From assembly GCA_965219445.1 (NCBI GenBank), contig CBDCNQ010000002.1, positions 640,001 through 704,000 of the forward strand: 64,000 nucleotides of DNA, given 5' to 3'. The translations under genes and the position numbers were made by a program. The notes below the pieces were generated by a model. That model saw nothing but the letters and a program-made list of their open reading frames with translations, had not been told where the DNA came from and ran no database searches. Source of the DNA: Longimicrobiales bacterium. Its GTDB lineage: Bacteria; Gemmatimonadota; Gemmatimonadetes; Longimicrobiales; Gaopeijiaceae. Positions 1 to 64,000 of the stretch are shown piece by piece. How positions within the stretch are numbered: position 1 is the first letter of the stretch; every line of letters begins with the position of its first letter.

Positions 1-30
1 TCCGGGGTCTGACGGTGGGGAGTGGGGAGG

Positions 31-1248
31 CTACGCCCGCGCGACGCCACTCGCGATGAGCTCCTCTATCTCCTCACGGGAGTAGCCCAATTCCGCCAAC
101 ACGTCCTTCGTGTGCTCCCCCAAAAGCGGGGCGCCTCGCTCGACGGACGCCGGCGTTTCGGAGAATTTCACCGGAAAGCCGAGCGTCCGGACGGGTCCCA
201 GCTTCGAGTGCTCCACCTCGACGACCATGTCTCGGGCGAGCGTCTGGGGGAACTCGAGCATGTCGCTGATGCTCGCGACCGGACCGGCCGGCACACCCCC
301 CTCTTCGAGGAGCCCGAGCCACTCAGCCGTCGGACGTGTCTTGAAGCGATCACCGAGGACCGAAGCGAGCTGCTTTACGTTTTGCATGCGATCCGCGTTC
401 TCCAGGAAGCGGGGATCCTCGGCGAGCTCGGTAATCCCCATGACTTCGACGAGTCTGTGCCAGGTCGCTTGGTTCGAGCCCCCCACCGTGATCCACCCGT
501 CCGACGTCTCGAAAGCCTGATAGGGTGCGGTCAGTGGATGGGCTGAACCCAAAGGCCCCGGCGAAACGCCCGTAGCCAGGGTCACGGCCGCCTGCCAAAA
601 CGACTGCGTGACGCCCGCCTCGAACAGAGACGTGTCGATCCTCTGGCCTCTGCCCGTTTCGAGTCGCCGAACGCATGCAGCCAAGATGCCCATCGCGGCG
701 AGTATGCCGGCCGTGATGTCGGTAAGAGGCGGGGCGCACTTCACCGGGGGCCTTCCCTCCCCCTCGCCGGTCACGCTCATGATCCCGCTGTAGCCCTGGG
801 TAATGAGGTCGAAGCCCCCGAGGTGGGCCATGGGGCCGGTCCTTCCGAACCCCGAGATCTCGCAGTAGATGAGTCCTGGGTTCGTCTCCTTCAGCAGATC
901 ATAACCGAGGCCGAGGCGATCCATCGTTCCGGTGCGGTGATTCTCGATCAACACGTCGGCTCGATCGACCAGCCGGCGAGCGACCTCGAGCCCGGCCTCC
1001 GACTTGAGGTCCAAGGCTATCCCGCGTTTGTTCCGGTTCAACATCATGAAGGCCACCGACTCACCGTCCAGGTCGGGGGGGCGGAAGCCACGCGTCGCAT
1101 CTCCTCCGGCAACCGGCTCCACCTTGACCACGTCGGCCCCCATGTCGGCGAGCATTCTACCGCACGTCGGACCGGCCATGATGTGCGCGAACTCGACGAC
1201 ACGCAGGCCTGCCAGCGGTCCACTCCGATCCGGTGGGCTCATATTCAT
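31..1248 (-). CDS. CaiB/BaiF family (class III) CoA-transferase
   Basis: GPLAGLRVVE..AGPTCG..LAD.GADVVKVE, NRNKR, DVLIEN, GGFDLITQ motifs; GGAGG RBS upstream. Confidence 0.93.
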   Translation of the reverse strand: MNMSPPDRSGPLAGLRVVEFAHIMAGPTCGRMLADMGADVVKVEPVAGGDATRGFRPPDLDGESVAFMMLNRNKRGIALDLKSEAGLEVARRLVDRADVLIENHRTGTMDRLGLGYDLLKETNPGLIYCEISGFGRTGPMAHLGGFDLITQGYSGIMSVTGEGEGRPPVKCAPPLTDITAGILAAMGILAACVRRLETGRGQRIDTSLFEAGVTQSFWQAAVTLATGVSPGPLGSAHPLTAPYQAFETSDGWITVGGSNQATWHRLVEVMGITELAEDPRFLENADRMQNVKQLASVLGDRFKTRPTAEWLGLLEEGGVPAGPVASISDMLEFPQTLARDMVVEVEHSKLGPVRTLGFPVKFSETPASVERGAPLLGEHTKDVLAELGYSREEIEELIASGVARA

Positions 1249-1408
1249 GTCCTCCCAACCTGCAACATTTCTTCGGTGCTGCGCATGGAGACTTGCCCCC
1301 GGAGAGGTCCGGCATCGATTCCTCCTTCCGCAGCAAACGCGTCGCAGTGATACTTACGTATCGTCCGTATTGTGCGGCGGTCAAACTACTTACCGGCCTT
1401 GGGCAGCA

Positions 1409-2065
1409 CAATCGAGCGGCACCGTGCTCGAGGGGGCCACGGCTTCCGTCGTCGGCATGGGAATCGACGATGTTGTCACCGACGCCGACGGGCGGTTCCA
1501 GCTGGCCCACCTCCCCGCCGGGCGAATCATACTGAGGATCGCGCTTTCCGGATATTCGTCGGCGGTGGAGTCGATCGACGTATCCCCGACGGAGGTGACT
1601 CGCGTTCGAGTCCTTATGCCCCCGGTCGATGCAACGGTGGACGAGCTTCTCGTGATGATGGGCGGAGTGCAGCGGTCGCTCACGGGAGCGGCTGTGGCCG
1701 AGGTCGAGCGCCGCGGCAACTCTGCGAGGAGCGCGCTGGATCTTCTGACGCAAGAAGTACCCGGTGTGGTTGTCGAGCTGAGCGGGGGCACCCTGAGTGG
1801 CGGCGCCAGGATTCGGATCCGCGGCTCGAGTTCCTTCCACAACAACAATCCCGCGATCTACCTCGACGGGGTCCGTATCGATGACGGCCAACCAGGGTCA
1901 GTCGCGATCCATGTCCTTGAGCTGATTCCCTCCGACGACGTAGAGCGCATCCAGATCCTTCGGGGAGCCTCGGCTGGGGCCGCATACGCGGACGCGGTGA
2001 ACGGGGTGATCCTCATTGAGACCCGGCGAGGGTGGGGTGGGGGCTCAGGGAGATCGCAGCCGTAG
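1409..2065 (+). CDS. Carboxypeptidase-regulatory-like domain plus TonB-dependent receptor plug, no beta-barrel; start uncertain, possibly 5'-truncated
   Basis: Part of ORF 1004..2065: TDADGRF, IRIRGSSS, PAIYLDGV, DVERIQILRG..A...Y..A.NGVILIETRRG; stops right after the plug; no clear signal peptide or RBS. Confidence 0.65.
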   Translation, partial: QSSGTVLEGATASVVGMGIDDVVTDADGRFQLAHLPAGRIILRIALSGYSSAVESIDVSPTEVTRVRVLMPPVDATVDELLVMMGGVQRSLTGAAVAEVERRGNSARSALDLLTQEVPGVVVELSGGTLSGGARIRIRGSSSFHNNNPAIYLDGVRIDDGQPGSVAIHVLELIPSDDVERIQILRGASAGAAYADAVNGVILIETRRGWGGGSGRSQP

Positions 2066-2324
2066 CTCCCACAACTCCCGAGTTCTTCGTAGTGGACTCT
2101 CCCCATTGTTCTCGGGGTCCCTGGCAGCACCGATAGCCCTCCGCCCTCCGCCCTCCGCCCTCCGTCAGCTCTCCGCTCGACCCGTCGCGCACCGTCGCCA
2201 GGCAACAAGAAAGTCCTCCTTCTCGTACTATTGCGGAGGATCGGAGTGGTGGCTACCATATCCGGGTTTTCGTGCGGCCTCAATTCCACAGTAGGCGGCT
2301 TCCGTCATCGAGAGGAGGAGAACC

Positions 2325-5300
2325 ATGTTGCATATGCGTTTGTATACGATGCGAACCCTCGGCGTGTCTATATTTGTGGCACTCCTTGGCGCGTCGACAC
2401 TAGCGGCCCAGACGGGGACGCTGGCTGGGAGGGTAACCGACTCCGGAACCGGTCAGGCGGTGGCGTCGGCGCAAGTCGCCATCGAGAGCCTGGGGCTGGG
2501 AACGCTGAGTACGGCGAACGGATCCTTCAGCTTTGCCGTGCCACCTGGCGCACACACCGTGACGGTTCAGCGTCTGGGGTACGCAGAAACGACTGCAGCG
2601 GTCCAGATCGTGGCCGGTCAGACCGTCTCAATGGACTTCGTGATCGCTGAATCAGCGCTTCAGCTCGACGAGATCATTGTCACCGGCACCGCCGGTGGAA
2701 CTCAGAGACGCGCTCTCGGAAATGTCGTCGCCAGGGTGGATGCAGGAGCCATCGCGGCGGCGCCGATCACAAGCATGGAAAATTTGCTCCAGAGCAGAGT
2801 TCCAGGTGTGACACTCCACGTCGGCTCCGGCGCATTGGGCGTAGAAGGGAGTCAGATTCGCATCCGTGGGTCGTCGAGCATAGGTCTGCCCAACGACCCG
2901 CTCATATATATAGACGGCCGGCGCATGAACGCCGAGCGTTCCTTCAGGGCGGGTACGACCGGTACCGGGGCCTTTTCTAGGCTGGACGACATCAACCCCT
3001 CGGACATTGAAAGCATCGAGATCATCAAGGGCCCGGCCGCAGCTACGCTGTATGGCACGGAGGCTTCGAACGGAGTGATCCAGATCATCACAAAGCGTGG
3101 AGTAAGCGGTGCCACGAGGTTCGATGCGACCGTTGAGCTCGGGCGGAACTGGATACCCGGCGTGCACAAAAAGTTCAATACTACGCAGATATGGGGGAAG
3201 AACGCTGCCGGAGACCTCATCACCATGCACCTCTATACGAAGGAAGCGGAACGGTTGGCGGCAGGGGGGGTCGAGGCCCAGCTCTCGGCGGACCCCGGGT
3301 CATCGCTTGGCGCAGCATTTGGAGGGCCACTCTTTCAAGACGGTCTCATACAGCGATACGGCCTGTCAGCTACCGGTGGCACCGACGCGCTTCAATACTT
3401 CGCGTCGTTCAACCGCGTCGACTCGGAGGGGTTCGTCTCTTGGAACACGGATGTGCAGAACTCGGCGAGGTTGAACCTCACGGCGACGGTCAGCGACAAC
3501 CTGACCTTTGATCTCCAGGGCTCGTATCTGGAACGCCTAACCCGACATCCGGGGAATCTCTGGGCAGAATTTAGGCGAGGCCGTGTCAGCACAGCCGGGG
3601 ACATCGGGGGTAACAACCCGAATGTACGGCGGGGCTATGGAGTTGCACCGTTCGAGATATGGCGTGACGGAAACTTTGAAACAAACGACGTAGAACGGAG
3701 CAGCTGGGGCATAACGCTCAACTACAATCCCATCAGTTGGCTCGAGTTCCGGGGGACATTCGGAAACGACGTTTCAGAAGAGCTCTATACAGACTTCCGA
3801 AAGAAATTGGGAAAGCCCTTCGATGCCGCGTCCAGCGTTTATCTCGACGGTAGAATAGACCACGATCTGTTAAAGAACGTAAACCGGACGTTAGACCTCT
3901 CTACATCGGCGACCAGTCAGATTACAGACAACATCGGGGGCGTCACATCGGTTGGGCTTCAGTATTACGACAGGACTCAGTACCAGCTCAGCCTTCAAGG
4001 AGAAGAGTTCGCCACGGGGGCGCTATCCACGGTGGGCGGGACGGCGCTGACAGAAGCTGACGAAACGCGATTCGAGAATGCCACAGTCGGCGGCTTCCTC
4101 CAGCACCAGTTTGATTGGCAACAGAGAATCTTTCTGACGGCGGCAATACGAGCGGACGACAATAGTGCATTCGGTGAGGACTTTGACCTCGTCTACTATC
4201 CGAAGTTCAGTGGAACCTGGGTTGTCTCCGAAGAGCAGTTCTGGAACTTGGATTTTCTCAACCAGCTTCGGCTCAGGGGGGCATGGGGAAAGGCCGGACA
4301 GCAGCCCAACGTATTCGCTGCCACGAGGCTTTTCGAGGCCCGCGCTGGAACGGGGGACGCGGGCTACCTGACACCCATACAGTTCGGAAATCCTGATTTG
4401 GGGCCCGAAGTAGGTCAGGAGTTCGAGGTGGGTGTCGATCTGGCGGCTTACGACGATCGGATTGGAGTCGAGTTCACCTACTATACTAAGAAGACCAAAG
4501 ATGCCATCGTGAACACGCCGGTAGCCCCGTCGCTAGGCTTCCCAGGCTTCAAGTTCGTAAACATCGGTCAGGTCAGTAACTGGGGTACGGAATTGGCTGT
4601 CGACCTACAGGTTCTGACGACGAATTGGCTTCGGGCGGACCTAGGCATGTCCTGGGCCACGACGTTCTCTCGGATCGATGACATGGGCGGAATCTCTGAG
4701 ATCCCCATCCGTCGAACCAAGAGACACGTAGAGGGGTTCCCGCTGGCGGCCCAGTTCGAGCGCAAGGTTGTCTCCGCCGAGTGGTTTGACCCGGCTAACC
4801 CCACCGGAAGGGTGGCGAACCCCATGTGCGATAGCGGAACCGGCTATCTGGGGAGAGAGAGAGGTGGGGCTCCTGTTCCGTGCGACGAGGCGCCGCGCGT
4901 CTGGTGGGGTCGTCAGGCTGAGCCGACTTGGACGCTGCAGGCGTTTCCATCGTTCACCATCCGCAACAACTGGCGTGTGAGCGCCCTCTTCTACGCGCAG
5001 GGCGGCAACATGTATGGCTCCGACGCTCTGTACAATGCTGAGATCGCGTGGCGAAACACCAGAAAGGCCAACGTTCTAGATGAGTTGCTGTACGTGGCTC
5101 AGCGTTCCGTGGCGCCACCTGCGATGGGGTACTACAAGGGCGGATTTCTCAAGTTACGGGAAGTGTCGCTTGGCTATACCTTTCCCGTGGATATGCTCCC
5201 TGGCGGTGTGAGCGGGGCATCTATAACGGCCTCGGGCAGGAATCTGGGTGTCCTTTGGCAGGAAGGGAGGTTCAGTTATCTGAACAGGCAACCGGTTGGC

Positions 5301-5423
5301 GATCCGGAAAGGAACAGCATCGCAGCGACAGGACCCAATGAAGGCCACTTTACCGGCGAGCCTACATCGGGAACGATGCCTCCGGCCTCGCACATTACGA
5401 TAACCGCAAGGGTGTCATTTTGA
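2325..5423 (+). CDS. susC: SusC/RagA family TonB-dependent outer membrane receptor
   Basis: Signal peptide, plug motif DIESIEIIKGPAAATLYGTEASNGVIQIITKRG, FLKLREVSLGY, C-terminal Phe; GAGGAGGAG RBS. Confidence 0.93.
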   Translation: MLHMRLYTMRTLGVSIFVALLGASTLAAQTGTLAGRVTDSGTGQAVASAQVAIESLGLGTLSTANGSFSFAVPPGAHTVTVQRLGYAETTAAVQIVAGQTVSMDFVIAESALQLDEIIVTGTAGGTQRRALGNVVARVDAGAIAAAPITSMENLLQSRVPGVTLHVGSGALGVEGSQIRIRGSSSIGLPNDPLIYIDGRRMNAERSFRAGTTGTGAFSRLDDINPSDIESIEIIKGPAAATLYGTEASNGVIQIITKRGVSGATRFDATVELGRNWIPGVHKKFNTTQIWGKNAAGDLITMHLYTKEAERLAAGGVEAQLSADPGSSLGAAFGGPLFQDGLIQRYGLSATGGTDALQYFASFNRVDSEGFVSWNTDVQNSARLNLTATVSDNLTFDLQGSYLERLTRHPGNLWAEFRRGRVSTAGDIGGNNPNVRRGYGVAPFEIWRDGNFETNDVERSSWGITLNYNPISWLEFRGTFGNDVSEELYTDFRKKLGKPFDAASSVYLDGRIDHDLLKNVNRTLDLSTSATSQITDNIGGVTSVGLQYYDRTQYQLSLQGEEFATGALSTVGGTALTEADETRFENATVGGFLQHQFDWQQRIFLTAAIRADDNSAFGEDFDLVYYPKFSGTWVVSEEQFWNLDFLNQLRLRGAWGKAGQQPNVFAATRLFEARAGTGDAGYLTPIQFGNPDLGPEVGQEFEVGVDLAAYDDRIGVEFTYYTKKTKDAIVNTPVAPSLGFPGFKFVNIGQVSNWGTELAVDLQVLTTNWLRADLGMSWATTFSRIDDMGGISEIPIRRTKRHVEGFPLAAQFERKVVSAEWFDPANPTGRVANPMCDSGTGYLGRERGGAPVPCDEAPRVWWGRQAEPTWTLQAFPSFTIRNNWRVSALFYAQGGNMYGSDALYNAEIAWRNTRKANVLDELLYVAQRSVAPPAMGYYKGGFLKLREVSLGYTFPVDMLPGGVSGASITASGRNLGVLWQEGRFSYLNRQPVGDPERNSIAATGPNEGHFTGEPTSGTMPPASHITITARVSF

Positions 5424-5461
5424 ACGCCCGGGCCAAGAACGCCAGACGTGAGGGGGTACTC

Positions 5462-6853
5462 ATGAGAAAGCTTAAGCATATAAGGAAGCATATAAGAGGC
5501 GGTCGTTTTTTCGCGATCGCGCTTTCGGGGCTCGTTCTTGGGACTCTAGCCGGATGCGAGTCTTTGTTGGACGTCGACCTCCCCGGGAGCGTCCTAGAAG
5601 AGGACCTAAACGACGCGACATTGGCGAATACGCTGGTCCTGGGGGTCCAGAGTGATTTCGAATGCGCGTTTAATGCGTGGATGCAGGTAATGTTGCTCTG
5701 GACTAGCACCATGGATACATCAGCAACGACGACTACAGCCGGAAACATCCAGACCCGGAGAGTAAAGGTTGAGGATTACGGACAAGGGGACTGCGCCGTC
5801 GACGGGAGTCCTCTTCCATTCTCGTTCTGGGGACCTCTCCATACTGCGCGCGTCGATGCCGACCGGGCCATCGCGCTCATCGAGGGCTTTGACGATGCTG
5901 TCCTCGCGTCCAATGAACTTTCCACAAAGGACTTCCTGTTTGGAAAGGCTCACGCATATGCGGGGTACAGCATTCAGCTCCTTGCGGAGTCATTTTGTGA
6001 GCTCTACTTCGATGCCGGTCCAGTTGAAACTCGCGAGGACGGGTTTAATAGGGCGGTGGCCCGTTTCGATTTAGCACTCGCCTCCTTGGCCAACGTGACT
6101 TCCGGCGACGACTTAGCAGAGGCTACATCTCTCACGAATATGGCACTCGTAGGGCGCGCGAGGGCTAATCTGTATCTTGGCAACGATGCGCTCGTGCTGG
6201 CGGACGCCGCGTTGGTTGATGTTGGTTTTGTCCGTATGATTGATCGCTCTAACTTAAACGATTTCCGCCGTAATCGTACCTATGACCAGAGCAACAAGGA
6301 TAGATCACGCTCAGTCTCTAACTTGCAAAGCATGTATCGAGAGGTGGAGCTTCCGATGATGGTCCATGGGAAGCTCGGTGATCATTGGACCCTGTTGGTT
6401 GATGGGGTCCCAGGGATCGGGGATCCAAGAGTGGTGAGTACAGGTCCTACGACCGGGAGTAACGGACACACTCCGTTGTACAAACAAGCGAAATACGAGG
6501 GCCAGGACTCTCCCATAATCTTCACTAGCTGGAAAGAAGCCCAACTCATGATTGCGGAGCTCAACCCGAGCCAATCAGTCGGCATCATCAACGCGCTGAG
6601 GGCTTATCATCCAGGCCTACCCGTTTATGCTGAAATCGACCCGGTTTTAATCGCAGCACAGGTGCTCGAAGAGCGCCGACGGGAGTTGTGGCTGCAGGGA
6701 AATCGGATGGGTGACCTGCTTAGATACGACGGGCAGCCCGGATTCGAGTGGGCGACCGACGTCACCCCGGCTGGTCAGACTATCGTTGAGTCAACGCCCC
6801 ACTGTATGATTACGCAGGTAGCCGAGACCGACGCCAACCCGAACGCAGAATAG
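5462..6853 (+). CDS. susD: SusD/RagB family nutrient-binding lipoprotein
   Basis: Lipobox LAGC, EAQLMIAE, ERRRELWLQGNRMGDLLR; directly after susC; ATG 5462 has an RBS. Confidence 0.88.
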   Translation: MRKLKHIRKHIRGGRFFAIALSGLVLGTLAGCESLLDVDLPGSVLEEDLNDATLANTLVLGVQSDFECAFNAWMQVMLLWTSTMDTSATTTTAGNIQTRRVKVEDYGQGDCAVDGSPLPFSFWGPLHTARVDADRAIALIEGFDDAVLASNELSTKDFLFGKAHAYAGYSIQLLAESFCELYFDAGPVETREDGFNRAVARFDLALASLANVTSGDDLAEATSLTNMALVGRARANLYLGNDALVLADAALVDVGFVRMIDRSNLNDFRRNRTYDQSNKDRSRSVSNLQSMYREVELPMMVHGKLGDHWTLLVDGVPGIGDPRVVSTGPTTGSNGHTPLYKQAKYEGQDSPIIFTSWKEAQLMIAELNPSQSVGIINALRAYHPGLPVYAEIDPVLIAAQVLEERRRELWLQGNRMGDLLRYDGQPGFEWATDVTPAGQTIVESTPHCMITQVAETDANPNAE

Positions 6854-6903
6854 CCGCCTTGCCGCCGAGAGTTAGCCTCCATCCGCAACAGGGAGTTAGG
6901 GCC

Positions 6904-7704
6904 ATGAACCGCTCGAGTAGCATTGTTCCCATCCTAGCGCTCCCACTGATCCTATGGATGTCAGCCTGTACCGCCGGAGAAGACGCGTCGACCGGCGGGA
7001 ACGACATGGCGACACCGGCACAGGCGGTGATCGACCGCTGGGCCGGCTCGCCCTATCTCGGGGAGCTCAGAGACTCCGTCCTCTACGGTGAGATCTGGGA
7101 GCGGCCCCAGCTCTCCAAACGCGACCGCAGCATGATCACGATGGCGGCCCTCCAGGCGCTCTACCGGGACCAATTGAGGGGGCACATCGGCCGGGCTCTC
7201 GACAATGGTGTGACCCAGGAGGAGATTTCCGAGATCATCCTACAGGTGACGTTCTACGGGGGGGGTTGGCCGGCCGGTGTGAGGGCCTCCGGGATGGCAG
7301 GGGAGGTGTTCCAGGAGCGTGGACTCCCGGTGGATCAGACAATGGCGGCGCCCTGGGATCCACCGGGGTTGCCGCCCCAGGAGTACACCAGTGGCGGATA
7401 CGCAGCCATACCGAGGCTCGGGGAGCTTAGGAACAGCCTCCTCTACGGCGATGTCTGGGAGCGGCCGCAACTCTCGAAGCGTGACCGTAGCATGGTCACG
7501 GTGGCGGCCCTCCAGGCGCTCTACCGGGACCAAGCGCGGGGGCACATCGGCCGGGCTCTCAACAACGGTGTGACCCAGGAGGAGATCTCCGAGCTCATCC
7601 TGCACGTGATGTTCTATTCTGACTGGCCAGCGGCAGTCAAGGCAGGTGGCTTCGCGGCGGCGGTGTTCCAGGAGCGGGGCTTGCCGCTCGGCGGAGGGGG
7701 GTGA
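6904..7704 (+). CDS. Lipoprotein with two tandem carboxymuconolactone decarboxylase (CMD/AhpD-like) domains
   Basis: Lipobox MSAC; LYGE/DxWERPQLSKRDRSM.T.AAL and HIGRAL.NGVTQEEISE.IL each occur twice; DNA repeat about 7057-7329 vs 7417-7686. Confidence 0.85.
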   Translation: MNRSSSIVPILALPLILWMSACTAGEDASTGGNDMATPAQAVIDRWAGSPYLGELRDSVLYGEIWERPQLSKRDRSMITMAALQALYRDQLRGHIGRALDNGVTQEEISEIILQVTFYGGGWPAGVRASGMAGEVFQERGLPVDQTMAAPWDPPGLPPQEYTSGGYAAIPRLGELRNSLLYGDVWERPQLSKRDRSMVTVAALQALYRDQARGHIGRALNNGVTQEEISELILHVMFYSDWPAAVKAGGFAAAVFQERGLPLGGGG

Positions 7705-7707
7705 GTG

Positions 7708-9444
7708 ATGACTCGGGACCTCCTCGTATTCTCAGCCCTACTGGTGAACCTCCTGGCGGCAGGCCCCGCGTTCGCACAGACAGAGCGCTCGGGATGGGAG
7801 CCGATCACGAACGAGCGGCTGGCCCATCCGGAAGACGGTGACTGGCTGAACTACCGGCGGACTCACAACGTCCAGGCATTCAGCCCGCTCGACGAGATCA
7901 ACAGGACCAATGTGGAGCAACTCCGGCCGGTCTGGAGTTACTCCTTCAGGGACAACGCCAGATGGTCGCCTACGCCGATGGTCGCTAACGGCATCATGTA
8001 CGTCTCGGAAGGCAGCGGCACGATCACGGCGATGGACGCGGTTAGAGGGGACGTCCTGTGGGTACACCAACGCAGCTTTCCCGACGACATTCGGATCTCC
8101 ATGGCCTATCCACGCAGTCGGGGAGTCGCCGTATTCGAGGACAAGGTCTACTGGGGGACGGCCGACTCGTACCTGGTGGTGCTGGACGCCTTAACCGGTG
8201 AGCAGCTCTGGGAGGTGCAGACGGACGACTATCACCTGGGGGCGGGTCACGCCCATCCGCCGGTGATTGCGGACGGCAAGGTGCTCTTGGGCACCACCGG
8301 GAATGCGCTAGGAATCTCCGGTGCTCGGGGAAAGATCGACGCGTACGATGCGGAAAGTGGCGAAAGGCTGTGGAGGACCTACACCGTGCCGGCACGGGGG
8401 GATCCAGCATACGAAACGTGGAGCGCCGACGAGACGGGGGTGCCACCGCTCGGGGGGTCTGCCTGGCACACGTTCAGCTATGACGCCGAGCTCGGGCTGA
8501 TCTACGCCGGCACGGGTCAGCCGACGCCTAGGAATCGGGTGCTACGGGGTCCCGGTGATGCGCTCTACACCGCCTCCATCCTCGCGCTGGACTTCGACAC
8601 AGGCGAGATTCGTTGGTACTTCCAAGTCCTGCCGGGGGAATCTTGGGACTACGACCAGTCACACGAGAGCATGCTGATCGATTTGGTCATCGACGGTCAG
8701 CCTCGAAAGGCGCTTGTTCACACCAGCAAGATCGGCTGGGGGCAGGTGCTTGACCGGGAAACGGGTGAATTCCTTTTCGCGTTCAGGACGGGCTACGATA
8801 ACGTCGTGACCGGATGGACGGACGAGGGGCGTCCCATCTACAACATCGAAACCCTGCCTAGGCAAGAACACCTGGACTCGGGAGAGACCATCACGGCATG
8901 TCCACACCTCCACGGAACCCGGGACCTCAATTCTCCCAGCTATAGTCCGTTGACGGGCCTGTACTACACAGGCATCAACTACTCCTGCCAAGTCTTGACG
9001 TACTTCGCCCAGGAATTCATCGAGGCTGGGAGATACCAGGGGATGTCGGGCCGTCCGACGTTGGCGCCCGGCTACGACTACGTCGGAGAGTTCGTCGCCT
9101 TCGATCCGGCGACGGGGGAGCGGGCATGGGTGTATCGGCCGGAGAGCGGCGCTCCTATGTCCGCCTCCGCGCTCGCTACGGCCGGAGGGATCGTCTTCGG
9201 TGGGACCTCCGATCGCTGGTTCTTCGCGCTCCACACCGAGACTGGTGAGCTCCTATGGGAGATGCGCCTGAATGGTGATATCTCAGGATCCCCGGTTACC
9301 TTTACCGTTGATGGAAAGCAGTATGTCGCCGTGGGTGCCGGCGGTCGTATCGCACAGACGACGACGTTGGGTCGCCTGGTGGATATCGATATTCCCTCGG
9401 GAAGTGGCGTGATGTGGGTGTTCGCGCTTCCCGAACGCGACTGA
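7708..9444 (+). CDS. Secreted PQQ-dependent dehydrogenase (beta-propeller quinoprotein)
   Basis: Signal peptide, FSPLDEINRTNV, repeated A.DA.TGE.LW docking motifs, WDYD, P.T.TVDGKQYVAV. Confidence 0.88.
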   Translation: MTRDLLVFSALLVNLLAAGPAFAQTERSGWEPITNERLAHPEDGDWLNYRRTHNVQAFSPLDEINRTNVEQLRPVWSYSFRDNARWSPTPMVANGIMYVSEGSGTITAMDAVRGDVLWVHQRSFPDDIRISMAYPRSRGVAVFEDKVYWGTADSYLVVLDALTGEQLWEVQTDDYHLGAGHAHPPVIADGKVLLGTTGNALGISGARGKIDAYDAESGERLWRTYTVPARGDPAYETWSADETGVPPLGGSAWHTFSYDAELGLIYAGTGQPTPRNRVLRGPGDALYTASILALDFDTGEIRWYFQVLPGESWDYDQSHESMLIDLVIDGQPRKALVHTSKIGWGQVLDRETGEFLFAFRTGYDNVVTGWTDEGRPIYNIETLPRQEHLDSGETITACPHLHGTRDLNSPSYSPLTGLYYTGINYSCQVLTYFAQEFIEAGRYQGMSGRPTLAPGYDYVGEFVAFDPATGERAWVYRPESGAPMSASALATAGGIVFGGTSDRWFFALHTETGELLWEMRLNGDISGSPVTFTVDGKQYVAVGAGGRIAQTTTLGRLVDIDIPSGSGVMWVFALPERD

Positions 9445-9560
9445 GGGACAGCACTCGGCGTTGCGAAGCGGGTGACTCCAACACGAGGGCTCCTCCAAAC
9501 GAATCTGGAGGGGCTCGGGCCCCCAGTCGGAAAACCGGCGCGGACTAGCGAAGGATCGCG

Positions 9561-11795
9561 GTGAATCCATCGTCCGGCGGACCGACTGCTGGCGGCCGTC
9601 CTTCTCTCTTTTGGTTGGTCCTCACACTTTCCGTGCTCGGAGCTGATGCCGGATCCGCCCAGGAAAACTGGGAGCTCTATCAGATCGGAGCCGTAAGGGT
9701 GGACCGAGGCCCCGAGATCGACGGGGTGTTGGACGACTCCGTCTGGGAGACGGCCCCGGTCATCGACGAGTTCGTCCAGCAGGATCCGGACGAAGGGGCG
9801 CCAGCAACCGAGAAGACCGAAGTTCGTGTGCTCTACGACGGAAGCAATCTCTATTTCGGGGTGCGAGTCTTCGAGTCGTCCTCGGCAGTCATCGCCACCG
9901 AGATGAGGCGGGACGCGGACCGGATCCTCGAGGAGGACAACTTCCAGCTCATCCTCGATACCTTCGGGGACTCCCGGTCCGCGTACATGTTCGTGGTGAC
10001 CCCCCTAGGGGCCCAGCTCGACCAGCAGGTGTTCGATGACGGAGGGCGCGGAGTGCGCGGCGCGACCGCTTCCGCGATCAATCGCAACTGGGACGGCGTA
10101 TGGTCCGTTTCCGTGCGCCGGACGCCGCAAGGTTGGGTGGCGGAGATCGCGATCCCGATGGTCACGCTCAGGTTCCCCGAGGCGGATCCACAGGCGTGGG
10201 GGATCAACTTCATGCGGAACATCCGGCGCAAGAACGAACAGGTGTTTTGGGCGCCCGTCCCACGGGCGTTTGCCCTGACGAGGGTCAGTCTCGCCGGAAG
10301 CCTGACCAACCTCGAGTCTCTGGACAGAGGAAAAGATCTTCGTATCAAGCCGTACGTTACGGGGGGAGGTCATCGCCAGCTCGAGGGCGGGATCACGGAC
10401 AACTCCACGGAGGCCGAGGTTGGACTCGACGTCAAGTACGGTGTGACCGCAAGCCTGAATCTCGACGTCACGGTCAACACGGACTTCGCCCAGGCCGAGG
10501 TGGACGAAGAGCAGGTGAACCTGACCCGGTTCCCCCTCTTCTTCCCCGAAAAGAGGGAGTTCTTCCTGGAGAACGCCGGGCATTTCGCCGTCGGGTCGAC
10601 GAACTCAACCGGGCGGATCGCGGACCTCTTCTTCAGCCGGCGGATCGGACTCACCGACAGTGGGGAGAGCGTCCCCATCCTGGGTGGTGCGCGGCTCACT
10701 GGAAAGGTGGGTCGAAACAACATTGCGGTCATGGACCTCCAGACGGACCGTGCGTTCGGTGAGCCGGGAGAGAACTTTCTCGTTACGCGCTATCGCAGGG
10801 ACATCTTCGAACGATCCCAGGTCGGCGGAGTCTTCATCAACAGGGAGGCCGCAAACGGGGGGCACTTCAACCGGACCTATGCCGCCGACATGACCCTGGT
10901 GCTCTCACCGTTCCTCACGATCGACGGGTTCCTAGCGGCCACCTCGAGCCCGGGTATCTCCGATGGGGAGTCCGGCGGTCACATCCGGGCTGGCTGGCTC
11001 GACCGGAGGTGGCGGATCTATGGCGAGCACACGGACCTGGGGGATAACTTCAACCCAGAGGTCGGGTTCGTGCCGCGGGTGGGAATCCGTAGGAGCAAGT
11101 TCTTCGTGGCGCGGACTCCGAGGCCCGAAAGATGGGGGATCCGGCTGCTAGAGCTTGTGTGGAACCTGGAGTACCTCACCGACCAGACCGGTCGACTCGA
11201 GAGTCGCCGTTTTTGGCACAGATTAGGAACTACGTTCGATAACGGCACCCACCTGAACATCAACTACAACCGCAACTTCGAGCGGCTCGACGAGCCCTTC
11301 CCAGTTGGAGGGGGCGTGGTCGTCGACCCGGGCGACTACTCGTTCTGGGACCTGACGATCACGTTCACCAGCAACCCCGCCCGAAGGTTCTTTTACAGGC
11401 TACGGTACAAACCGCAAACGTTCTACGACGGGGATCGGACAGACATGTCCGCCAACGCCGGCCTCCGGGTCACCAGCCAACTCGCCACCTCGGCCAGCTT
11501 CTCGCGGAATGACCTTGACCTGCCGTCCGGTAGCTTCAAGGCGGACATCGCGTCCTTCCAGCTCGATTACGCGCTTTCACCGGCGCTGTCCCTGCGGAGC
11601 ATCGCGCAGTACAACTCGACCTCCGAGCAGTGGAGCGCGAGTGCCCGGTTCCGCTACATTTACCGACCTGGGAGCGACATCTACATCGTCTACGACGAGG
11701 TACGCCGCGACACGACCATCCCCGTGTCACCCTTCGTGGAGGAATTCCACAACAGGCAGCTCATCGTGAAGATGACCTACCTGTTGTCGATGTGA
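9561..11795 (+). CDS. DUF5916-type exported/outer membrane protein with N-terminal CBM9-like domain
   Basis: IDGVLDDSVWE, WGINFMRNIRRKNE, NTDFAQAEVD..QVNLTRFPLFFPEKREFFLE, FFSRRIG. Confidence 0.8.
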   Translation: MNPSSGGPTAGGRPSLFWLVLTLSVLGADAGSAQENWELYQIGAVRVDRGPEIDGVLDDSVWETAPVIDEFVQQDPDEGAPATEKTEVRVLYDGSNLYFGVRVFESSSAVIATEMRRDADRILEEDNFQLILDTFGDSRSAYMFVVTPLGAQLDQQVFDDGGRGVRGATASAINRNWDGVWSVSVRRTPQGWVAEIAIPMVTLRFPEADPQAWGINFMRNIRRKNEQVFWAPVPRAFALTRVSLAGSLTNLESLDRGKDLRIKPYVTGGGHRQLEGGITDNSTEAEVGLDVKYGVTASLNLDVTVNTDFAQAEVDEEQVNLTRFPLFFPEKREFFLENAGHFAVGSTNSTGRIADLFFSRRIGLTDSGESVPILGGARLTGKVGRNNIAVMDLQTDRAFGEPGENFLVTRYRRDIFERSQVGGVFINREAANGGHFNRTYAADMTLVLSPFLTIDGFLAATSSPGISDGESGGHIRAGWLDRRWRIYGEHTDLGDNFNPEVGFVPRVGIRRSKFFVARTPRPERWGIRLLELVWNLEYLTDQTGRLESRRFWHRLGTTFDNGTHLNINYNRNFERLDEPFPVGGGVVVDPGDYSFWDLTITFTSNPARRFFYRLRYKPQTFYDGDRTDMSANAGLRVTSQLATSASFSRNDLDLPSGSFKADIASFQLDYALSPALSLRSIAQYNSTSEQWSASARFRYIYRPGSDIYIVYDEVRRDTTIPVSPFVEEFHNRQLIVKMTYLLSM

Positions 11796-11852
11796 GATCG
11801 GTGTTCCGTATCGCCCCACAGAGCACTACATGATTGTGGGTGCGCCAGTCCC

Positions 11853-13169
11853 TTATCCGCCGCCGCCGTCCTCCATGAGGAGGCTCGCCCTCTCGGCGAC
11901 CCGCTCGTCGAAGTCCTCCTGATCCAGAGCGACGATCTGCAGATGTATGTGCGCCATCTCGTCGCCGGTACGCCGGCCATGGACCACCCACTGGTCCGGA
12001 TCGGGATTATACGGGTGGCCGGCGGTATTGTCGTAGTATGAGGTCAGAACAAGGACCGTGCCCTTAGGTAGCAACGGCTGCACGTGGTCGTCGTAGATGT
12101 ATGTGAGACTCCAGCTGTGCAGCCAATTGTACTTGGTCAGGATCTCCTTGCGACCGTCCGGATAGATCGCCTCCAGAGACTGTCCGGTGCCCCGAAGATG
12201 CTGATGCCCCCGTATGCTGAAAACCCAAGACGGCTCTTGCAGAACGTGATAAGCCTGCGTAATCCCTGTCGAGTGGGGCGGAATCAGCATCGTCTGCTGG
12301 CCTTCTCTATCAATCTCCTTATACGAGCTGAAAGTCCTTGTCGCGCGACGGAGCTTATACTTCGGCTCAAAATCCATCGGGTAGAACCACAGGGCGACTT
12401 CGGCGTAAGCGTCTTCGACTCCTTCGCCCCTCGGGAAGTAATGGAGGTTGAAAGATATCGTCTGTTCCGGCTCGACCAGAAGCCCGGTGTCTTCGGGGTA
12501 GAGGTCGAAGGGCGTACCCGGCCCACCAAACCTCGAAATGCTGGTGTTGCCATGGTGCGTGACGTGACGGCTGTGGAGGCTGGGCCTGCTCTCGGTGGCC
12601 ATGATCCAGCGCGGCTCATCGAGCCCCTCTAACACTATCTCGGGCTCGAACCACTGATCCAACCCGCTGGCTTCCACGTCGAACCCAGGCGAGCGGTACA
12701 CCAAATCTGGCGGGCGCCCGAGTTCGTCCTCCAGTAGCCATGAGACTCCATCCGGCCACATCCGTGGCGGCGGCAGGTCCGCCGGATCCCCCTCAGGCGC
12801 CCCGGCATCCGCCCAGGCCCCGATGATTGCGATCTCCTCGTCGGTCAGCGAGAGGTCGTTCTGGTATTCCTGAATCCCAATCGTCCGGTCGACATGCCAC
12901 GGCGGCATTGTGCGCGTCTCCGTCTGGTACTTCATCATCGGCGCCCACGGACGCGCTTCATCATACGAGAGCAGCGACATAGCACCGATGCCGTCCGGTC
13001 GATGACACGCCTGACAGTTCTGTTGGAGAATCGGCATCACGTCGCGACTGAATGTGACGTCCGACACTTGGGCCGACACCTGACCAGGGATCAGTAGCAC
13101 CCCCATCAGCGCAAGCACTGTGCCGATGTAGGTGATCATTTGCCCAGTACCTTGGCTCTTCTTCTCCAT
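11853..13169 (-). CDS. Secreted cytochrome c + copper type II monooxygenase (PHM-like) fusion, copy A
   Basis: Signal peptide; CQACH...MPPW heme domain; HH, LHY, HQH and DEM Cu ligands; GGAGG RBS before ATG 13169. Confidence 0.85.
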   Translation of the reverse strand: MEKKSQGTGQMITYIGTVLALMGVLLIPGQVSAQVSDVTFSRDVMPILQQNCQACHRPDGIGAMSLLSYDEARPWAPMMKYQTETRTMPPWHVDRTIGIQEYQNDLSLTDEEIAIIGAWADAGAPEGDPADLPPPRMWPDGVSWLLEDELGRPPDLVYRSPGFDVEASGLDQWFEPEIVLEGLDEPRWIMATESRPSLHSRHVTHHGNTSISRFGGPGTPFDLYPEDTGLLVEPEQTISFNLHYFPRGEGVEDAYAEVALWFYPMDFEPKYKLRRATRTFSSYKEIDREGQQTMLIPPHSTGITQAYHVLQEPSWVFSIRGHQHLRGTGQSLEAIYPDGRKEILTKYNWLHSWSLTYIYDDHVQPLLPKGTVLVLTSYYDNTAGHPYNPDPDQWVVHGRRTGDEMAHIHLQIVALDQEDFDERVAERASLLMEDGGGG

Positions 13170-13230
13170 CCTAATGCCTCCATGGCTTTCGCCGGTTGTG
13201 TGCTGGTGCACCAGTGCGGGGCCAGTTCCC

Positions 13231-14547
13231 TTATCCGCCGCCGCCGTCCTCCATGAGGAGGCTCGCCCTCTCGGCGACCCGCTCGTCGAAGTCCTCCTGA
13301 TCCAGGGCGACGATCTGCAGATGTATGTGCGCCATCTCGTCGCCGGTACGCCGGCCATGGACCACCCACTGGTCCGGATCGGGATTATACGGGTGGCCGG
13401 CGGTATTGTCGTAGTATGAGGTCAGAACAAGGACCGTGCCCTTAGGTAGCAACGGCTGCACGTGGTCGTCGTAGATGTATGTGAGACTCCAGCTGTGCAG
13501 CCAATTGTACTTGGTCAGGATCTCCTTGCGACCATCCGGATAGATCGCCTCCAGAGACTGTCCGGTGCCCCGAAGATGCTGATGCCCCCGTATGCTGAAA
13601 ACCCAAGACGGCTCTTGCAGAACGTGATAAGCCTGCGTAATCCCTGTCGAGTGGGGCGGAATCAGCATCGTCTGCCGGCCTTCCCTAGCAGTCTCCTTAT
13701 ATGAGCTGAAAACCCTTGTCGCGGTACGGAGCTTATACTTCGGCTCAAAATCCATCGGGTAGAACCACAGGCCGACTTCGGCGTAAGCGTCTTCGACTCC
13801 TTCGCCCCTCGGGAAGTAATGGAGGTTGAAAGATATCGTCTGTTCCGGCTCGACCAGAAGCCCGGTGTCTTCGGGGTAGAGGTCGAAGGGCGTACCCGGC
13901 CCACCAAACTTCGAAATGCTGGAGTTGCCATGGTGCGTGACGTGACGGCTGTGGAGGCTGGGCCTGCTCTCGGTGGCCATGATCCAGCGCGGCTCATCGA
14001 GCCCCTCTAACACTACGTCGGGCTCGAACCACTGATCCAAACCGCTGGCTTCCACGTCGAACCCAGGTGAGCGGTACACCAAATCTGGCGGGCGCCCGAG
14101 TTCGTCCTCCAGTAGCCATGAGACTCCATCCGGCCACATCCGTGGCGGCGGCAGGTCCGCCGGATCCCCCTCAGGCGCCCCGGCATCCGCCCAGGCCCCG
14201 ATGATTGCGATCTCCTCGTCGGTCAGCGAGAGGTCGTTCTGGTATTCCTGAATCCCAATCGTCCGGTCGACATGCCACGGCGGCATTGTGCGCGTCTCCG
14301 TCTGGTACTTCATCATCGGCGCCCACGGACGCGCTTCATCATACGAGAGCAGCGACATAGCACCGATGCCGTCCGGTCGATGACACGCCTGACAGTTCTG
14401 TTGGAGAATCGGCATCACGTCGCGACTGAATGTGACGTCCGACACTTGGGCCGACACCTGACCAGGGATCAGTAGCACCCCCATCAGCGCAAGCACTGTG
14501 CCGATGTAGGTGATCATTTGCCCAGTACCTTGGCTCTTCTTCTCCAT
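13231..14547 (-). CDS. Cytochrome c + PHM-like copper monooxygenase, copy B
   Basis: Near-identical to copy A (offset 1378); same motifs. Confidence 0.85.
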   Translation of the reverse strand: MEKKSQGTGQMITYIGTVLALMGVLLIPGQVSAQVSDVTFSRDVMPILQQNCQACHRPDGIGAMSLLSYDEARPWAPMMKYQTETRTMPPWHVDRTIGIQEYQNDLSLTDEEIAIIGAWADAGAPEGDPADLPPPRMWPDGVSWLLEDELGRPPDLVYRSPGFDVEASGLDQWFEPDVVLEGLDEPRWIMATESRPSLHSRHVTHHGNSSISKFGGPGTPFDLYPEDTGLLVEPEQTISFNLHYFPRGEGVEDAYAEVGLWFYPMDFEPKYKLRTATRVFSSYKETAREGRQTMLIPPHSTGITQAYHVLQEPSWVFSIRGHQHLRGTGQSLEAIYPDGRKEILTKYNWLHSWSLTYIYDDHVQPLLPKGTVLVLTSYYDNTAGHPYNPDPDQWVVHGRRTGDEMAHIHLQIVALDQEDFDERVAERASLLMEDGGGG

Positions 14548-14629
14548 CCTAATGCCTCCGTGGCTTTCGCCGGTTGTGGCGGATGCTTCTGCTACTTCAT
14601 GGCCGCTCTTCACTAGGTCCCCCCCTCGC

Positions 14630-15580
14630 CTATGGCGTGACGGTGACCCGTATGTAGGCAGTGGTCCAACAGCAATGTTGGTTCACCGCACCAAAGCTTT
14701 CTACCGCCCAGATGCGCAGTACGTAATCACCGGGCTCGCTGAACGTCGCCGTCGTCGAAACTTCGCCAGCCCCTCCCTCGAGAATGGTTTCCGCCTCGCT
14801 GAAATTCACCTGACCAGGCCCTTGATGATGATACCACCGCAGGATGCTGCTGGTTCGAGCCTGCATTTGCTCCCCGGCAAATGAGCCAACCACCATCGTT
14901 GCCGAAGCAGGTTGCGGGTCCACCCACACGCTCAACGGTAACACATCGCCCGCCGCTACCGTTAGCGGACCATACGTGACGCCGGAGCGGCCCCGGCCCG
15001 CCGGGCCCTCTGGGCCGCCGAATCTGAGCTCCGCGGCAACGGGTGAGATTGTGTAGGCCTCCATATTGTCCATGCGGTAGGCTTCATAGAGTGCACGCCC
15101 CGGCACGGAGTACGTCCGACCGTCCTGGATCAGGGTCCAGCGGACATCGCCCCTGTAATCTCCGGGCACGTCTACTGTGAAGGCACTCAGGTATCTGCGG
15201 TTACAACACTGAGACGCTGGCACGAAATGCGTCGGCTGATTGCCGTCGAACTCGCTCGGCTCGATGAAATTGTTTGGCCCGAGCGGGATATCCACCGCCT
15301 CCAGCGAGTTCAGGTTGAAGTAGGAGAAGCTGAGCCTGGTCATGTCGCTCATGTCATCGAAATTCGGGATCCAACCCTCGAAAATCGGAATTACAGGCTG
15401 GCCACTTTCCCTCACAGGCGCGGTGAGCAATGGAAAATCAAGGTCCTGTCGGAGGCCCCCTCGGCTCTGATAAAGGCCAAGCTCTGCTTCTGGCTCTGGT
15501 ACTTGCGCCGCCAAGCCTACCCAGCCGCCCATCACCCAAACACTTGCAACCCCCAGGGCAACGTAGTGCGTCCATCTCAT
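14630..15580 (-). CDS. Secreted partner protein of unknown function with C-terminal PKD/Ig-like domain and HCCWT motif, copy 1
   Basis: Signal peptide; GQPVIPIFEGW, IPLGPNNFIEP, QPTHF, TATFSEPGDYVLR, HCCWT; strong RBS. Confidence 0.75.
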   Translation of the reverse strand: MRWTHYVALGVASVWVMGGWVGLAAQVPEPEAELGLYQSRGGLRQDLDFPLLTAPVRESGQPVIPIFEGWIPNFDDMSDMTRLSFSYFNLNSLEAVDIPLGPNNFIEPSEFDGNQPTHFVPASQCCNRRYLSAFTVDVPGDYRGDVRWTLIQDGRTYSVPGRALYEAYRMDNMEAYTISPVAAELRFGGPEGPAGRGRSGVTYGPLTVAAGDVLPLSVWVDPQPASATMVVGSFAGEQMQARTSSILRWYHHQGPGQVNFSEAETILEGGAGEVSTTATFSEPGDYVLRIWAVESFGAVNQHCCWTTAYIRVTVTP

Positions 15581-15712
15581 CGCGTACTCCTCCCTCCTCC
15601 GTCGTCTACGACGGCTATGCACCAACAACTGGCGTTCAACAAACTCGTCAGAATGTAGGCGCTTTACGCGTTCCGCGACAGAGCACTACATGATTGTGGG
15701 TGCGCCAGTCCC

Positions 15713-17029
15713 TTATCCGCCGCCGCCGTCCTCCATGAGGAGGCTCGCCCTCTCGGCGACCCGCTCGTCGAAGTCCTCCTGATCCAGAGCGACGATCTGC
15801 AGATGTATGTGCGCCATCTCGTCGCCGGTACGCCGGCCATGGACCACCCACTGGTCCGGATCGGGATTATACGGGTGGCCGGCGGTATTGTCGTAGTATG
15901 AGGTCAGAACAAGGACCGTGCCCTTAGGTAGCAACGGCTGCACGTGGTCGTCGTAGATGTATGTGAGACTCCAGCTGTGCAGCCAATTGTACTTGGTCAG
16001 GATCTCCTTGCGACCATCCGGATAGATCGCCTCCAGAGACTGTCCGGTGCCCCGAAGATGCTGATGCCCCCGTATGCTGAAAACCCAAGACGGCTCTTGC
16101 AGAACGTGATAAGCCTGCGTAATCCCTGTCGAGTGGGGCGGAATCAGCATCGTCTGCTGGCCTTCCCTAGCAGTCTCCTTATATGAGCTGAAAGTCCTTG
16201 TCGCGCCACGGAGCTTATACTTCGGCTCAAAATCCATCGGGTAGAACCACAGGCCGACTTCGGCGTAAGCGTCTTCGACTCCTTCGCCCCTCGGGAAGTA
16301 ATGGAGGTTGAAAGATATCGTCTGTTCCGGCTCGACCAGAAGCCCGGTGTCTTCGGGGTAGAGGTCGAAGGGCGTACCCGGCCCACCAAACCTCGAAATG
16401 CTGGTGTTGCCATGGTGCGTGACGTGACGGCTGTGGAGGCTGGGCCTGCTCTCGGTGGCCATGATCCAGCGCGGCTCATCGAGCCCCTCTAACACTATCT
16501 CGGGCTCGAACCACTGATCCAACCCGCTGGGTTCCACGTCGAACCCAGGCGAGCGGTACACCAAATCTGGCGGGCGCCCGAGTTCGTCCTCCAGTAGCCA
16601 TGAGACTCCATCCGGCCACATCCGTGGCGGCGGCAGGTCCGCCGGATCCCCCTCAGGCGCCCCGGCATCCGCCCAGGCCCCGATGATTGCGATCTCCTCG
16701 TCGGTCAGCGAGAGGTCGTTCTGGTATTCCTGAATCCCAATCGTCCGGTCGACATGCCACGGCGGCATTGTGCGCGTCTCCGTCTGGTACTTCATCATCG
16801 GCGCCCACGGACGCGCTTCATCATACGAGAGCAGCGACATAGCACCGATGCCGTCCGGTCGATGACACGCCTGACAGTTCTGTTGGAGAATCGGCATCAC
16901 GTCGCGACTGAATGTGACGTCCGACACTTGGGCCGACACCTGACCAGGGATCAGTAGCACCCCCATCAGCGCAAGCACTGTGCCGATGTAGGTGATCATT
17001 TGCCCAGTACCTTGGCTCTTCTTCTCCAT
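15713..17029 (-). CDS. Cytochrome c + PHM-like copper monooxygenase, copy C
   Basis: Near-identical to copies A and B (offset 2482 from B). Confidence 0.85.
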   Translation of the reverse strand: MEKKSQGTGQMITYIGTVLALMGVLLIPGQVSAQVSDVTFSRDVMPILQQNCQACHRPDGIGAMSLLSYDEARPWAPMMKYQTETRTMPPWHVDRTIGIQEYQNDLSLTDEEIAIIGAWADAGAPEGDPADLPPPRMWPDGVSWLLEDELGRPPDLVYRSPGFDVEPSGLDQWFEPEIVLEGLDEPRWIMATESRPSLHSRHVTHHGNTSISRFGGPGTPFDLYPEDTGLLVEPEQTISFNLHYFPRGEGVEDAYAEVGLWFYPMDFEPKYKLRGATRTFSSYKETAREGQQTMLIPPHSTGITQAYHVLQEPSWVFSIRGHQHLRGTGQSLEAIYPDGRKEILTKYNWLHSWSLTYIYDDHVQPLLPKGTVLVLTSYYDNTAGHPYNPDPDQWVVHGRRTGDEMAHIHLQIVALDQEDFDERVAERASLLMEDGGGG

Positions 17030-17111
17030 CCTAATGCCTCCGTGGCTTTCGCCGGTTGTGGCGGATGCTTCTGCTACTTCATGGCCGCTCTTCACTAGGT
17101 CCCCCCCTCGC

Positions 17112-18062
17112 CTATGGCGTGACGGTGACCCGTATGTAGGCAGTGGTCCAACAGCAATGTTGGTTCACCGCACCAAAGCTTTCTACCGCCCAGATGCGCA
17201 GTACGTAATCACCGGGCTCGCTGAACGTCGCCGTCGTCGAAACTTCGCCAGCCCCTCCCTCGAGAATGGTTTCCGCCTCGCTGAAATTCACCTGACCAGG
17301 CCCTTGATGATGATACCACCGCAGGATGCTGCTGGTTCGAGCCTGCATTTGCTCCCCGGCAAATGAGCCAACCACCATCGTTGCCGAAGCAGGTTGCGGG
17401 TCCACCCACACGCTCAACGGTAACACATCGCCCGCCGCTACCGTTAGCGGACCATACGTGACGCCGGAGCGGCCCCGGCCCGCCGGGCCCTCTGGGCCGC
17501 CGAATCTGAGCTCCGCGGCAACGGGTGAGATTGTGTAGGCCTCCATATTGTCCATGCGGTAGGCTTCATAGAGTGCACGCCCCGGCACGGAGTACGTCCG
17601 ACCGTCCTGGATCAGGGTCCAGCGGACATCGCCCCTGTAATCTCCGGGCACGTCTACTGTGAAGGCACTCAGGTATCTGCGGTTACAACACTGAGACGCT
17701 GGCACGAAATGCGTCGGCTGATTGCCGTCGAACTCGCTCGGCTCGATGAAATTGTTTGGCCCGAGCGGGATATCCACCGCCTCCAGCGAGTTCAGGTTGA
17801 AGTAGGAGAAGCTGAGCCTGGTCATGTCGCTCATGTCATCGAAATTCGGGATCCAACCCTCGAAAATCGGAATTACAGGCTGGCCACTTTCCCTCACAGG
17901 CGCGGTGAGCAATGGAAAATCAAGGTCCTGTCGGAGGCCCCCTCGGCTCTGATAAAGGCCAAGCTCTGCTTCTGGCTCTGGTACTTGCGCCGCCAAGCCT
18001 ACCCAGCCGCCCATCACCCAAACACTTGCAACCCCCAGGGCAACGTAGTGCGTCCATCTCAT
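17112..18062 (-). CDS. Secreted HCCWT partner protein, copy 2 (protein identical to copy 1)
   Basis: Identical translation to 14630..15580. Confidence 0.75.
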   Translation of the reverse strand: MRWTHYVALGVASVWVMGGWVGLAAQVPEPEAELGLYQSRGGLRQDLDFPLLTAPVRESGQPVIPIFEGWIPNFDDMSDMTRLSFSYFNLNSLEAVDIPLGPNNFIEPSEFDGNQPTHFVPASQCCNRRYLSAFTVDVPGDYRGDVRWTLIQDGRTYSVPGRALYEAYRMDNMEAYTISPVAAELRFGGPEGPAGRGRSGVTYGPLTVAAGDVLPLSVWVDPQPASATMVVGSFAGEQMQARTSSILRWYHHQGPGQVNFSEAETILEGGAGEVSTTATFSEPGDYVLRIWAVESFGAVNQHCCWTTAYIRVTVTP

Positions 18063-18308
18063 CGCGTACTCCTCCCTCCTCCGTCGTCTACGACGGCTAT
18101 GCACCAACAACTGGCGTTCAACTCCGACCGCTTAACCGCATAAACCATCATAATGGAGGAGTTTCACGCGTTCCGCAACAGCTCGGGGAGGACTCGGCAA
18201 TCGGCGAACATCTTCCGCCCCAGAGTCCTTTCGGGATGAGCTGATGCAGCCGCGGATCGTAGCCAAGGCGAAGGCCCGGCCACCATACCCGGATCAACCC
18301 GGGTGAGA

Positions 18309-18791
18309 TCAGCGGTTGCTCCCTCCCGAAGCGGACGGCCACAAGGGCATCTCGCTCATCGCGCTCGAGGTCGCATCCAGGGGGACTTCGCCGGCGGGAA
18401 GTCCGTTCAACTGGAACAGATAGGCGATGACGTCCGCGTAGGTCTGTCGAGGCAGCCCTCCCGGATTATCGTCCGGCATGTTGAACGAGACGTACTCGAA
18501 GATGTCGGCAACTGCCCGGTCACCCCAACGTCGCTGGAACGATGATCCGGTGAACTCCGCCTCCACGTGGCACCACACACAGTTTTCTCGGAAGAGCCCT
18601 TGACCACGGTTAGCCTGAGAGGTGGTGTAGAACGCCCCATCCGCCGAAGATTCCTCGACCGCCGGAGCCGCGTCGGCGGGCGACGGCTCTGCAGTGGGTA
18701 CGCCGCTGTCCGCGGTCGTTCCCCCGGGAGTGGAGGCGCATCCGGAGAGCGCCGCGACCAGAACACAACAGTTGAGAAAGAGCTGTTTCAT
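18309..18791 (-). CDS. Monoheme cytochrome c lipoprotein
   Basis: Lipobox LSGC, CVWCH, distal NMPDDNPG Met. Confidence 0.87.
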   Translation of the reverse strand: MKQLFLNCCVLVAALSGCASTPGGTTADSGVPTAEPSPADAAPAVEESSADGAFYTTSQANRGQGLFRENCVWCHVEAEFTGSSFQRRWGDRAVADIFEYVSFNMPDDNPGGLPRQTYADVIAYLFQLNGLPAGEVPLDATSSAMSEMPLWPSASGGSNR

Positions 18792-18949
18792 AGAAGTCCC
18801 CTGAGGTGAATGCCCAAACGTGGCGACGTTCACCGGCTTAAGGCAAGGTCTGCCGTCCCTTTGCGATCCCACCCGGATGCGGCTATATAGACGGAAGCGA
18901 GGCGGAGGTTCGCCTGTCTAACCCTGGAACGCTAGCTCAGGAGACCAAG

Positions 18950-20032
18950 ATGATCGCGAACCGCTGGATCTTGGGAATATCTGTCGCAGCCGGGATGGTG
19001 ATCTGTGCTCCATTGGACGCACAGATCAAGGGGGATCAGGATATCACCGGACCCTACGAGGTGGTGGAGGATTGGCTCAAGCCACTGCCCTGGCACCAAG
19101 AAGGGTTGACCTTTGGCCTGATTACAGCGGTTTACCCCGATACTCCGGACAGGATCTTCCTGCTGCAGGGAGGTGACTTGCCGGACCCTCGCCCTCCCCG
19201 GGGTCCGGGACCGCAGTCCAACTCTAACCACATTCCCGCCCATTTCGTGCTCGTCTTGAATGGTGACGGTGAGCTTATCGAGTCCTGGACGCAGTGGGAT
19301 CACCTCTTCGTGAGACCGCACAAGGTTCTCATAAGCCCTTACGATCCCGAGCGGCACGTCTGGATCGTGGACGACTGGGCCAGCCAGATCTTCAAGTTCA
19401 CCAACGATGGATCGGAACTGGTCATGACATTGGGGGAGAGGGAAATGACGGGGGACGACCAGAACCATTTCGCGCGACCGACCGACATGGCCTTCCTACC
19501 GGATGGTACGTTTTTCGTTAGCGACGGCTACGTGAACACGCGCGTGGTGAAGTTCAACAAGGATGGCGAGTATTTGATGCAGTGGGGGAGCAGCGGAACC
19601 GGACCGGGCCAGTTCAATCTTGTCCACTCGGTAAAGGTTGACTCGGATCGCCGCGTGTATGTCGCCGATCGCCGCAATGGTCGCATTCAGATTTTCGATG
19701 AGAATGGGAAGTTCCTCGACATGTGGGACGGGATGGCCCAGCCGTCTCACATGGTGGTCGCTCAGGATCAAACTGTTTGGATGAGTGACCCAACGCTCAA
19801 CCGGTTGGTACAGTTCAACTTGAATGGCCTATTCCTTACTTCCTGGGGCGCGGCAGGGAGTTTTCCGGGCGCATTCAACAATCCTCACCACTTCGACGTG
19901 GACCAGGACGGCAACCTCTACGTAGCGGATTACGCCAACTTCAGGGTGCAAAAATTCGTACCGAGGCCGAACGCCGATCGGCGCCGCTTGATCCAGCCTG
20001 CCTTCGCGTCGATCAACGCGATGGAGGACTGA
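18950..20032 (+). CDS. NHL-repeat protein, peptidyl-alpha-hydroxyglycine alpha-amidating lyase (PAL) family, full catalytic set
   Basis: RPHK, SDGYVNTRV, VHSV, ADRRNGRIQ, NPHH; signal peptide. Confidence 0.85.
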   Translation: MIANRWILGISVAAGMVICAPLDAQIKGDQDITGPYEVVEDWLKPLPWHQEGLTFGLITAVYPDTPDRIFLLQGGDLPDPRPPRGPGPQSNSNHIPAHFVLVLNGDGELIESWTQWDHLFVRPHKVLISPYDPERHVWIVDDWASQIFKFTNDGSELVMTLGEREMTGDDQNHFARPTDMAFLPDGTFFVSDGYVNTRVVKFNKDGEYLMQWGSSGTGPGQFNLVHSVKVDSDRRVYVADRRNGRIQIFDENGKFLDMWDGMAQPSHMVVAQDQTVWMSDPTLNRLVQFNLNGLFLTSWGAAGSFPGAFNNPHHFDVDQDGNLYVADYANFRVQKFVPRPNADRRRLIQPAFASINAMED

Positions 20033-20136
20033 GGGATCAGCGCCAGGTCACATATTGCGGCTCGACCGTCCACCCGTCGGCGCCGGGCCCCCAATCACAC
20101 GACGGGTATCCACCGGTACGGAGAAGGAGGCGGAAC

Positions 20137-21516
20137 ATGCGTTCGCTGAAGATGGTGCCCCATTATCTGCTCCTAGTTGCAGCGTGCTCGCCTGGAGCTG
20201 CGAACCAGGCGCCTCAGGCGACAGCGGACGTCACGGTGTTCGAGGGAGCCCTCCTCATCACGGGCGAGGACGGACCACCGATCGAGAACTCGGCGTTCAT
20301 CGTCGAGAATGGCAGGCTCACCGCCGTCGGGAGAAGCGGTGAGGTGTCGGTCCCGGCAGGCGCCGCGCGCGTCGACCTGAGCGGCAAGACCGTCATGCCC
20401 GCTATGGTCGACCTCCACGGCCACATCGGGTACCGAAAATACTTGAACAACCGGGTCGAGAACTTCACGCGGGAGAACATCGAGGACCACCTGCAGCGTC
20501 TCGCGTATCACGGCGTGACCGCGTTCCTCAGCCTGGGCACCGACCGCCGGGAGAGCGGGTACCGCATTCGCGACGAGCTACGCGGCAATCCCCTCCCCGA
20601 CGGGGCGCGGTACTTCACGGGCGGTCAGGGGCTGGCGAGGCCGAATGCAGGGCCCGGCATTCCCATGCGATTCGCTGCGTACGCCATTTCGACGCCAGAG
20701 GACGCGAGGCTGGCTATCCGAGAGATGGCGCTCCGTCACGTCGACTACATCAAGATTTGGGTCGATGACCGAAGGGGGCGGGTGGCGAAGCTGACACCGC
20801 CGCAATACCGTGCCGCCATAGACGAGGCACACAAGCACGGCATCCGCGTGATGTCTCACACCTTCCTGCTCGAGGACGTGAAGGATCTCTTGCGGTCCGG
20901 ACTCGACGGCTTCGCTCACAATGTCTGGCGCGCGGAGGGGGTGGACGACGAGCTGATAGAGATCTTTAAGGAGCATCCCGACGCGTTCGTCCTCGACACC
21001 TTCTGGGGAAGCCGCAACCAAATCTTCGGCGGCAGGCCTGAGTGGATAGACGATCCCCTCCTGCACGAAACTTTCTCTCCTGAAGAGATCGCGCTCCTGG
21101 AGAGACCTGACACTCCCGCGGACGCGGCGGAAGTCTGGGCCGCGGGCGAGGTGCCACGCAGCGTAATGAAGCTCAAGGAGGCCGGCGTGCGCTTTGGGGT
21201 GGGGAGCGATATTGGGGGGATCAGCGGAGGGCAGTTCTTCGGCTGGAGCGCGCACATCTCCATGGCCAGCTGGGTCGAAGCAGGCTTGACCCCGGCCGAG
21301 GCGATCATCGTGGCTACGCGCAACTCGGCCGAAGCCCTGGGGGTGGATGACCTGGGCACGGTGGCCGAGGGAAAGAGCGCGGACTTCATCGTCCTCGACG
21401 CCAACCCCCTCGAGGACATTGCGAATACGAGGAAGATCGACAGGGTCTACATGAGGGGCCGGGAGATCGATCGGGCGGCGTTACGGGCCAAGTTCCAACG
21501 GGGATGGTCGGACTGA
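20137..21516 (+). CDS. Metal-dependent amidohydrolase family lipoprotein
   Basis: Lipobox VAAC; PAMVDLHGH, IKIW, SH/AH, GSD, GKSADFIVLDANPLEDI. Confidence 0.88.
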   Translation: MRSLKMVPHYLLLVAACSPGAANQAPQATADVTVFEGALLITGEDGPPIENSAFIVENGRLTAVGRSGEVSVPAGAARVDLSGKTVMPAMVDLHGHIGYRKYLNNRVENFTRENIEDHLQRLAYHGVTAFLSLGTDRRESGYRIRDELRGNPLPDGARYFTGGQGLARPNAGPGIPMRFAAYAISTPEDARLAIREMALRHVDYIKIWVDDRRGRVAKLTPPQYRAAIDEAHKHGIRVMSHTFLLEDVKDLLRSGLDGFAHNVWRAEGVDDELIEIFKEHPDAFVLDTFWGSRNQIFGGRPEWIDDPLLHETFSPEEIALLERPDTPADAAEVWAAGEVPRSVMKLKEAGVRFGVGSDIGGISGGQFFGWSAHISMASWVEAGLTPAEAIIVATRNSAEALGVDDLGTVAEGKSADFIVLDANPLEDIANTRKIDRVYMRGREIDRAALRAKFQRGWSD

Positions 21517-21683
21517 TCCTTTCGTAGGATCGATCCTCGACGGACCTTCGGGCAGCTTAGCTGCTCATCGGGGTGCCTAGCGGATGCCATGCCCCTATGA
21601 TGCCTATCCCTGTCGTGGATCTCGCTGGAATCGAGGTTGAAATGAGCAATCGTATGGCGGTGGTTGGTCGAGGCCATGAAGTG

Positions 21684-23297
21684 ATGTCGCCTTACTCCGC
21701 TCTACTAAGAACAGCGCTAGCCGTCCTCTCGGCTGTGTCATGGGCGGTCGTAATTCCCCTAGGCGCGCAGGCTCAGGATGCCCAGGTAACAGGGTGGATT
21801 CCGTTCACGCTCGAGGACGCTACGGTCGAATCGATCAACGCCGCGTTCGATGCGGGCGCGCTTACCTCCGAGAAGCTCGTCGCGCTATATCTCGCACGTA
21901 TCGGCGCATACGAGAACCGGGGTCCAACAATCAACGCCTTCATAAACATTCATCCCGATCCTCTATCGGTGGCGCGCGCGTTGGACCTGGAGCGGCAAAC
22001 GCTGGGCGCCCGCAGTCCCCTGCACGGCATACCGGTCGTCCTCAAAGACAATTTCAACACCTCGGATCTTCCCACGACTGGCGCGTCGCTCGCCTTGAAG
22101 GATTTGTTTCCGGCGCGGGAGGCCTTCGTAGTGGAACGCCTTCGTGCGGCTGGCGCCATCATACTTGGCAAGACCAATTTGACCGAGATGGTCTCCTCCG
22201 TGCTGGATTCCTCGCTCGGCGGGCGTACCTCCAACCCGTGGGATTTGACGCGCACGCCTGGAGAGTCCAGCAGCGGCACGGGTGCGGCGCTCGCTGCCGA
22301 TTTCACATTGCTGGGGACGGGCAGCGACAATGGTCAATCAGTGCGATCACCGGCTTCCGCTGGGGGCGTGGTTGGCATGAAGCCGACGATTGGCTTGGTC
22401 AGCTGCGCCGGCGTGCTGCCCAGTTCGCTCTCCCACAACGCGTGCGGACCAATGGCGCGGTCGGTTGCCGATCTGGCCTACCTGCTCGACGTGATGGCGG
22501 GCTTTGACCCGCGCGATTTCAGGACGCGCCTGTCGCTCGGACAGATTCCCGAGACCTACACGAGCTTTCTCGATTCGAATGGGTTACGGGGAGCGCGCTT
22601 CGGCATCGTGGTCGAACTGCTCGGCGACCGACCGGAAAATGCGGAGGTCAATCGCGTCTTCAACGCGGCGACTGTTCGCTTGGAGAGTCTCGGTGCAACG
22701 GTCTTTCCAATCCGGATCCCCGACATGAACGACTACAGGGGCATCGGGACCGACACGTATGAAACTTGGGATCTGTTGAATGCGTGGTTCGCCGAGCTCG
22801 GCCCGACCTCGCCGTTTCACGACATGGAGGACTTTTTGGAGCGGGGCACGTATGACCCGGGAATTGTGCCGCGGCTTCGACAGCGACAGGCTCACGCGGG
22901 GCCGGAGCATTTCGAGGAGTATCAACGGCGGCTGCTCAAGATGCATGAGTTTCGGAAGTTGTTGGTGGGTGTGATGGATCAGTACTCCCTGGATGCTCTC
23001 GTCTATCCCTTGCAACAGATCTTGGTCGCGCCGCATGGCGAGAGTAATGCCGGACGCAACGGCTTTCTCGCATCAATGGGAATGTTGCCTGCCATCGATG
23101 TGCCCGCTGGGTATTCAGCGCCGCTTCCGAACGCACCCGACGGGATTCCGATTGGCATGGATTTCCTGGGAAGGCCCTTCGACGAGGGGCGCCTCATCAG
23201 GCTGGCCTTCGCGTGGGAGATGAACGGTTTAGAGCGGCGTTGGCCGTCCAATACGCCGCCACTCCCCGGGGAAACGATCGATGTGGCGCCGGATTGA
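21684..23297 (+). CDS. Secreted amidase-signature family enzyme (start approximate)
   Basis: PLHGIPVVLKDNF, GKTNLTE, PGESSSG, GSDNGQSVRSPA (Lys-Ser-Ser triad kept). Confidence 0.88.
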   Translation: MSPYSALLRTALAVLSAVSWAVVIPLGAQAQDAQVTGWIPFTLEDATVESINAAFDAGALTSEKLVALYLARIGAYENRGPTINAFINIHPDPLSVARALDLERQTLGARSPLHGIPVVLKDNFNTSDLPTTGASLALKDLFPAREAFVVERLRAAGAIILGKTNLTEMVSSVLDSSLGGRTSNPWDLTRTPGESSSGTGAALAADFTLLGTGSDNGQSVRSPASAGGVVGMKPTIGLVSCAGVLPSSLSHNACGPMARSVADLAYLLDVMAGFDPRDFRTRLSLGQIPETYTSFLDSNGLRGARFGIVVELLGDRPENAEVNRVFNAATVRLESLGATVFPIRIPDMNDYRGIGTDTYETWDLLNAWFAELGPTSPFHDMEDFLERGTYDPGIVPRLRQRQAHAGPEHFEEYQRRLLKMHEFRKLLVGVMDQYSLDALVYPLQQILVAPHGESNAGRNGFLASMGMLPAIDVPAGYSAPLPNAPDGIPIGMDFLGRPFDEGRLIRLAFAWEMNGLERRWPSNTPPLPGETIDVAPD

Positions 23298-23340
23298 TGA
23301 GGCTGGAGATTCCCATTCCTCGCGCGATGGAGGCTGTACC

Positions 23341-24414
23341 ATGTCATATGCAATTCGAGCCGGATTCGCGCTGACGGTCATCATGGTCATCACGGCGGTC
23401 GCGGTCCCTGCCGCCGCCCAATCCAACCCCTATCACCGAGTCGAGGCGCCGGTGCCCCCGGCACACATGAATGGCGGAGAATGGGGGGAGTTGATCGGCG
23501 TCGATGTCGATCCCCAGGGCAATGTCTGGGTGCTGCATCGATGTTTCAAGGCCGTGCTTGGACATCCTCGGGTGATTCCCGGGCACTCCGACGGCCAGAG
23601 CGCCAACTGCTTAGGACCGTGGGCCGCTCACCCGCCGATCATGAAGTTTTCTCCTTCGGGGGAGTTCCTGACGAGCTTTGGAGAAGGGGTGTTCGGTAGG
23701 CCTCACGGCCTCGCAGTAGACCACGAAGGAAACGTATGGGCAGTGGACGACAATTCGTACACGTCGGAGCCCGGAGTGGGCCATGTGATCTACAAATATA
23801 GTCCAAACGGTGAGCTGCTACTGACCCTTGGCAAGGTGGGTATTGCGGGGGATGGTGTCGACACCTTCGATCGTCCGACCGATGTTGCTGTCGCTCCGAG
23901 TGGAGAGATATTCGTGACCGACGGCCACGGCCAGAACAATCGCGTGGTGAGGTTTTCGAGCAAAGGTGATTTTCTCGGGTCATGGGGAGGCACGGGATCG
24001 GGGCCTGGCAACTTCAACCAGCCCCACACGATCGCCATCGATTCTCAGGGGCGGGTGTTCGTCGGTGACCGCGGAAATAATCGAGTCCAGATCTTCGACG
24101 GGGATGGGAATTTCATCGACGAGTGGAGGCAGTTTGGCCGCCCGAGCGGGATCTCCATCAATAGGGCGACCGACATGCTTTACGTAACCGACTCAACTTC
24201 GAACTCCAGAAGTGCCCCAAGTGTGAGGAGGGGCATTTATGTCGGGAGCGCCAGAACCGGCGAGGTCATGTATTTCATTCCAGACCCCGACCTGGAGCAG
24301 GCGGATTGGACCCGGATCTCAGGAGCGTCGGGTATTGCGTCAGACGCCACGGATACCGTCGTGTACGCGGCGGACGTGGCTCCCCACACACTGCGAAAGT
24401 ATGTGAGGCCGTGA
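23341..24414 (+). CDS. Secreted NHL-repeat PAL-like protein (variant active site)
   Basis: RPHGL, TDGHG.NNRV, QPHTI, GDRGNNRVQ. Confidence 0.85.
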   Translation: MSYAIRAGFALTVIMVITAVAVPAAAQSNPYHRVEAPVPPAHMNGGEWGELIGVDVDPQGNVWVLHRCFKAVLGHPRVIPGHSDGQSANCLGPWAAHPPIMKFSPSGEFLTSFGEGVFGRPHGLAVDHEGNVWAVDDNSYTSEPGVGHVIYKYSPNGELLLTLGKVGIAGDGVDTFDRPTDVAVAPSGEIFVTDGHGQNNRVVRFSSKGDFLGSWGGTGSGPGNFNQPHTIAIDSQGRVFVGDRGNNRVQIFDGDGNFIDEWRQFGRPSGISINRATDMLYVTDSTSNSRSAPSVRRGIYVGSARTGEVMYFIPDPDLEQADWTRISGASGIASDATDTVVYAADVAPHTLRKYVRP

Positions 24415-24445
24415 ACGGCCCCAGCAGAAAGAAAGGGAGCGCTCC

Positions 24446-25513
24446 ATGTCGACTGTAACTCGAGCTAGCTTCGCGATCGCGGTCATCATGACCGTACCGG
24501 CGGTCGTAGTCCCTGCCGCCGCCCAATTCAACCCCTATCACCGAGTCGAGGCACCGGAGCCTCCGCCCCACATGAATGCCGGCGAATGGGGGGAGTTGAT
24601 CGGGGTCGATCTGGATCCCCAAGGCAACGTCTGGGTGCTGCATCGATGCTTTAAGGCGGTGCTTGGAGATCCTCGGGTGACTCCGGGCCACTCCGACGGC
24701 ATAAACGCCAATTGTGTGGGGCCGTGGGCCTCTCACCCACCGATCATGAAATTTGCTCCGTCAGGGGAGTTCCTGACCAGCTTCGGTGAGGGATTGCTCG
24801 GCCGGCCTCACGGCTTCGCTGTGGACCACGAAGGGAACGTCTGGGTCACCGATGTCATGGTTGTTCCTAACCAAATGGGCGCCGTCGTCATCAAGATCAG
24901 TCCGGACGGTGAAGTCCTGATGACGCTGGGCACCCCCGGTGTCACGGGGCAAGGTACCGACACGTTCAATAGGCCAAGCGATGTCGCCGTGGCCCCAAAC
25001 GGCGAGATCTTCGTCACGGATGGGGAAGGGCCCAACAACCGTGTGGTAAAGTTCTCGAGAGAAGGTCGCTTCATAATGGAGTGGGGAGCGACGGGATCGG
25101 AGCCTGGCAACTTCGACACGCCCCATACCATTGCCATCGATTCTCAGGGGAGAGTGTTCGTCGGCGACCGTGGTAACAATCGAGTCCAGATATTCGACGG
25201 AGACGGAAATTTCGTCGACGAGTGGAAGCAGTTTGGCCGTCCGAGCGGGATCTCCATCAATAGGGCGACCGACATGCTCTACGTAACCGACTCACATTCG
25301 AACTCCAGAGTTAACCCAGGTGTGAGGAGGGGCATCTCCATCGGGAGCGCGAGAACAGGGGAGGTCATGTATTTCGTTCCGGACCCCGACCTCGAGCATG
25401 CCGAATCGACCCGAATCTCCGGAGCATCAGGCGTCGCGTCAGACCCCGCAGACAGGGTCGTGTATGCGGCGGACGTGGCTCCGCACCAGTTGCGAAAATA
25501 TGTCCGGCCTTAG
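24446..25513 (+). CDS. Secreted NHL-repeat PAL-like protein, tandem paralog of 23341..24414
   Basis: RPHGF, TDGEGPNNRV, TPHTI, GDRGNNRVQ; long stretches identical to the upstream gene. Confidence 0.85.
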   Translation: MSTVTRASFAIAVIMTVPAVVVPAAAQFNPYHRVEAPEPPPHMNAGEWGELIGVDLDPQGNVWVLHRCFKAVLGDPRVTPGHSDGINANCVGPWASHPPIMKFAPSGEFLTSFGEGLLGRPHGFAVDHEGNVWVTDVMVVPNQMGAVVIKISPDGEVLMTLGTPGVTGQGTDTFNRPSDVAVAPNGEIFVTDGEGPNNRVVKFSREGRFIMEWGATGSEPGNFDTPHTIAIDSQGRVFVGDRGNNRVQIFDGDGNFVDEWKQFGRPSGISINRATDMLYVTDSHSNSRVNPGVRRGISIGSARTGEVMYFVPDPDLEHAESTRISGASGVASDPADRVVYAADVAPHQLRKYVRP

Positions 25514-25520
25514 CGCCCCT

Positions 25521-25577
25521 TTGAACTTCCTCGTCCAGAACTTCTTAGAGGAGCTGAGGCAGGTGGTGCCGGATTGA
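25521..25577 (+). pseudogene. 3'-terminal relic of a Ser/Thr kinase-TolB family gene
   Basis: Translates LNFLVQNFLEELRQVVPD*, compare FFVVTNFFEELRQRMGN* ending at 53648. Confidence 0.6.
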
Positions 25578-25757
25578 GGACACATTCGAGTGAGGGCTCT
25601 GACGATTATTGAACCCGGTCTACAAGACGAGAACGGGATATGGATTGACAAGCAGCATCCTGCGAACTTACCGTGATCCCGTGAAGCGAGGCGCAGCGCG
25701 TATCGCCTAGCCCGTTCCAAGAGCCCACGATCACTGGCCAAGGGGGGAAGAAGAGTC

Positions 25758-27182
25758 ATGAACCGGAACATGCGGATTCGACGGCCGCTCGTCGACAACG
25801 TGGCGGTCAAGCTTCTGTTCGTGCTGGTCGGAGCTGGTCTTTTGACGCTCCATCCCGCGGCGCTTTCCGCGCAGCAGGCGCAAGACCAGGTGACCTACGC
25901 CAGGGACGTTGCTCCGATTATCCAGCAGAACTGCGTGACGTGTCACCGGCCAGGCTCCATCGGTGCTATGTCTCTCGAGACGTACGAGCAGGTCCGGAGT
26001 TGGGCGCCTCGCATCAAGGAACGCACCACGAAGCGCGAGATGCCCCCTTGGCCGATCGACATGACGGTCGGGGTCCAGGAGTTCAAGAACGATCGGTCTT
26101 TGAGTGAAGCGGAGATCGAGACCATCGCACGCTGGGTGGATGCGGGAGCGCCCATGGGAGATCCCGCGGAACTGCCACCTCTCATCGAGTGGCCGGATCA
26201 CTCGAACTCCTGGCGGTTCGCCGAGCATTTCAACCGGCCGCCGGATCTCGTGGTCCCCTCGCCACCCTACACGGTGCCGGCCGACGGGGCGGATCACTGG
26301 CCGAACCTGGTAACGCCGATACCGCTGACGGAGCAGCGGTGGATCGCAGCCGCCGAGTTCAAGCCGGAGAAGGTGGAGATCGAGGAGGTCTTCCATCACG
26401 CCAACCCCTCGGTGGGCAACCCGAACGTGCCGGGAGGGATGAACGGTTCGATAAGGCAGGTGCGGGGGATGGAAGGAATCATCTTCGCGGAAAACACCGG
26501 TGTGCCGATCGCTCCCGGAGATGTCGTCCGATGGGGAATGCACCTCTTCCCGATCGAGAGGACGGTAGAAGATGCTGTGCTCGAGCTCGGGCTCTGGCTC
26601 TACCCGCCGGGTCAACCTCCGGAGAAGGCGGTACCCAACGCTCAGGGACTTTCTTGTAGCCAGTGGGCCGGACATGGCTTCGACGCGGGCCGGTCAGGCG
26701 ACCTTGTCGGCGTGAGCGCCGACCCGCAGATTGGGCGGCAGGGCGACATACTCATTCCGCCGAACAGCCTGGCGACCTACCGCGGAGTCTACGTGCTGGA
26801 TCGGCCAGCCCGGCTTCAGAGCCTCCGGGCCCACATGCACCTGCGAGGCGTGTATCAGATCCTGGAGGCGATCTACCCGGATGGCCGGTGGGAAGTGATC
26901 AACAAGATGCACAACCATCACCGCTGGCAGACGGAGTTCCTCTACGAGGAAGATGCGATGCCGCTGTTTCCCAAGGGCACGGCCCTCATCTCGACCTGTG
27001 TCTACGACAACACGGAGGCCAACCCGTTGAATCCGGATCCTACCGTGTGGGTCACGAGAGGCTCGCGGACGGTCGATGAGATGGGCCATTTCCGGGCCCA
27101 GATGGTCTTCTATGACAGCGAAGAAGAGTTCCAGAAGGTGGTGGACGAAAGGCAGCGGCGGATCACCCAGGACCAGGAGTAG
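25758..27182 (+). CDS. Cytochrome c + PHM-like copper monooxygenase, divergent copy D
   Basis: Signal peptide; CVTCH...MPPW; FHHA, MHLF, AHMHLRG, DEMGH. Confidence 0.85.
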   Translation: MNRNMRIRRPLVDNVAVKLLFVLVGAGLLTLHPAALSAQQAQDQVTYARDVAPIIQQNCVTCHRPGSIGAMSLETYEQVRSWAPRIKERTTKREMPPWPIDMTVGVQEFKNDRSLSEAEIETIARWVDAGAPMGDPAELPPLIEWPDHSNSWRFAEHFNRPPDLVVPSPPYTVPADGADHWPNLVTPIPLTEQRWIAAAEFKPEKVEIEEVFHHANPSVGNPNVPGGMNGSIRQVRGMEGIIFAENTGVPIAPGDVVRWGMHLFPIERTVEDAVLELGLWLYPPGQPPEKAVPNAQGLSCSQWAGHGFDAGRSGDLVGVSADPQIGRQGDILIPPNSLATYRGVYVLDRPARLQSLRAHMHLRGVYQILEAIYPDGRWEVINKMHNHHRWQTEFLYEEDAMPLFPKGTALISTCVYDNTEANPLNPDPTVWVTRGSRTVDEMGHFRAQMVFYDSEEEFQKVVDERQRRITQDQE

Positions 27183-27322
27183 GAAGATCGGCGGATAGCG
27201 GATAGGTTGCTTTCGACCCCGACAAGGGGCTCCACATCGATCACGGCGAGACTCGGCCATCTGGACCCTCCAGATGGCCGAATCTCGTCCGAGGACAACC
27301 ATTGAAGAGCGAGGCCGAGGAC

Positions 27323-28189
27323 ATGTCCAAAGTTGCACTTTTGGTTGGCGGCTTCTTCTTGCTGCTCGCTGGATCCGTGCCCCTAGAGGCGCAGAATCCC
27401 CTCGCGGGTGCCGCCAGGACGGAGATGCTGCGGAACCTTCGCCCATCGGGTCAGCCGGTGGTTCCCATCTTCGAGGGTTGGTATTCCGAGCCAGACGGTT
27501 CTCACGGTCTCTGCTTCGGATACCACAACTTGAACCTTCAGGAAACGTTGGACATTCCTCTGGGACCGGACAACTTCATCGAGCCGGCCCGCTTCGACGG
27601 GGTCCAACCCACGCACTTCGATCCGGTGCCGATGAGCGGGGACCTGCGGTATTACTGCGTGTTCGCAGTGAACGTGCCGGCAGACTTTGGAAACCAGGAT
27701 GTCGTCTGGACCCTCAGGATCGATGACCAGGATTACTCGGTGCCCGGCCACACCACCGCTTTCGATTACCGAATTCAGGAGCCGGATCACCCTTCACTCA
27801 ACTCGGTAGCGCCGCTGGTTCGGTTCCTCGAGCCGGAGGGGCCGGAAGGGAGGGGGCGGGGCGGCGTCTGGGCCGGGCCCATGAGGACGGAGGTCGAGAA
27901 CCCTCTGTCGTTGAGGATCGAGGTGGCGGAACCCGAGACCACGAGCCAATATTCCGCCTTTGAGATGGTCACCGCTCGCTGGGCAATGCATCAGGGACCG
28001 GGAGAGGTGGTCTTTCAGCACATGGACGATGCAGCGTCCATGCCGCGAGGAACCGGGTTGACTACGACGGCGACGTTCAGCGAGCCTGGGAACTACATTC
28101 TGCGCGTGCAGGCCTTCGAAGGTAGGCGGGCTTGGCAGAACCATTGCTGCTGGACGAATGCCTACGTGGAGGTCACGGTCACCCCCTGA
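27323..28189 (+). CDS. Secreted HCCWT partner protein, divergent copy 3
   Basis: GQPVVPIFEGW, IPLGPDNFIEP, QPTHF, TATFSEPGNYILR, HCCWT. Confidence 0.75.
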   Translation: MSKVALLVGGFFLLLAGSVPLEAQNPLAGAARTEMLRNLRPSGQPVVPIFEGWYSEPDGSHGLCFGYHNLNLQETLDIPLGPDNFIEPARFDGVQPTHFDPVPMSGDLRYYCVFAVNVPADFGNQDVVWTLRIDDQDYSVPGHTTAFDYRIQEPDHPSLNSVAPLVRFLEPEGPEGRGRGGVWAGPMRTEVENPLSLRIEVAEPETTSQYSAFEMVTARWAMHQGPGEVVFQHMDDAASMPRGTGLTTTATFSEPGNYILRVQAFEGRRAWQNHCCWTNAYVEVTVTP

Positions 28190-28377
28190 CCAAGGGCCTA
28201 ACGCCGACCCCCCTCGGTGACGATCCTGCGCTAATGGGGCGCTTCCTGGTCCGCCGCTCGGTATGAGCCCGAGTGGGAGCATGATTCCGGCTTTGGCTCT
28301 GTCGGCGAGCTCCTCCGGGTCTCCGGATAGGTAGGGAACACGAGACGGAGTGAAGGCGTTCTATGTTCCTGACTCCT

Positions 28378-28429
28378 GCCTTTCTTCGGAGGTGCCCAAT
28401 GAAGCCTTTCTTCGGAGGTGCCCCATGAA
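28378..28429 (+). repeat. 26-bp tandem duplication of RBS plus start codon
   Basis: gcctttcttcggaggtgccc(a/c)atgaa twice. Confidence 0.85.
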
Positions 28430-29342
28430 GCGTACCATTTTTCTCGCCTTTCTCTCCGTATTGTTCGTTGCTGGGTGCTCAACAGGAGACTCACCGGGGA
28501 GACAAGGGTCGCTTGTTATGTGCGGCGACCCTTCACCGATGAGCCGGATCGAAACGCCTGAGCTTCCGACTCCCATGCCGCCGACAGAGCTGTCCGAAAC
28601 AGACCGCGTCGGCTACCCCGAGGGGTACCGGGAGACCTTCGAGCAGTTCTACGTGTTCGATCGTATGGACGTTGGAAGGGTTGCCTTCGTCTGCGCAAAC
28701 GATGTTGCGGCCGGTATCGGGCCGGGAGAGCCCTTTCCGTACGGAAGCATCTTGGTCATCGAGGGCTGGCGACCCGTGAGGGACGAAGACGGCAACCTGG
28801 TCTCGGACTCGAGTGGTCATCTCATACGCTCGGAACTTACTGGTGTCTCACTGATGAGGAAGGAGCCGGGCTTCGGGGAAAGCTACGGAGACAAGCGTTC
28901 GGGGGAGTGGGAGTATGTCGGCTACCGGCCCGACGGAACCTATTCCACACCTCCAGAAGAGACCGCACGCTGTGCTTCCTGCCACGGGGCTGGTGCAAGG
29001 CAGGACAGGGACTTCGTATTTCGCACGAACGTCCACTTTCTGCCCGACCGGTATGCTCACTCGGATCCAGTGCCTGAGGCCGCAATCGGTATTTCCCGGA
29101 TGAGCTTCCAACCTCGCACTTATCAGGTACGGCCTGGCACCACGGTGCTTTGGCAGAACAGCATGATCGACGAGACCGCGCACGCGATAAGCGCTGGCGA
29201 CGGATCCTTCAATTCAGGGCTGCTGTCGCCCGGACAGACGTTCAGTCGCACTTTTGAAACGCCGGGTCGATACGAGTACATCTGCCCGCTTCATCCCGAA
29301 CAGATGCGTGGAACTATCGAAGTGACGAATGAAGCTGGTTGA
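28425..29342 (+). CDS. Lipoprotein: cytochrome P460/c'-beta fold domain fused to a plastocyanin-like cupredoxin
   Basis: Lipobox VAGC; YPEGYR, FPYGSILV.E, MRKE, GEWEY, CASCH, DFVF; then H...YICPLHPEQM type 1 Cu site. Confidence 0.8.
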   Translation: MKRTIFLAFLSVLFVAGCSTGDSPGRQGSLVMCGDPSPMSRIETPELPTPMPPTELSETDRVGYPEGYRETFEQFYVFDRMDVGRVAFVCANDVAAGIGPGEPFPYGSILVIEGWRPVRDEDGNLVSDSSGHLIRSELTGVSLMRKEPGFGESYGDKRSGEWEYVGYRPDGTYSTPPEETARCASCHGAGARQDRDFVFRTNVHFLPDRYAHSDPVPEAAIGISRMSFQPRTYQVRPGTTVLWQNSMIDETAHAISAGDGSFNSGLLSPGQTFSRTFETPGRYEYICPLHPEQMRGTIEVTNEAG

Positions 29343-29419
29343 CCGCGGCCCTGCGTGTATATGCGAAACGGTGTGTGAAGTTCTCCCCAAACGAAGTATT
29401 ACTGCCGAGGGGGCTCAAG

Positions 29420-30964
29420 ATGAACGTGAAGAAAGCGAATAGCGATACTGACAACCGCCACCTGACGCGGCGGGACTTACTGCAGAATGCGAGCTTGGCC
29501 ATCGCGGCTGCGGCCATGGCACCCAAGTCGGCAGCCGCGGCAGCCTCTCGCGCGATGGGGAAGAAGGCGCGACCTCGGGTGCCCATGGCCGCGCAGATGC
29601 AGGACGTCAGCCCCATAATGGCTCGGCTCAGCGCCTATATGAGCGAGGCAAGGACCCGCCCGTTGCCTGGGCCGGTGCTGGAGAGGGCGGAGCATCATAC
29701 CCTAGACACCATAGCCGCAATGATTTCGGGTTCCGAACTCCCTCCCGGCCGTGCGGCCATCCAATTCGCGAGTGGCTACGGTGGAGCGCAAGGGGCCACC
29801 GTGTCGGCCTCGACCGTTCTGGCTGGTCCCATGGAGGCTGCGCTAGTCAACGGGGTGATGGCCCATGCGGACGAGACCGACGACTCTTGGCCGTCGGGAT
29901 GGCATCCCGGCTGTGCGGTCGTGCCTGCCGCGCTGGCCGCCGGGGAACGATTCGGTATCAGCGGGACGCACTTCCTGCGCGCGGTGGCGCTCGGCTACGA
30001 CGTTGGCTCAAGGGTGTTAATAACGTTGCGGTCCGCAGGTCCACAAACGTACAAGAGCACCCATAGCATTGCCGGAGTCTGGGGCGCTGCGGCAGCCGCT
30101 GGCTGCGCGGCCAGCCTATCGCCACAGCAGATGCGCTGGCTATGCGATTACACGGCCCAACAGGCTTCGGGTATCCGCGCCTGGTCGAGAGATGTCGACC
30201 ACATGGAGAAGGGATTCGCCCTTGGTGGCATGTCGGCGCGCAGCGGGGTCACCTCCGCACTGCTGGTTCAGGCCGGCTGGACTGGCATCGACGACATCTT
30301 TTCGGGAGAGAATAACTACATCCTCGCCAATGCACGGGAAGCCGATCCGGAAAACCTACCGACGGAACTGCTAATTGATGAGCTGGGCGAACGCTACGAG
30401 ATAGCGCGCACGAACATCAAGAAATGGAGTGTAGGATCGCCCCTTCAGGCACCGCTCGATGCGATGGAGATCATTCTGGGGCGGCACCGGTTACAAGCCA
30501 ACGACGTGACGGAAGTCATCTATCGCGGGAATCCGGAGGCGTTCACCTATTGGGCTCAGATGCCCGACATCAATCTGCGCTACATGATCGCCGTAATGCT
30601 GATCGACGGAACCCTCACCTTCGAGTCGTCGCATGACGGATCGCGCATGGAGGACCCGGACATCCTTCGTCAGTACGCGAAGGTGAGATTTGTCCCCGGC
30701 GTCGGCCCAGCCCAGGGCGGTGAGCAGCCGATCATCCAGGTCATTCTCGCGGATGGCACGCGCTTCGCCGAGGATTTCATCGCTGAAAACACTCTCGGCA
30801 GGATCGACAATCCGATGACCCGCGACCAGGTGGCGGCGAAGGCCCAAGGCTTGATGGCTCCCGTGCTTGGTACAGCGGCCTCCAGAAGCCTGATCGATGC
30901 CATGTTCGGGCTGGAAAACGTGGACGACATCCGATCGCTTCGACCCTTGCTGCAAAGGGCGTGA
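29420..30964 (+). CDS. MmgE/PrpD family protein with twin-arginine signal
   Basis: TRRDLL Tat motif; NGVMAHADETDD, HPGCAVVPAALA, AVALGYDV. Confidence 0.88.
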   Translation: MNVKKANSDTDNRHLTRRDLLQNASLAIAAAAMAPKSAAAAASRAMGKKARPRVPMAAQMQDVSPIMARLSAYMSEARTRPLPGPVLERAEHHTLDTIAAMISGSELPPGRAAIQFASGYGGAQGATVSASTVLAGPMEAALVNGVMAHADETDDSWPSGWHPGCAVVPAALAAGERFGISGTHFLRAVALGYDVGSRVLITLRSAGPQTYKSTHSIAGVWGAAAAAGCAASLSPQQMRWLCDYTAQQASGIRAWSRDVDHMEKGFALGGMSARSGVTSALLVQAGWTGIDDIFSGENNYILANAREADPENLPTELLIDELGERYEIARTNIKKWSVGSPLQAPLDAMEIILGRHRLQANDVTEVIYRGNPEAFTYWAQMPDINLRYMIAVMLIDGTLTFESSHDGSRMEDPDILRQYAKVRFVPGVGPAQGGEQPIIQVILADGTRFAEDFIAENTLGRIDNPMTRDQVAAKAQGLMAPVLGTAASRSLIDAMFGLENVDDIRSLRPLLQRA

Positions 30965-31010
30965 GGAGCGCCGATCAACGCGAGGGAGGACTGAGGGATC
31001 AGCGGTTGCT

Positions 31011-33374
31011 TCAGAACCGATAAGTGTAGTTCAGCTTGACACTCGCTCCGCGAGAGAGAGTCAGGAACTCCCGGTTCTGGTTGAAGAGCCCGTCACCCAA
31101 GTTCTGCCAGTTCTGCGTGAAGACGAGGAAGAGATCGTTCCCGGGCGTTATGATCCAACGCGTCCGCATGAAGAGGCCCACTACCTCGGAGACGTCGTCG
31201 TATTGGATGTTGCCCGTGACGGATGCCAGCGGATTGATGTTCCACTCGCCGGCCACCCGAAGTAGGTTTGCATCGAACGATCCCTGGGGTAGGTCGACGT
31301 TGTTCTTCTCGATCTGGGCGGAGAGGAGAATCCCCGGTGACGGCCGGACGTCCAGAACACTCTCCAGCTGGGTCCGGTCTCCGCTCCAGAAGCCACCTAG
31401 ACGGACGGAGACCCTCCCGGAGACGACTCTGCGGCTCGCGGTTCGAACCGTAAACCTCCAATCCCAGTTTCTGTAGGTCTCCTCCTCGATGAAGATGCCG
31501 TCGCTGATCTCGAACTCGCTATCGAGGTAATCGAACTGGTGTTGGAGGTCGACTTCGAAGTTGTCCTGGCTCTCGAACTCGACCCCGAAGACCTTGAACT
31601 GCCACTGTCGTTCTTCGGCCACACCGGTGACGAGGTCCTCCCAGCGGTTTAACTGAGCGGCGAAGTGGAAGCGGCGAATCGCTCGATTCGGGTGGAGGCT
31701 CCAGTCGATATCGGGTCTCGGTCGCCACCTGATTAGCGAGTGAAACTGCCGCACCCCGTTCCGCTGGACGAAGCCCATGGCGGGGCTGTAGTCGTGGCCC
31801 AACTCACGGTAGAAGAGCCGCGAGGACCAGGGATCGTTGGGAAACCTCACGAAGACCCCACGCGCGCTCAGCGCCGAGGTGCTGCGCTTTACGCCTGGAT
31901 CAGGGTTGGAGTTCCTCACGAAGAACGTTTGCGCCCTGAGGTTCTTGTCTCCAAGAAACCGCGCCGTGTAGAAATTCAGATCCAACCCCGCCGTGTGCTG
32001 GTCCGCTGGAGCCGACGCCGTAGGATCTGTGGGATCGGCGCCGGTCGCGCGCCGAGTGTAGATGGCGCCAATCGTCGATTCTTCGAGGAAGTTCCGATTC
32101 ACGCGAGCCGCCGTGAATTGCTCCCCGGCGAAAACTCCGTTGTTTGCCGCCTCTGACTCGATGTCGGCTGTTGCCACATGAATGAAGCCCAGGTCGTAGC
32201 GGCCTACCTTCCCACCCAATCGGCCCGCGTATTCGACCGGCACCTGCTCACCCTCGAGCAGGCCGATCCGGCGACTAAAATAGGGATCGACCTGATTGCC
32301 GGAAGCGAAAGCGAAAACGCCCGCTCCCTCGAGAAAAAAGTCCCGCTGCTCCGGAAACCGGAGAGGGAAGCGGGTGAGGTTGACGCGCCGCTGATCGACC
32401 TCCGCCTCGGCGAAGTCCGTGTTCACGCTCACGCCGGATCGCAGGCTCGGCGTGATGTTGTAGTTGATGTCCAACCCGACATCCGACGGATACGTGGTGG
32501 GATCCGTCTGCCCCGGAACGTTCCTCCAGTTGGTGACCCCGTAGGGGACGGCTTCGAGCCCAAGGCCCTGTGAAATACCCTCGAGGCCGGTGAGCCGGCC
32601 GGCGTGAACCGGCCGGAGGAGCCCCTGGTTGCGCCGGTATCCACGCCACACAAGCTCCTCGTTCTTGCGCCGGATCGTGCGCTGGAAGTTGATTCCCCAC
32701 GTGTCGGACGCCGCATCGAAGTTCAGCGAGCGGAAGGGTATCCTGACCTCCAGCGACCATCCATCAGGTCGGATGAACGTCGCGACCTCCCAGATGCCAT
32801 CCCAGGCTCGGTTGGTGCCGCCTCCTACTCCGCCGCCAAAGCTGAACCCGCTAACCCTACCTCCACCGCCACCGCCTCCGGTGATCAGGGCGTCGCCCAT
32901 CATTCCGGCGGCGTTGACCTCGAAGAAGTATCCCGTGCGGCCGTCCCGGAACGTGTCGACAATCCACATGAAACGGTCGTCAGTGGTCAGGAACCCGTCC
33001 CGCCTCTTTTGGAAAGCCAGGATCCCGTTCGGATCGTCGTAGAGGATCGCACCGATGTAGAGTGCGTCCTCGTCGTAGAGGACGCGGATCTCCGTCGGCT
33101 CCGACGGGGTTCCGCCCTCGACCGGCTCCTGCTGCCTGAAGTCCGTAATCGGGATGGCCCGCTCCCATGCGGCCTCGTCGATACGGCCGTCCAGGTCGAC
33201 CCGATCATCGGGATCGAGGCGAAGGGCGAGGAGATCGACCGATTCTCCGCCAGCGGCATCGGTTTCTTCAGCGCCTTGCGCCACGTTCTGCGCCGCGACA
33301 GGATGACCGAGCCTGAGTACGGCTAGGCCCAGAAACGTCCCCCAAGTCACACGTCGAATAAGAATCCGCGCCAT
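31011..33374 (-). CDS. DUF5916-type outer membrane protein (paralog of 9561..11795)
   Basis: LDGRIDEAAWE, WGINFQRTIRRKNE, NTDFAEAEVD, FSRRIG, terminal YRF. Confidence 0.8.
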   Translation of the reverse strand: MARILIRRVTWGTFLGLAVLRLGHPVAAQNVAQGAEETDAAGGESVDLLALRLDPDDRVDLDGRIDEAAWERAIPITDFRQQEPVEGGTPSEPTEIRVLYDEDALYIGAILYDDPNGILAFQKRRDGFLTTDDRFMWIVDTFRDGRTGYFFEVNAAGMMGDALITGGGGGGGRVSGFSFGGGVGGGTNRAWDGIWEVATFIRPDGWSLEVRIPFRSLNFDAASDTWGINFQRTIRRKNEELVWRGYRRNQGLLRPVHAGRLTGLEGISQGLGLEAVPYGVTNWRNVPGQTDPTTYPSDVGLDINYNITPSLRSGVSVNTDFAEAEVDQRRVNLTRFPLRFPEQRDFFLEGAGVFAFASGNQVDPYFSRRIGLLEGEQVPVEYAGRLGGKVGRYDLGFIHVATADIESEAANNGVFAGEQFTAARVNRNFLEESTIGAIYTRRATGADPTDPTASAPADQHTAGLDLNFYTARFLGDKNLRAQTFFVRNSNPDPGVKRSTSALSARGVFVRFPNDPWSSRLFYRELGHDYSPAMGFVQRNGVRQFHSLIRWRPRPDIDWSLHPNRAIRRFHFAAQLNRWEDLVTGVAEERQWQFKVFGVEFESQDNFEVDLQHQFDYLDSEFEISDGIFIEEETYRNWDWRFTVRTASRRVVSGRVSVRLGGFWSGDRTQLESVLDVRPSPGILLSAQIEKNNVDLPQGSFDANLLRVAGEWNINPLASVTGNIQYDDVSEVVGLFMRTRWIITPGNDLFLVFTQNWQNLGDGLFNQNREFLTLSRGASVKLNYTYRF

Positions 33375-33444
33375 CGATCCCTACGATTCTGAGTCAGGAC
33401 TGTCTTGAGTGCCCACCTCTGGAAGGCCCGTTCGCCTGGGCACC

Positions 33445-34227
33445 CTACTTGCCCTCGAATCGTGGGTCGCGCCGCTCCAGAAAAGCTTGGACGCCCTCCT
33501 GGTAGTCATCCGTCTCAAAGGCCTCGTAGGCCTCCTGTCGCTCATCATCCGTGAGCGGGCCCCCTCGGTCCGTGAGTCTACGCACGAATTTCTTGTGCCA
33601 GCGGTTCACGAGTGGAGCGCCCGCCGCGATGCGATGAGCGGTGGCCCGGGCGGCCTCCGCAACGTCCTCGTCAGGGACGACTCGGTTCACGAGACCCTTG
33701 TGGTACGCCCGTTCCGCGTCGAGGAGGCCACCCTCGAGCAGGACTTCGAGAGTACTCGAAACGCCAATCAGATCGACGAGCGGACCCAACTCGGTGTAGG
33801 ACATCGTGAGACCCAGACGGTTGATCGGCGCCCCGAAGCGGCTTGATTCGCTGCAGATCCTCAGATCGCAGGATGCGGCGATTTCCAACCCTCCACCCAC
33901 GCAGACACCGTCGATGAGGGCCACCGTCGGGTGGGGGCAGTTCAGAAGGGCGGAGAGCGCAGACTCGAGAGCTCGGGCATACACCTGAACCTGCTCGGGC
34001 GTCTGACGCTCCCCAGGAAATCCCCCGATGTCGGAGCCCGCGGAGAACGCCCGAGTCCCGGAACCCTCAATCACGACGCAGCGGACATCCTGGTCTTCTC
34101 CAAGATTCGTCATGATATCGGCGAGCGCCTCCCACCCATGCCGACCCAGAACATTCAACCGGTCTGGATGGTTCAGGGAGACGATGGCCAGATGGTCCTC
34201 ACGGCTGACCGTCACTCGGTCCGACAT
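33445..34227 (-). CDS. Enoyl-CoA hydratase/isomerase (crotonase) family
   Basis: AFSAGSDI, PTVALIDGVCVGGGLEIA, EGVQAFLERRDPRF. Confidence 0.92.
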   Translation of the reverse strand: MSDRVTVSREDHLAIVSLNHPDRLNVLGRHGWEALADIMTNLGEDQDVRCVVIEGSGTRAFSAGSDIGGFPGERQTPEQVQVYARALESALSALLNCPHPTVALIDGVCVGGGLEIAASCDLRICSESSRFGAPINRLGLTMSYTELGPLVDLIGVSSTLEVLLEGGLLDAERAYHKGLVNRVVPDEDVAEAARATAHRIAAGAPLVNRWHKKFVRRLTDRGGPLTDDERQEAYEAFETDDYQEGVQAFLERRDPRFEGK

Positions 34228-34238
34228 TGCTCACGCCC

Positions 34239-34310
34239 TCAACGTTAAGACTGTTCGACGGGCCACATAGGAATCGCGGCAACGTAGGTGACCACGAGGG
34301 GCATGGCCAC
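34239..34310 (-). pseudogene. Degenerate duplicate of the dctM 3' end
   Basis: Aligns with 38291-38362; VAMPLVVTYVAAIPMWPVE vs VAMLLMVTYVPALPMWPVE. Confidence 0.8.
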
Positions 34311-34452
34311 CGCCGTTTGAGCCCAACCCTCGAGAGCCGCCCCCTTCTCGCCCTGAAGAACCCATCGGGGTATCATGGCTCGGTTCCGAACGTCAAAGCC
34401 CGCCGCTGGCTCGCGGTCGTGGCTCACCGGTCGTCAGGGCTGGAGGTACGAC

Positions 34453-35463
34453 ATGAGAATTCGGATTCTTGGTGGAGTGCTAGTGCTGACGGCGGCAGGC
34501 GCGGCGACCGTGTACGGTATTTCGATCCGATCGGTCGGCGCTCCGCAGAACGCTGAGGGAGCGAACGCGGTCCTGCCGTGGGCCTTCGTACTCAACGACC
34601 CGGCCCCCGATGATGCCGAGGCGCCCGACCCCGACGAAATGGTCACGGTGCCCGGCTCCGATGTGTCGATGCGGCGCTCGGACATCAACATCCGCAACGG
34701 GCCGCCCGACTGGCACCCGGGCGGCCATCCACCCATGCCGGCACTGGTGGCGAGCGGCGGCGGCGAGGAGGTCGTGGCGTGTGGCTACTGCCATCTGCCG
34801 AACGGTCAGGGCAAGCCCGAGAACGCCGGGCTGGCGGGGCAGCCGTACGAGTACATCGTCCAGCAGATGGAGGACTACCGGAACGGCCTGCGGAAGACCG
34901 GCGAGCCACGCATGGGTCCGCCCGCTCGTATGATGCGCATCGGCGCCGCAGCCACCGAAGAACAGGCTCGTGTGGCGGCCGAATACTTCTCGTCGATCGA
35001 TTTCAAGCCATGGATCCGCGTGGTCGAGACCGACATGGTGCCCGTGACGTACTTTTCGGGCTCGATCCACAAAGTGGTCGAAGGCGGCGGCATGGAGCCG
35101 ATCGGAATTCGGGTCGTGGAAACGCCCGAAGACCTCCACCGGACCGAATTGCGGGATGACGCCTCGAGTTTCATCGCCTACGTCCCGGAAGGCGCCACGG
35201 AGCGGGGGGCGAACCTCGTGAACACCGGTGATGGGGGTCGCACCGTGGCGTGCACCATCTGCCACGGACCCGACCTGCGCGGCATCGGCCCCGTGCCCGC
35301 GTTGGCCGGCCGCTCACCCAGCTACATGGCGCGTCAGCTCTATGACCTTCAGCAGGAAACCCGTGACGGTCCCTGGTCTGACTTGATGGACCGTGCCGTG
35401 ATGAACCTCACCGTGGAGGACATCGTCAACATTGTGGCCTACACGGCGAGCCTGGACCCGTAG
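34453..35463 (+). CDS. Diheme cytochrome c (c4/c553-like domains)
   Basis: CGYCH..NGQGKPENAGLAGQ and CTICH..PALAGRSPSY; N-terminal hydrophobic signal. Confidence 0.88.
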   Translation: MRIRILGGVLVLTAAGAATVYGISIRSVGAPQNAEGANAVLPWAFVLNDPAPDDAEAPDPDEMVTVPGSDVSMRRSDINIRNGPPDWHPGGHPPMPALVASGGGEEVVACGYCHLPNGQGKPENAGLAGQPYEYIVQQMEDYRNGLRKTGEPRMGPPARMMRIGAAATEEQARVAAEYFSSIDFKPWIRVVETDMVPVTYFSGSIHKVVEGGGMEPIGIRVVETPEDLHRTELRDDASSFIAYVPEGATERGANLVNTGDGGRTVACTICHGPDLRGIGPVPALAGRSPSYMARQLYDLQQETRDGPWSDLMDRAVMNLTVEDIVNIVAYTASLDP

Positions 35464-35530
35464 GGTGACGCGCCAGTAAGTCCAAAACTGTGTCCCGGAC
35501 TCGGGATCGATGTGACGAAATCGCTCGAGC

Positions 35531-36913
35531 CTACCTGTCGACAACCCCTATGCCATAAGGACCGTTGCCGACACCAGTGACGACACCCACTACGCTGCGG
35601 GAGCGAAGATCGATCACGTACACATGACCGAGAGCCTGCGAGAACGGTGGCGTTGGGGGTCCGGCGCTGATGACCGCATAGCTGCCATCCGACGTGACCG
35701 CCGAACCCTTCGGTCGGGCTGGGCGTCCATCTCTACGGGTGAGCGGGATGCGTGCGACTTCCGCCTCTGGATCACCGGCCAGCGCCATCTCGAGACTCAC
35801 GATCGACACGTTGTTTGCACGAAAATTCGGTACGATCACTTCCTGACCGTCGGGGGTGACGGACGGTATGAACGGACGTGTCTGCTCCTGGGGATCATCC
35901 GTACCTACCAGCACGCGTGCCACCTCGGCGTCTTCGGCACCGGCACTCGCCCGGTCGGCGTCGATAATCGAAATCGTGTTACCCTCGAACGCTGCCTGCT
36001 GGCTTTCCCGGCTCGCCGCGATGATGTAGCGCCCGTCAGGGGTGGCCGTGATGCCCCACGGGCCGGCCTGGGTCGGAACACGATGGATCTCGGCACGCCG
36101 GTCACCTTCGAGGGCACGCGCAAGGTCGATCACCGACACGTCCCTCGTGCCACCGTTCGCCGTAAACACATACGCGTTACCATCGCTGTCACGACCGAGC
36201 GCCAGTCCGTTGTTGTCGGGAAAGCAGCCCCAGCTGGGGTGAGGGGAGAGCACGGCCAGATTCGTGGGCGGCCCATGAGGCGAGACAAAGGGCACGGGGT
36301 ACTCCGGACAGTCGAAGCCCGGAGAACCCAGCGCCAACTCCACGGTGCCTCGCAGGCTCCCAGTCCGCCGATCGAGAAAGGTGACGCGATTACCGCCGTC
36401 TTCGGTCAGGTTATTTTCGGCGTTGGAGATGATAAGCATGTCCGGCAATAGCAAAACGCCCACCGCCCCGAAAGCGCCGGAGTCGAAGTGCCACCCAAGT
36501 GCGTTGGCCGTTTGGTCGTTCTCGGGCTTGATCATCTCGTCGATATCCAGAACCGCGATTTGCCCCCGTCCACCGTGTTGCGTGAACTCCGCGTTATCGA
36601 TGCCGCCGTGGTGATTCACTACGTACGCAGTGCCGCCGTCCTCGCTTACCACGAGGTTGGCGGGATCACCCAGCAGCTGACCGTCCAGACGGTCCAACGC
36701 CACCTTGTTGCGGCTGACGATGGCGTTCGGCGTGTTGTCGTTTGCTGGATCGAGAGCCTCGTCGAGCGAAATGGCATAGACGTACGGAAGTCGCCGTCCC
36801 GTTGCGAGGATATACGTCTGCTCGTCGACCGCCTCTTGCGAGACACACGCCGTCGCCAGAAACGCCATGGTCAGAGCCGTGACGCGTCCGAGCAATGATG
36901 GCCGGGAAGCCAT
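35531..36913 (-). CDS. YncE/YVTN-like beta-propeller lipoprotein
   Basis: Lipobox ATAC; repeats such as GPWGITATPDG, VSVIDL, GNGPYGI. Confidence 0.75.
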   Translation of the reverse strand: MASRPSLLGRVTALTMAFLATACVSQEAVDEQTYILATGRRLPYVYAISLDEALDPANDNTPNAIVSRNKVALDRLDGQLLGDPANLVVSEDGGTAYVVNHHGGIDNAEFTQHGGRGQIAVLDIDEMIKPENDQTANALGWHFDSGAFGAVGVLLLPDMLIISNAENNLTEDGGNRVTFLDRRTGSLRGTVELALGSPGFDCPEYPVPFVSPHGPPTNLAVLSPHPSWGCFPDNNGLALGRDSDGNAYVFTANGGTRDVSVIDLARALEGDRRAEIHRVPTQAGPWGITATPDGRYIIAASRESQQAAFEGNTISIIDADRASAGAEDAEVARVLVGTDDPQEQTRPFIPSVTPDGQEVIVPNFRANNVSIVSLEMALAGDPEAEVARIPLTRRDGRPARPKGSAVTSDGSYAVISAGPPTPPFSQALGHVYVIDLRSRSVVGVVTGVGNGPYGIGVVDR

Positions 36914-36918
36914 GGCGG

Positions 36919-38079
36919 CTAGGGTATCCAGCGAGGCGAGCGTGCCCCTTCGGAAAAGGTGATCGCGATGATGTCCGTACCGTCCGGGCGCATCATGAAC
37001 AGGTCGTAGAGTCCGTTCTGGATCATCAGTTCGCTGGCGATAACCATCCACTGGCCATCGGGGGACCAGCCGGCGTCTGTCGTACGGAAGGCCGGATTGT
37101 CGGTGAGTTGGGTGAGGCCGGTACCATCCGAATTGATCACGAAGAGCTCGAAGTCTGTTCCTCCCAGCGCGGGATCCAGGAAGCGCGTGAAAACGATCCG
37201 CTGGCCGTCAGGGGACCACTTCGCGCCCCTGTCTCCATTGCCATCCGTCAGTTGGACGACGTCACTCCCGTCCGACGCCATGGTATACAGATCGCCGACT
37301 CCAGTCCTGTCGCTTACAAAGACGATCCTGGTTCCATCGGGCGACCATTCGGGTTCGCCGTCGTCCCAATCGGGGGTACCGGGCGTCAGATTCGTGACTC
37401 CTGAGCCATCGTCGTTGATCACGAAGACGTCGAATGTACTTGCTCCGAACACACGTTGCTCATAAACGATCCGAGTGCCATCCGGAGACCAGCTGGGCTG
37501 CGCTTCCACAGCGCCCGTTGAATTCGTGAGGTTGATGGGACTGGACCCATCTATGTTCGCTACCCGGACGTCTCCATCGAAATCGAAGGCAAGCCGCGCC
37601 CCGTCCTGCGTCACTGAGGGGCTATTCCCCGGCGGGGATAATTCCTGCAGGTCGCCACCGAGCGCGTTTCGCGTGCGAATGGTCTCGACGATGGTGGAGT
37701 AGATGATTCGACCCGGTCCGGATTGAAGGCAGAACACGACGATTTCGACCTCCGTGCCGTTCCGAAGGTCGAGGAAACCGGAAACAGGGGCATTCGTCAG
37801 TCGACAGTTGGAGGCGATCCCAAGGATGTCGAAGGAATGAATGGCACCGGATAGGCCCAGAACCTCGGCCTGCCCGTTGGCTGGCAAGGCCACCCCAGGG
37901 GCGTCGTCGACTACGATGCTATAGCCATCGAGGTCCAGCTCATCGCCCACCGTTGTTACGTTGAACAGAAGGTCTACCGAGTCGAAATCGATCGAAGATG
38001 GCGAGCCGCAGCCGACAGGGATCGCCAGCGCAGTGACGATGATCCCCAGGCTTCTCAAGCGGGCGATCGTGTCGGTCAT
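36919..38079 (-). CDS. TolB-like (PD40 repeat) lipoprotein
   Basis: Lipobox PVGC; repeated WSPDG.RIVF motifs. Confidence 0.85.
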   Translation of the reverse strand: MTDTIARLRSLGIIVTALAIPVGCGSPSSIDFDSVDLLFNVTTVGDELDLDGYSIVVDDAPGVALPANGQAEVLGLSGAIHSFDILGIASNCRLTNAPVSGFLDLRNGTEVEIVVFCLQSGPGRIIYSTIVETIRTRNALGGDLQELSPPGNSPSVTQDGARLAFDFDGDVRVANIDGSSPINLTNSTGAVEAQPSWSPDGTRIVYEQRVFGASTFDVFVINDDGSGVTNLTPGTPDWDDGEPEWSPDGTRIVFVSDRTGVGDLYTMASDGSDVVQLTDGNGDRGAKWSPDGQRIVFTRFLDPALGGTDFELFVINSDGTGLTQLTDNPAFRTTDAGWSPDGQWMVIASELMIQNGLYDLFMMRPDGTDIIAITFSEGARSPRWIP

Positions 38080-38165
38080 CGGAACTGCCGCTCCGGTGTA
38101 TTGCAGACATTGTCGAATACGGGAGTGGGACCAGTCGTTCCATAGGTGGCCGAGTCCGACACAAC

Positions 38166-38205
38166 TGCCTACATCTTAATCTTAGTGCCTACATTTTAAT
38201 CTTAG
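38166..38205. promoter_or_regulatory. AT-rich 20-bp tandem repeat, possible operator or promoter
   Basis: tgcctacat(c/t)ttaatcttag twice, upstream of the TolB-like gene. Confidence 0.45.
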
Positions 38206-38234
38206 CGGTCTGTGTGTCGTGCGTCACTCGAAGC

Positions 38235-38260
38235 GAAGCACCTAGCCCCACTGGTGCTTC
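38235..38260 (-). terminator. Possible hairpin downstream of dctM
   Basis: GAAGCACC-N10-GGTGCTTC inverted repeat; no clear U tract. Confidence 0.3.
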
Positions 38261-38290
38261 TGGTGCTAGGAGCGAGCGGGGTGGCGGACC

Positions 38291-39574
38291 TCAACGGTAA
38301 AACAGTTCGACAGGCCACATGGGAAGCGCGGGCACGTAGGTGACCATGAGGAGCATGGCCACGAGCACCGCAACGAAGTAGAGGTTGACCTTACTCACCT
38401 CCCAGATATCCGCCTTGGCGATGGAGCAGGCCGTGACCAGTACGCTGGCCACGGGCGGTGTCTGCTGGCCGATGCCCAGGTTGAGCGTGACGACGAGTCC
38501 GAAGTGCACCGGGTCGATTCCGGCGGCCAGAACCAGCGGCATCACGATCGGCACGACCAGGATGATCGCCGCGGCAGAGTGCAGGAACAGCCCCACCATC
38601 AGGAAGAACACGTTGAGGAGCGCCAGTATCGCAAGACGGTTGTCGGTGAAATCCATGATCCCTTGGGCGACGCGCTGTGGCACCTGCACCTCGGTGAGGT
38701 AGTCGCCGAGCAGGGCCGACGTGGCCACGAGGAGCATGACCACCGCGGTTTGGATTCCACCCTCGAGCGTGGCCCTCCGAAGAGCCGCCAGGTCCAGCTC
38801 CCGGTAGATACCGCCCCCGATTACGATGGCCGCTACAACGGCCAATCCCGCCCCTTCGGTGGCGGTGACCCACCCGGTAAAGATGCCGCCCAAGATAATC
38901 ACTGGAAGGAGCAGAGCCCAACCCGCCTCGCGAAGAGCGATGGCGACCCTTCGGAGCTGAAACGCTGCTTCCACCGGAAACCCGTTCTTGAGTGCCAAGT
39001 AATACACCACCGTCATCATGAGCAGGCCGCCGAGCACCCCCGGAACGATGCCGGCAACGAAGAGCTCCACGACCGAACTCCCGGACATGACGCCATAGAG
39101 AATCATCGGGATGGAAGGAGGGATGATGACGGCGAGCGTGGCCGCGGACGACGTCACCGCCGCCGCGAACGGGTTCGGATAGCCCCGGCGCTTCATGGCG
39201 GGGATGAGAATGGAGCCCAGGGCGGCGACATCGGCCACGGCGGATCCGGAAATCTCCGCAAAGAAGAGGGACGCGCTCACCGTCACCATCGCGAGCCCGC
39301 CTCGAATGAACCCCACGAGCGCGCTGGCGAGATTGATCAAGCGCCTGGATATCCCCGACGCGTTCATGATGGCCCCCGCCAGGATGAACAGAGGGATCGC
39401 GATCAGCGCAAACTTCAGGGTACCGGAGTAGAGGACGAGCGCCGCGTTCGGGAGCCCCCCGAGCCCCGAGCTCATCGCCATCGCGAAGATGGCCACCACA
39501 CCGAGAGAGACCGCGATGGGGACGTTGACGAGGACCAACGCCACCAGAGCGAGAAACATGATGAGGAGAATCAC
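38291..39574 (-). CDS. dctM: TRAP transporter large permease
   Basis: AIPLFILAG, ISGSAVAD, IIPPSIPMI, TATE, TPPV. Confidence 0.95.
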   Translation of the reverse strand: MILLIMFLALVALVLVNVPIAVSLGVVAIFAMAMSSGLGGLPNAALVLYSGTLKFALIAIPLFILAGAIMNASGISRRLINLASALVGFIRGGLAMVTVSASLFFAEISGSAVADVAALGSILIPAMKRRGYPNPFAAAVTSSAATLAVIIPPSIPMILYGVMSGSSVVELFVAGIVPGVLGGLLMMTVVYYLALKNGFPVEAAFQLRRVAIALREAGWALLLPVIILGGIFTGWVTATEGAGLAVVAAIVIGGGIYRELDLAALRRATLEGGIQTAVVMLLVATSALLGDYLTEVQVPQRVAQGIMDFTDNRLAILALLNVFFLMVGLFLHSAAAIILVVPIVMPLVLAAGIDPVHFGLVVTLNLGIGQQTPPVASVLVTACSIAKADIWEVSKVNLYFVAVLVAMLLMVTYVPALPMWPVELFYR

Positions 39575-40131
39575 GAAGGACTCCCCAGGCCTGCGGCCTC
39601 TCCCCCACTGGGCTCAGCTCCACCTTCACCCACCGGGTCTTTCTCATCGCTCCCTTTGGACTCCGGCGGCCCCTGCCACACCTCCGGCAACGTGACGAGT
39701 TCCGCAACGATGAACAGGACGGCACCGATGGGCACGACGGACTGGGCCAGGCGTTGGGGCACCCACGGAAGGCTCACGAGCGTATCGCCACCGAGAATCC
39801 CGAAGACCCGCCATCCCGCCCACGCGGTCACCATGAAAAACAAGAGGACGAACGCCTCTCCCAGCAGGATCAGCGGGCGACGGAAGCGGGGGGCGAGTCC
39901 GTCCACCAATTTCGGGAACCCGATGTGGGCGCGGTGGAGCGCGGCCAGCACCGCACCGTAGAAGGTGAGCCAGGCAAGGAGGATCGAGGCCACCTCGTCG
40001 TACCAAACGAGCGCGGCCCCGAGCCTCCTGAAGGCGACGCCGAGTACCACGACCAGGGCCAGCGCCACCATCAGAACCACGACGGCGAATTCGAGGGCTC
40101 GTTGGAGGCCCTGTCGGAATTCTCGGCGCAT
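39571..40131 (-). CDS. dctQ: TRAP transporter small permease
   Basis: Four TM helices, WYDEVA, W.TFYGA, HI; between dctP and dctM. Confidence 0.9.
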   Translation of the reverse strand: MRREFRQGLQRALEFAVVVLMVALALVVVLGVAFRRLGAALVWYDEVASILLAWLTFYGAVLAALHRAHIGFPKLVDGLAPRFRRPLILLGEAFVLLFFMVTAWAGWRVFGILGGDTLVSLPWVPQRLAQSVVPIGAVLFIVAELVTLPEVWQGPPESKGSDEKDPVGEGGAEPSGGEAAGLGSPS

Positions 40132-40152
40132 ATGGAGTCTCAGGGGCGAGCG

Positions 40153-41148
40153 CTACGCCCCTTCGGCAAGGGCCAACGCCGCCGTTACCAAGGCGTCCCC
40201 ACCCTCCACCGTGTTTCCAAACTCCTCGAAGATCTCCACGCTGGCTCGGACGAACTCGTCTCGGTCGGCCTCATTCACCTCGACGCCCGCTTCGCGAAGC
40301 TCGTCGAGGAAATCGGAATCCATCTGAGCGGCCGTCTCATGCACGAAGGATCGGGTTTCGGTCGCGATCCGTCGGAGGCTCACCTGGACATCCTCGGGCA
40401 GGCGATTCCAGCTCGCCCCCACAGTGAGGTACGCCGGCGTGTACACGTGGCCGGTGAGAGAGAGATACGTCTGCACTTCTTGGAACTTGGAGGCATGAAT
40501 CTGAGCCAAGGGGTTCTCTTGGCCGTCCATGACGCCTGTCTGAAGAGCCACGAAGACCTCGGAAAGGGGCATCGGCGTGGGGTTTGCTCCGAAGGCCTGA
40601 AAGAGCCTCACTCGCCATATCCCCCTCGGGGTTCGGAGCTTGATCCCCGAGAGATCCGAGGGCGTGACCACCGGCCTCGTGTTGTTCGTCACGTGGCGAA
40701 ACCCGTTTTCCCAGACGGCCAAGATGGTGTAGTCCCGCTCTTCCGCCTGCGGGACGAGCAGGGGCCAGACGATCTCTTCCTCGATACGTCTCATGTGGGC
40801 CCGGTCCTGGACCAAGTACGGCATTTCGAAGAGGCCGAATGCGTCCACCGTCGACGACATGATGGTGGAGGGAAGAGCGAAGTCGAGCGTGCCCAGCTTG
40901 AGCTTCTGGAGCATCACTTCGTCTCCGCCCAACTGGCTCGATCCGAAGACGTTCACCTGCACCCGACCGGCCAGCTCCGCGTTCGCCCTCCGCGCGAACT
41001 CTTCGGCGGAAGCGGCAAAGAGCGATCCGGGCGCGCCCACATGACCGAAGCTGAGATCGATGACGCTCCCCTCCCCCGCCTCACCGCCACAGCCGCCGGC
41101 GACGAAGACGATCAGAAAGGCGACCCCGATGACGCGACCAAGCCTCAC
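40153..41148 (-). CDS. dctP: TRAP transporter substrate-binding lipoprotein (start approximate)
   Basis: SQLG, WENGFRH, DLSGIKLR, ALQTGVMDGQENP; lipobox AGGC. Confidence 0.92.
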   Translation of the reverse strand: MRLGRVIGVAFLIVFVAGGCGGEAGEGSVIDLSFGHVGAPGSLFAASAEEFARRANAELAGRVQVNVFGSSQLGGDEVMLQKLKLGTLDFALPSTIMSSTVDAFGLFEMPYLVQDRAHMRRIEEEIVWPLLVPQAEERDYTILAVWENGFRHVTNNTRPVVTPSDLSGIKLRTPRGIWRVRLFQAFGANPTPMPLSEVFVALQTGVMDGQENPLAQIHASKFQEVQTYLSLTGHVYTPAYLTVGASWNRLPEDVQVSLRRIATETRSFVHETAAQMDSDFLDELREAGVEVNEADRDEFVRASVEIFEEFGNTVEGGDALVTAALALAEGA

Positions 41149-41207
41149 GGACCACCCTATTTCCAACGTGCGCCTCCTCCCTTCCCTCATACGTCTCCTC
41201 CCTCTCC

Positions 41208-42386
41208 TCATTCGTCTCCTCCTTCGGTGGACCACACCTCCAGGGCCGCCCCAACGCCTCCCGGGCAATGTGGCACGCCTGCAAGCGCCAAACCCATCTC
41301 GATACCGCACAGCGTTCCCGCGACCGTCAGCTCGTTGATGTCGCCCAGGTGCCCGATCCGGAAAACATCACCCTTCAGCTTGCCCAGTCCACTACCCAGC
41401 GACATGTCAAAGCGCTCCAGGATGATCTTGCGAAGCGCGTCGGCGTCCGTCCCGTCCGGCATCTTGACCGTGGTCTGTGCGGAGCTGAACCCCGATTCTT
41501 CGAGGCAGAAATTCTCGAGGCCCCACGCGGCCACGGCGGCCCGAGTCGCCCTCGCCAATCGAGCGTGCCGCTTCAGGGTGTTCTCCCGGCCCTCCTCGTT
41601 CAGCATCGCGAGCGACTCGTCGAGCCCGTAGAGCAGATTCGTGGCGGGCGTGTAGGGAAAGTAACCATTCTCGTTGGCGTTCAGCATCGTGCTCCAGTCC
41701 CAATACGACCGCGGCAGGCCCGCGTTCTGGTGAGCCTGCAGCGCTTTTGGGCTCACGGCCGCGAAGCTCAGACCCGGGGGAAGCATGAGACCCTTCTGGG
41801 AGCCCGTGATGGTCACGTCGATGCCCCACTCGTCGTGGAGCAGCTCCATCGCGCACAGGGAAGACACCGCGTCGACCATGAGAAGCGCGGGATGGCCGGC
41901 CCGGTCGATGGCTGCCCGAATGCCCGGAACGTCGCTCTTCACCCCCGTGGACGTCTCGTTGTGGGTCATTAGAACCGCCTTGATCGCGCCCTCCTTATCG
42001 TCGCGCAGGTGCTCTTCCACCACGGCGGGGTCGACGGGCCTCCTCCAATCCCAGGGCAGAGTGTCGACCGTGAGCCCCACGGCGCAGGCCACCGCCCCCC
42101 AGGTCTCGCAGAAGTGTCCGTTGTCGTAGCGCACGACCCTGTCACCAGGCGACAGGGTGTTCACCAGCGCCGCCTCCCATGATCCGCTTCCCGACGCCGG
42201 ATACACGAAGACGTGTTCGGAGGCCCCGAAGACCTCCTTCAACCCCGCGAGAATCCGCTTGCCCAGCTCCGCGAACCCCGGTCCCCGGTGGTCGACCGGC
42301 GGCCGGTCCATCGCCCTCAGGATCCGGTCCGGAACATTCGTGGGTCCAGGGAGCTGAAGGAAATGTCGTCCAGACCGAAATTTCAT
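41208..42386 (-). CDS. Class V aminotransferase, serine/alanine-glyoxylate aminotransferase-like
   Basis: GRHFLQLPGPTNVP, HNETSTGV, VDAVSS, GSQKG PLP lysine, FRIGHLG. Confidence 0.9.
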   Translation of the reverse strand: MKFRSGRHFLQLPGPTNVPDRILRAMDRPPVDHRGPGFAELGKRILAGLKEVFGASEHVFVYPASGSGSWEAALVNTLSPGDRVVRYDNGHFCETWGAVACAVGLTVDTLPWDWRRPVDPAVVEEHLRDDKEGAIKAVLMTHNETSTGVKSDVPGIRAAIDRAGHPALLMVDAVSSLCAMELLHDEWGIDVTITGSQKGLMLPPGLSFAAVSPKALQAHQNAGLPRSYWDWSTMLNANENGYFPYTPATNLLYGLDESLAMLNEEGRENTLKRHARLARATRAAVAAWGLENFCLEESGFSSAQTTVKMPDGTDADALRKIILERFDMSLGSGLGKLKGDVFRIGHLGDINELTVAGTLCGIEMGLALAGVPHCPGGVGAALEVWSTEGGDE

Positions 42387-42503
42387 GCGGCTGCAATCTC
42401 GGATGAGGGTGACCTCGTGCGCGTACAGGCGGGGTGAGCCGAGTAGCGAGCGCGAGAACGGATCGCTGGGCGCAAATAATGGCACGGCGCTACCTTTCCC
42501 GCC

Positions 42504-45440
42504 ATGACAAGCAGAACAACATCCTCTTCCGATCCATCCCTCGCCTCTTCCGATCGGTCTCTCGCCACCCGTCTCGGGGGCGAATTGGAAGGCGAAGTGC
42601 TCTTCGATTCCTTCAGCAGAGGGCTCTACTCCACCGACGCGTCCATCTACCAGATCGAGCCGGTCGGCGTCGTCGTTCCGAGAACCACGGCAGACGTGCT
42701 CCGGACACTCGAGATCGCGAGCGAGGCCGGCCTCTCCGTGACACCGAGGGGTGCCGGCACCTCGCAGTCCGGTCAGGCCATCGGCGAGGGGCTCGTAATG
42801 GATACGAGCAAGTACCTGACCGGAATCGGGGAGCTCGACCGGGACGCCCAGACGATCCGGGTCCAGCCCGGCGTCGTCCTCGATCGCCTCAACCGGGAGC
42901 TGGCGCCCCACGGATTCTTCTTTCCGGTCGACGTGGCCACCGCGAGCCGCGCCACCCTGGGCGGGATGACCGCGAACAACAGCGCGGGTGCCCGCTCGGT
43001 CCGCTATGGGATGATGGTCGACAACGTGAAGCGCGTGAGTGGATCCCTCGCCGACGGGACGCCCGTGAGCTTCGGCCTCCAAGTCCCGCCCGGGGGGGTG
43101 GAGTCCGAGCTGGCCTCGACCCTCGGGGCGCTCCGGAGACGGGAACACGACGAGCTGGAGCGCAGGATCCCGAAGGTCATGCGCAGGGTCGCCGGTTATA
43201 ACCTCGATCGAATCTCCCCGGACGGCGGTGACATCGTGCGCCTTTTGGTCGGGTCCGAGGGCACCCTCGCGTTCTTCACCGAGCTGGAGCTTCAGCTCGA
43301 GCCGCTCCCATCGAAGACGGTTCTCGGAGTGTGTGCCTTCCCCGATCTGGCGTCTGCTCTGAACGCGGTCCCGCCGATCATGGAGCTCGAGCCCTCCGCC
43401 GTCGAGCTGGTCGACGGCACGCTGCTCGATCTGGCCCGGGAGATTCCGACGCTGGGCACCGCGGTACGGGAATTCGTCCGTGGAGATCCGCGCGCCTTAC
43501 TCATTGTCGAGTTCTCGGGACCGCACGGAGATCGGGTTTCCGACGATCTTCACAGGCTCGAGGAGTTGTTGGGGGATCTCGGACACCCCGACGCCCTCGT
43601 TCGTGCCGAAGCCGATGACTTTCAGCAAAGGATCTGGGCCGTAAGGAAGGCGTCGATGAACGTCGTCATGTCGATGAAGGGGGACCGAAAGCCGGTCTCC
43701 TTCATCGAAGACTGCACGATACCCCTCGAGCACCTGGCCGAGTACGGCGCGCTTCTGGAGGACGTGTTCCGCCGTCACGGCACCTCGGGCACTTGGTATG
43801 CGCACGCCTCCGTGGGCTGCTTGCACGTACGGCCGATCTTGAATCTCAAGCTGGACCAGGACCTACGGGCCATGCGCGCCATCGCGGAGGAAGCGCATGA
43901 GCTCGTCCGGAACTTCGGGGGATCGCACTCCGGCGAGCACGGTGACGGCATGGTGCGCTCCGAGTTCCTGGAGCCGATGTTGGGGAGTCGGATCGTCGAG
44001 GCGTTCAACGAGGTCAAGTCGGCGTTCGACCCGTCCGGCACGCTCAACCCCGGGAAGATCGTCGACCCTTCCCGCATGGACGACCGATCGCTGATGCGCT
44101 ACCGCAGTGGGTACGCTCCCCTGCCTGTGACCACAGCGCTGGACTGGTCGACGTGGGGTGGGTGGGCAGGCGCCACCGAGATGTGCAACAACAACGGAGC
44201 CTGCCGCAAGACCGACCCCGGTGTCATGTGCCCCTCGTTCCGCGCCACCGGAGACGAGCGCCACACCACGCGCGGCAGGGCCAACTCGCTGCGGCTGGCC
44301 CTCACGGGACAGCTGGGCGCCGACGCCCTCACGTCTTCCGAGATGTACGACACGCTCTCACTCTGTGTGGGGTGCAAGGCATGCGGGAAGGAGTGCCCCA
44401 CGGGCGTCGACATGGCCCGCATGAAGATCGAGTTCCTGCACCATTACCACCGGCGTCACGGACTCCCCCTTCGCGAGCGTCTCGTCGCATGGCTTCCCCG
44501 GTACGCGCGGTGGGCGGCCCGTTTCCCGAGGCTGATGAACCTGGGCCGCCCGAAGGGGCTCCTGGCGCGTGCGGGGGAGCGGCTGCTCGGCCTCACCGCA
44601 AGCCGCGAGCGTCCCCGTTGGCGGAGGGACGTGTTCCGGGCGAGGAACGCGGTCCGGCGGAGAGAAGGCCCCGGTGACGGGGACGGCCGGCCCGAGGTTC
44701 TCCTCTGGGTCGACACCTTCAACACGTACTTCGAGCCCGGGAACGCCCAAGCCGCGCTTCGGGTCCTCGACGCGGCAGGATTCCGGGTTCGCTTCCCGAC
44801 CCTGCCAGGACGACCGCCCTGCTGTGGCCGCACGTTCCTGAACGCGGGTTTGGTGGATCCCGCCCGCCAGGAGGCCCAACGTCTTCTGAGCGCCCTCTCT
44901 CCATGGGTCGAGAGGGGGGTTCCCGTCGTGGGGTTGGAGCCGTCGTGCCTCCTCACGCTCCGCGATGAGATCCCGACCCTCCTTCCCGGTGGGGCAAGCG
45001 AGAGCGTCGCGGACGCCTCGCTACTCCTCGACGAATTCCTGCTGCGGGAGACAGAGGCGGGCCGGGCGTCGCTCGATCTCGGCCCCGTGGAAGCCCAGAC
45101 GGCCCTGGTTCACACGCACTGCCATCAGAAGGCCCTCGGCCGGGAGGGCGCGACCGAAGCCGTGCTGCGGCGGATCCCCGGGCTCGACGTCCACACGCTG
45201 CGCTCGGGATGTTGCGGTATGGCCGGAGCGTTCGGTTATGAAGCCGAGCATTACGACGTGTCGATGGCCATGGGAGAGCTCGATCTACTTCCCGCGGTGC
45301 GAAACGCGGCCCCCGACACTTGGGTGCTCGCGGCCGGTGTGAGCTGTCGCCATCAGATCGCTCACGGAGCCGGGCGTTCGTCCCTCACGCTGGCGCAAGC
45401 GCTGGAGGCTTCTCTCGGTGGACACCTAGCCCAGCCCTGA
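42504..45440 (+). CDS. FAD-binding + 4Fe-4S 2-hydroxyacid oxidoreductase (GlcD/GlcF-like fusion, YdiJ-like)
   Basis: [37 protein letters not shown], CxxCxxCxxxCP and CCG domains. Confidence 0.92.
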
Positions 45441-45444
45441 GCTC

Positions 45445-46448
45445 ATGCAAGCAGTCGTCTTAACCAGGACCGCACCGGTTGACGAGTCACCGCTCGAGTT
45501 GTGTGAGATCGACCTTCCCATGCCTGGCCCCGGAGAGGTACGCGTCCGAGTGAGGGCGTGCGGCGTGTGCCGGACAGATCTGCACATTATCGAGGGAGTT
45601 TAGCGCCCGAGGTGAAGCGGCCGGTGGTTCCCGGCCACCAGGTGGTAGGCGTGGTCGATCGGCTTGGTGAGGACTGCGAGCATTTCGTGGTAGGACAACG
45701 CATCGGTATCGCGTGGTTGCGGAGCACGGACGGCACCTGTCGGTTCTGTCGCACCGCGAGAGAGAACCTTTGTCCAGAATCGCGTTACACCGGCTACCAT
45801 TACGACGGGGGTTACGCGGAATATGCCGTGGTTCCTGAGTCGTTCGCTTACGCCTTACCGGATGAATTCGACGACGCGACCACAGCACCACTGCTGTGCG
45901 CCGGAATCATCGGCTACCGAGCCCTCGAGCGCGCACAAGTGCCGTCCGAGGGAAAGTTGCTCTTGGTTGGATTTGGCTCCTCTGCTCACGTTACCCTCCA
46001 AATCGCCCTGTACCGAGGTCACGAAGTGTTTGTCGTAACTCGCAGCGAGGGACATATGCAGACCGCACGCGAGATGGGCGCCGCCTGGGCCGGCGCGGAC
46101 ACTGCAGCGCCGCCGGCGAAGATGGACAGCGCGGTGTTGTTCGCCCCAGTGGGACATCTCGTGCCGCCGATCATGGGCGCGCTGGAACGAGGCGGCACGC
46201 TCTCGATCGCCGGAATTCACCTCACCGACATACCTCCACTGCGGTACCAAGAACACTTGTTCCATGACAAGCAGATTCGGTCGGTCGCCGCGAATACGCG
46301 TGAAGACGGACGCGGCATGTTGGCGGAGGCGGTTCAGGCTGACGTCAAGCCACAGGTGACCACCTATCGGCTCGCGGACGTAAACAGGGCGTTACAGGAC
46401 ATGAAGCATAGCAGAACACATGGAACGGGGGTGTTGATGATCGACTAG
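45445..46448 (+). pseudogene. Zinc-dependent alcohol dehydrogenase family, frameshifted near 45598
   Basis: First frame MQAVVL...[14 protein letters not shown] then another frame continues PGHQVVG, CRFC..ENLC, LLCAG; could be a sequencing error. Confidence 0.8.
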
Positions 46449-46471
46449 GGCTTCCTCACTCCCCTCAACGG

Positions 46472-46870
46472 TCAGTTGACAAAGATCTCCATGATCTCCA
46501 CGGCCGTGGAGCCGCCGTTGTGGAACCCGTGTTGGGTGCCTCCCGCGAGGAAATAGGGGTGCCACGGTTGGACGTCCACGGACTCTGCTCCCTCCAGGTT
46601 CAGCTGCATGGGGCCTGAGATAGGAACGAACAAATGGAACTGGACCGCGCTGTGCCCGTGGATCGGGCGCGTGCCGCCAGCCTCCACGACGACCCGCAGG
46701 GCGCGGACCTCGGACTGTTCGCGCAGGACGGCATTGCTGACTCCCACGTTGCCCTCGCCCGTGAGCGGGCGGAGAGGGGAGGAGTGATCGCCGGTGACCG
46801 GCGGTGTCTGTGCCACCAGGGCCACGGAGAGCATCGCGAGTCCAACGGCTGCCACGGCGTACCTGTACAT
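46472..46870 (-). CDS. Secreted cupin domain protein
   Basis: Signal peptide; HGH...H...GGTQHGF cupin motifs. Confidence 0.75.
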   Translation of the reverse strand: MYRYAVAAVGLAMLSVALVAQTPPVTGDHSSPLRPLTGEGNVGVSNAVLREQSEVRALRVVVEAGGTRPIHGHSAVQFHLFVPISGPMQLNLEGAESVDVQPWHPYFLAGGTQHGFHNGGSTAVEIMEIFVN

Positions 46871-46999
46871 TTGGTTTCCTCCTGGCTAGTTCGGAAAAAG
46901 GCGAGAGCCCAGCTAAGCTGGGATAATGTTGCGGGGCCAAACATCCGAGAGGGGGCCGGTAGACGCAAGATCTCCTGCCCTCTCACGGGCAGGGGTCTC

Positions 47000-47464
47000 C
47001 TACTCAACCATATTGTAGCGGATGTTCAGCCAGGTGATCGATTGGGTCTCCCTCATGCCGTGGAGAGTTCCGGCCGGGATGAAGATCACATCGCCTGCCG
47101 CGATCACCCGCTCGACTCCGCCGACATGCTCGCCGTTGACCATCTCGCCCCCGGTCGCCAGGACGCCCGAGCCCCTCCGCACGACCCAGACGTCGACCGT
47201 CTCCGGATGAGATCGCATCGTCGACGTCTCCCGCGTGACGTTTTCGTCGTGCCGAATGTTCACGTTGTGCGTCACGCCCTCGAGCAGCCGGACGGTCGAC
47301 ACCCCCTCGGCCTCCATCATGTCGATTTCGTTCACGAGGACCTGGACCGGAAGATCGGCCGCCCGATCCGTCGGCGCGTGGTCACGAACCAACAACTGCG
47401 CCGCTGCGGGCGCCGTGCCACCGAGGCTGACGGCGCCAACCAACACCAGAATGTGAGTGCGCAT
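47000..47464 (-). CDS. Secreted cupin-like protein
   Basis: Signal peptide; H....D.W.V..G.G.L.TGG and GDVIFIPAGTLH. Confidence 0.75.
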   Translation of the reverse strand: MRTHILVLVGAVSLGGTAPAAAQLLVRDHAPTDRAADLPVQVLVNEIDMMEAEGVSTVRLLEGVTHNVNIRHDENVTRETSTMRSHPETVDVWVVRRGSGVLATGGEMVNGEHVGGVERVIAAGDVIFIPAGTLHGMRETQSITWLNIRYNMVE

Positions 47465-47513
47465 CTTGAACTCCTAGGAAATAGTCCGCTTACCGTGGCC
47501 ATGCCGCCCTCGC

Positions 47514-47804
47514 CTAGCTCAGATGTACGGCCACCTGACCCTCGGAGATCGAGGGCGGGCTCACCCCCAAATCCGATGCGTTCGCCTGTACCCAATCCCG
47601 TGCAATTTGGATGCTCTCATCTGTACCTGTCTTGTCTTCACAGACCGTCACGGTGACGCCGCCATCATCCGTGTGGATCAGCGAATAGGATACGAAGCCG
47701 CTAACGGGACGGATGAGATCCTCCACCTCCCCCCTTCGCTGCTCTATTAACTCGAAAAGCTCTTTCGCCCCTGGACCTGAATAGGTTCTCACCACTGCAT
47801 GCAT
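47514..47804 (-). CDS. Small hypothetical protein, possibly ABM-like alpha/beta barrel
   Basis: RBS GGAGGT; PVSGFVSYSL pattern; 96 aa. Confidence 0.6.
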   Translation of the reverse strand: MHAVVRTYSGPGAKELFELIEQRRGEVEDLIRPVSGFVSYSLIHTDDGGVTVTVCEDKTGTDESIQIARDWVQANASDLGVSPPSISEGQVAVHLS

Positions 47805-47861
47805 GACCTCTACCTCCCCTTGCGCGGTTAATAAGAACGCGGGCCAAGTCTCCGGGCCGTT

Positions 47862-48800
47862 TCAGAACTGAAGGGGCACGGGGCACGTGCTGCCCCTATT
47901 CTCCCCTCTCACCCATGCAGCCAGCTCCTGCCATTCCGGATCGTCCTGGGATTCCCATCGCTTCCCACCACCATGCATGGGTGTCCCCCCTCCATCGGGA
48001 TGAAGAGTATTCTGCAGAAACAGGCTCTCCATCGGGTACCCAGGGGTAACAAACCGCATTACGACTTCGAAATTCCGACGCGATTCCTCTTCATTCCAAT
48101 ATGCGCGCCCTTCCGGAATGGGGGGAGCAAACCCCCTCGTCCCCCCTGTGTGGCAGGTAGCACAAGGAACGGCGCCTTCCCGCGGATTGAGAAACACCCG
48201 CTGCACGCAACTGCGGAAGAAGTCGAAATCGACCTCCGGCGGAGCCGGGCGGGCGGCCACTGGACGGGCCGACCCGGATTCCACCCATTCGGCCAGGAGC
48301 TGCCATTCCGGATGGTCCTGGGACTCCCAAAACTTGCCGCCGACGTGGTACTTGGTGCCTCCCGCCTCGGTCGCGAGCGGCTTCCGAAGAAGACGACTGT
48401 TCTGCGGGAAGCCGGGGCTGACCAAACGCGAAACGACCTCGAAGTTGTGGCGAGATCGCGCTTCGGTCCAATACGGATCACCGCCAGCATCATGTTGCAG
48501 CGGCTGGAGCTTAAAGGGAGTCCCAACCTGCCATGAATGACACATGACACACGCGCCCGGGACCAGCCCACCCTCTCCATGCCCTCTTAGGAAGATCGGC
48601 TCGATGTTTTCCCTATAGAACTCGAAACTCAGGACGTTCTGTGCCTCGCCGGGGGAGGTCCACGATCCGTCGAATGCGGCCTCTGCGGGCCCCGCGTGAC
48701 TTCCAAGCACGAAAGCACCAAGAGCCACGGCGGCAGCTGACACCCAGAAGGTCGCCAGGACTCTCCGAGGCCACTCCGCGGTGGGCGTCATCTTTCCCAT
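47862..48800 (-). CDS. Exported diheme c-type cytochrome built from two internal repeats
   Basis: CVMCH and CATCH, each followed by SR.NFEVV and H.GGK.WESQD.PEWQ.LA.WV; RBS GGAGGT. Confidence 0.8.
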   Translation of the reverse strand: MGKMTPTAEWPRRVLATFWVSAAAVALGAFVLGSHAGPAEAAFDGSWTSPGEAQNVLSFEFYRENIEPIFLRGHGEGGLVPGACVMCHSWQVGTPFKLQPLQHDAGGDPYWTEARSRHNFEVVSRLVSPGFPQNSRLLRKPLATEAGGTKYHVGGKFWESQDHPEWQLLAEWVESGSARPVAARPAPPEVDFDFFRSCVQRVFLNPREGAVPCATCHTGGTRGFAPPIPEGRAYWNEEESRRNFEVVMRFVTPGYPMESLFLQNTLHPDGGGTPMHGGGKRWESQDDPEWQELAAWVRGENRGSTCPVPLQF

Positions 48801-48802
48801 GG

Positions 48803-49912
48803 TCACCTCCTGCTCGCTGCGTGTTCCGTCATGCGAATCACATCGGCCGGGACAAAGAAGGTCCGCATCCTCTTCGGCGAGTCCCCGACTTTGATCCGGT
48901 CGACGACGGTCAGTGTTTCCAGGTCTACGACAGTGGTCTCGTCGCGCCCCGTTGAGGCGACATACAAGTATCGACTGTCCGGCGTGGACGTAAGCCAAGA
49001 TGAAACGCCGACGTCTACGCCCCCGATCCATTCGAGATCCGGAAGAGTCCATCCAGCAACCCTGCCGGACACACGGGAAACAACCCACACGGCCGACTGG
49101 TCAGCGAGCACTTCGACACCGTGAGCGAGAGAGTTCCGCACCCCGAGGAGGTTGTACTTCGACAACGGGGCACGCGGTGCCACGATCTTGTCCACAACCT
49201 CCCTCTTCTCGAAATCCACAACCACGAAGCCCTCGAGACTGGATATGTTCACGAAGATCCGCTTGGTCGAGCCGTCCGGATTCGTCTCGAAGCCCATGGG
49301 GCGCACTCCCTCGGTCATAGCTTCCGGCCCTAGCGACCACGCGATCTCATCCGTGCTCGTGTCAATCACCGAAAGCGTCCGCGCCCCAATCATGCCCGCG
49401 GTGATGTATCTGCCGTCGGGCGTAGCGAACGTGTTGTGTACCCCCCCCGCCGTGGGAATGGACTTCACGATCTCATCGGTATCCATGTCGATGACCTGGA
49501 CCATTGGGGCCGCGGAAATCGCGGCATATACCTTACGGGCCCGGCTGCTGGAGGCGATGTTGTTGGGCCGCGCAGCCAGGGGGATACGCTTGATAACTTG
49601 AAGGGTGCGGGCATCGACGACGTCAACGCTGATGTCGTGCTCGTTCGTCACGTAGTACTTGCTGCCTTCGGGGTTGACCGTAATTCCATGTGGCAGGCCC
49701 AAGCCTTCGATGATGCCGATGACCTTGTTCGATGCCGGATCGATCAGGTGAGTATCGGAGCCGCCGGAGCTCGTCTGTGCAATAAGTAGGGCCGTCCCAT
49801 TCTGGCCCGCCAGCGGCGAAGTCTGAATCTGGGCCGCCAGCGGTCCCGCGAGGAACAGCATCCCCGCGGCAAGCAGGCAACTTCTGCGATAGTTGCGGCG
49901 TGCATTCGACAT
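48803..49912 (-). CDS. Secreted YncE/YVTN-like beta-propeller protein
   Basis: PHGI, VDVVD, VHNT, AHGV, GDSPK repeats; ends 2 bp before the cytochrome start. Confidence 0.8.
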
Positions 49913-50090
49913 TCAAGCCTCCATGGTTGGTGATGGAAACTCAGCCCGGGATGAGGACACGCTCCTAACCTGGCCCAGCCGGAAGCAAACCGCCAGGCCA
50001 CCCCAGCGTACTATTGCCACCCAGCGGCTACGTCTCCAGTATGCTGGACCAGTTGAGAATCCTTATCACAGTCTTGCTGAGGGACTCGAG

Positions 50091-52304
50091 ATGGAAATCA
50101 CCCACCGAAGGGCCGGAGTGACCCGTGACGTAACAAGTGCGTTGGCCTGCATCCTCGCCACGGTGGCGTTTCCCGTGGCTGGCTCGGCCCAACAGGCCTC
50201 GTTTACCGCGGCGCAGGCCGAGGCGGGAGCCGCCGTCTACCAGAGCGCCTGCGCGGTGTGCCACTTGGCGAGCCTGCAGGGGTCCGGCGAGGCGCCACAG
50301 CTAGCGGGCATCGACTTTCGCACGTTTCGCGGAAACCAGCCCGCCGTGGAGCTGATGGACTACGTTCGCACCACGATGCCCCCCGGTGAGGAGGGGTCGC
50401 TCACCGACGAAGAGTACGCTGCGATCACGGCGTATATCATGCGCGAGAACGGTGTGGCCCAGGGCTCGACTCCGTTCAGCCTCGCCTCCCGGGGATCTCT
50501 CGTCCTCGGTGGGGGGGCCGTGGCTGGGCTTGTGCCGGGCCCAATCATCCCGCCCATTCCGGGACGACCGGGAACCGGACCCTCACCCAGGGGAGTGAAC
50601 TCACTGCCGGACGTCGGTTCCCTCTCTGAGAGCCGAACGGGAGCCACCCGAACGTATCGGCCGATCGCGAACTTCCTACCGGTTTCGGACGAGGAGCTCC
50701 GCAACCCGGACCCCGGTGATTGGCTCAGCCCGCGGGGCAATCTCGGGTCGTGGGGATACAGCTCGCTCGATCAGATCAACACCGACAACGTAGATCGGCT
50801 CGAGCTCGCGTGGGTCTGGGGGATGGAGGACGGGACCCGCAGCCAGCCCGCGCCGCTCGTCCACGCCGGAGTCATGTACCTGCCGAACTGGGGCAACACG
50901 ATCCAGGCGCTGGACGGTGCGACTGGCACCCTCCTGTGGGAGTACCGCAGGTCCTTCCCGGAGGGGATGTCGGGCGGTCGCGGACGGGCGCGTACGATCT
51001 CGCTCTGGGAGGACATGATCCTCGTGTCCACGAACGACGCGTACATGCTGGCCCTGGATGCGGCGACGGGCGAGATCCGATGGGAAACCCGCATAGCGAA
51101 CGAGCCCGGGCTCGGCTTCGAGAACTCGAGCGGTCCCGTGATCGCCAATGGCAAGGCGGTCAACGGGATCAACGGGTGCACTCGCCTGATCAATGAGAGC
51201 TGCTTCATCACGGCGCACGACGCCCGGACGGGGGATGAGCTCTGGCGAACCTTCACGATCGCACGCCCTGGGGAGCCTGGCGGTGATACGTGGGGTGATA
51301 TTCCCTTTGAGCTCCGTGGCGGTGGGGACGTCTGGAATACCGGGAGCTACGATCCCGACCTCGGCTTGGTCTATTTCGGCGTCGCCCAGGGCAAGCCGTG
51401 GGCTTCCGCGAGCCGGGGCCTGACCATGGCGGACTCGGTGCTCTACACGAGCTCGACGCTGGCGCTGGACGAGAATACTGGAGAGATCGTCTGGTATCGC
51501 CAGCACGTACCCGCGGAGTCACTCGACTTGGACGAGGCGATGGAGCAGGTGCTAATCGACGTCGATGGCGTTCCGGCGCTTATGACCAGCGGAAAACACG
51601 GGGTGCTCTGGAAGCTGGACCGGCGCGACGGGACCTTCCTGGGCATGAAAGAGGCCGTCTTTCAGAATGTCCTGGAGATCGACCCCGAGAGCGGCGCCGT
51701 CCAGTACCGGCCGGACATACGGGACGCCCAGGTGGGGGATTGGGTATCGGTCTGTCCCTCGACAGCGGGCGGGAAGAATTGGCACGCCATGGGCTATCAT
51801 CCGGGTGCGGGCGTCATCGTTGTCCCGTTGAGCCAGAGCTGCATGGACTACTCCGCGCGCGCAGTGGAAATGGTGGAAGGCGGCGGGAGCAGCGGAGGGA
51901 CCCGAGTCTGGTGGGAGATGCCCGGAACCGATGGCAACCTGGGCAAGCTAGGCGCTTACGATGTCAGAACGATGGAGGAAGTATGGAGTGTGCAGCAGCG
52001 GGCGCCCTTCCTCACCTCAGCCCTGACCACGGGTGGAGGGCTCGTCTTCATGGGCGATTACGATCGGTGGATTCGGGCGTACGACGTAACCAACGGTGAG
52101 CAGCTCTGGGAAACCCGACTGGCCACCGCGGTCCAGGGATATCCGATGACATACGAGGTCGATGGGGTGCAGTACGTGGCGATACCCGCGGGCGTCATCG
52201 GCGGCAGCCCCTGGAACGTCTCCCGGTTCCTGGCACCCGAGATCCGCATTCCTCCCGGAAACAGGCACAACGCCATGTACGTATTCCGGCTGAACGAACG
52301 GTAG
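50091..52304 (+). CDS. Quinohemoprotein: N-terminal cytochrome c fused to PQQ-dependent dehydrogenase
   Basis: CAVCH...TMPP; Pro-rich linker; [17 protein letters not shown] repeats, [12 protein letters not shown]. Confidence 0.88.
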
Positions 52305-52336
52305 GCCCTGCGCCCGCCCGACATTGACTGGTCGCC

Positions 52337-52392
52337 GAGTGCGCTGAGCCAAGGAGTGCCCTGAGCAAAGGACGAGTGCCCTGAGCCAAGGA
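52337..52392. repeat. Three short degenerate tandem repeats
   Basis: gagtgc(g/c)ctgagc(c/a)aag three times upstream of the NHL gene. Confidence 0.7.
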
Positions 52393-52412
52393 ATGGAGAG
52401 GAGGGAATACAG

Positions 52413-53549
52413 ATGTCACGCTTCGGTCTCATGAGGTACGGGTTATGCAGCGGCGTTGCGGCGCTGCTTTGGATGGCTGGGCCGTTGTCAGCGCAGGCTG
52501 GCGGTGGCGAGGTATCGAGGGAGCGACAGGCAGAGCTTCAGAAGGCTTCGGAGTTGTCGCGGCGCCCGACGAGCACAATGCCCAGTCCGTACCGATTGGT
52601 GGAAAACTGGCCTACGCTACCGCCGGGAATGGAGTGGGGAGCTGCGATCGGCATCATACCAGATGATACGGGAGGCACATGGATGCTCTTCCGGTCGGAG
52701 ATTCCGATCCTGTACATCAACTCGAACGGGCAGGTCACGAAGAGCTTTGGCGAGGGGATGATCGTGCAGGCGCACGGGTTCTGCATGGACAGAGACGGGA
52801 ACCTGTGGGCCGGGGATAGTGGTCCCTTCAGGGACGACCCCTCCTCGAGGGGGCGCGGCTTCCAGATCCACAAATTCAGTCAAGATGGCGAGTTGCTGAT
52901 GAGCCTGGGTCGGGCGGGGTTCTCGAGGGCGGATAGAGCGAACACGTTCATCGGCCCAACGGCCTGCACGGTAGCGCCGGATGGGAACATCATCATAGCG
53001 GACGGACATTGGCCGCGACCCTCGACGGCACAACAGGACGGAGATCGTATTGTAGTGGTCACGCCGGAGGGAGCGTTCATCCGAGAGACGGGTCGTCTCG
53101 GCGCCGGTCCGGGTGAGTTCATGGGACCGCATTCGTTGGCGCTCGATGCGGACGGTCGCATCTTCGTGGCTGATCGATCGAACAATCGGATTCAGATTTT
53201 GGACCGGAACTTGAACTTCGTGGACGATTGGCGGCACTTCGGGCGGCCGAGCGGAGTCACGGTGCTGAGCGACGGTACTTTGGTCGTCTCCGACTCGGAA
53301 TCCGGCGCCACGATACCTGGGCCGGACACCGCGCTGGACGGGCTGGCGGGAGTTCGCAACCCAGGCTTTCAAGTCGGGATTCGGGTCGGAAGGGTAGACG
53401 GCTCACTGCGATACTTCATCCCTGGCACCCGGCCGGAGGGAATGGCGGCGGACAACCTGGGCAACATCTTTGCCGGCCTGACAGGCGGATGCGATGTGAG
53501 CCCCTCGGGCGGTTGCCTGCAGAAATGGGTACCCGTGGGACCCCGCTAA
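52413..53549 (+). CDS. Secreted NHL-repeat PAL-like protein (variant active site)
   Basis: QAHGF, ADGHW, GPHSL, ADRSNNRIQ, RPEG. Confidence 0.83.
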   Translation: MSRFGLMRYGLCSGVAALLWMAGPLSAQAGGGEVSRERQAELQKASELSRRPTSTMPSPYRLVENWPTLPPGMEWGAAIGIIPDDTGGTWMLFRSEIPILYINSNGQVTKSFGEGMIVQAHGFCMDRDGNLWAGDSGPFRDDPSSRGRGFQIHKFSQDGELLMSLGRAGFSRADRANTFIGPTACTVAPDGNIIIADGHWPRPSTAQQDGDRIVVVTPEGAFIRETGRLGAGPGEFMGPHSLALDADGRIFVADRSNNRIQILDRNLNFVDDWRHFGRPSGVTVLSDGTLVVSDSESGATIPGPDTALDGLAGVRNPGFQVGIRVGRVDGSLRYFIPGTRPEGMAADNLGNIFAGLTGGCDVSPSGGCLQKWVPVGPR

Positions 53550-54653
53550 TTCGCGGGTCGAGGGAAAACCGACATCTTTCCGAGGTCGTTCGAGGGCGTC
53601 AGCGCGCGAAAGTCGCCTGGTTAAGGCGGGCGATGGGGTCGGGCATACTAGTTCCCCATCCGCTGGCGAAGCTCCTCGAAGAAGTTGGTGACCACAAAGA
53701 ACCGTTCCTCTGACACCTCGCTCTCCAGGTCTGCGACTTGGCTGAGCATCTGTGGAACCACCAGGCGGTCCCCATCAGGATGGAGGTCTGAGGCGGGTCG
53801 GAAGTAGCCCGCCGTGAACAAGGAGTCCCTGGATAGCACCACCGGCACGGGATCTCGTTGGATGCGGGCGGCAAAGAAGGTGTCGTCGACTCTCCCAGCC
53901 TCCCTTGCGGTCCAGTAGTAGATGGTGTTGCCGTCTGGTGACCATCGGGGGAACTCACCTCCGCCCTCCGACACCAGTGTCCGTTCACCGGCTTCAGGAA
54001 AACTCCGAATGTAGATCTCCGGTGTACCCGTCTCGTCAGACCCATAAGCGGCCAGGGTCCCATCCGGTGAAACCACGATTTCGTGAAGGTTGGCCTCCTG
54101 CTCCAGGTAAGCCTCCGCCCTCGGGCTGTCCGGGTCCGAGAGATCGAGCATCCACAGATCGGTTGGCGGCGGCCCCCACTCGAACACGATCAGCGTGTCG
54201 CTCGGCCACTGCGTGGGGAGTTGAGCGCCGGGAAGTGTGATGAGGAGTTCCGCAGGCGTGTCGTTGTCCAACCTCTTCACGAACAGATCGGATCCGTCGG
54301 TTCCTTCCCGCTGGGAAGAAAACACGACACGGGTCCCATCCGATGAAGTCACAGGTCCGACATTGCTCCCTTGGAAAGTAAGCTGTCTCGGCGTCGCCCC
54401 CAGTTCTACGTCGAAGGCGAAAATGTGAGGGTCTGCTTCGCCGTCCGGGCGACTCTCATAGACCACCGACCGACCATCAGGAGACCACATCACGTCACGG
54501 AGGCTTCGTGGAGCTAGGACCAGAGGCTCTATATTACCCTCCAGATCCACGACGAGGAGCCGTTGTCCGCTACCCGTACCAGTGGTAGCAAGAGCGCCTG
54601 CTCCATACACCAGAGTCCCGTTCTGCGAGACCGCGAACCGGGCGTCGAAACCG

Positions 54654-55251
54654 TCCATAGACGAAACCGTCCATAGACGTCCATAGACGTCCATAGACGA
54701 CCGGGGGCAAGCCGAGGCTTGGCAGAATATCGAAGATGGGTCAGCGCGATCTCAGGCGGCTCCTGATCACGGGCGCCATGACGATTGTCCACCACGCGAT
54801 CCGACGCGGCGAGACGACGGATCCGTGGCTAGCCAGGATGTTGGCACGCAAGCCCAGGATGCTGGTCGCGGTAGCGCTGGCGAACAGGATGGCGCGCATT
54901 GTCTGGGCGCTTACGACGAAGAAGGAGATCTATCGGGCTCACGCTGCCGCCGCCTGACCGGGCGAAAGGAGGGAAGCCGAGAGGAGGACAGCTGTTGGGG
55001 ATGTGAGCAGGTCGGAGGACAGGTAAGGGCAAACGGTCAATGAGACGGGGTCGAGAAAACCAGCAACCGAACGGAGAGCACCGAAGCTCGCGTAACCGAT
55101 ATGGACTCGGCCCGCGTATCTCCATACAGGCCAGCGGCCAACTGAGTTGCCGCACCAACAGGCCGGATAGACGACAGCACCTGACCACATGCACCGAACC
55201 GTTCGAAGAAAAGCTTGCATCAAAGGGGGCGTCCATAGACGTCCATAGACG
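54654..55251 (+). mobile_element. Truncated IS110-family (IS1111-type) element: transposase 3' fragment plus long right-end non-coding region
   Basis: 54700-54957 encodes TGGKPRLGRISKMGQRDLRRLL..GA...VAVALANRMARIVWA; right end GGGGGCGTCCAT-AGACG; CG core present at both flanks. Confidence 0.88.
55027..55180 (+). ncRNA. Putative IS1111 bridge/seekRNA (limits approximate)
   Basis: Two stem-loops whose internal loops carry ACCGAACG and CGTAACCG (match target halves) and TCCATACA and ATAGACG (donor end). Confidence 0.7.
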
Positions 55252-57018
55252 TTCGGTATCGAAACTCCGTCGAATAGAGTGACGGGATCTCCGACGACTT
55301 CGCCCCGACGAGCGTCGAACGCTACGGCCCACAGGGTCCCTGAAACGTCGGCGTACAGCAGGTGCCCTGTCTCTATGTATGCGGCGTCGAGGGCGCCTGC
55401 CCGAACTACTCGCACCGAGTCCGTATCCAAGTCGAGGATCAGAGTTGAGAGAGCTACGGGGTCCGTGAAGATGACGGCCCCACCTCCGGGGAGAAGCCTC
55501 GGGTTACGAACTGATGTCGTAGGGTCTAGGAGAGGCTGGGGATCGCCCCCTGTTTCAGGAACGCGGTAGAGGCCCCGACCTCCGGCTCCGGTATGTGTGA
55601 AGACGACGGTTCCGTCGTCCCCCCAATGGAGACCAGCCACACGAGCCGCCGGGATGTCGGTCACGGTCTGCGGGGCACCTCCTGAGAGCGCCACTCTTTG
55701 AATGGACCCCTCGCCGGCGACGCCGAAGACCAATGACTCTCCGTCCGGTGAAAAAGAGGCGAAGGCGGTGCCTTCGGTTCCCGGTATAGGCCGAAAGCCT
55801 TCCTCATCGGCATTGCGCCAGTAGAGCGGCCCTCCACTGACCAGAGCGAACCGCAGGCCATCTGGGGATACCAGAATATCGCCAGAAGGGGTAAGCGAGA
55901 GGTCTCCGAGGTCAACCGACGCGAGCGTAACCGGAATTGCGGCGCGGGTCTGTTCCAGCCCCAGAGGGCGAGGGCCACGAAGAGGGCAGTGGTCGTCGCA
56001 AAGGCGACCGTCAGTCGATTCCAGGGGCCAGCCACCGTAGCAGGTCCTTGCGCGGCTACTGCCTCCGAGGTCGAGGCCGTTACGGATGTCCGAGCCCGAG
56101 CCTTGTACGTGAACCTCTCGTCCGCGAGCGCCGCAGCGAACTCAGCCGCGCTCGTGAAGCGGTCGGCGGGTAGCTTCTCCAGCGCCTGAGCGAGTGCATG
56201 GCCGACATGGGGTGGCACGGTCCTGCGCTCACTCGTGATCGACGGTGCATCCATCGTGAGGATCTTGACCAGCACGGCTTGGGCGGTTGTCGCCGAGAAG
56301 GGTGGCTGCCCGGAGAGCATCTCGTACAGCACACAGCCGAGCGCGTAGACATCAGACCGTGGGTCCACGTCCCTGTCGCCTGTGGCCTGCTCGGGACTCA
56401 TGTAGTGCGGTGTGCCCAGGCTGAGTCCGGTCTCTGTGATGCGCCCAGCACCCGCCTGAGCCACGGCCAACGCAATACCGAAGTCTGCTACGAGCGGCTC
56501 GCCCTGAGCACTCAGGAGGATGTTGCCCGGCTTGATGTCGCGGTGGACGACGCCGTTCTGGTGTGCGTAGTCGAGTGCGCCCGCCACCTTCTGCGTGATC
56601 GCCAGTGCGTCCTCCACACCGAGTTGCTTCTCGCGGTCGATCCGCTCCCTGAGTGATTCACCTTCGATGTGGGGCATCACGTAGAAGAGGAAGCCATCCG
56701 CTTCGCCCGAATCGAACAGTGGAAGGATATGCGGGTGAGTCAGGTTCGCGGTCGTCTTGATCTCGGCCAGGAACCGCTCGGCCCCTACCACCGCGGCCAA
56801 CTCGGGCTTCAGCACCTTGAGGGCTACGTTTCGGTTGTGTTTCAGATCCTTGGCGAGGAAGACCGTCGCCATCCCGCCTTCGCCGAGTTCACGCTCAATG
56901 GCGTAGCGGCCTTCGAGGGCTGCGTTGAGACGGGCGACGGGATCAGTCATGGCGGACAAGATGCGTCTAAGGGGTGTGGCGCGGCAAGGATCCTATCCTC
57001 ACCGATCTACTGAGGTGG

Positions 57019-57195
57019 CTATTCGTCCAGCCTGGCCTCGATCCGTCTCAGGCGCTCGTCGATCTCCTGCAGTTTGTGCAGGATCATGATGTGGGTCTTT
57101 TTCGCGTCGATCCCCACGGGGCTCGTCTCGCTGGAGATCTCACGCTCGATCGAAACGAAGATGTCGGGGGGCACGTCCAAGCCGCGGTCGTCCAT
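57019..57195 (-). CDS. Small hypothetical protein, 58 aa, coiled-coil-like C-terminus (below ORF-track cutoff)
   Basis: GGAGG RBS; MDDRGLDVPPDIFVSIEREISSETSPVGIDAKKTHIMILHKLQEIDERLRRIEARLDE. Confidence 0.6.
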   Translation of the reverse strand: MDDRGLDVPPDIFVSIEREISSETSPVGIDAKKTHIMILHKLQEIDERLRRIEARLDE

Positions 57196-57522
57196 CGGAA
57201 CCTCCGTTGATGAGCGTCAGAGAACCTACGATGCCGATGAGCAGGTTGAGAGGCAAGCCGGAAGCCGGGGCGGGATTGACCTCCTCCGGTCGGTCGGCTC
57301 GTCGCCGGCCGGAGATTACCAGACGGCCAGATGCTCTACTACCGCAGTGGCTCACAGTTCTTGGCGGTCGAGGTTGCAACCGTGCCTACATTCGCCGTGT
57401 TGTCCGCTCCCGATGCTCTCGCTCATCCAAGAACAGGCCGTTATTATCACCGGCATCCGCGCCGGCACCGCCAGCGATTGCTACGCGTGTGCCGTCGGCC
57501 GGACCATGCCCACGGAGGACTG

Positions 57523-58554
57523 ATGACCAACGCACGTAGATGCGCTCCCCGCCTCGTTACGGCGCTTTCGCTGTTAGTGGCCTTACGGTTCATCCCCGCC
57601 GCGCTCGAGGCTCAGTCGCCGCCGGCCCAACCGCCCGCAGACTGGGGCCCCATCTCGATCAATATGGAGGAGATCTCCTACCCGCATCCGGTAGAGTTCC
57701 TGAACTTGCAGCTATTTGGTCAGGACGTCCGGATCGCGTACATGGACGTGTCACCGGTCGGGCCGCCGAACGGTCGGACTGTCGTACTCCTCCACGGAGG
57801 GAGCTACTACGGGTGGTACTGGAAGGAGCAGATCGAGGCTCTCCGCAGCGAAGGGTATCGAGTCGTCGTGAAGGACCGCCTCGGGTGGGGCAAGTCCTCC
57901 AAGCCCATCCTTCCGTACAGTATGAGCCTGCACGCTTCCAACACGGCGCGACTCCTAGAGCACCTGGGGACCTCCCAGGCAGCCATCGTCGGCCACTCGG
58001 TCGGCGGCCGGATGGCCACCCGCTTCGCCTTCCTATATCCGGAGATGACGACGCACCTCGTGACCGTCAACCAGACCGGCCTGACCGACCAACGCGCGGG
58101 ACGGGGGTATCGGCCCTTCACCGGGGAGATCGACGCGGAGCCGGACCTGCAGAGCGCCTACGAGGCCGCGGTTCGGACGGATATGCGCCGCTACGTGAAC
58201 TGGAAACCCAAGTTCCTCGAGCACCTCCGTATCCGGTACGGCCAACGCCTCAGCGGCGACTGGCCACGGCTGGCCTATGTACGGTCGCTCGGTGGCAACC
58301 TGCGTTCGATGGATACGATCGTGGACGACTGGCCCCACGTCCAGACGAAGACGCTGATCCTCGGCGGAGAGATCGACGGACCCGACTTTCCTGAGAACGC
58401 GCGACATGCGGTGGACGTTCTCCCCAACGCCGAAGTCTTCCTGATCCCCGGCGTCGGCCACAACCCGCACGAAGAGGTGCCAGAGATCGTGAACGCCGAG
58501 CTGATCCGCTTCCTCGGGTCGGACGCCCACGAGCCGGCGGGGCGTGGCGGCTAG
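57523..58554 (+). CDS. Secreted alpha/beta hydrolase
   Basis: Signal peptide; LLHGG, GWGKSSKP, GHSVG nucleophile, GHNPH; RBS GGAGG. Confidence 0.88.
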   Translation: MTNARRCAPRLVTALSLLVALRFIPAALEAQSPPAQPPADWGPISINMEEISYPHPVEFLNLQLFGQDVRIAYMDVSPVGPPNGRTVVLLHGGSYYGWYWKEQIEALRSEGYRVVVKDRLGWGKSSKPILPYSMSLHASNTARLLEHLGTSQAAIVGHSVGGRMATRFAFLYPEMTTHLVTVNQTGLTDQRAGRGYRPFTGEIDAEPDLQSAYEAAVRTDMRRYVNWKPKFLEHLRIRYGQRLSGDWPRLAYVRSLGGNLRSMDTIVDDWPHVQTKTLILGGEIDGPDFPENARHAVDVLPNAEVFLIPGVGHNPHEEVPEIVNAELIRFLGSDAHEPAGRGG

Positions 58555-58585
58555 GCCGGAGCGTCCTTGTGGCTTAGAGGGCCAT

Positions 58586-58774
58586 CTAGCCTTGTCCGAT
58601 CCGCAGCGCGATCCACAACAGGCCGCCGCCGATTAGAGCCGTTACGATCCCGGCATAGGCCCATCCAATCTGGCCGGTCATGAACGAGCCGGGCAGGATG
58701 TTGATCCCCTGCAGAATCCAGACGGCCCCGGTGAGGAGGAGAAGAACTGAGATGACGATCAGTGTGATTCTCAT
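58586..58774 (-). CDS. Small two-TM membrane protein
   Basis: Two hydrophobic helices around W.LQG..LPGSFMTG; GGGAG RBS. Confidence 0.65.
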   Translation of the reverse strand: MRITLIVISVLLLLTGAVWILQGINILPGSFMTGQIGWAYAGIVTALIGGGLLWIALRIGQG

Positions 58775-58813
58775 GTCTCCCAGCGCGCGTTGAACTCACA
58801 GCTCAAAGCCCAC

Positions 58814-59464
58814 TCAGTTCATTCCCTCGCCCCGCTTCATGAGACCCATGTGCTGCTCGGCTTGAGCCAGCCCCCCCTCCCCTTCGCTCCAGCTGGTGCG
58901 ACCGTTTCCATCCGCGTCGGTCCCATCGACGATGGCTTGAATGGCCGTCTGAATTTCCTGCGTGAGTTCTGCGGCGGCGCCAGCCGACTCGGCGTTCTTG
59001 ACCTGCTCGCCGAGTTCCAGCACATGCTGGCCCCACGCCACAACGTTGTTCGCAGCCGTCGACACGTGGTTTGCGTGGGTCTTGATGTTGTCCGACGCGT
59101 CGTCGGAGTTGGCCGCGAGGCCGATGTGCCTCGCCGCGCCTTGGGCAGCCTGGACCAGACCGTACCCATTGCCCGGACCGGACTCCTCCACAGTGGGATC
59201 GATCGCATTCATGACATGCCCGATGTGCCGCTGAATCGCGCCCAGGTCGTCGGGGTTCCGCAGAGCCAGGCCCGCATGTGTGGCAGCGACCTGCGCCTCA
59301 GCGGCGGCAGTCGGAAGCAACCCCTGGCCCTCCGGAGTGCCTCGGAACCCATCCAAAACGTGTCCCATATGTCGGTGCGATGCGCTCTCCTGTGCAAGGG
59401 CTGGGTCGCTGGTCGCTACGACGCCAACTGCCACCAAAAGAGCCAGGCCAGTCGAGAATCTCAT
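58814..59464 (-). CDS. Secreted His-rich helical protein, possible metal-binding
   Basis: Signal peptide ending ALA-Q; 11 His in HxxH and AxxH(A/I/M)GL patterns; RBS GGAGGT. Confidence 0.7.
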   Translation of the reverse strand: MRFSTGLALLVAVGVVATSDPALAQESASHRHMGHVLDGFRGTPEGQGLLPTAAAEAQVAATHAGLALRNPDDLGAIQRHIGHVMNAIDPTVEESGPGNGYGLVQAAQGAARHIGLAANSDDASDNIKTHANHVSTAANNVVAWGQHVLELGEQVKNAESAGAAAELTQEIQTAIQAIVDGTDADGNGRTSWSEGEGGLAQAEQHMGLMKRGEGMN

Positions 59465-59840
59465 GACAACCTCCTGCCCGAGCGTCAAACTCAACTCAGT
59501 GCGTAAATGAGGAGCGAACCGTGGCCCGCCCGCCTGCGTCAGCAAAGATGTGACGAATTCTTTGTACGCGCTAGATGAGCTGTGAGCTATGGGCTACGAG
59601 CTGAGGGTTGGCGCCGCCCCCCGCCACCTGACCCACGTATCGGCGGCTAGGACCGGTGTTGGTGAAAGCATGGTGGGGACGGCATGAAGGCGCTTGAGGC
59701 CCTCGCTACAGGCATGGAGTGCGTACAGGCTCAGGAGATGCGAAACTGTCGTCGAGGTCCCACGAAGGCATTCCCCTGCGCTCAAGCTACGCGTGATGAT
59801 CGGGCGGTGCGATGGCTAGGCTCCCGAACGAGCCTTCCCG

Positions 59841-60317
59841 CTATGGCTCGATCCTAACATTGACCTGCAAATAGCTGACTGACCCATCAAGCTCACTGAA
59901 CCAATGCGGCGTACCCGGCGGCAGCACCACCACATCTCCAACAGCCACTCTCCGACTCTCGCCGTTGTCTATCCTAAAGCTCCTCATATTCGTTGCCGAT
60001 GAATCAGCCAGCGGCCGAGCCAGGGTCCCGCCAGTGACGAGCGTTCCGCTGCCATCCACAATCTGGAAGATCTCAATGCTTCGCCGGTGGATGATTGCGT
60101 ACTGAGTCGGCCCTCCCGCAGCACGTCTCCGCACCGACACGCCCTGATGTATCGAGACCGCAGCACCTGCGGAACCCGTCTCTAATCCGATGCTGTCGAG
60201 TCCCGCGGCAACCTCACCAGCACTCATGAAGATGCCAGGCGGGGAAACGGGAGTCTGCCCGCAAAGAACGCTGGGCAAAGCAGAAAGACCGATCAGCGTA
60301 AGTGACACGATCCGCAT
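59841..60317 (-). CDS. Secreted cupin-like protein
   Basis: H....E....G.GTLVTGG and GDVVVLPPGTPHWF; similar to 47000..47464. Confidence 0.75.
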   Translation of the reverse strand: MRIVSLTLIGLSALPSVLCGQTPVSPPGIFMSAGEVAAGLDSIGLETGSAGAAVSIHQGVSVRRRAAGGPTQYAIIHRRSIEIFQIVDGSGTLVTGGTLARPLADSSATNMRSFRIDNGESRRVAVGDVVVLPPGTPHWFSELDGSVSYLQVNVRIEP

Positions 60318-60568
60318 TGCTAGTCCCTCTCATGAAGGCGTTCACTTCGCCGGCTCCGATGGCGTGTCTCAATGTACCGACCGAGCCCAGAACACGCGAG
60401 CCAGAACACGCGAGCCGGAAGGAGAGCGCCTTCTCTCGGTAAGAGACTATCGTCTCGCTGCGAAACGGCACCGGCCACTCCCCAGCCCGATCCGTCTCCA
60501 CCTCGAACTCATCGTGCGGGGAGAACACGACGCCCATCACGCGCCGGGGCAACCGCTGTCCTGACCCG

Positions 60569-61453
60569 TCAGGCGAGGTCGAGGAAGTCGAGCATGCTCG
60601 CGTTGACGTCGTCGGCCACGTCCACCTGCACCCAGTGAGAGGCGTCGGGGAAGCGCATGAGGAGACAGTCGGGGACCCACTCCGCCGGCGGTTTGGCCAA
60701 GTGTGGTCCCAGGTAGGCGTCCTGCTCACCCCAGAGGACCAGCACCGGTCGCTCGATGACCTTCGGAGGGGGCGAGCGTCCCATGAGCGTGTCACGGAAC
60801 CCCGCACGATAGTAATTGACTGCGGCGGAGAGAGCACCGGGCTGCTGCAGCGCTTCCATGTAGCGGCGAATGTCCTCTTCGCTGAAGGCCATGGGGTTCA
60901 CCGGGTCGTTCCGGAAGATGCGGCGGAAGGCGTAGAAGCCGGTGATCTTGGTGACGAGCTCGACCATCCACGGGACCTGGAAGGCGAACACGTACCAGCT
61001 CTTGAGAAACTGCCACCCCTGGAAGAAGCGCGACCGGAAGGCCACCGGGTGGGGGACGTTCATGATCACGAGCTTGACGAGGAGCTCCGGGTACTCCTGG
61101 GCGAAGAGCCAGGCGACCACCGCGCCCCAGTCGTGCCCACCGACGACGGCGCTCTCGTGGCCCAGGTGGCGAATCAGCGCCGCTACGTCGCCGGTCAGCT
61201 TCGGGGTCCGGTAGGCGGGAACGCCGGCGGGCTTCTCCGAGAGGTTGTAGCCGCGCATATCCGGAGCCACGACCCGGTAGCCGGCGTCGGCCAGAGGACC
61301 CATCTGGTGACGCCAGGAATACCAGAACTCGGGGAAGCCGTGGAGCAGGACAACGAGGGGGCCGTCCTCCGGACCCATGGCCGCGTAGTGAAGGCGCACC
61401 TCCGGCAGCTTCGCCTCGTGGTGCTCGACCCGGCTCTCGTCCCAGTCGCTCAT
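60569..61453 (-). CDS. Epoxide hydrolase-like alpha/beta hydrolase
   Basis: HGFPEFWYSWRHQ, PDMRGYNLS, GHDWG Asp nucleophile, NYYRA, SHWV. Confidence 0.92.
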   Translation of the reverse strand: MSDWDESRVEHHEAKLPEVRLHYAAMGPEDGPLVVLLHGFPEFWYSWRHQMGPLADAGYRVVAPDMRGYNLSEKPAGVPAYRTPKLTGDVAALIRHLGHESAVVGGHDWGAVVAWLFAQEYPELLVKLVIMNVPHPVAFRSRFFQGWQFLKSWYVFAFQVPWMVELVTKITGFYAFRRIFRNDPVNPMAFSEEDIRRYMEALQQPGALSAAVNYYRAGFRDTLMGRSPPPKVIERPVLVLWGEQDAYLGPHLAKPPAEWVPDCLLMRFPDASHWVQVDVADDVNASMLDFLDLA

Positions 61454-62045
61454 GGCCCCATCATACCCGTATAGAACATCACGGCAACAAGGCGGCGTCG
61501 GCGTTCCTCGGTCATTTCCGGAAGATGCGGAACGATCCGGCAGACCGCGAGTCAGCTACGGGTTACCGCAAGCTCAAGCGTCTGGAAGCAGACGAAATCT
61601 CAGTACTGCAATCAAACGGAGGGGGCGGGATTCACCTCCCTTTGGTCGGTGGGCTCGTCGGTTCACCCGAAGGTCTTCGAGGACGACGTGCTCCTCGGCT
61701 GAGCTGCGGTCGGCGCTTCGCGGGGATGATCGCGAACACGGCGATTATCGGTCGCTGCCTTTGCAAAGTTAGACGTACCCCCTGCAAAGAGGATCTAGGG
61801 AGTCGGCGTTTCGGTCTCCCTAGAATCATCGACTTGATGTCCCGAACGGACCCCACCGGCAAGGCCTGCAGCGATAGTCTTCCTTGGCCCGCGGGTGGCA
61901 TTTGGCGCTGCAAGCAGCCCCGGACACTGACCGGACCCAGGGACGTACCCTGGACGTGGGTCGGCCTGGGCACCATTATGACGCCCCAAGCTCTGCACCG
62001 TTCATCGGGGCCGCCGCGCGGCCTCATGCCCTATGGAGGAAACTG

Positions 62046-63233
62046 ATGAAAGGGAAGCCCGTTTTCGCGATCACTCTGCTCGCATTCGTACTGGCGCTCG
62101 CCGTGGGCCAGATCCTCCTCCAGGAGAGAGTCGAGGCGGTGCAGCAGTACATGGTCGAAGCGCCCCTGTTCGAGGTCGATCCCTTCTGGCCCAAACCGCT
62201 TCCGAACCACTGGGTCCTGGGCAACGTGATTGGTGTGGGCATCGATTCGCGTGACCACGTCTTCATCGTCCACCGCCGGGACGCGCTGAATCCGGGGAAC
62301 GAGGGAAACGTGGGGCCGGATCAGCCGGACGCCATGTGTTGTGAAGCGGCTCCCAACGTGCTGGAGTTCGATGTGGAGGGGAATCTGGTGAATCACTTCG
62401 GTGGGCCGGGCGGCCAGTACACCTGGCCGGCATCGAATCACGGTCTTCAGGTGGACCCCATGGACAACATCTGGATCGGCGGGAACGGCCAGGGCGATTC
62501 CCACATTCTCAAGTTCACGCGGGACGGCCGTTTCCTGATGCAGGTGGGGGACCCCGGACAGGGAGTTGACTCCAACAGCAGGTCGCACTTCTCTCGGGTG
62601 ACGAAGGTCTCCTTCGACCAGAACGGCGACGAGGCCTTCGTCGGGGACGGATACGGAAACAAGCGAGTCGTCGTCCTGGACGCCGACACCGGCGAATTCC
62701 TGCGTTACTGGGGTGCCTATGGCAATAGGCCGGACGACGCGGATCTGGGCTCCTTCGATCCGGATGCGCGGCCGGCCCAGCAGTTCCGTGGACCGGTCCA
62801 CTGCGCGGAGCCCTCCCATGACGGCCTCGTCTACGTCTGCGACCGGACGAGCAATCGTCTCCAGGTCTTCCAACAGGACGGAACCTTCGTCGAGGAGGTC
62901 TTCATCGAGCCCAGGACGCTAGGCGCCGGCTCCACCTGGGAGATTGCCTTCTCGCGAGACGACGACCAGCGCTTCATGTACGTGGCCGACGGCCAGAACC
63001 GGAAGGTCCACGTGATGGACCGGGAGAGCCTCGAAGTGCTGTACACCTTCGGTGATGGTGGCCGCCAGCCAGGACAGTTTTACGGCGTGCATAGCATCGA
63101 GACGGACTCGCAAGGCAACCTATACACCACCGAGACCTGGGAAGGGAAGCGCCTCCAAAAGTTCGTCTACCGAGGGATGGGCAGGGTCGAAAGAGGGTCG
63201 GATCAGGGCGTGCCCTGGCCCACGGACCAGTGA
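62046..63233 (+). CDS. Secreted NHL-repeat PAL family protein, full catalytic set
   Basis: SNHGL, GDGYGNKRV, PVHCA, CDRTSNRLQ, GVHSI; RBS GGAGG. Confidence 0.85.
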   Translation: MKGKPVFAITLLAFVLALAVGQILLQERVEAVQQYMVEAPLFEVDPFWPKPLPNHWVLGNVIGVGIDSRDHVFIVHRRDALNPGNEGNVGPDQPDAMCCEAAPNVLEFDVEGNLVNHFGGPGGQYTWPASNHGLQVDPMDNIWIGGNGQGDSHILKFTRDGRFLMQVGDPGQGVDSNSRSHFSRVTKVSFDQNGDEAFVGDGYGNKRVVVLDADTGEFLRYWGAYGNRPDDADLGSFDPDARPAQQFRGPVHCAEPSHDGLVYVCDRTSNRLQVFQQDGTFVEEVFIEPRTLGAGSTWEIAFSRDDDQRFMYVADGQNRKVHVMDRESLEVLYTFGDGGRQPGQFYGVHSIETDSQGNLYTTETWEGKRLQKFVYRGMGRVERGSDQGVPWPTDQ

Positions 63234-63411
63234 CGGAAATCGGTTGACGGAAATCGGTTTGACCGGAACAGGCCTCAGCGGCTCCAAGGCGAACCGCATG
63301 CGGCGCTCGACCTCCGTCATGCCGGGCCATGGCGTTGCCCCTTGGGGGTGGGCCACGCCTTCGTAGCAGTCTCGACACGAGCCAGGGATCGAGCCTTGAA
63401 GGGAGGACCGC

Positions 63412-63612
63412 CACGTCTGTGTCATCGACGGCGTGTTCTGCGAGGATCCCCCGGGCTCCGTCCAGTTCTACGAGGCCACCCATCTCACCGCCTTCGACTG
63501 GGACCAGCTCCAGCACACCGTGGGCCACCGCGTGCTCCGTTACTTCCACCGCCACGGTCTGCTCGAACGCTACGTCACCGAGGACATGCGCACCTGGCAG
63601 GCCTCCGGCTCA
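63412..63612 (+). mobile_element. IS91-like transposase internal fragment
   Basis: HVCVIDGVF...VQFYEATHL...RVLRYFHRHGLLE...W resembles the region after the HUH motif of IS91/Y2 transposases. Confidence 0.6.
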
Positions 63613-63692
63613 TCCGAGAGCGGACCGGTAGGCGCAAGCAGATGCCCAGAATCGTGTTCTAAGCGTCTTCGGGGTTTATGCGGTGTTCTGGG

Positions 63693-63869
63693 CTAGGGTG
63701 GAGCGTCCTCGTGGCCGGAGTCGTGGAGTGGAAGGATGTTGGGGTGCTGGAGGTTTGCAGTGGTCTTGATCTCGGCCAGGAAGCGTTCGGCTCCCACGAC
63801 TGCTGCGAGTTCCGGCTTCAGGACCTTCAGCGCGACCTTGGGCTCGTGCTTCAGTTCGTCGGCCAAGTA
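63693..63869 (-). pseudogene. N-lobe fragment of a paralogous Ser/Thr kinase
   Basis: YLADELKHEPKVALKVLKPELAAVVGAERFLAEIKTTANLQHPNILPLHDSG, nearly identical to the kinase starting at 56950. Confidence 0.85.
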
Positions 63870-64000
63870 GCAAGGAGACCCGGGAGGGGGAGGGGTCCCC
63901 CGGGGCGTGGTCCGCTGGTCCGGGAATCTCCGGGCCTGGCCAATGGTTGTGCGAGAACGGACGCCTTATGTTGAGCGGCGCGGGCACAACCTGTCGGAGC

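Follow-up and report, generated by a model that had tools for sequence, protein, structure and literature searches.

A remnant of an IS1111-group insertion sequence with a predicted bridge/seekRNA region and repeated right ends in a Longimicrobiales genome

The window analysed here is a 64,000-nucleotide stretch of a Longimicrobiales genome (G000:C2:640001-704000, G000 being this genome). Positions given without a prefix are window positions, and all features lie on the plus strand except the host gene. This gene (53648..56959, minus strand) encodes a Ser/Thr kinase fused to a PD40 beta-propeller, as assigned with Pfam, and its frame can be rejoined across an insertion of 598 bp. Deletion of 54654-55251 restores CGAAAC-CG-TTCGGT, the target proposed in a preliminary description of this DNA. 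The same deletion mends the reading frame of the host gene, giving 496 codons and one terminal stop. The left target half, CGAAAC, and the CG core occupy 54646..54653 and the right half, TTCGGT, 55252..55257. Both are host gene sequence and match the left and right guides described below at 5/6 and 6/6 positions, respectively. The host gene carries a separate frameshift near 55900 (window 55880-55960), between its kinase and propeller parts. Because the contig of sequencing run X1 has the identical sequence at the frameshift, the gene is probably a pseudogene.

The empty allele exists in nature. A contig of run X2 joins 54651 to 55250, skipping 598 bases, and a contig of run X6 passes from 54654 into TCGGTATCGAAAC, that is from the left flank to the right one. 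Both runs come from a single sample (S2, study P2) and so amount to one observation; run X1 belongs to another study. Among the matches listed for the eight sequencing runs searched, none is a full-length allele of this site. Runs X8 and X9 yielded only short unrelated pieces there and run X10 no match. In genomes of the same genus, the left flank is matched at 83% identity or less.

The inserted 598 bp do not make up a clean element. Copies of a right-end unit come first, a transposase fragment follows from 54700, and a doubled right end (55232-55251) closes the stretch. The fragment (54700..54957) is the 3' part of an IS110-family recombinase gene, scores above the Pfam cut-off for Transposase_20 and lacks the DEDD domain. 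It begins directly after an internal CG inside the GLVPRQHTTG motif and keeps the last 86 codons only. The window copy is a dead remnant, devoid of the left end and of the catalytic (DEDD) domain. What follows the fragment is very probably the 3' non-coding bridge/seekRNA region of an IS1111-group insertion sequence, with loops that match the two target halves and the element's own ends. It is another example of a known RNA-guided mechanism, not a new kind of system.

Two full recombinase genes (C2:226183 and C2:609694) are 100% identical to the window fragment. The full protein (C2:226183) has 341 amino acids and scores 324.6 bits against NCBIfam NF033542 (cut-off 140). It holds D10, E53, D90, D93 and GLVPRQHTTG, and combines the DEDD RuvC-like domain with the Transposase_20 domain and S/T-G motif that define IS110-family recombinases. 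The holders of the nearest proteins are Longimicrobiales and Alphaproteobacteria MAGs. The true left end, seen in the copies at C2:226071 and C2:609582, is CG-ATGGAGTGGACGCCCCCT, behind the flank GGTGTAAC. The left end at C2:226071 and the right end in the window share a subterminal inverted repeat, TGGACGCCCCCT, with all 12 bp matching; in the window, AGGGGGCGTCCA is followed by TAGA and the CG core (55224..55241). Subterminal inverted repeats of 11-13 bp are a trait of the IS1111 group that this element shares. The extensions past the perfect repeat measure 8 and 4 bp, or 7 and 3 bp when the repeat is extended outwards over one mismatched position; those of the group are 7 bp on the left and 3 bp on the right. 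The distance from the stop codon (54957) to the core (55241) is 284 bp, which fits the long downstream non-coding region and the 330-350 amino acid protein of IS1111 elements.

Both full genes have lost the right end: other repeated DNA interrupts one copy, and behind the other gene the non-coding region is inverted. In the latter copy (G000:C2:610746-610963), a 218-bp RNA region has been turned around, the right end is lost, and one inversion breakpoint adjoins a reverse-strand CG. No copy with both ends of the window's element was found in this assembly (91.8% complete). None of its copies here has the make-up of an active autonomous insertion sequence, in which a complete recombinase gene lies between the two ends of a single unit. 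A sibling at G000:C5:441630-443141 (348 amino acids, 68% DNA identity) has both ends and is apparently complete. Its guides differ from those of the window and match its own flanks, the left at 5/6 and the right at 5/6 plus a G-U pair. In three genomes, remnants (L210, L211 and L224) are cut at one transposase base (AAGA|TGGGCC), each after unrelated sequence; this spot is likely targeted by another site-specific element.

The segments named in the preliminary description all lie where it had placed them: ACCGAACG (reverse complement CGTTCGGT) at 55066-55073, CGTAACCG at 55091-55098, TCCATACA at 55121-55128 and ATAGACG at 55167-55173. The first is the right-target guide, ACCGAA-CG (55066..55073), complementary to CG-TTCGGT, and the second the left-target guide, CGTAAC-CG (55091..55098). 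ATAGA-CG (55167..55173), the left-donor guide, is identical to the right end of the element, as had been noticed. The right-donor guide had been read two bases out of place. It had been taken to predict a left end containing TGTATGGA, which occurs in 0 of the 82 relatives with both ends and does not agree with the real left end, CG-ATGGAGTGGACGCCCCCT. The correct guide is CTCCAT (55120..55125), the complement of ATGGAG in the true left ends at C2:226071 and C2:609582.

In 20000 dinucleotide shuffles of the non-coding region, all three matches occurred together twice. Taken singly, the exact right guide was found in 271 shuffles, the left guide with at most one mismatch in 4733 and the donor guide in 380. 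The left-guide match taken alone is therefore weak (24% of shuffles). Across the genome, 3 of 1,030,120 CG-centred sites fit the guides as well as the window site (11/12). A search of 53500-56500 against Rfam, with E up to 1, returned no match.

Stronger evidence comes from relatives. In all, 160 loci were fetched and 4 others added (164 in total); 94 of them could be parsed, giving 96 rows, and 70 could not. Three nested or tandem rows, the two from L084 and one from L005, were dropped, leaving 93 rows, 82 of them with both ends. Covariation was assessed with one element per guide type (27 distinct left guides). Guide and left flank agree at 5.07 of 6 positions on average, against 1.83 after shuffling (no more than 2.81 in 10000 shuffles). 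For the right flank, where the best of four registers was taken in real and shuffled data alike, the values are 5.41 of 6 against 2.84 (maximum 3.70). The three core-proximal bases match in 26, 27 and 27 of the 27 guide types. In 20/82 elements the two guides and the two junctions all carry TG as the core, the screen pattern having included the core. These data bear out an IS1111-type guide RNA with a CG core, in which the right-target guide precedes the left-target guide. It must be noted that the relatives are kin, so that the shuffle tests overstate significance; the statistics are inflated, while the direction of covariation is not in doubt.

The proposed preferred target, CGTAAC-CG-TTCGGT, is realised in the relative L022, which has the same two guides and the flanks CGTAAC and TTCGGT, 6/6 each. 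Other copies in this genome show left flanks of TGTAAC (twice) and TGCAAC and a right flank of TTCGTT. In a same-guide family with 12 copies in one alphaproteobacterial genome, 6/12 match the right guide at no more than 3 of 6 positions. Right-arm specificity in that family is loose, and weaker than the preliminary description implied.

The donor loop of the earlier reading is supported as well. The last four bases of the left-donor guide equal the right end in 90/93 rows, among which are five sequence types. CCAT of the right-donor guide is invariant and is paired with ATGG in 82/82 elements, the parser having required both. Because this guide is nearly invariant, covariation is not possible and it can only be said to match. 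The junction cores differ from each other in L022, L027, L041, L075, L091 and L160 (e.g. CG on the left and CA or TG on the right), and in the first five of these the right core follows the right-target guide. Such differing cores may fix the position of the crossover within the core.

The target-binding loop domain of the predicted bridge/seekRNA spans 55048..55113. Its outer stem (55048-55055 with 55106-55113) has 6/8 pairs changed on both sides, and in the inner GAGC/GCTC hairpin between the target guides (55076..55089) two pairs show 7 and 11 compensatory changes. In a consensus fold derived from an alignment of 34 non-coding regions, 97.6% of cells are paired, with slid controls at 21-43%, and 8/26 pairs show two-sided change. 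All two-sided changes fall in the target domain and none in the donor-side helices; conserved structure is thus strong for the target domain and weak for the donor domain. The consensus leaves each of the four guides unpaired, not buried in stems, as the earlier reading demanded. The GGGTCGAG/CTCGGCCC stem and GAGC/GCTC hairpin that it had drawn do form in the single-sequence fold, yet that fold (z -0.94) is no better than those of shuffles, with unpaired probabilities of 0.39-0.80 for the guides. Support for the stem and hairpin therefore comes from the alignment.

The RNA gene of the remnant is intact and lies antisense within the broken host gene, with no promoter-like site; no sigma-70-like promoter was found in 54600-55400. 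TTGCAT (55215..55220) is the predicted -35 box of a circle-junction promoter; a GACGAT box, extending over the right end, core and left end of a joined circle, would follow after a 17-bp spacer. The putative promoter is modelled on the IS1111-family junction promoters described in the accessible text of PMC11187229. The remnant cannot rebuild this junction promoter. Nor would its RNA be needed in trans, because an identical RNA region lies behind the full gene at C2:226071. The right junction of the remnant could still be usable as a substrate.

Both junctions of the insert carry scars, which the preliminary description had missed. The left scar (54654..54699) comprises four copies of a 10-bp right-end unit, TCCATAGA-CG, every unit being preceded by CG, and includes a 16-bp duplication that takes in host AAAC-CG. 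The right scar (55242..55251) is one extra TCCATAGA-CG, and is covered with 0 differences by an X1 contig (55213-56344). Contigs of runs X1, X4 and X7 (short-read, three samples S1/S3/S4 of one study) carry the left scar with 0 differences; they extend to 54726, 27 letters past the join at 54699 and below the 31-letter rule. At a second scar locus (C3:77694-79470), three 68-bp tails stand between TGCAAC-CG and CG-TTCGTT, a 9/12 fit to the guides compared with 11/12 at the window. Each tail covers the stretch from the left-donor guide's CG up to the right end, and one is split by another multi-copy element. At both loci, each repeat is the right end joined to the sequence after an upstream CG.

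Repeats start behind a CG or TG core in 4/4 distinct cases in this genome and in 5/5 in other records, the fraction of CG being 0.107; these loci were chosen because repeats were seen there. In relatives with the element body in place, the repeated units measure 15 bp (L038, L108), 30 bp (L203), 144 bp (L084) and 378 bp (L218, TG core). A survey of right ends in 29 element-bearing genomes (147 right-end matches) revealed short doubled ends at two loci of the window element's family and one of another element. Two doublings among 147 matches suggest an event that is uncommon but recurrent. Around right-end matches, mostly lacking a left end at the usual distance, 20 regions were inspected, 6 of which are unlike the element. 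The locus L208 (G343:C1:2810599) is an orphan tail laid out like the window, with one 10-bp right-end unit ahead of a 76-bp tail. It was rejected as a replicate, its host junction being ambiguous by one base and its flanks matching no guide. A 34-bp flank repeat at L059 was not counted as a scar, since the target itself may be repeated there. Read depth over the element, which sums other organisms, was rejected as a measure of copy number. In G343 there are also 31-bp duplications of the left end, starting from an internal CG, which mirror the right-end scars (C1:383495-383541 and 1925915-1925961).

The right-end repeats at both junctions are likely the record of misfired recombination steps. 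By analogy with the family, the element would circularise, the circle junction would form the promoter (TTGCAT, 17 bp, GACGAT), and the RNA would bind the DEDD recombinase. The target loop would read CGTAAC-CG-TTCGGT and the donor loop ATAGA-CG-ATGG. The four loop segments likely guide the recombinase to join ends and target at the CG core, where strand exchange would occur as in the accessible account of PMC11208158. The scars fit the left-donor half-match duplication of the 2026 preprints, in smaller units. One of these, in its available part, describes tandem units that keep the left-donor match only and proposes their resolution in place (bioRxiv 10.64898/2026.08.14.744561); the other, likewise seen in part, holds half-matches sufficient for IS621 (10.64898/2026.08.31.748434). 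In-place left-donor-only reactions would explain the duplications.

Duplication alone does not account for the orphan loci, where the left target meets the duplicated tail exactly at its core. The simplest further step is a precise cut-out of a full-length unit, for which we put the case at about an even balance. This led to the following history for the window. A full copy would have inserted at the site; right-end-only reactions would then have joined upstream CGs, duplicating stretches of 545, 10 and 16 bp in place; a full-length unit would finally have been cut out precisely between two cores, joining the left target to the duplicated tail. The three 68-bp tails of the C3 locus would arise by the same route. 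Duplication followed by precise cut-out is the best reading available, with as much to be said for it as against it. In L038, L084, L108 and L203, three of which retain a left end, an element body is immediately followed by the duplicated tail; this arrangement is the intermediate predicted by the duplication and cut-out model. For the window site itself, no intermediate allele that would favour one history over the other appeared among the matches listed for the eight runs. Flank rejoining has precedent: IS621 is described in PMC13626964, as far as accessible, to excise precisely with flank rejoining at a low rate. For IS621, rejoining of the flanks is also reported as about 34-fold rarer than that of the donor. 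In the accessible accounts of ISEc11, an IS1111 member (PMC11187229), and of CazIS110-1, flank rejoining went undetected. If true, cut-out with flank rejoining would be a step that has escaped laboratory detection for ISEc11.

An alternative keeps the same RNA but assumes another history, in which partial circles without a left end inserted into empty targets and nothing was cut out. The circles would consist of the 545-bp tail with its 10-bp repeats and of the 68-bp tail, and would enter through a full target match and a left-donor half-match. Partial circles with one donor match are described as common in the available part of bioRxiv 10.64898/2026.08.14.744561, half-match substrates recombine in vitro according to that of 10.64898/2026.08.31.748434, and ISPpu9 sub-element circles are reported to move the RNA module alone (PMC12288879, accessible text). 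Both scar loci also lie in good targets (11 and 9 of 12). However, the first preprint, within the same limits, states that partial circles mostly keep the left-end (RD) terminus and that LD-started reactions resolve in place, and the tails behind element bodies at L038, L084, L108 and L203 speak against entry as circles. We consider this history a strong competitor, though less likely than not.

It could also be argued that the target loop works alone, as a short seekRNA, and that the protein recognises the ends through the inverted repeats, the donor matches being passengers. An 82-nt target-only RNA is reported as sufficient for ISEc11 movement (PMC11187229, accessible text) and such an RNA as the main species for CazIS110-1 in what is accessible on it, and with a nearly invariant right-donor guide no covariation is visible. 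This proposal is nevertheless unlikely, since the left-donor guide tracks the right end in those 90/93 rows and five sequence types and shares the CG-to-TG switch, and since every scar ends at the sequence that it spells. Still less probable is an origin of the repeats in replication slippage or illegitimate recombination without the recombinase. Slippage can add units once two 10-bp units exist, and the orphan ends L207, L212, L216 and L219 do not begin at a core. Against this, the boundaries of the first copies have only the 2-bp core in common, 9/9 repeat starts lie behind a core dinucleotide, and the right end of the element is the exact terminus of all repeats. Chance matches or an assembly artefact at the repeat boundary, to which the left-guide frequency in shuffles and the fact that run X1 may be the assembly's source lend some colour, are barely credible and largely refuted by guide-flank covariation, the scar in samples S1, S3 and S4 and the clean empty site of another study.

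Some relatives sit inside the IS1111 bridge-RNA gene of a sibling (L085:3049-3300, L086, L005:1160-1444, L205 and L206, the last two being places in G343). The donor-loop region of that gene is what their target guides, CGAGGC-CG and TATGTC/TATGTG-CG, spell out. Such a relative would act as a parasite, disrupting the guide RNA of its sibling. L215, in G351, combines these guides with a hybrid right part. No paper describing an element aimed at a sibling's bridge-RNA gene was found, in a search that covered subscription papers thinly. The composite picture is that the scar loci record an exact-rejoining cut-out together with right-end misfires onto CGs as near as 10 bp, whose micro-repeats mark and break target genes for good, and that the clade also has a sibling-targeting element. 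As a whole it is tentative, and we think it somewhat more apt to fail in one part than to hold throughout.

The scars matter more than the RNA itself, whose 27 natural guide variants can be read off a common scaffold. The scars are relevant to the unsettled debate on whether excision proceeds by cut-out or copy-out. Right-end duplications of 10-30 bp are a by-product for which users of bridge recombinases should watch, and one that escapes a survey limited to units of at least 50 bp. We found no paper on right-end scars of 10-30 bp in IS1111 elements, with subscription papers and preprint supplements thinly covered; the supplements may hold short-unit cases, which bears on novelty.

Among known systems, the element resembles ISEc11, ISKpn4, ISPst6 and ISPa11 in the features given in the accessible text of PMC11187229. 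These are a 3' non-coding region, subterminal inverted repeats, a 330-350 amino acid DEDD protein with GL-P----TG, a top-strand (right-target) guide ahead of the bottom-strand (left-target) guide, and natural reprogramming in relatives. It differs from this group in its guides and target and in its hosts, Longimicrobiales and some Alphaproteobacteria MAGs; in addition, the copy in the window is reduced to a remnant, bears scars at its ends and may record flank rejoining. Like the bridge RNAs of IS621 and IS1111 elements, as far as the available portions of PMC11208160, PMC11208158 and PMC13626964 describe them, its RNA has four guides around a 2-bp core. Its donor guides are likewise predicted in a multi-loop, as noted there for IS1111 orthologues, and PMC11208160 places the IS1111 bridge RNAs 3' of the gene, the location found here. 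Unlike IS621, in its accessible description, the element has a CG core (TG in some relatives) instead of CT, its RNA lies in the right end, and its right-donor guide does not spell the core (CCAT-AC).

The repeats share with the LD-only tandem repeats of the two preprints (10.64898/2026.08.14.744561 and 10.64898/2026.08.31.748434, in part) units running from an unmatched core to the left-donor sequence, as well as partial modules beside or without a recombinase gene. The survey in the former, as its available part states, took units of at least 50 bp and lineages with at least 95% of the transposase, whereas the units here measure 10, 15, 16 and 30 bp and two loci are without a parent element. 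Finally, the remnant recalls the ISPpu9/ssr9 modules (PMC12288879, accessible part), which are RNA-bearing sub-modules of an IS110-family element without the transposase gene. ISPpu9, however, is described there as having dedicated boxes and an Ssr9 that is dispensable for transposition, whereas the boundaries of the repeats described here are ad hoc CGs.
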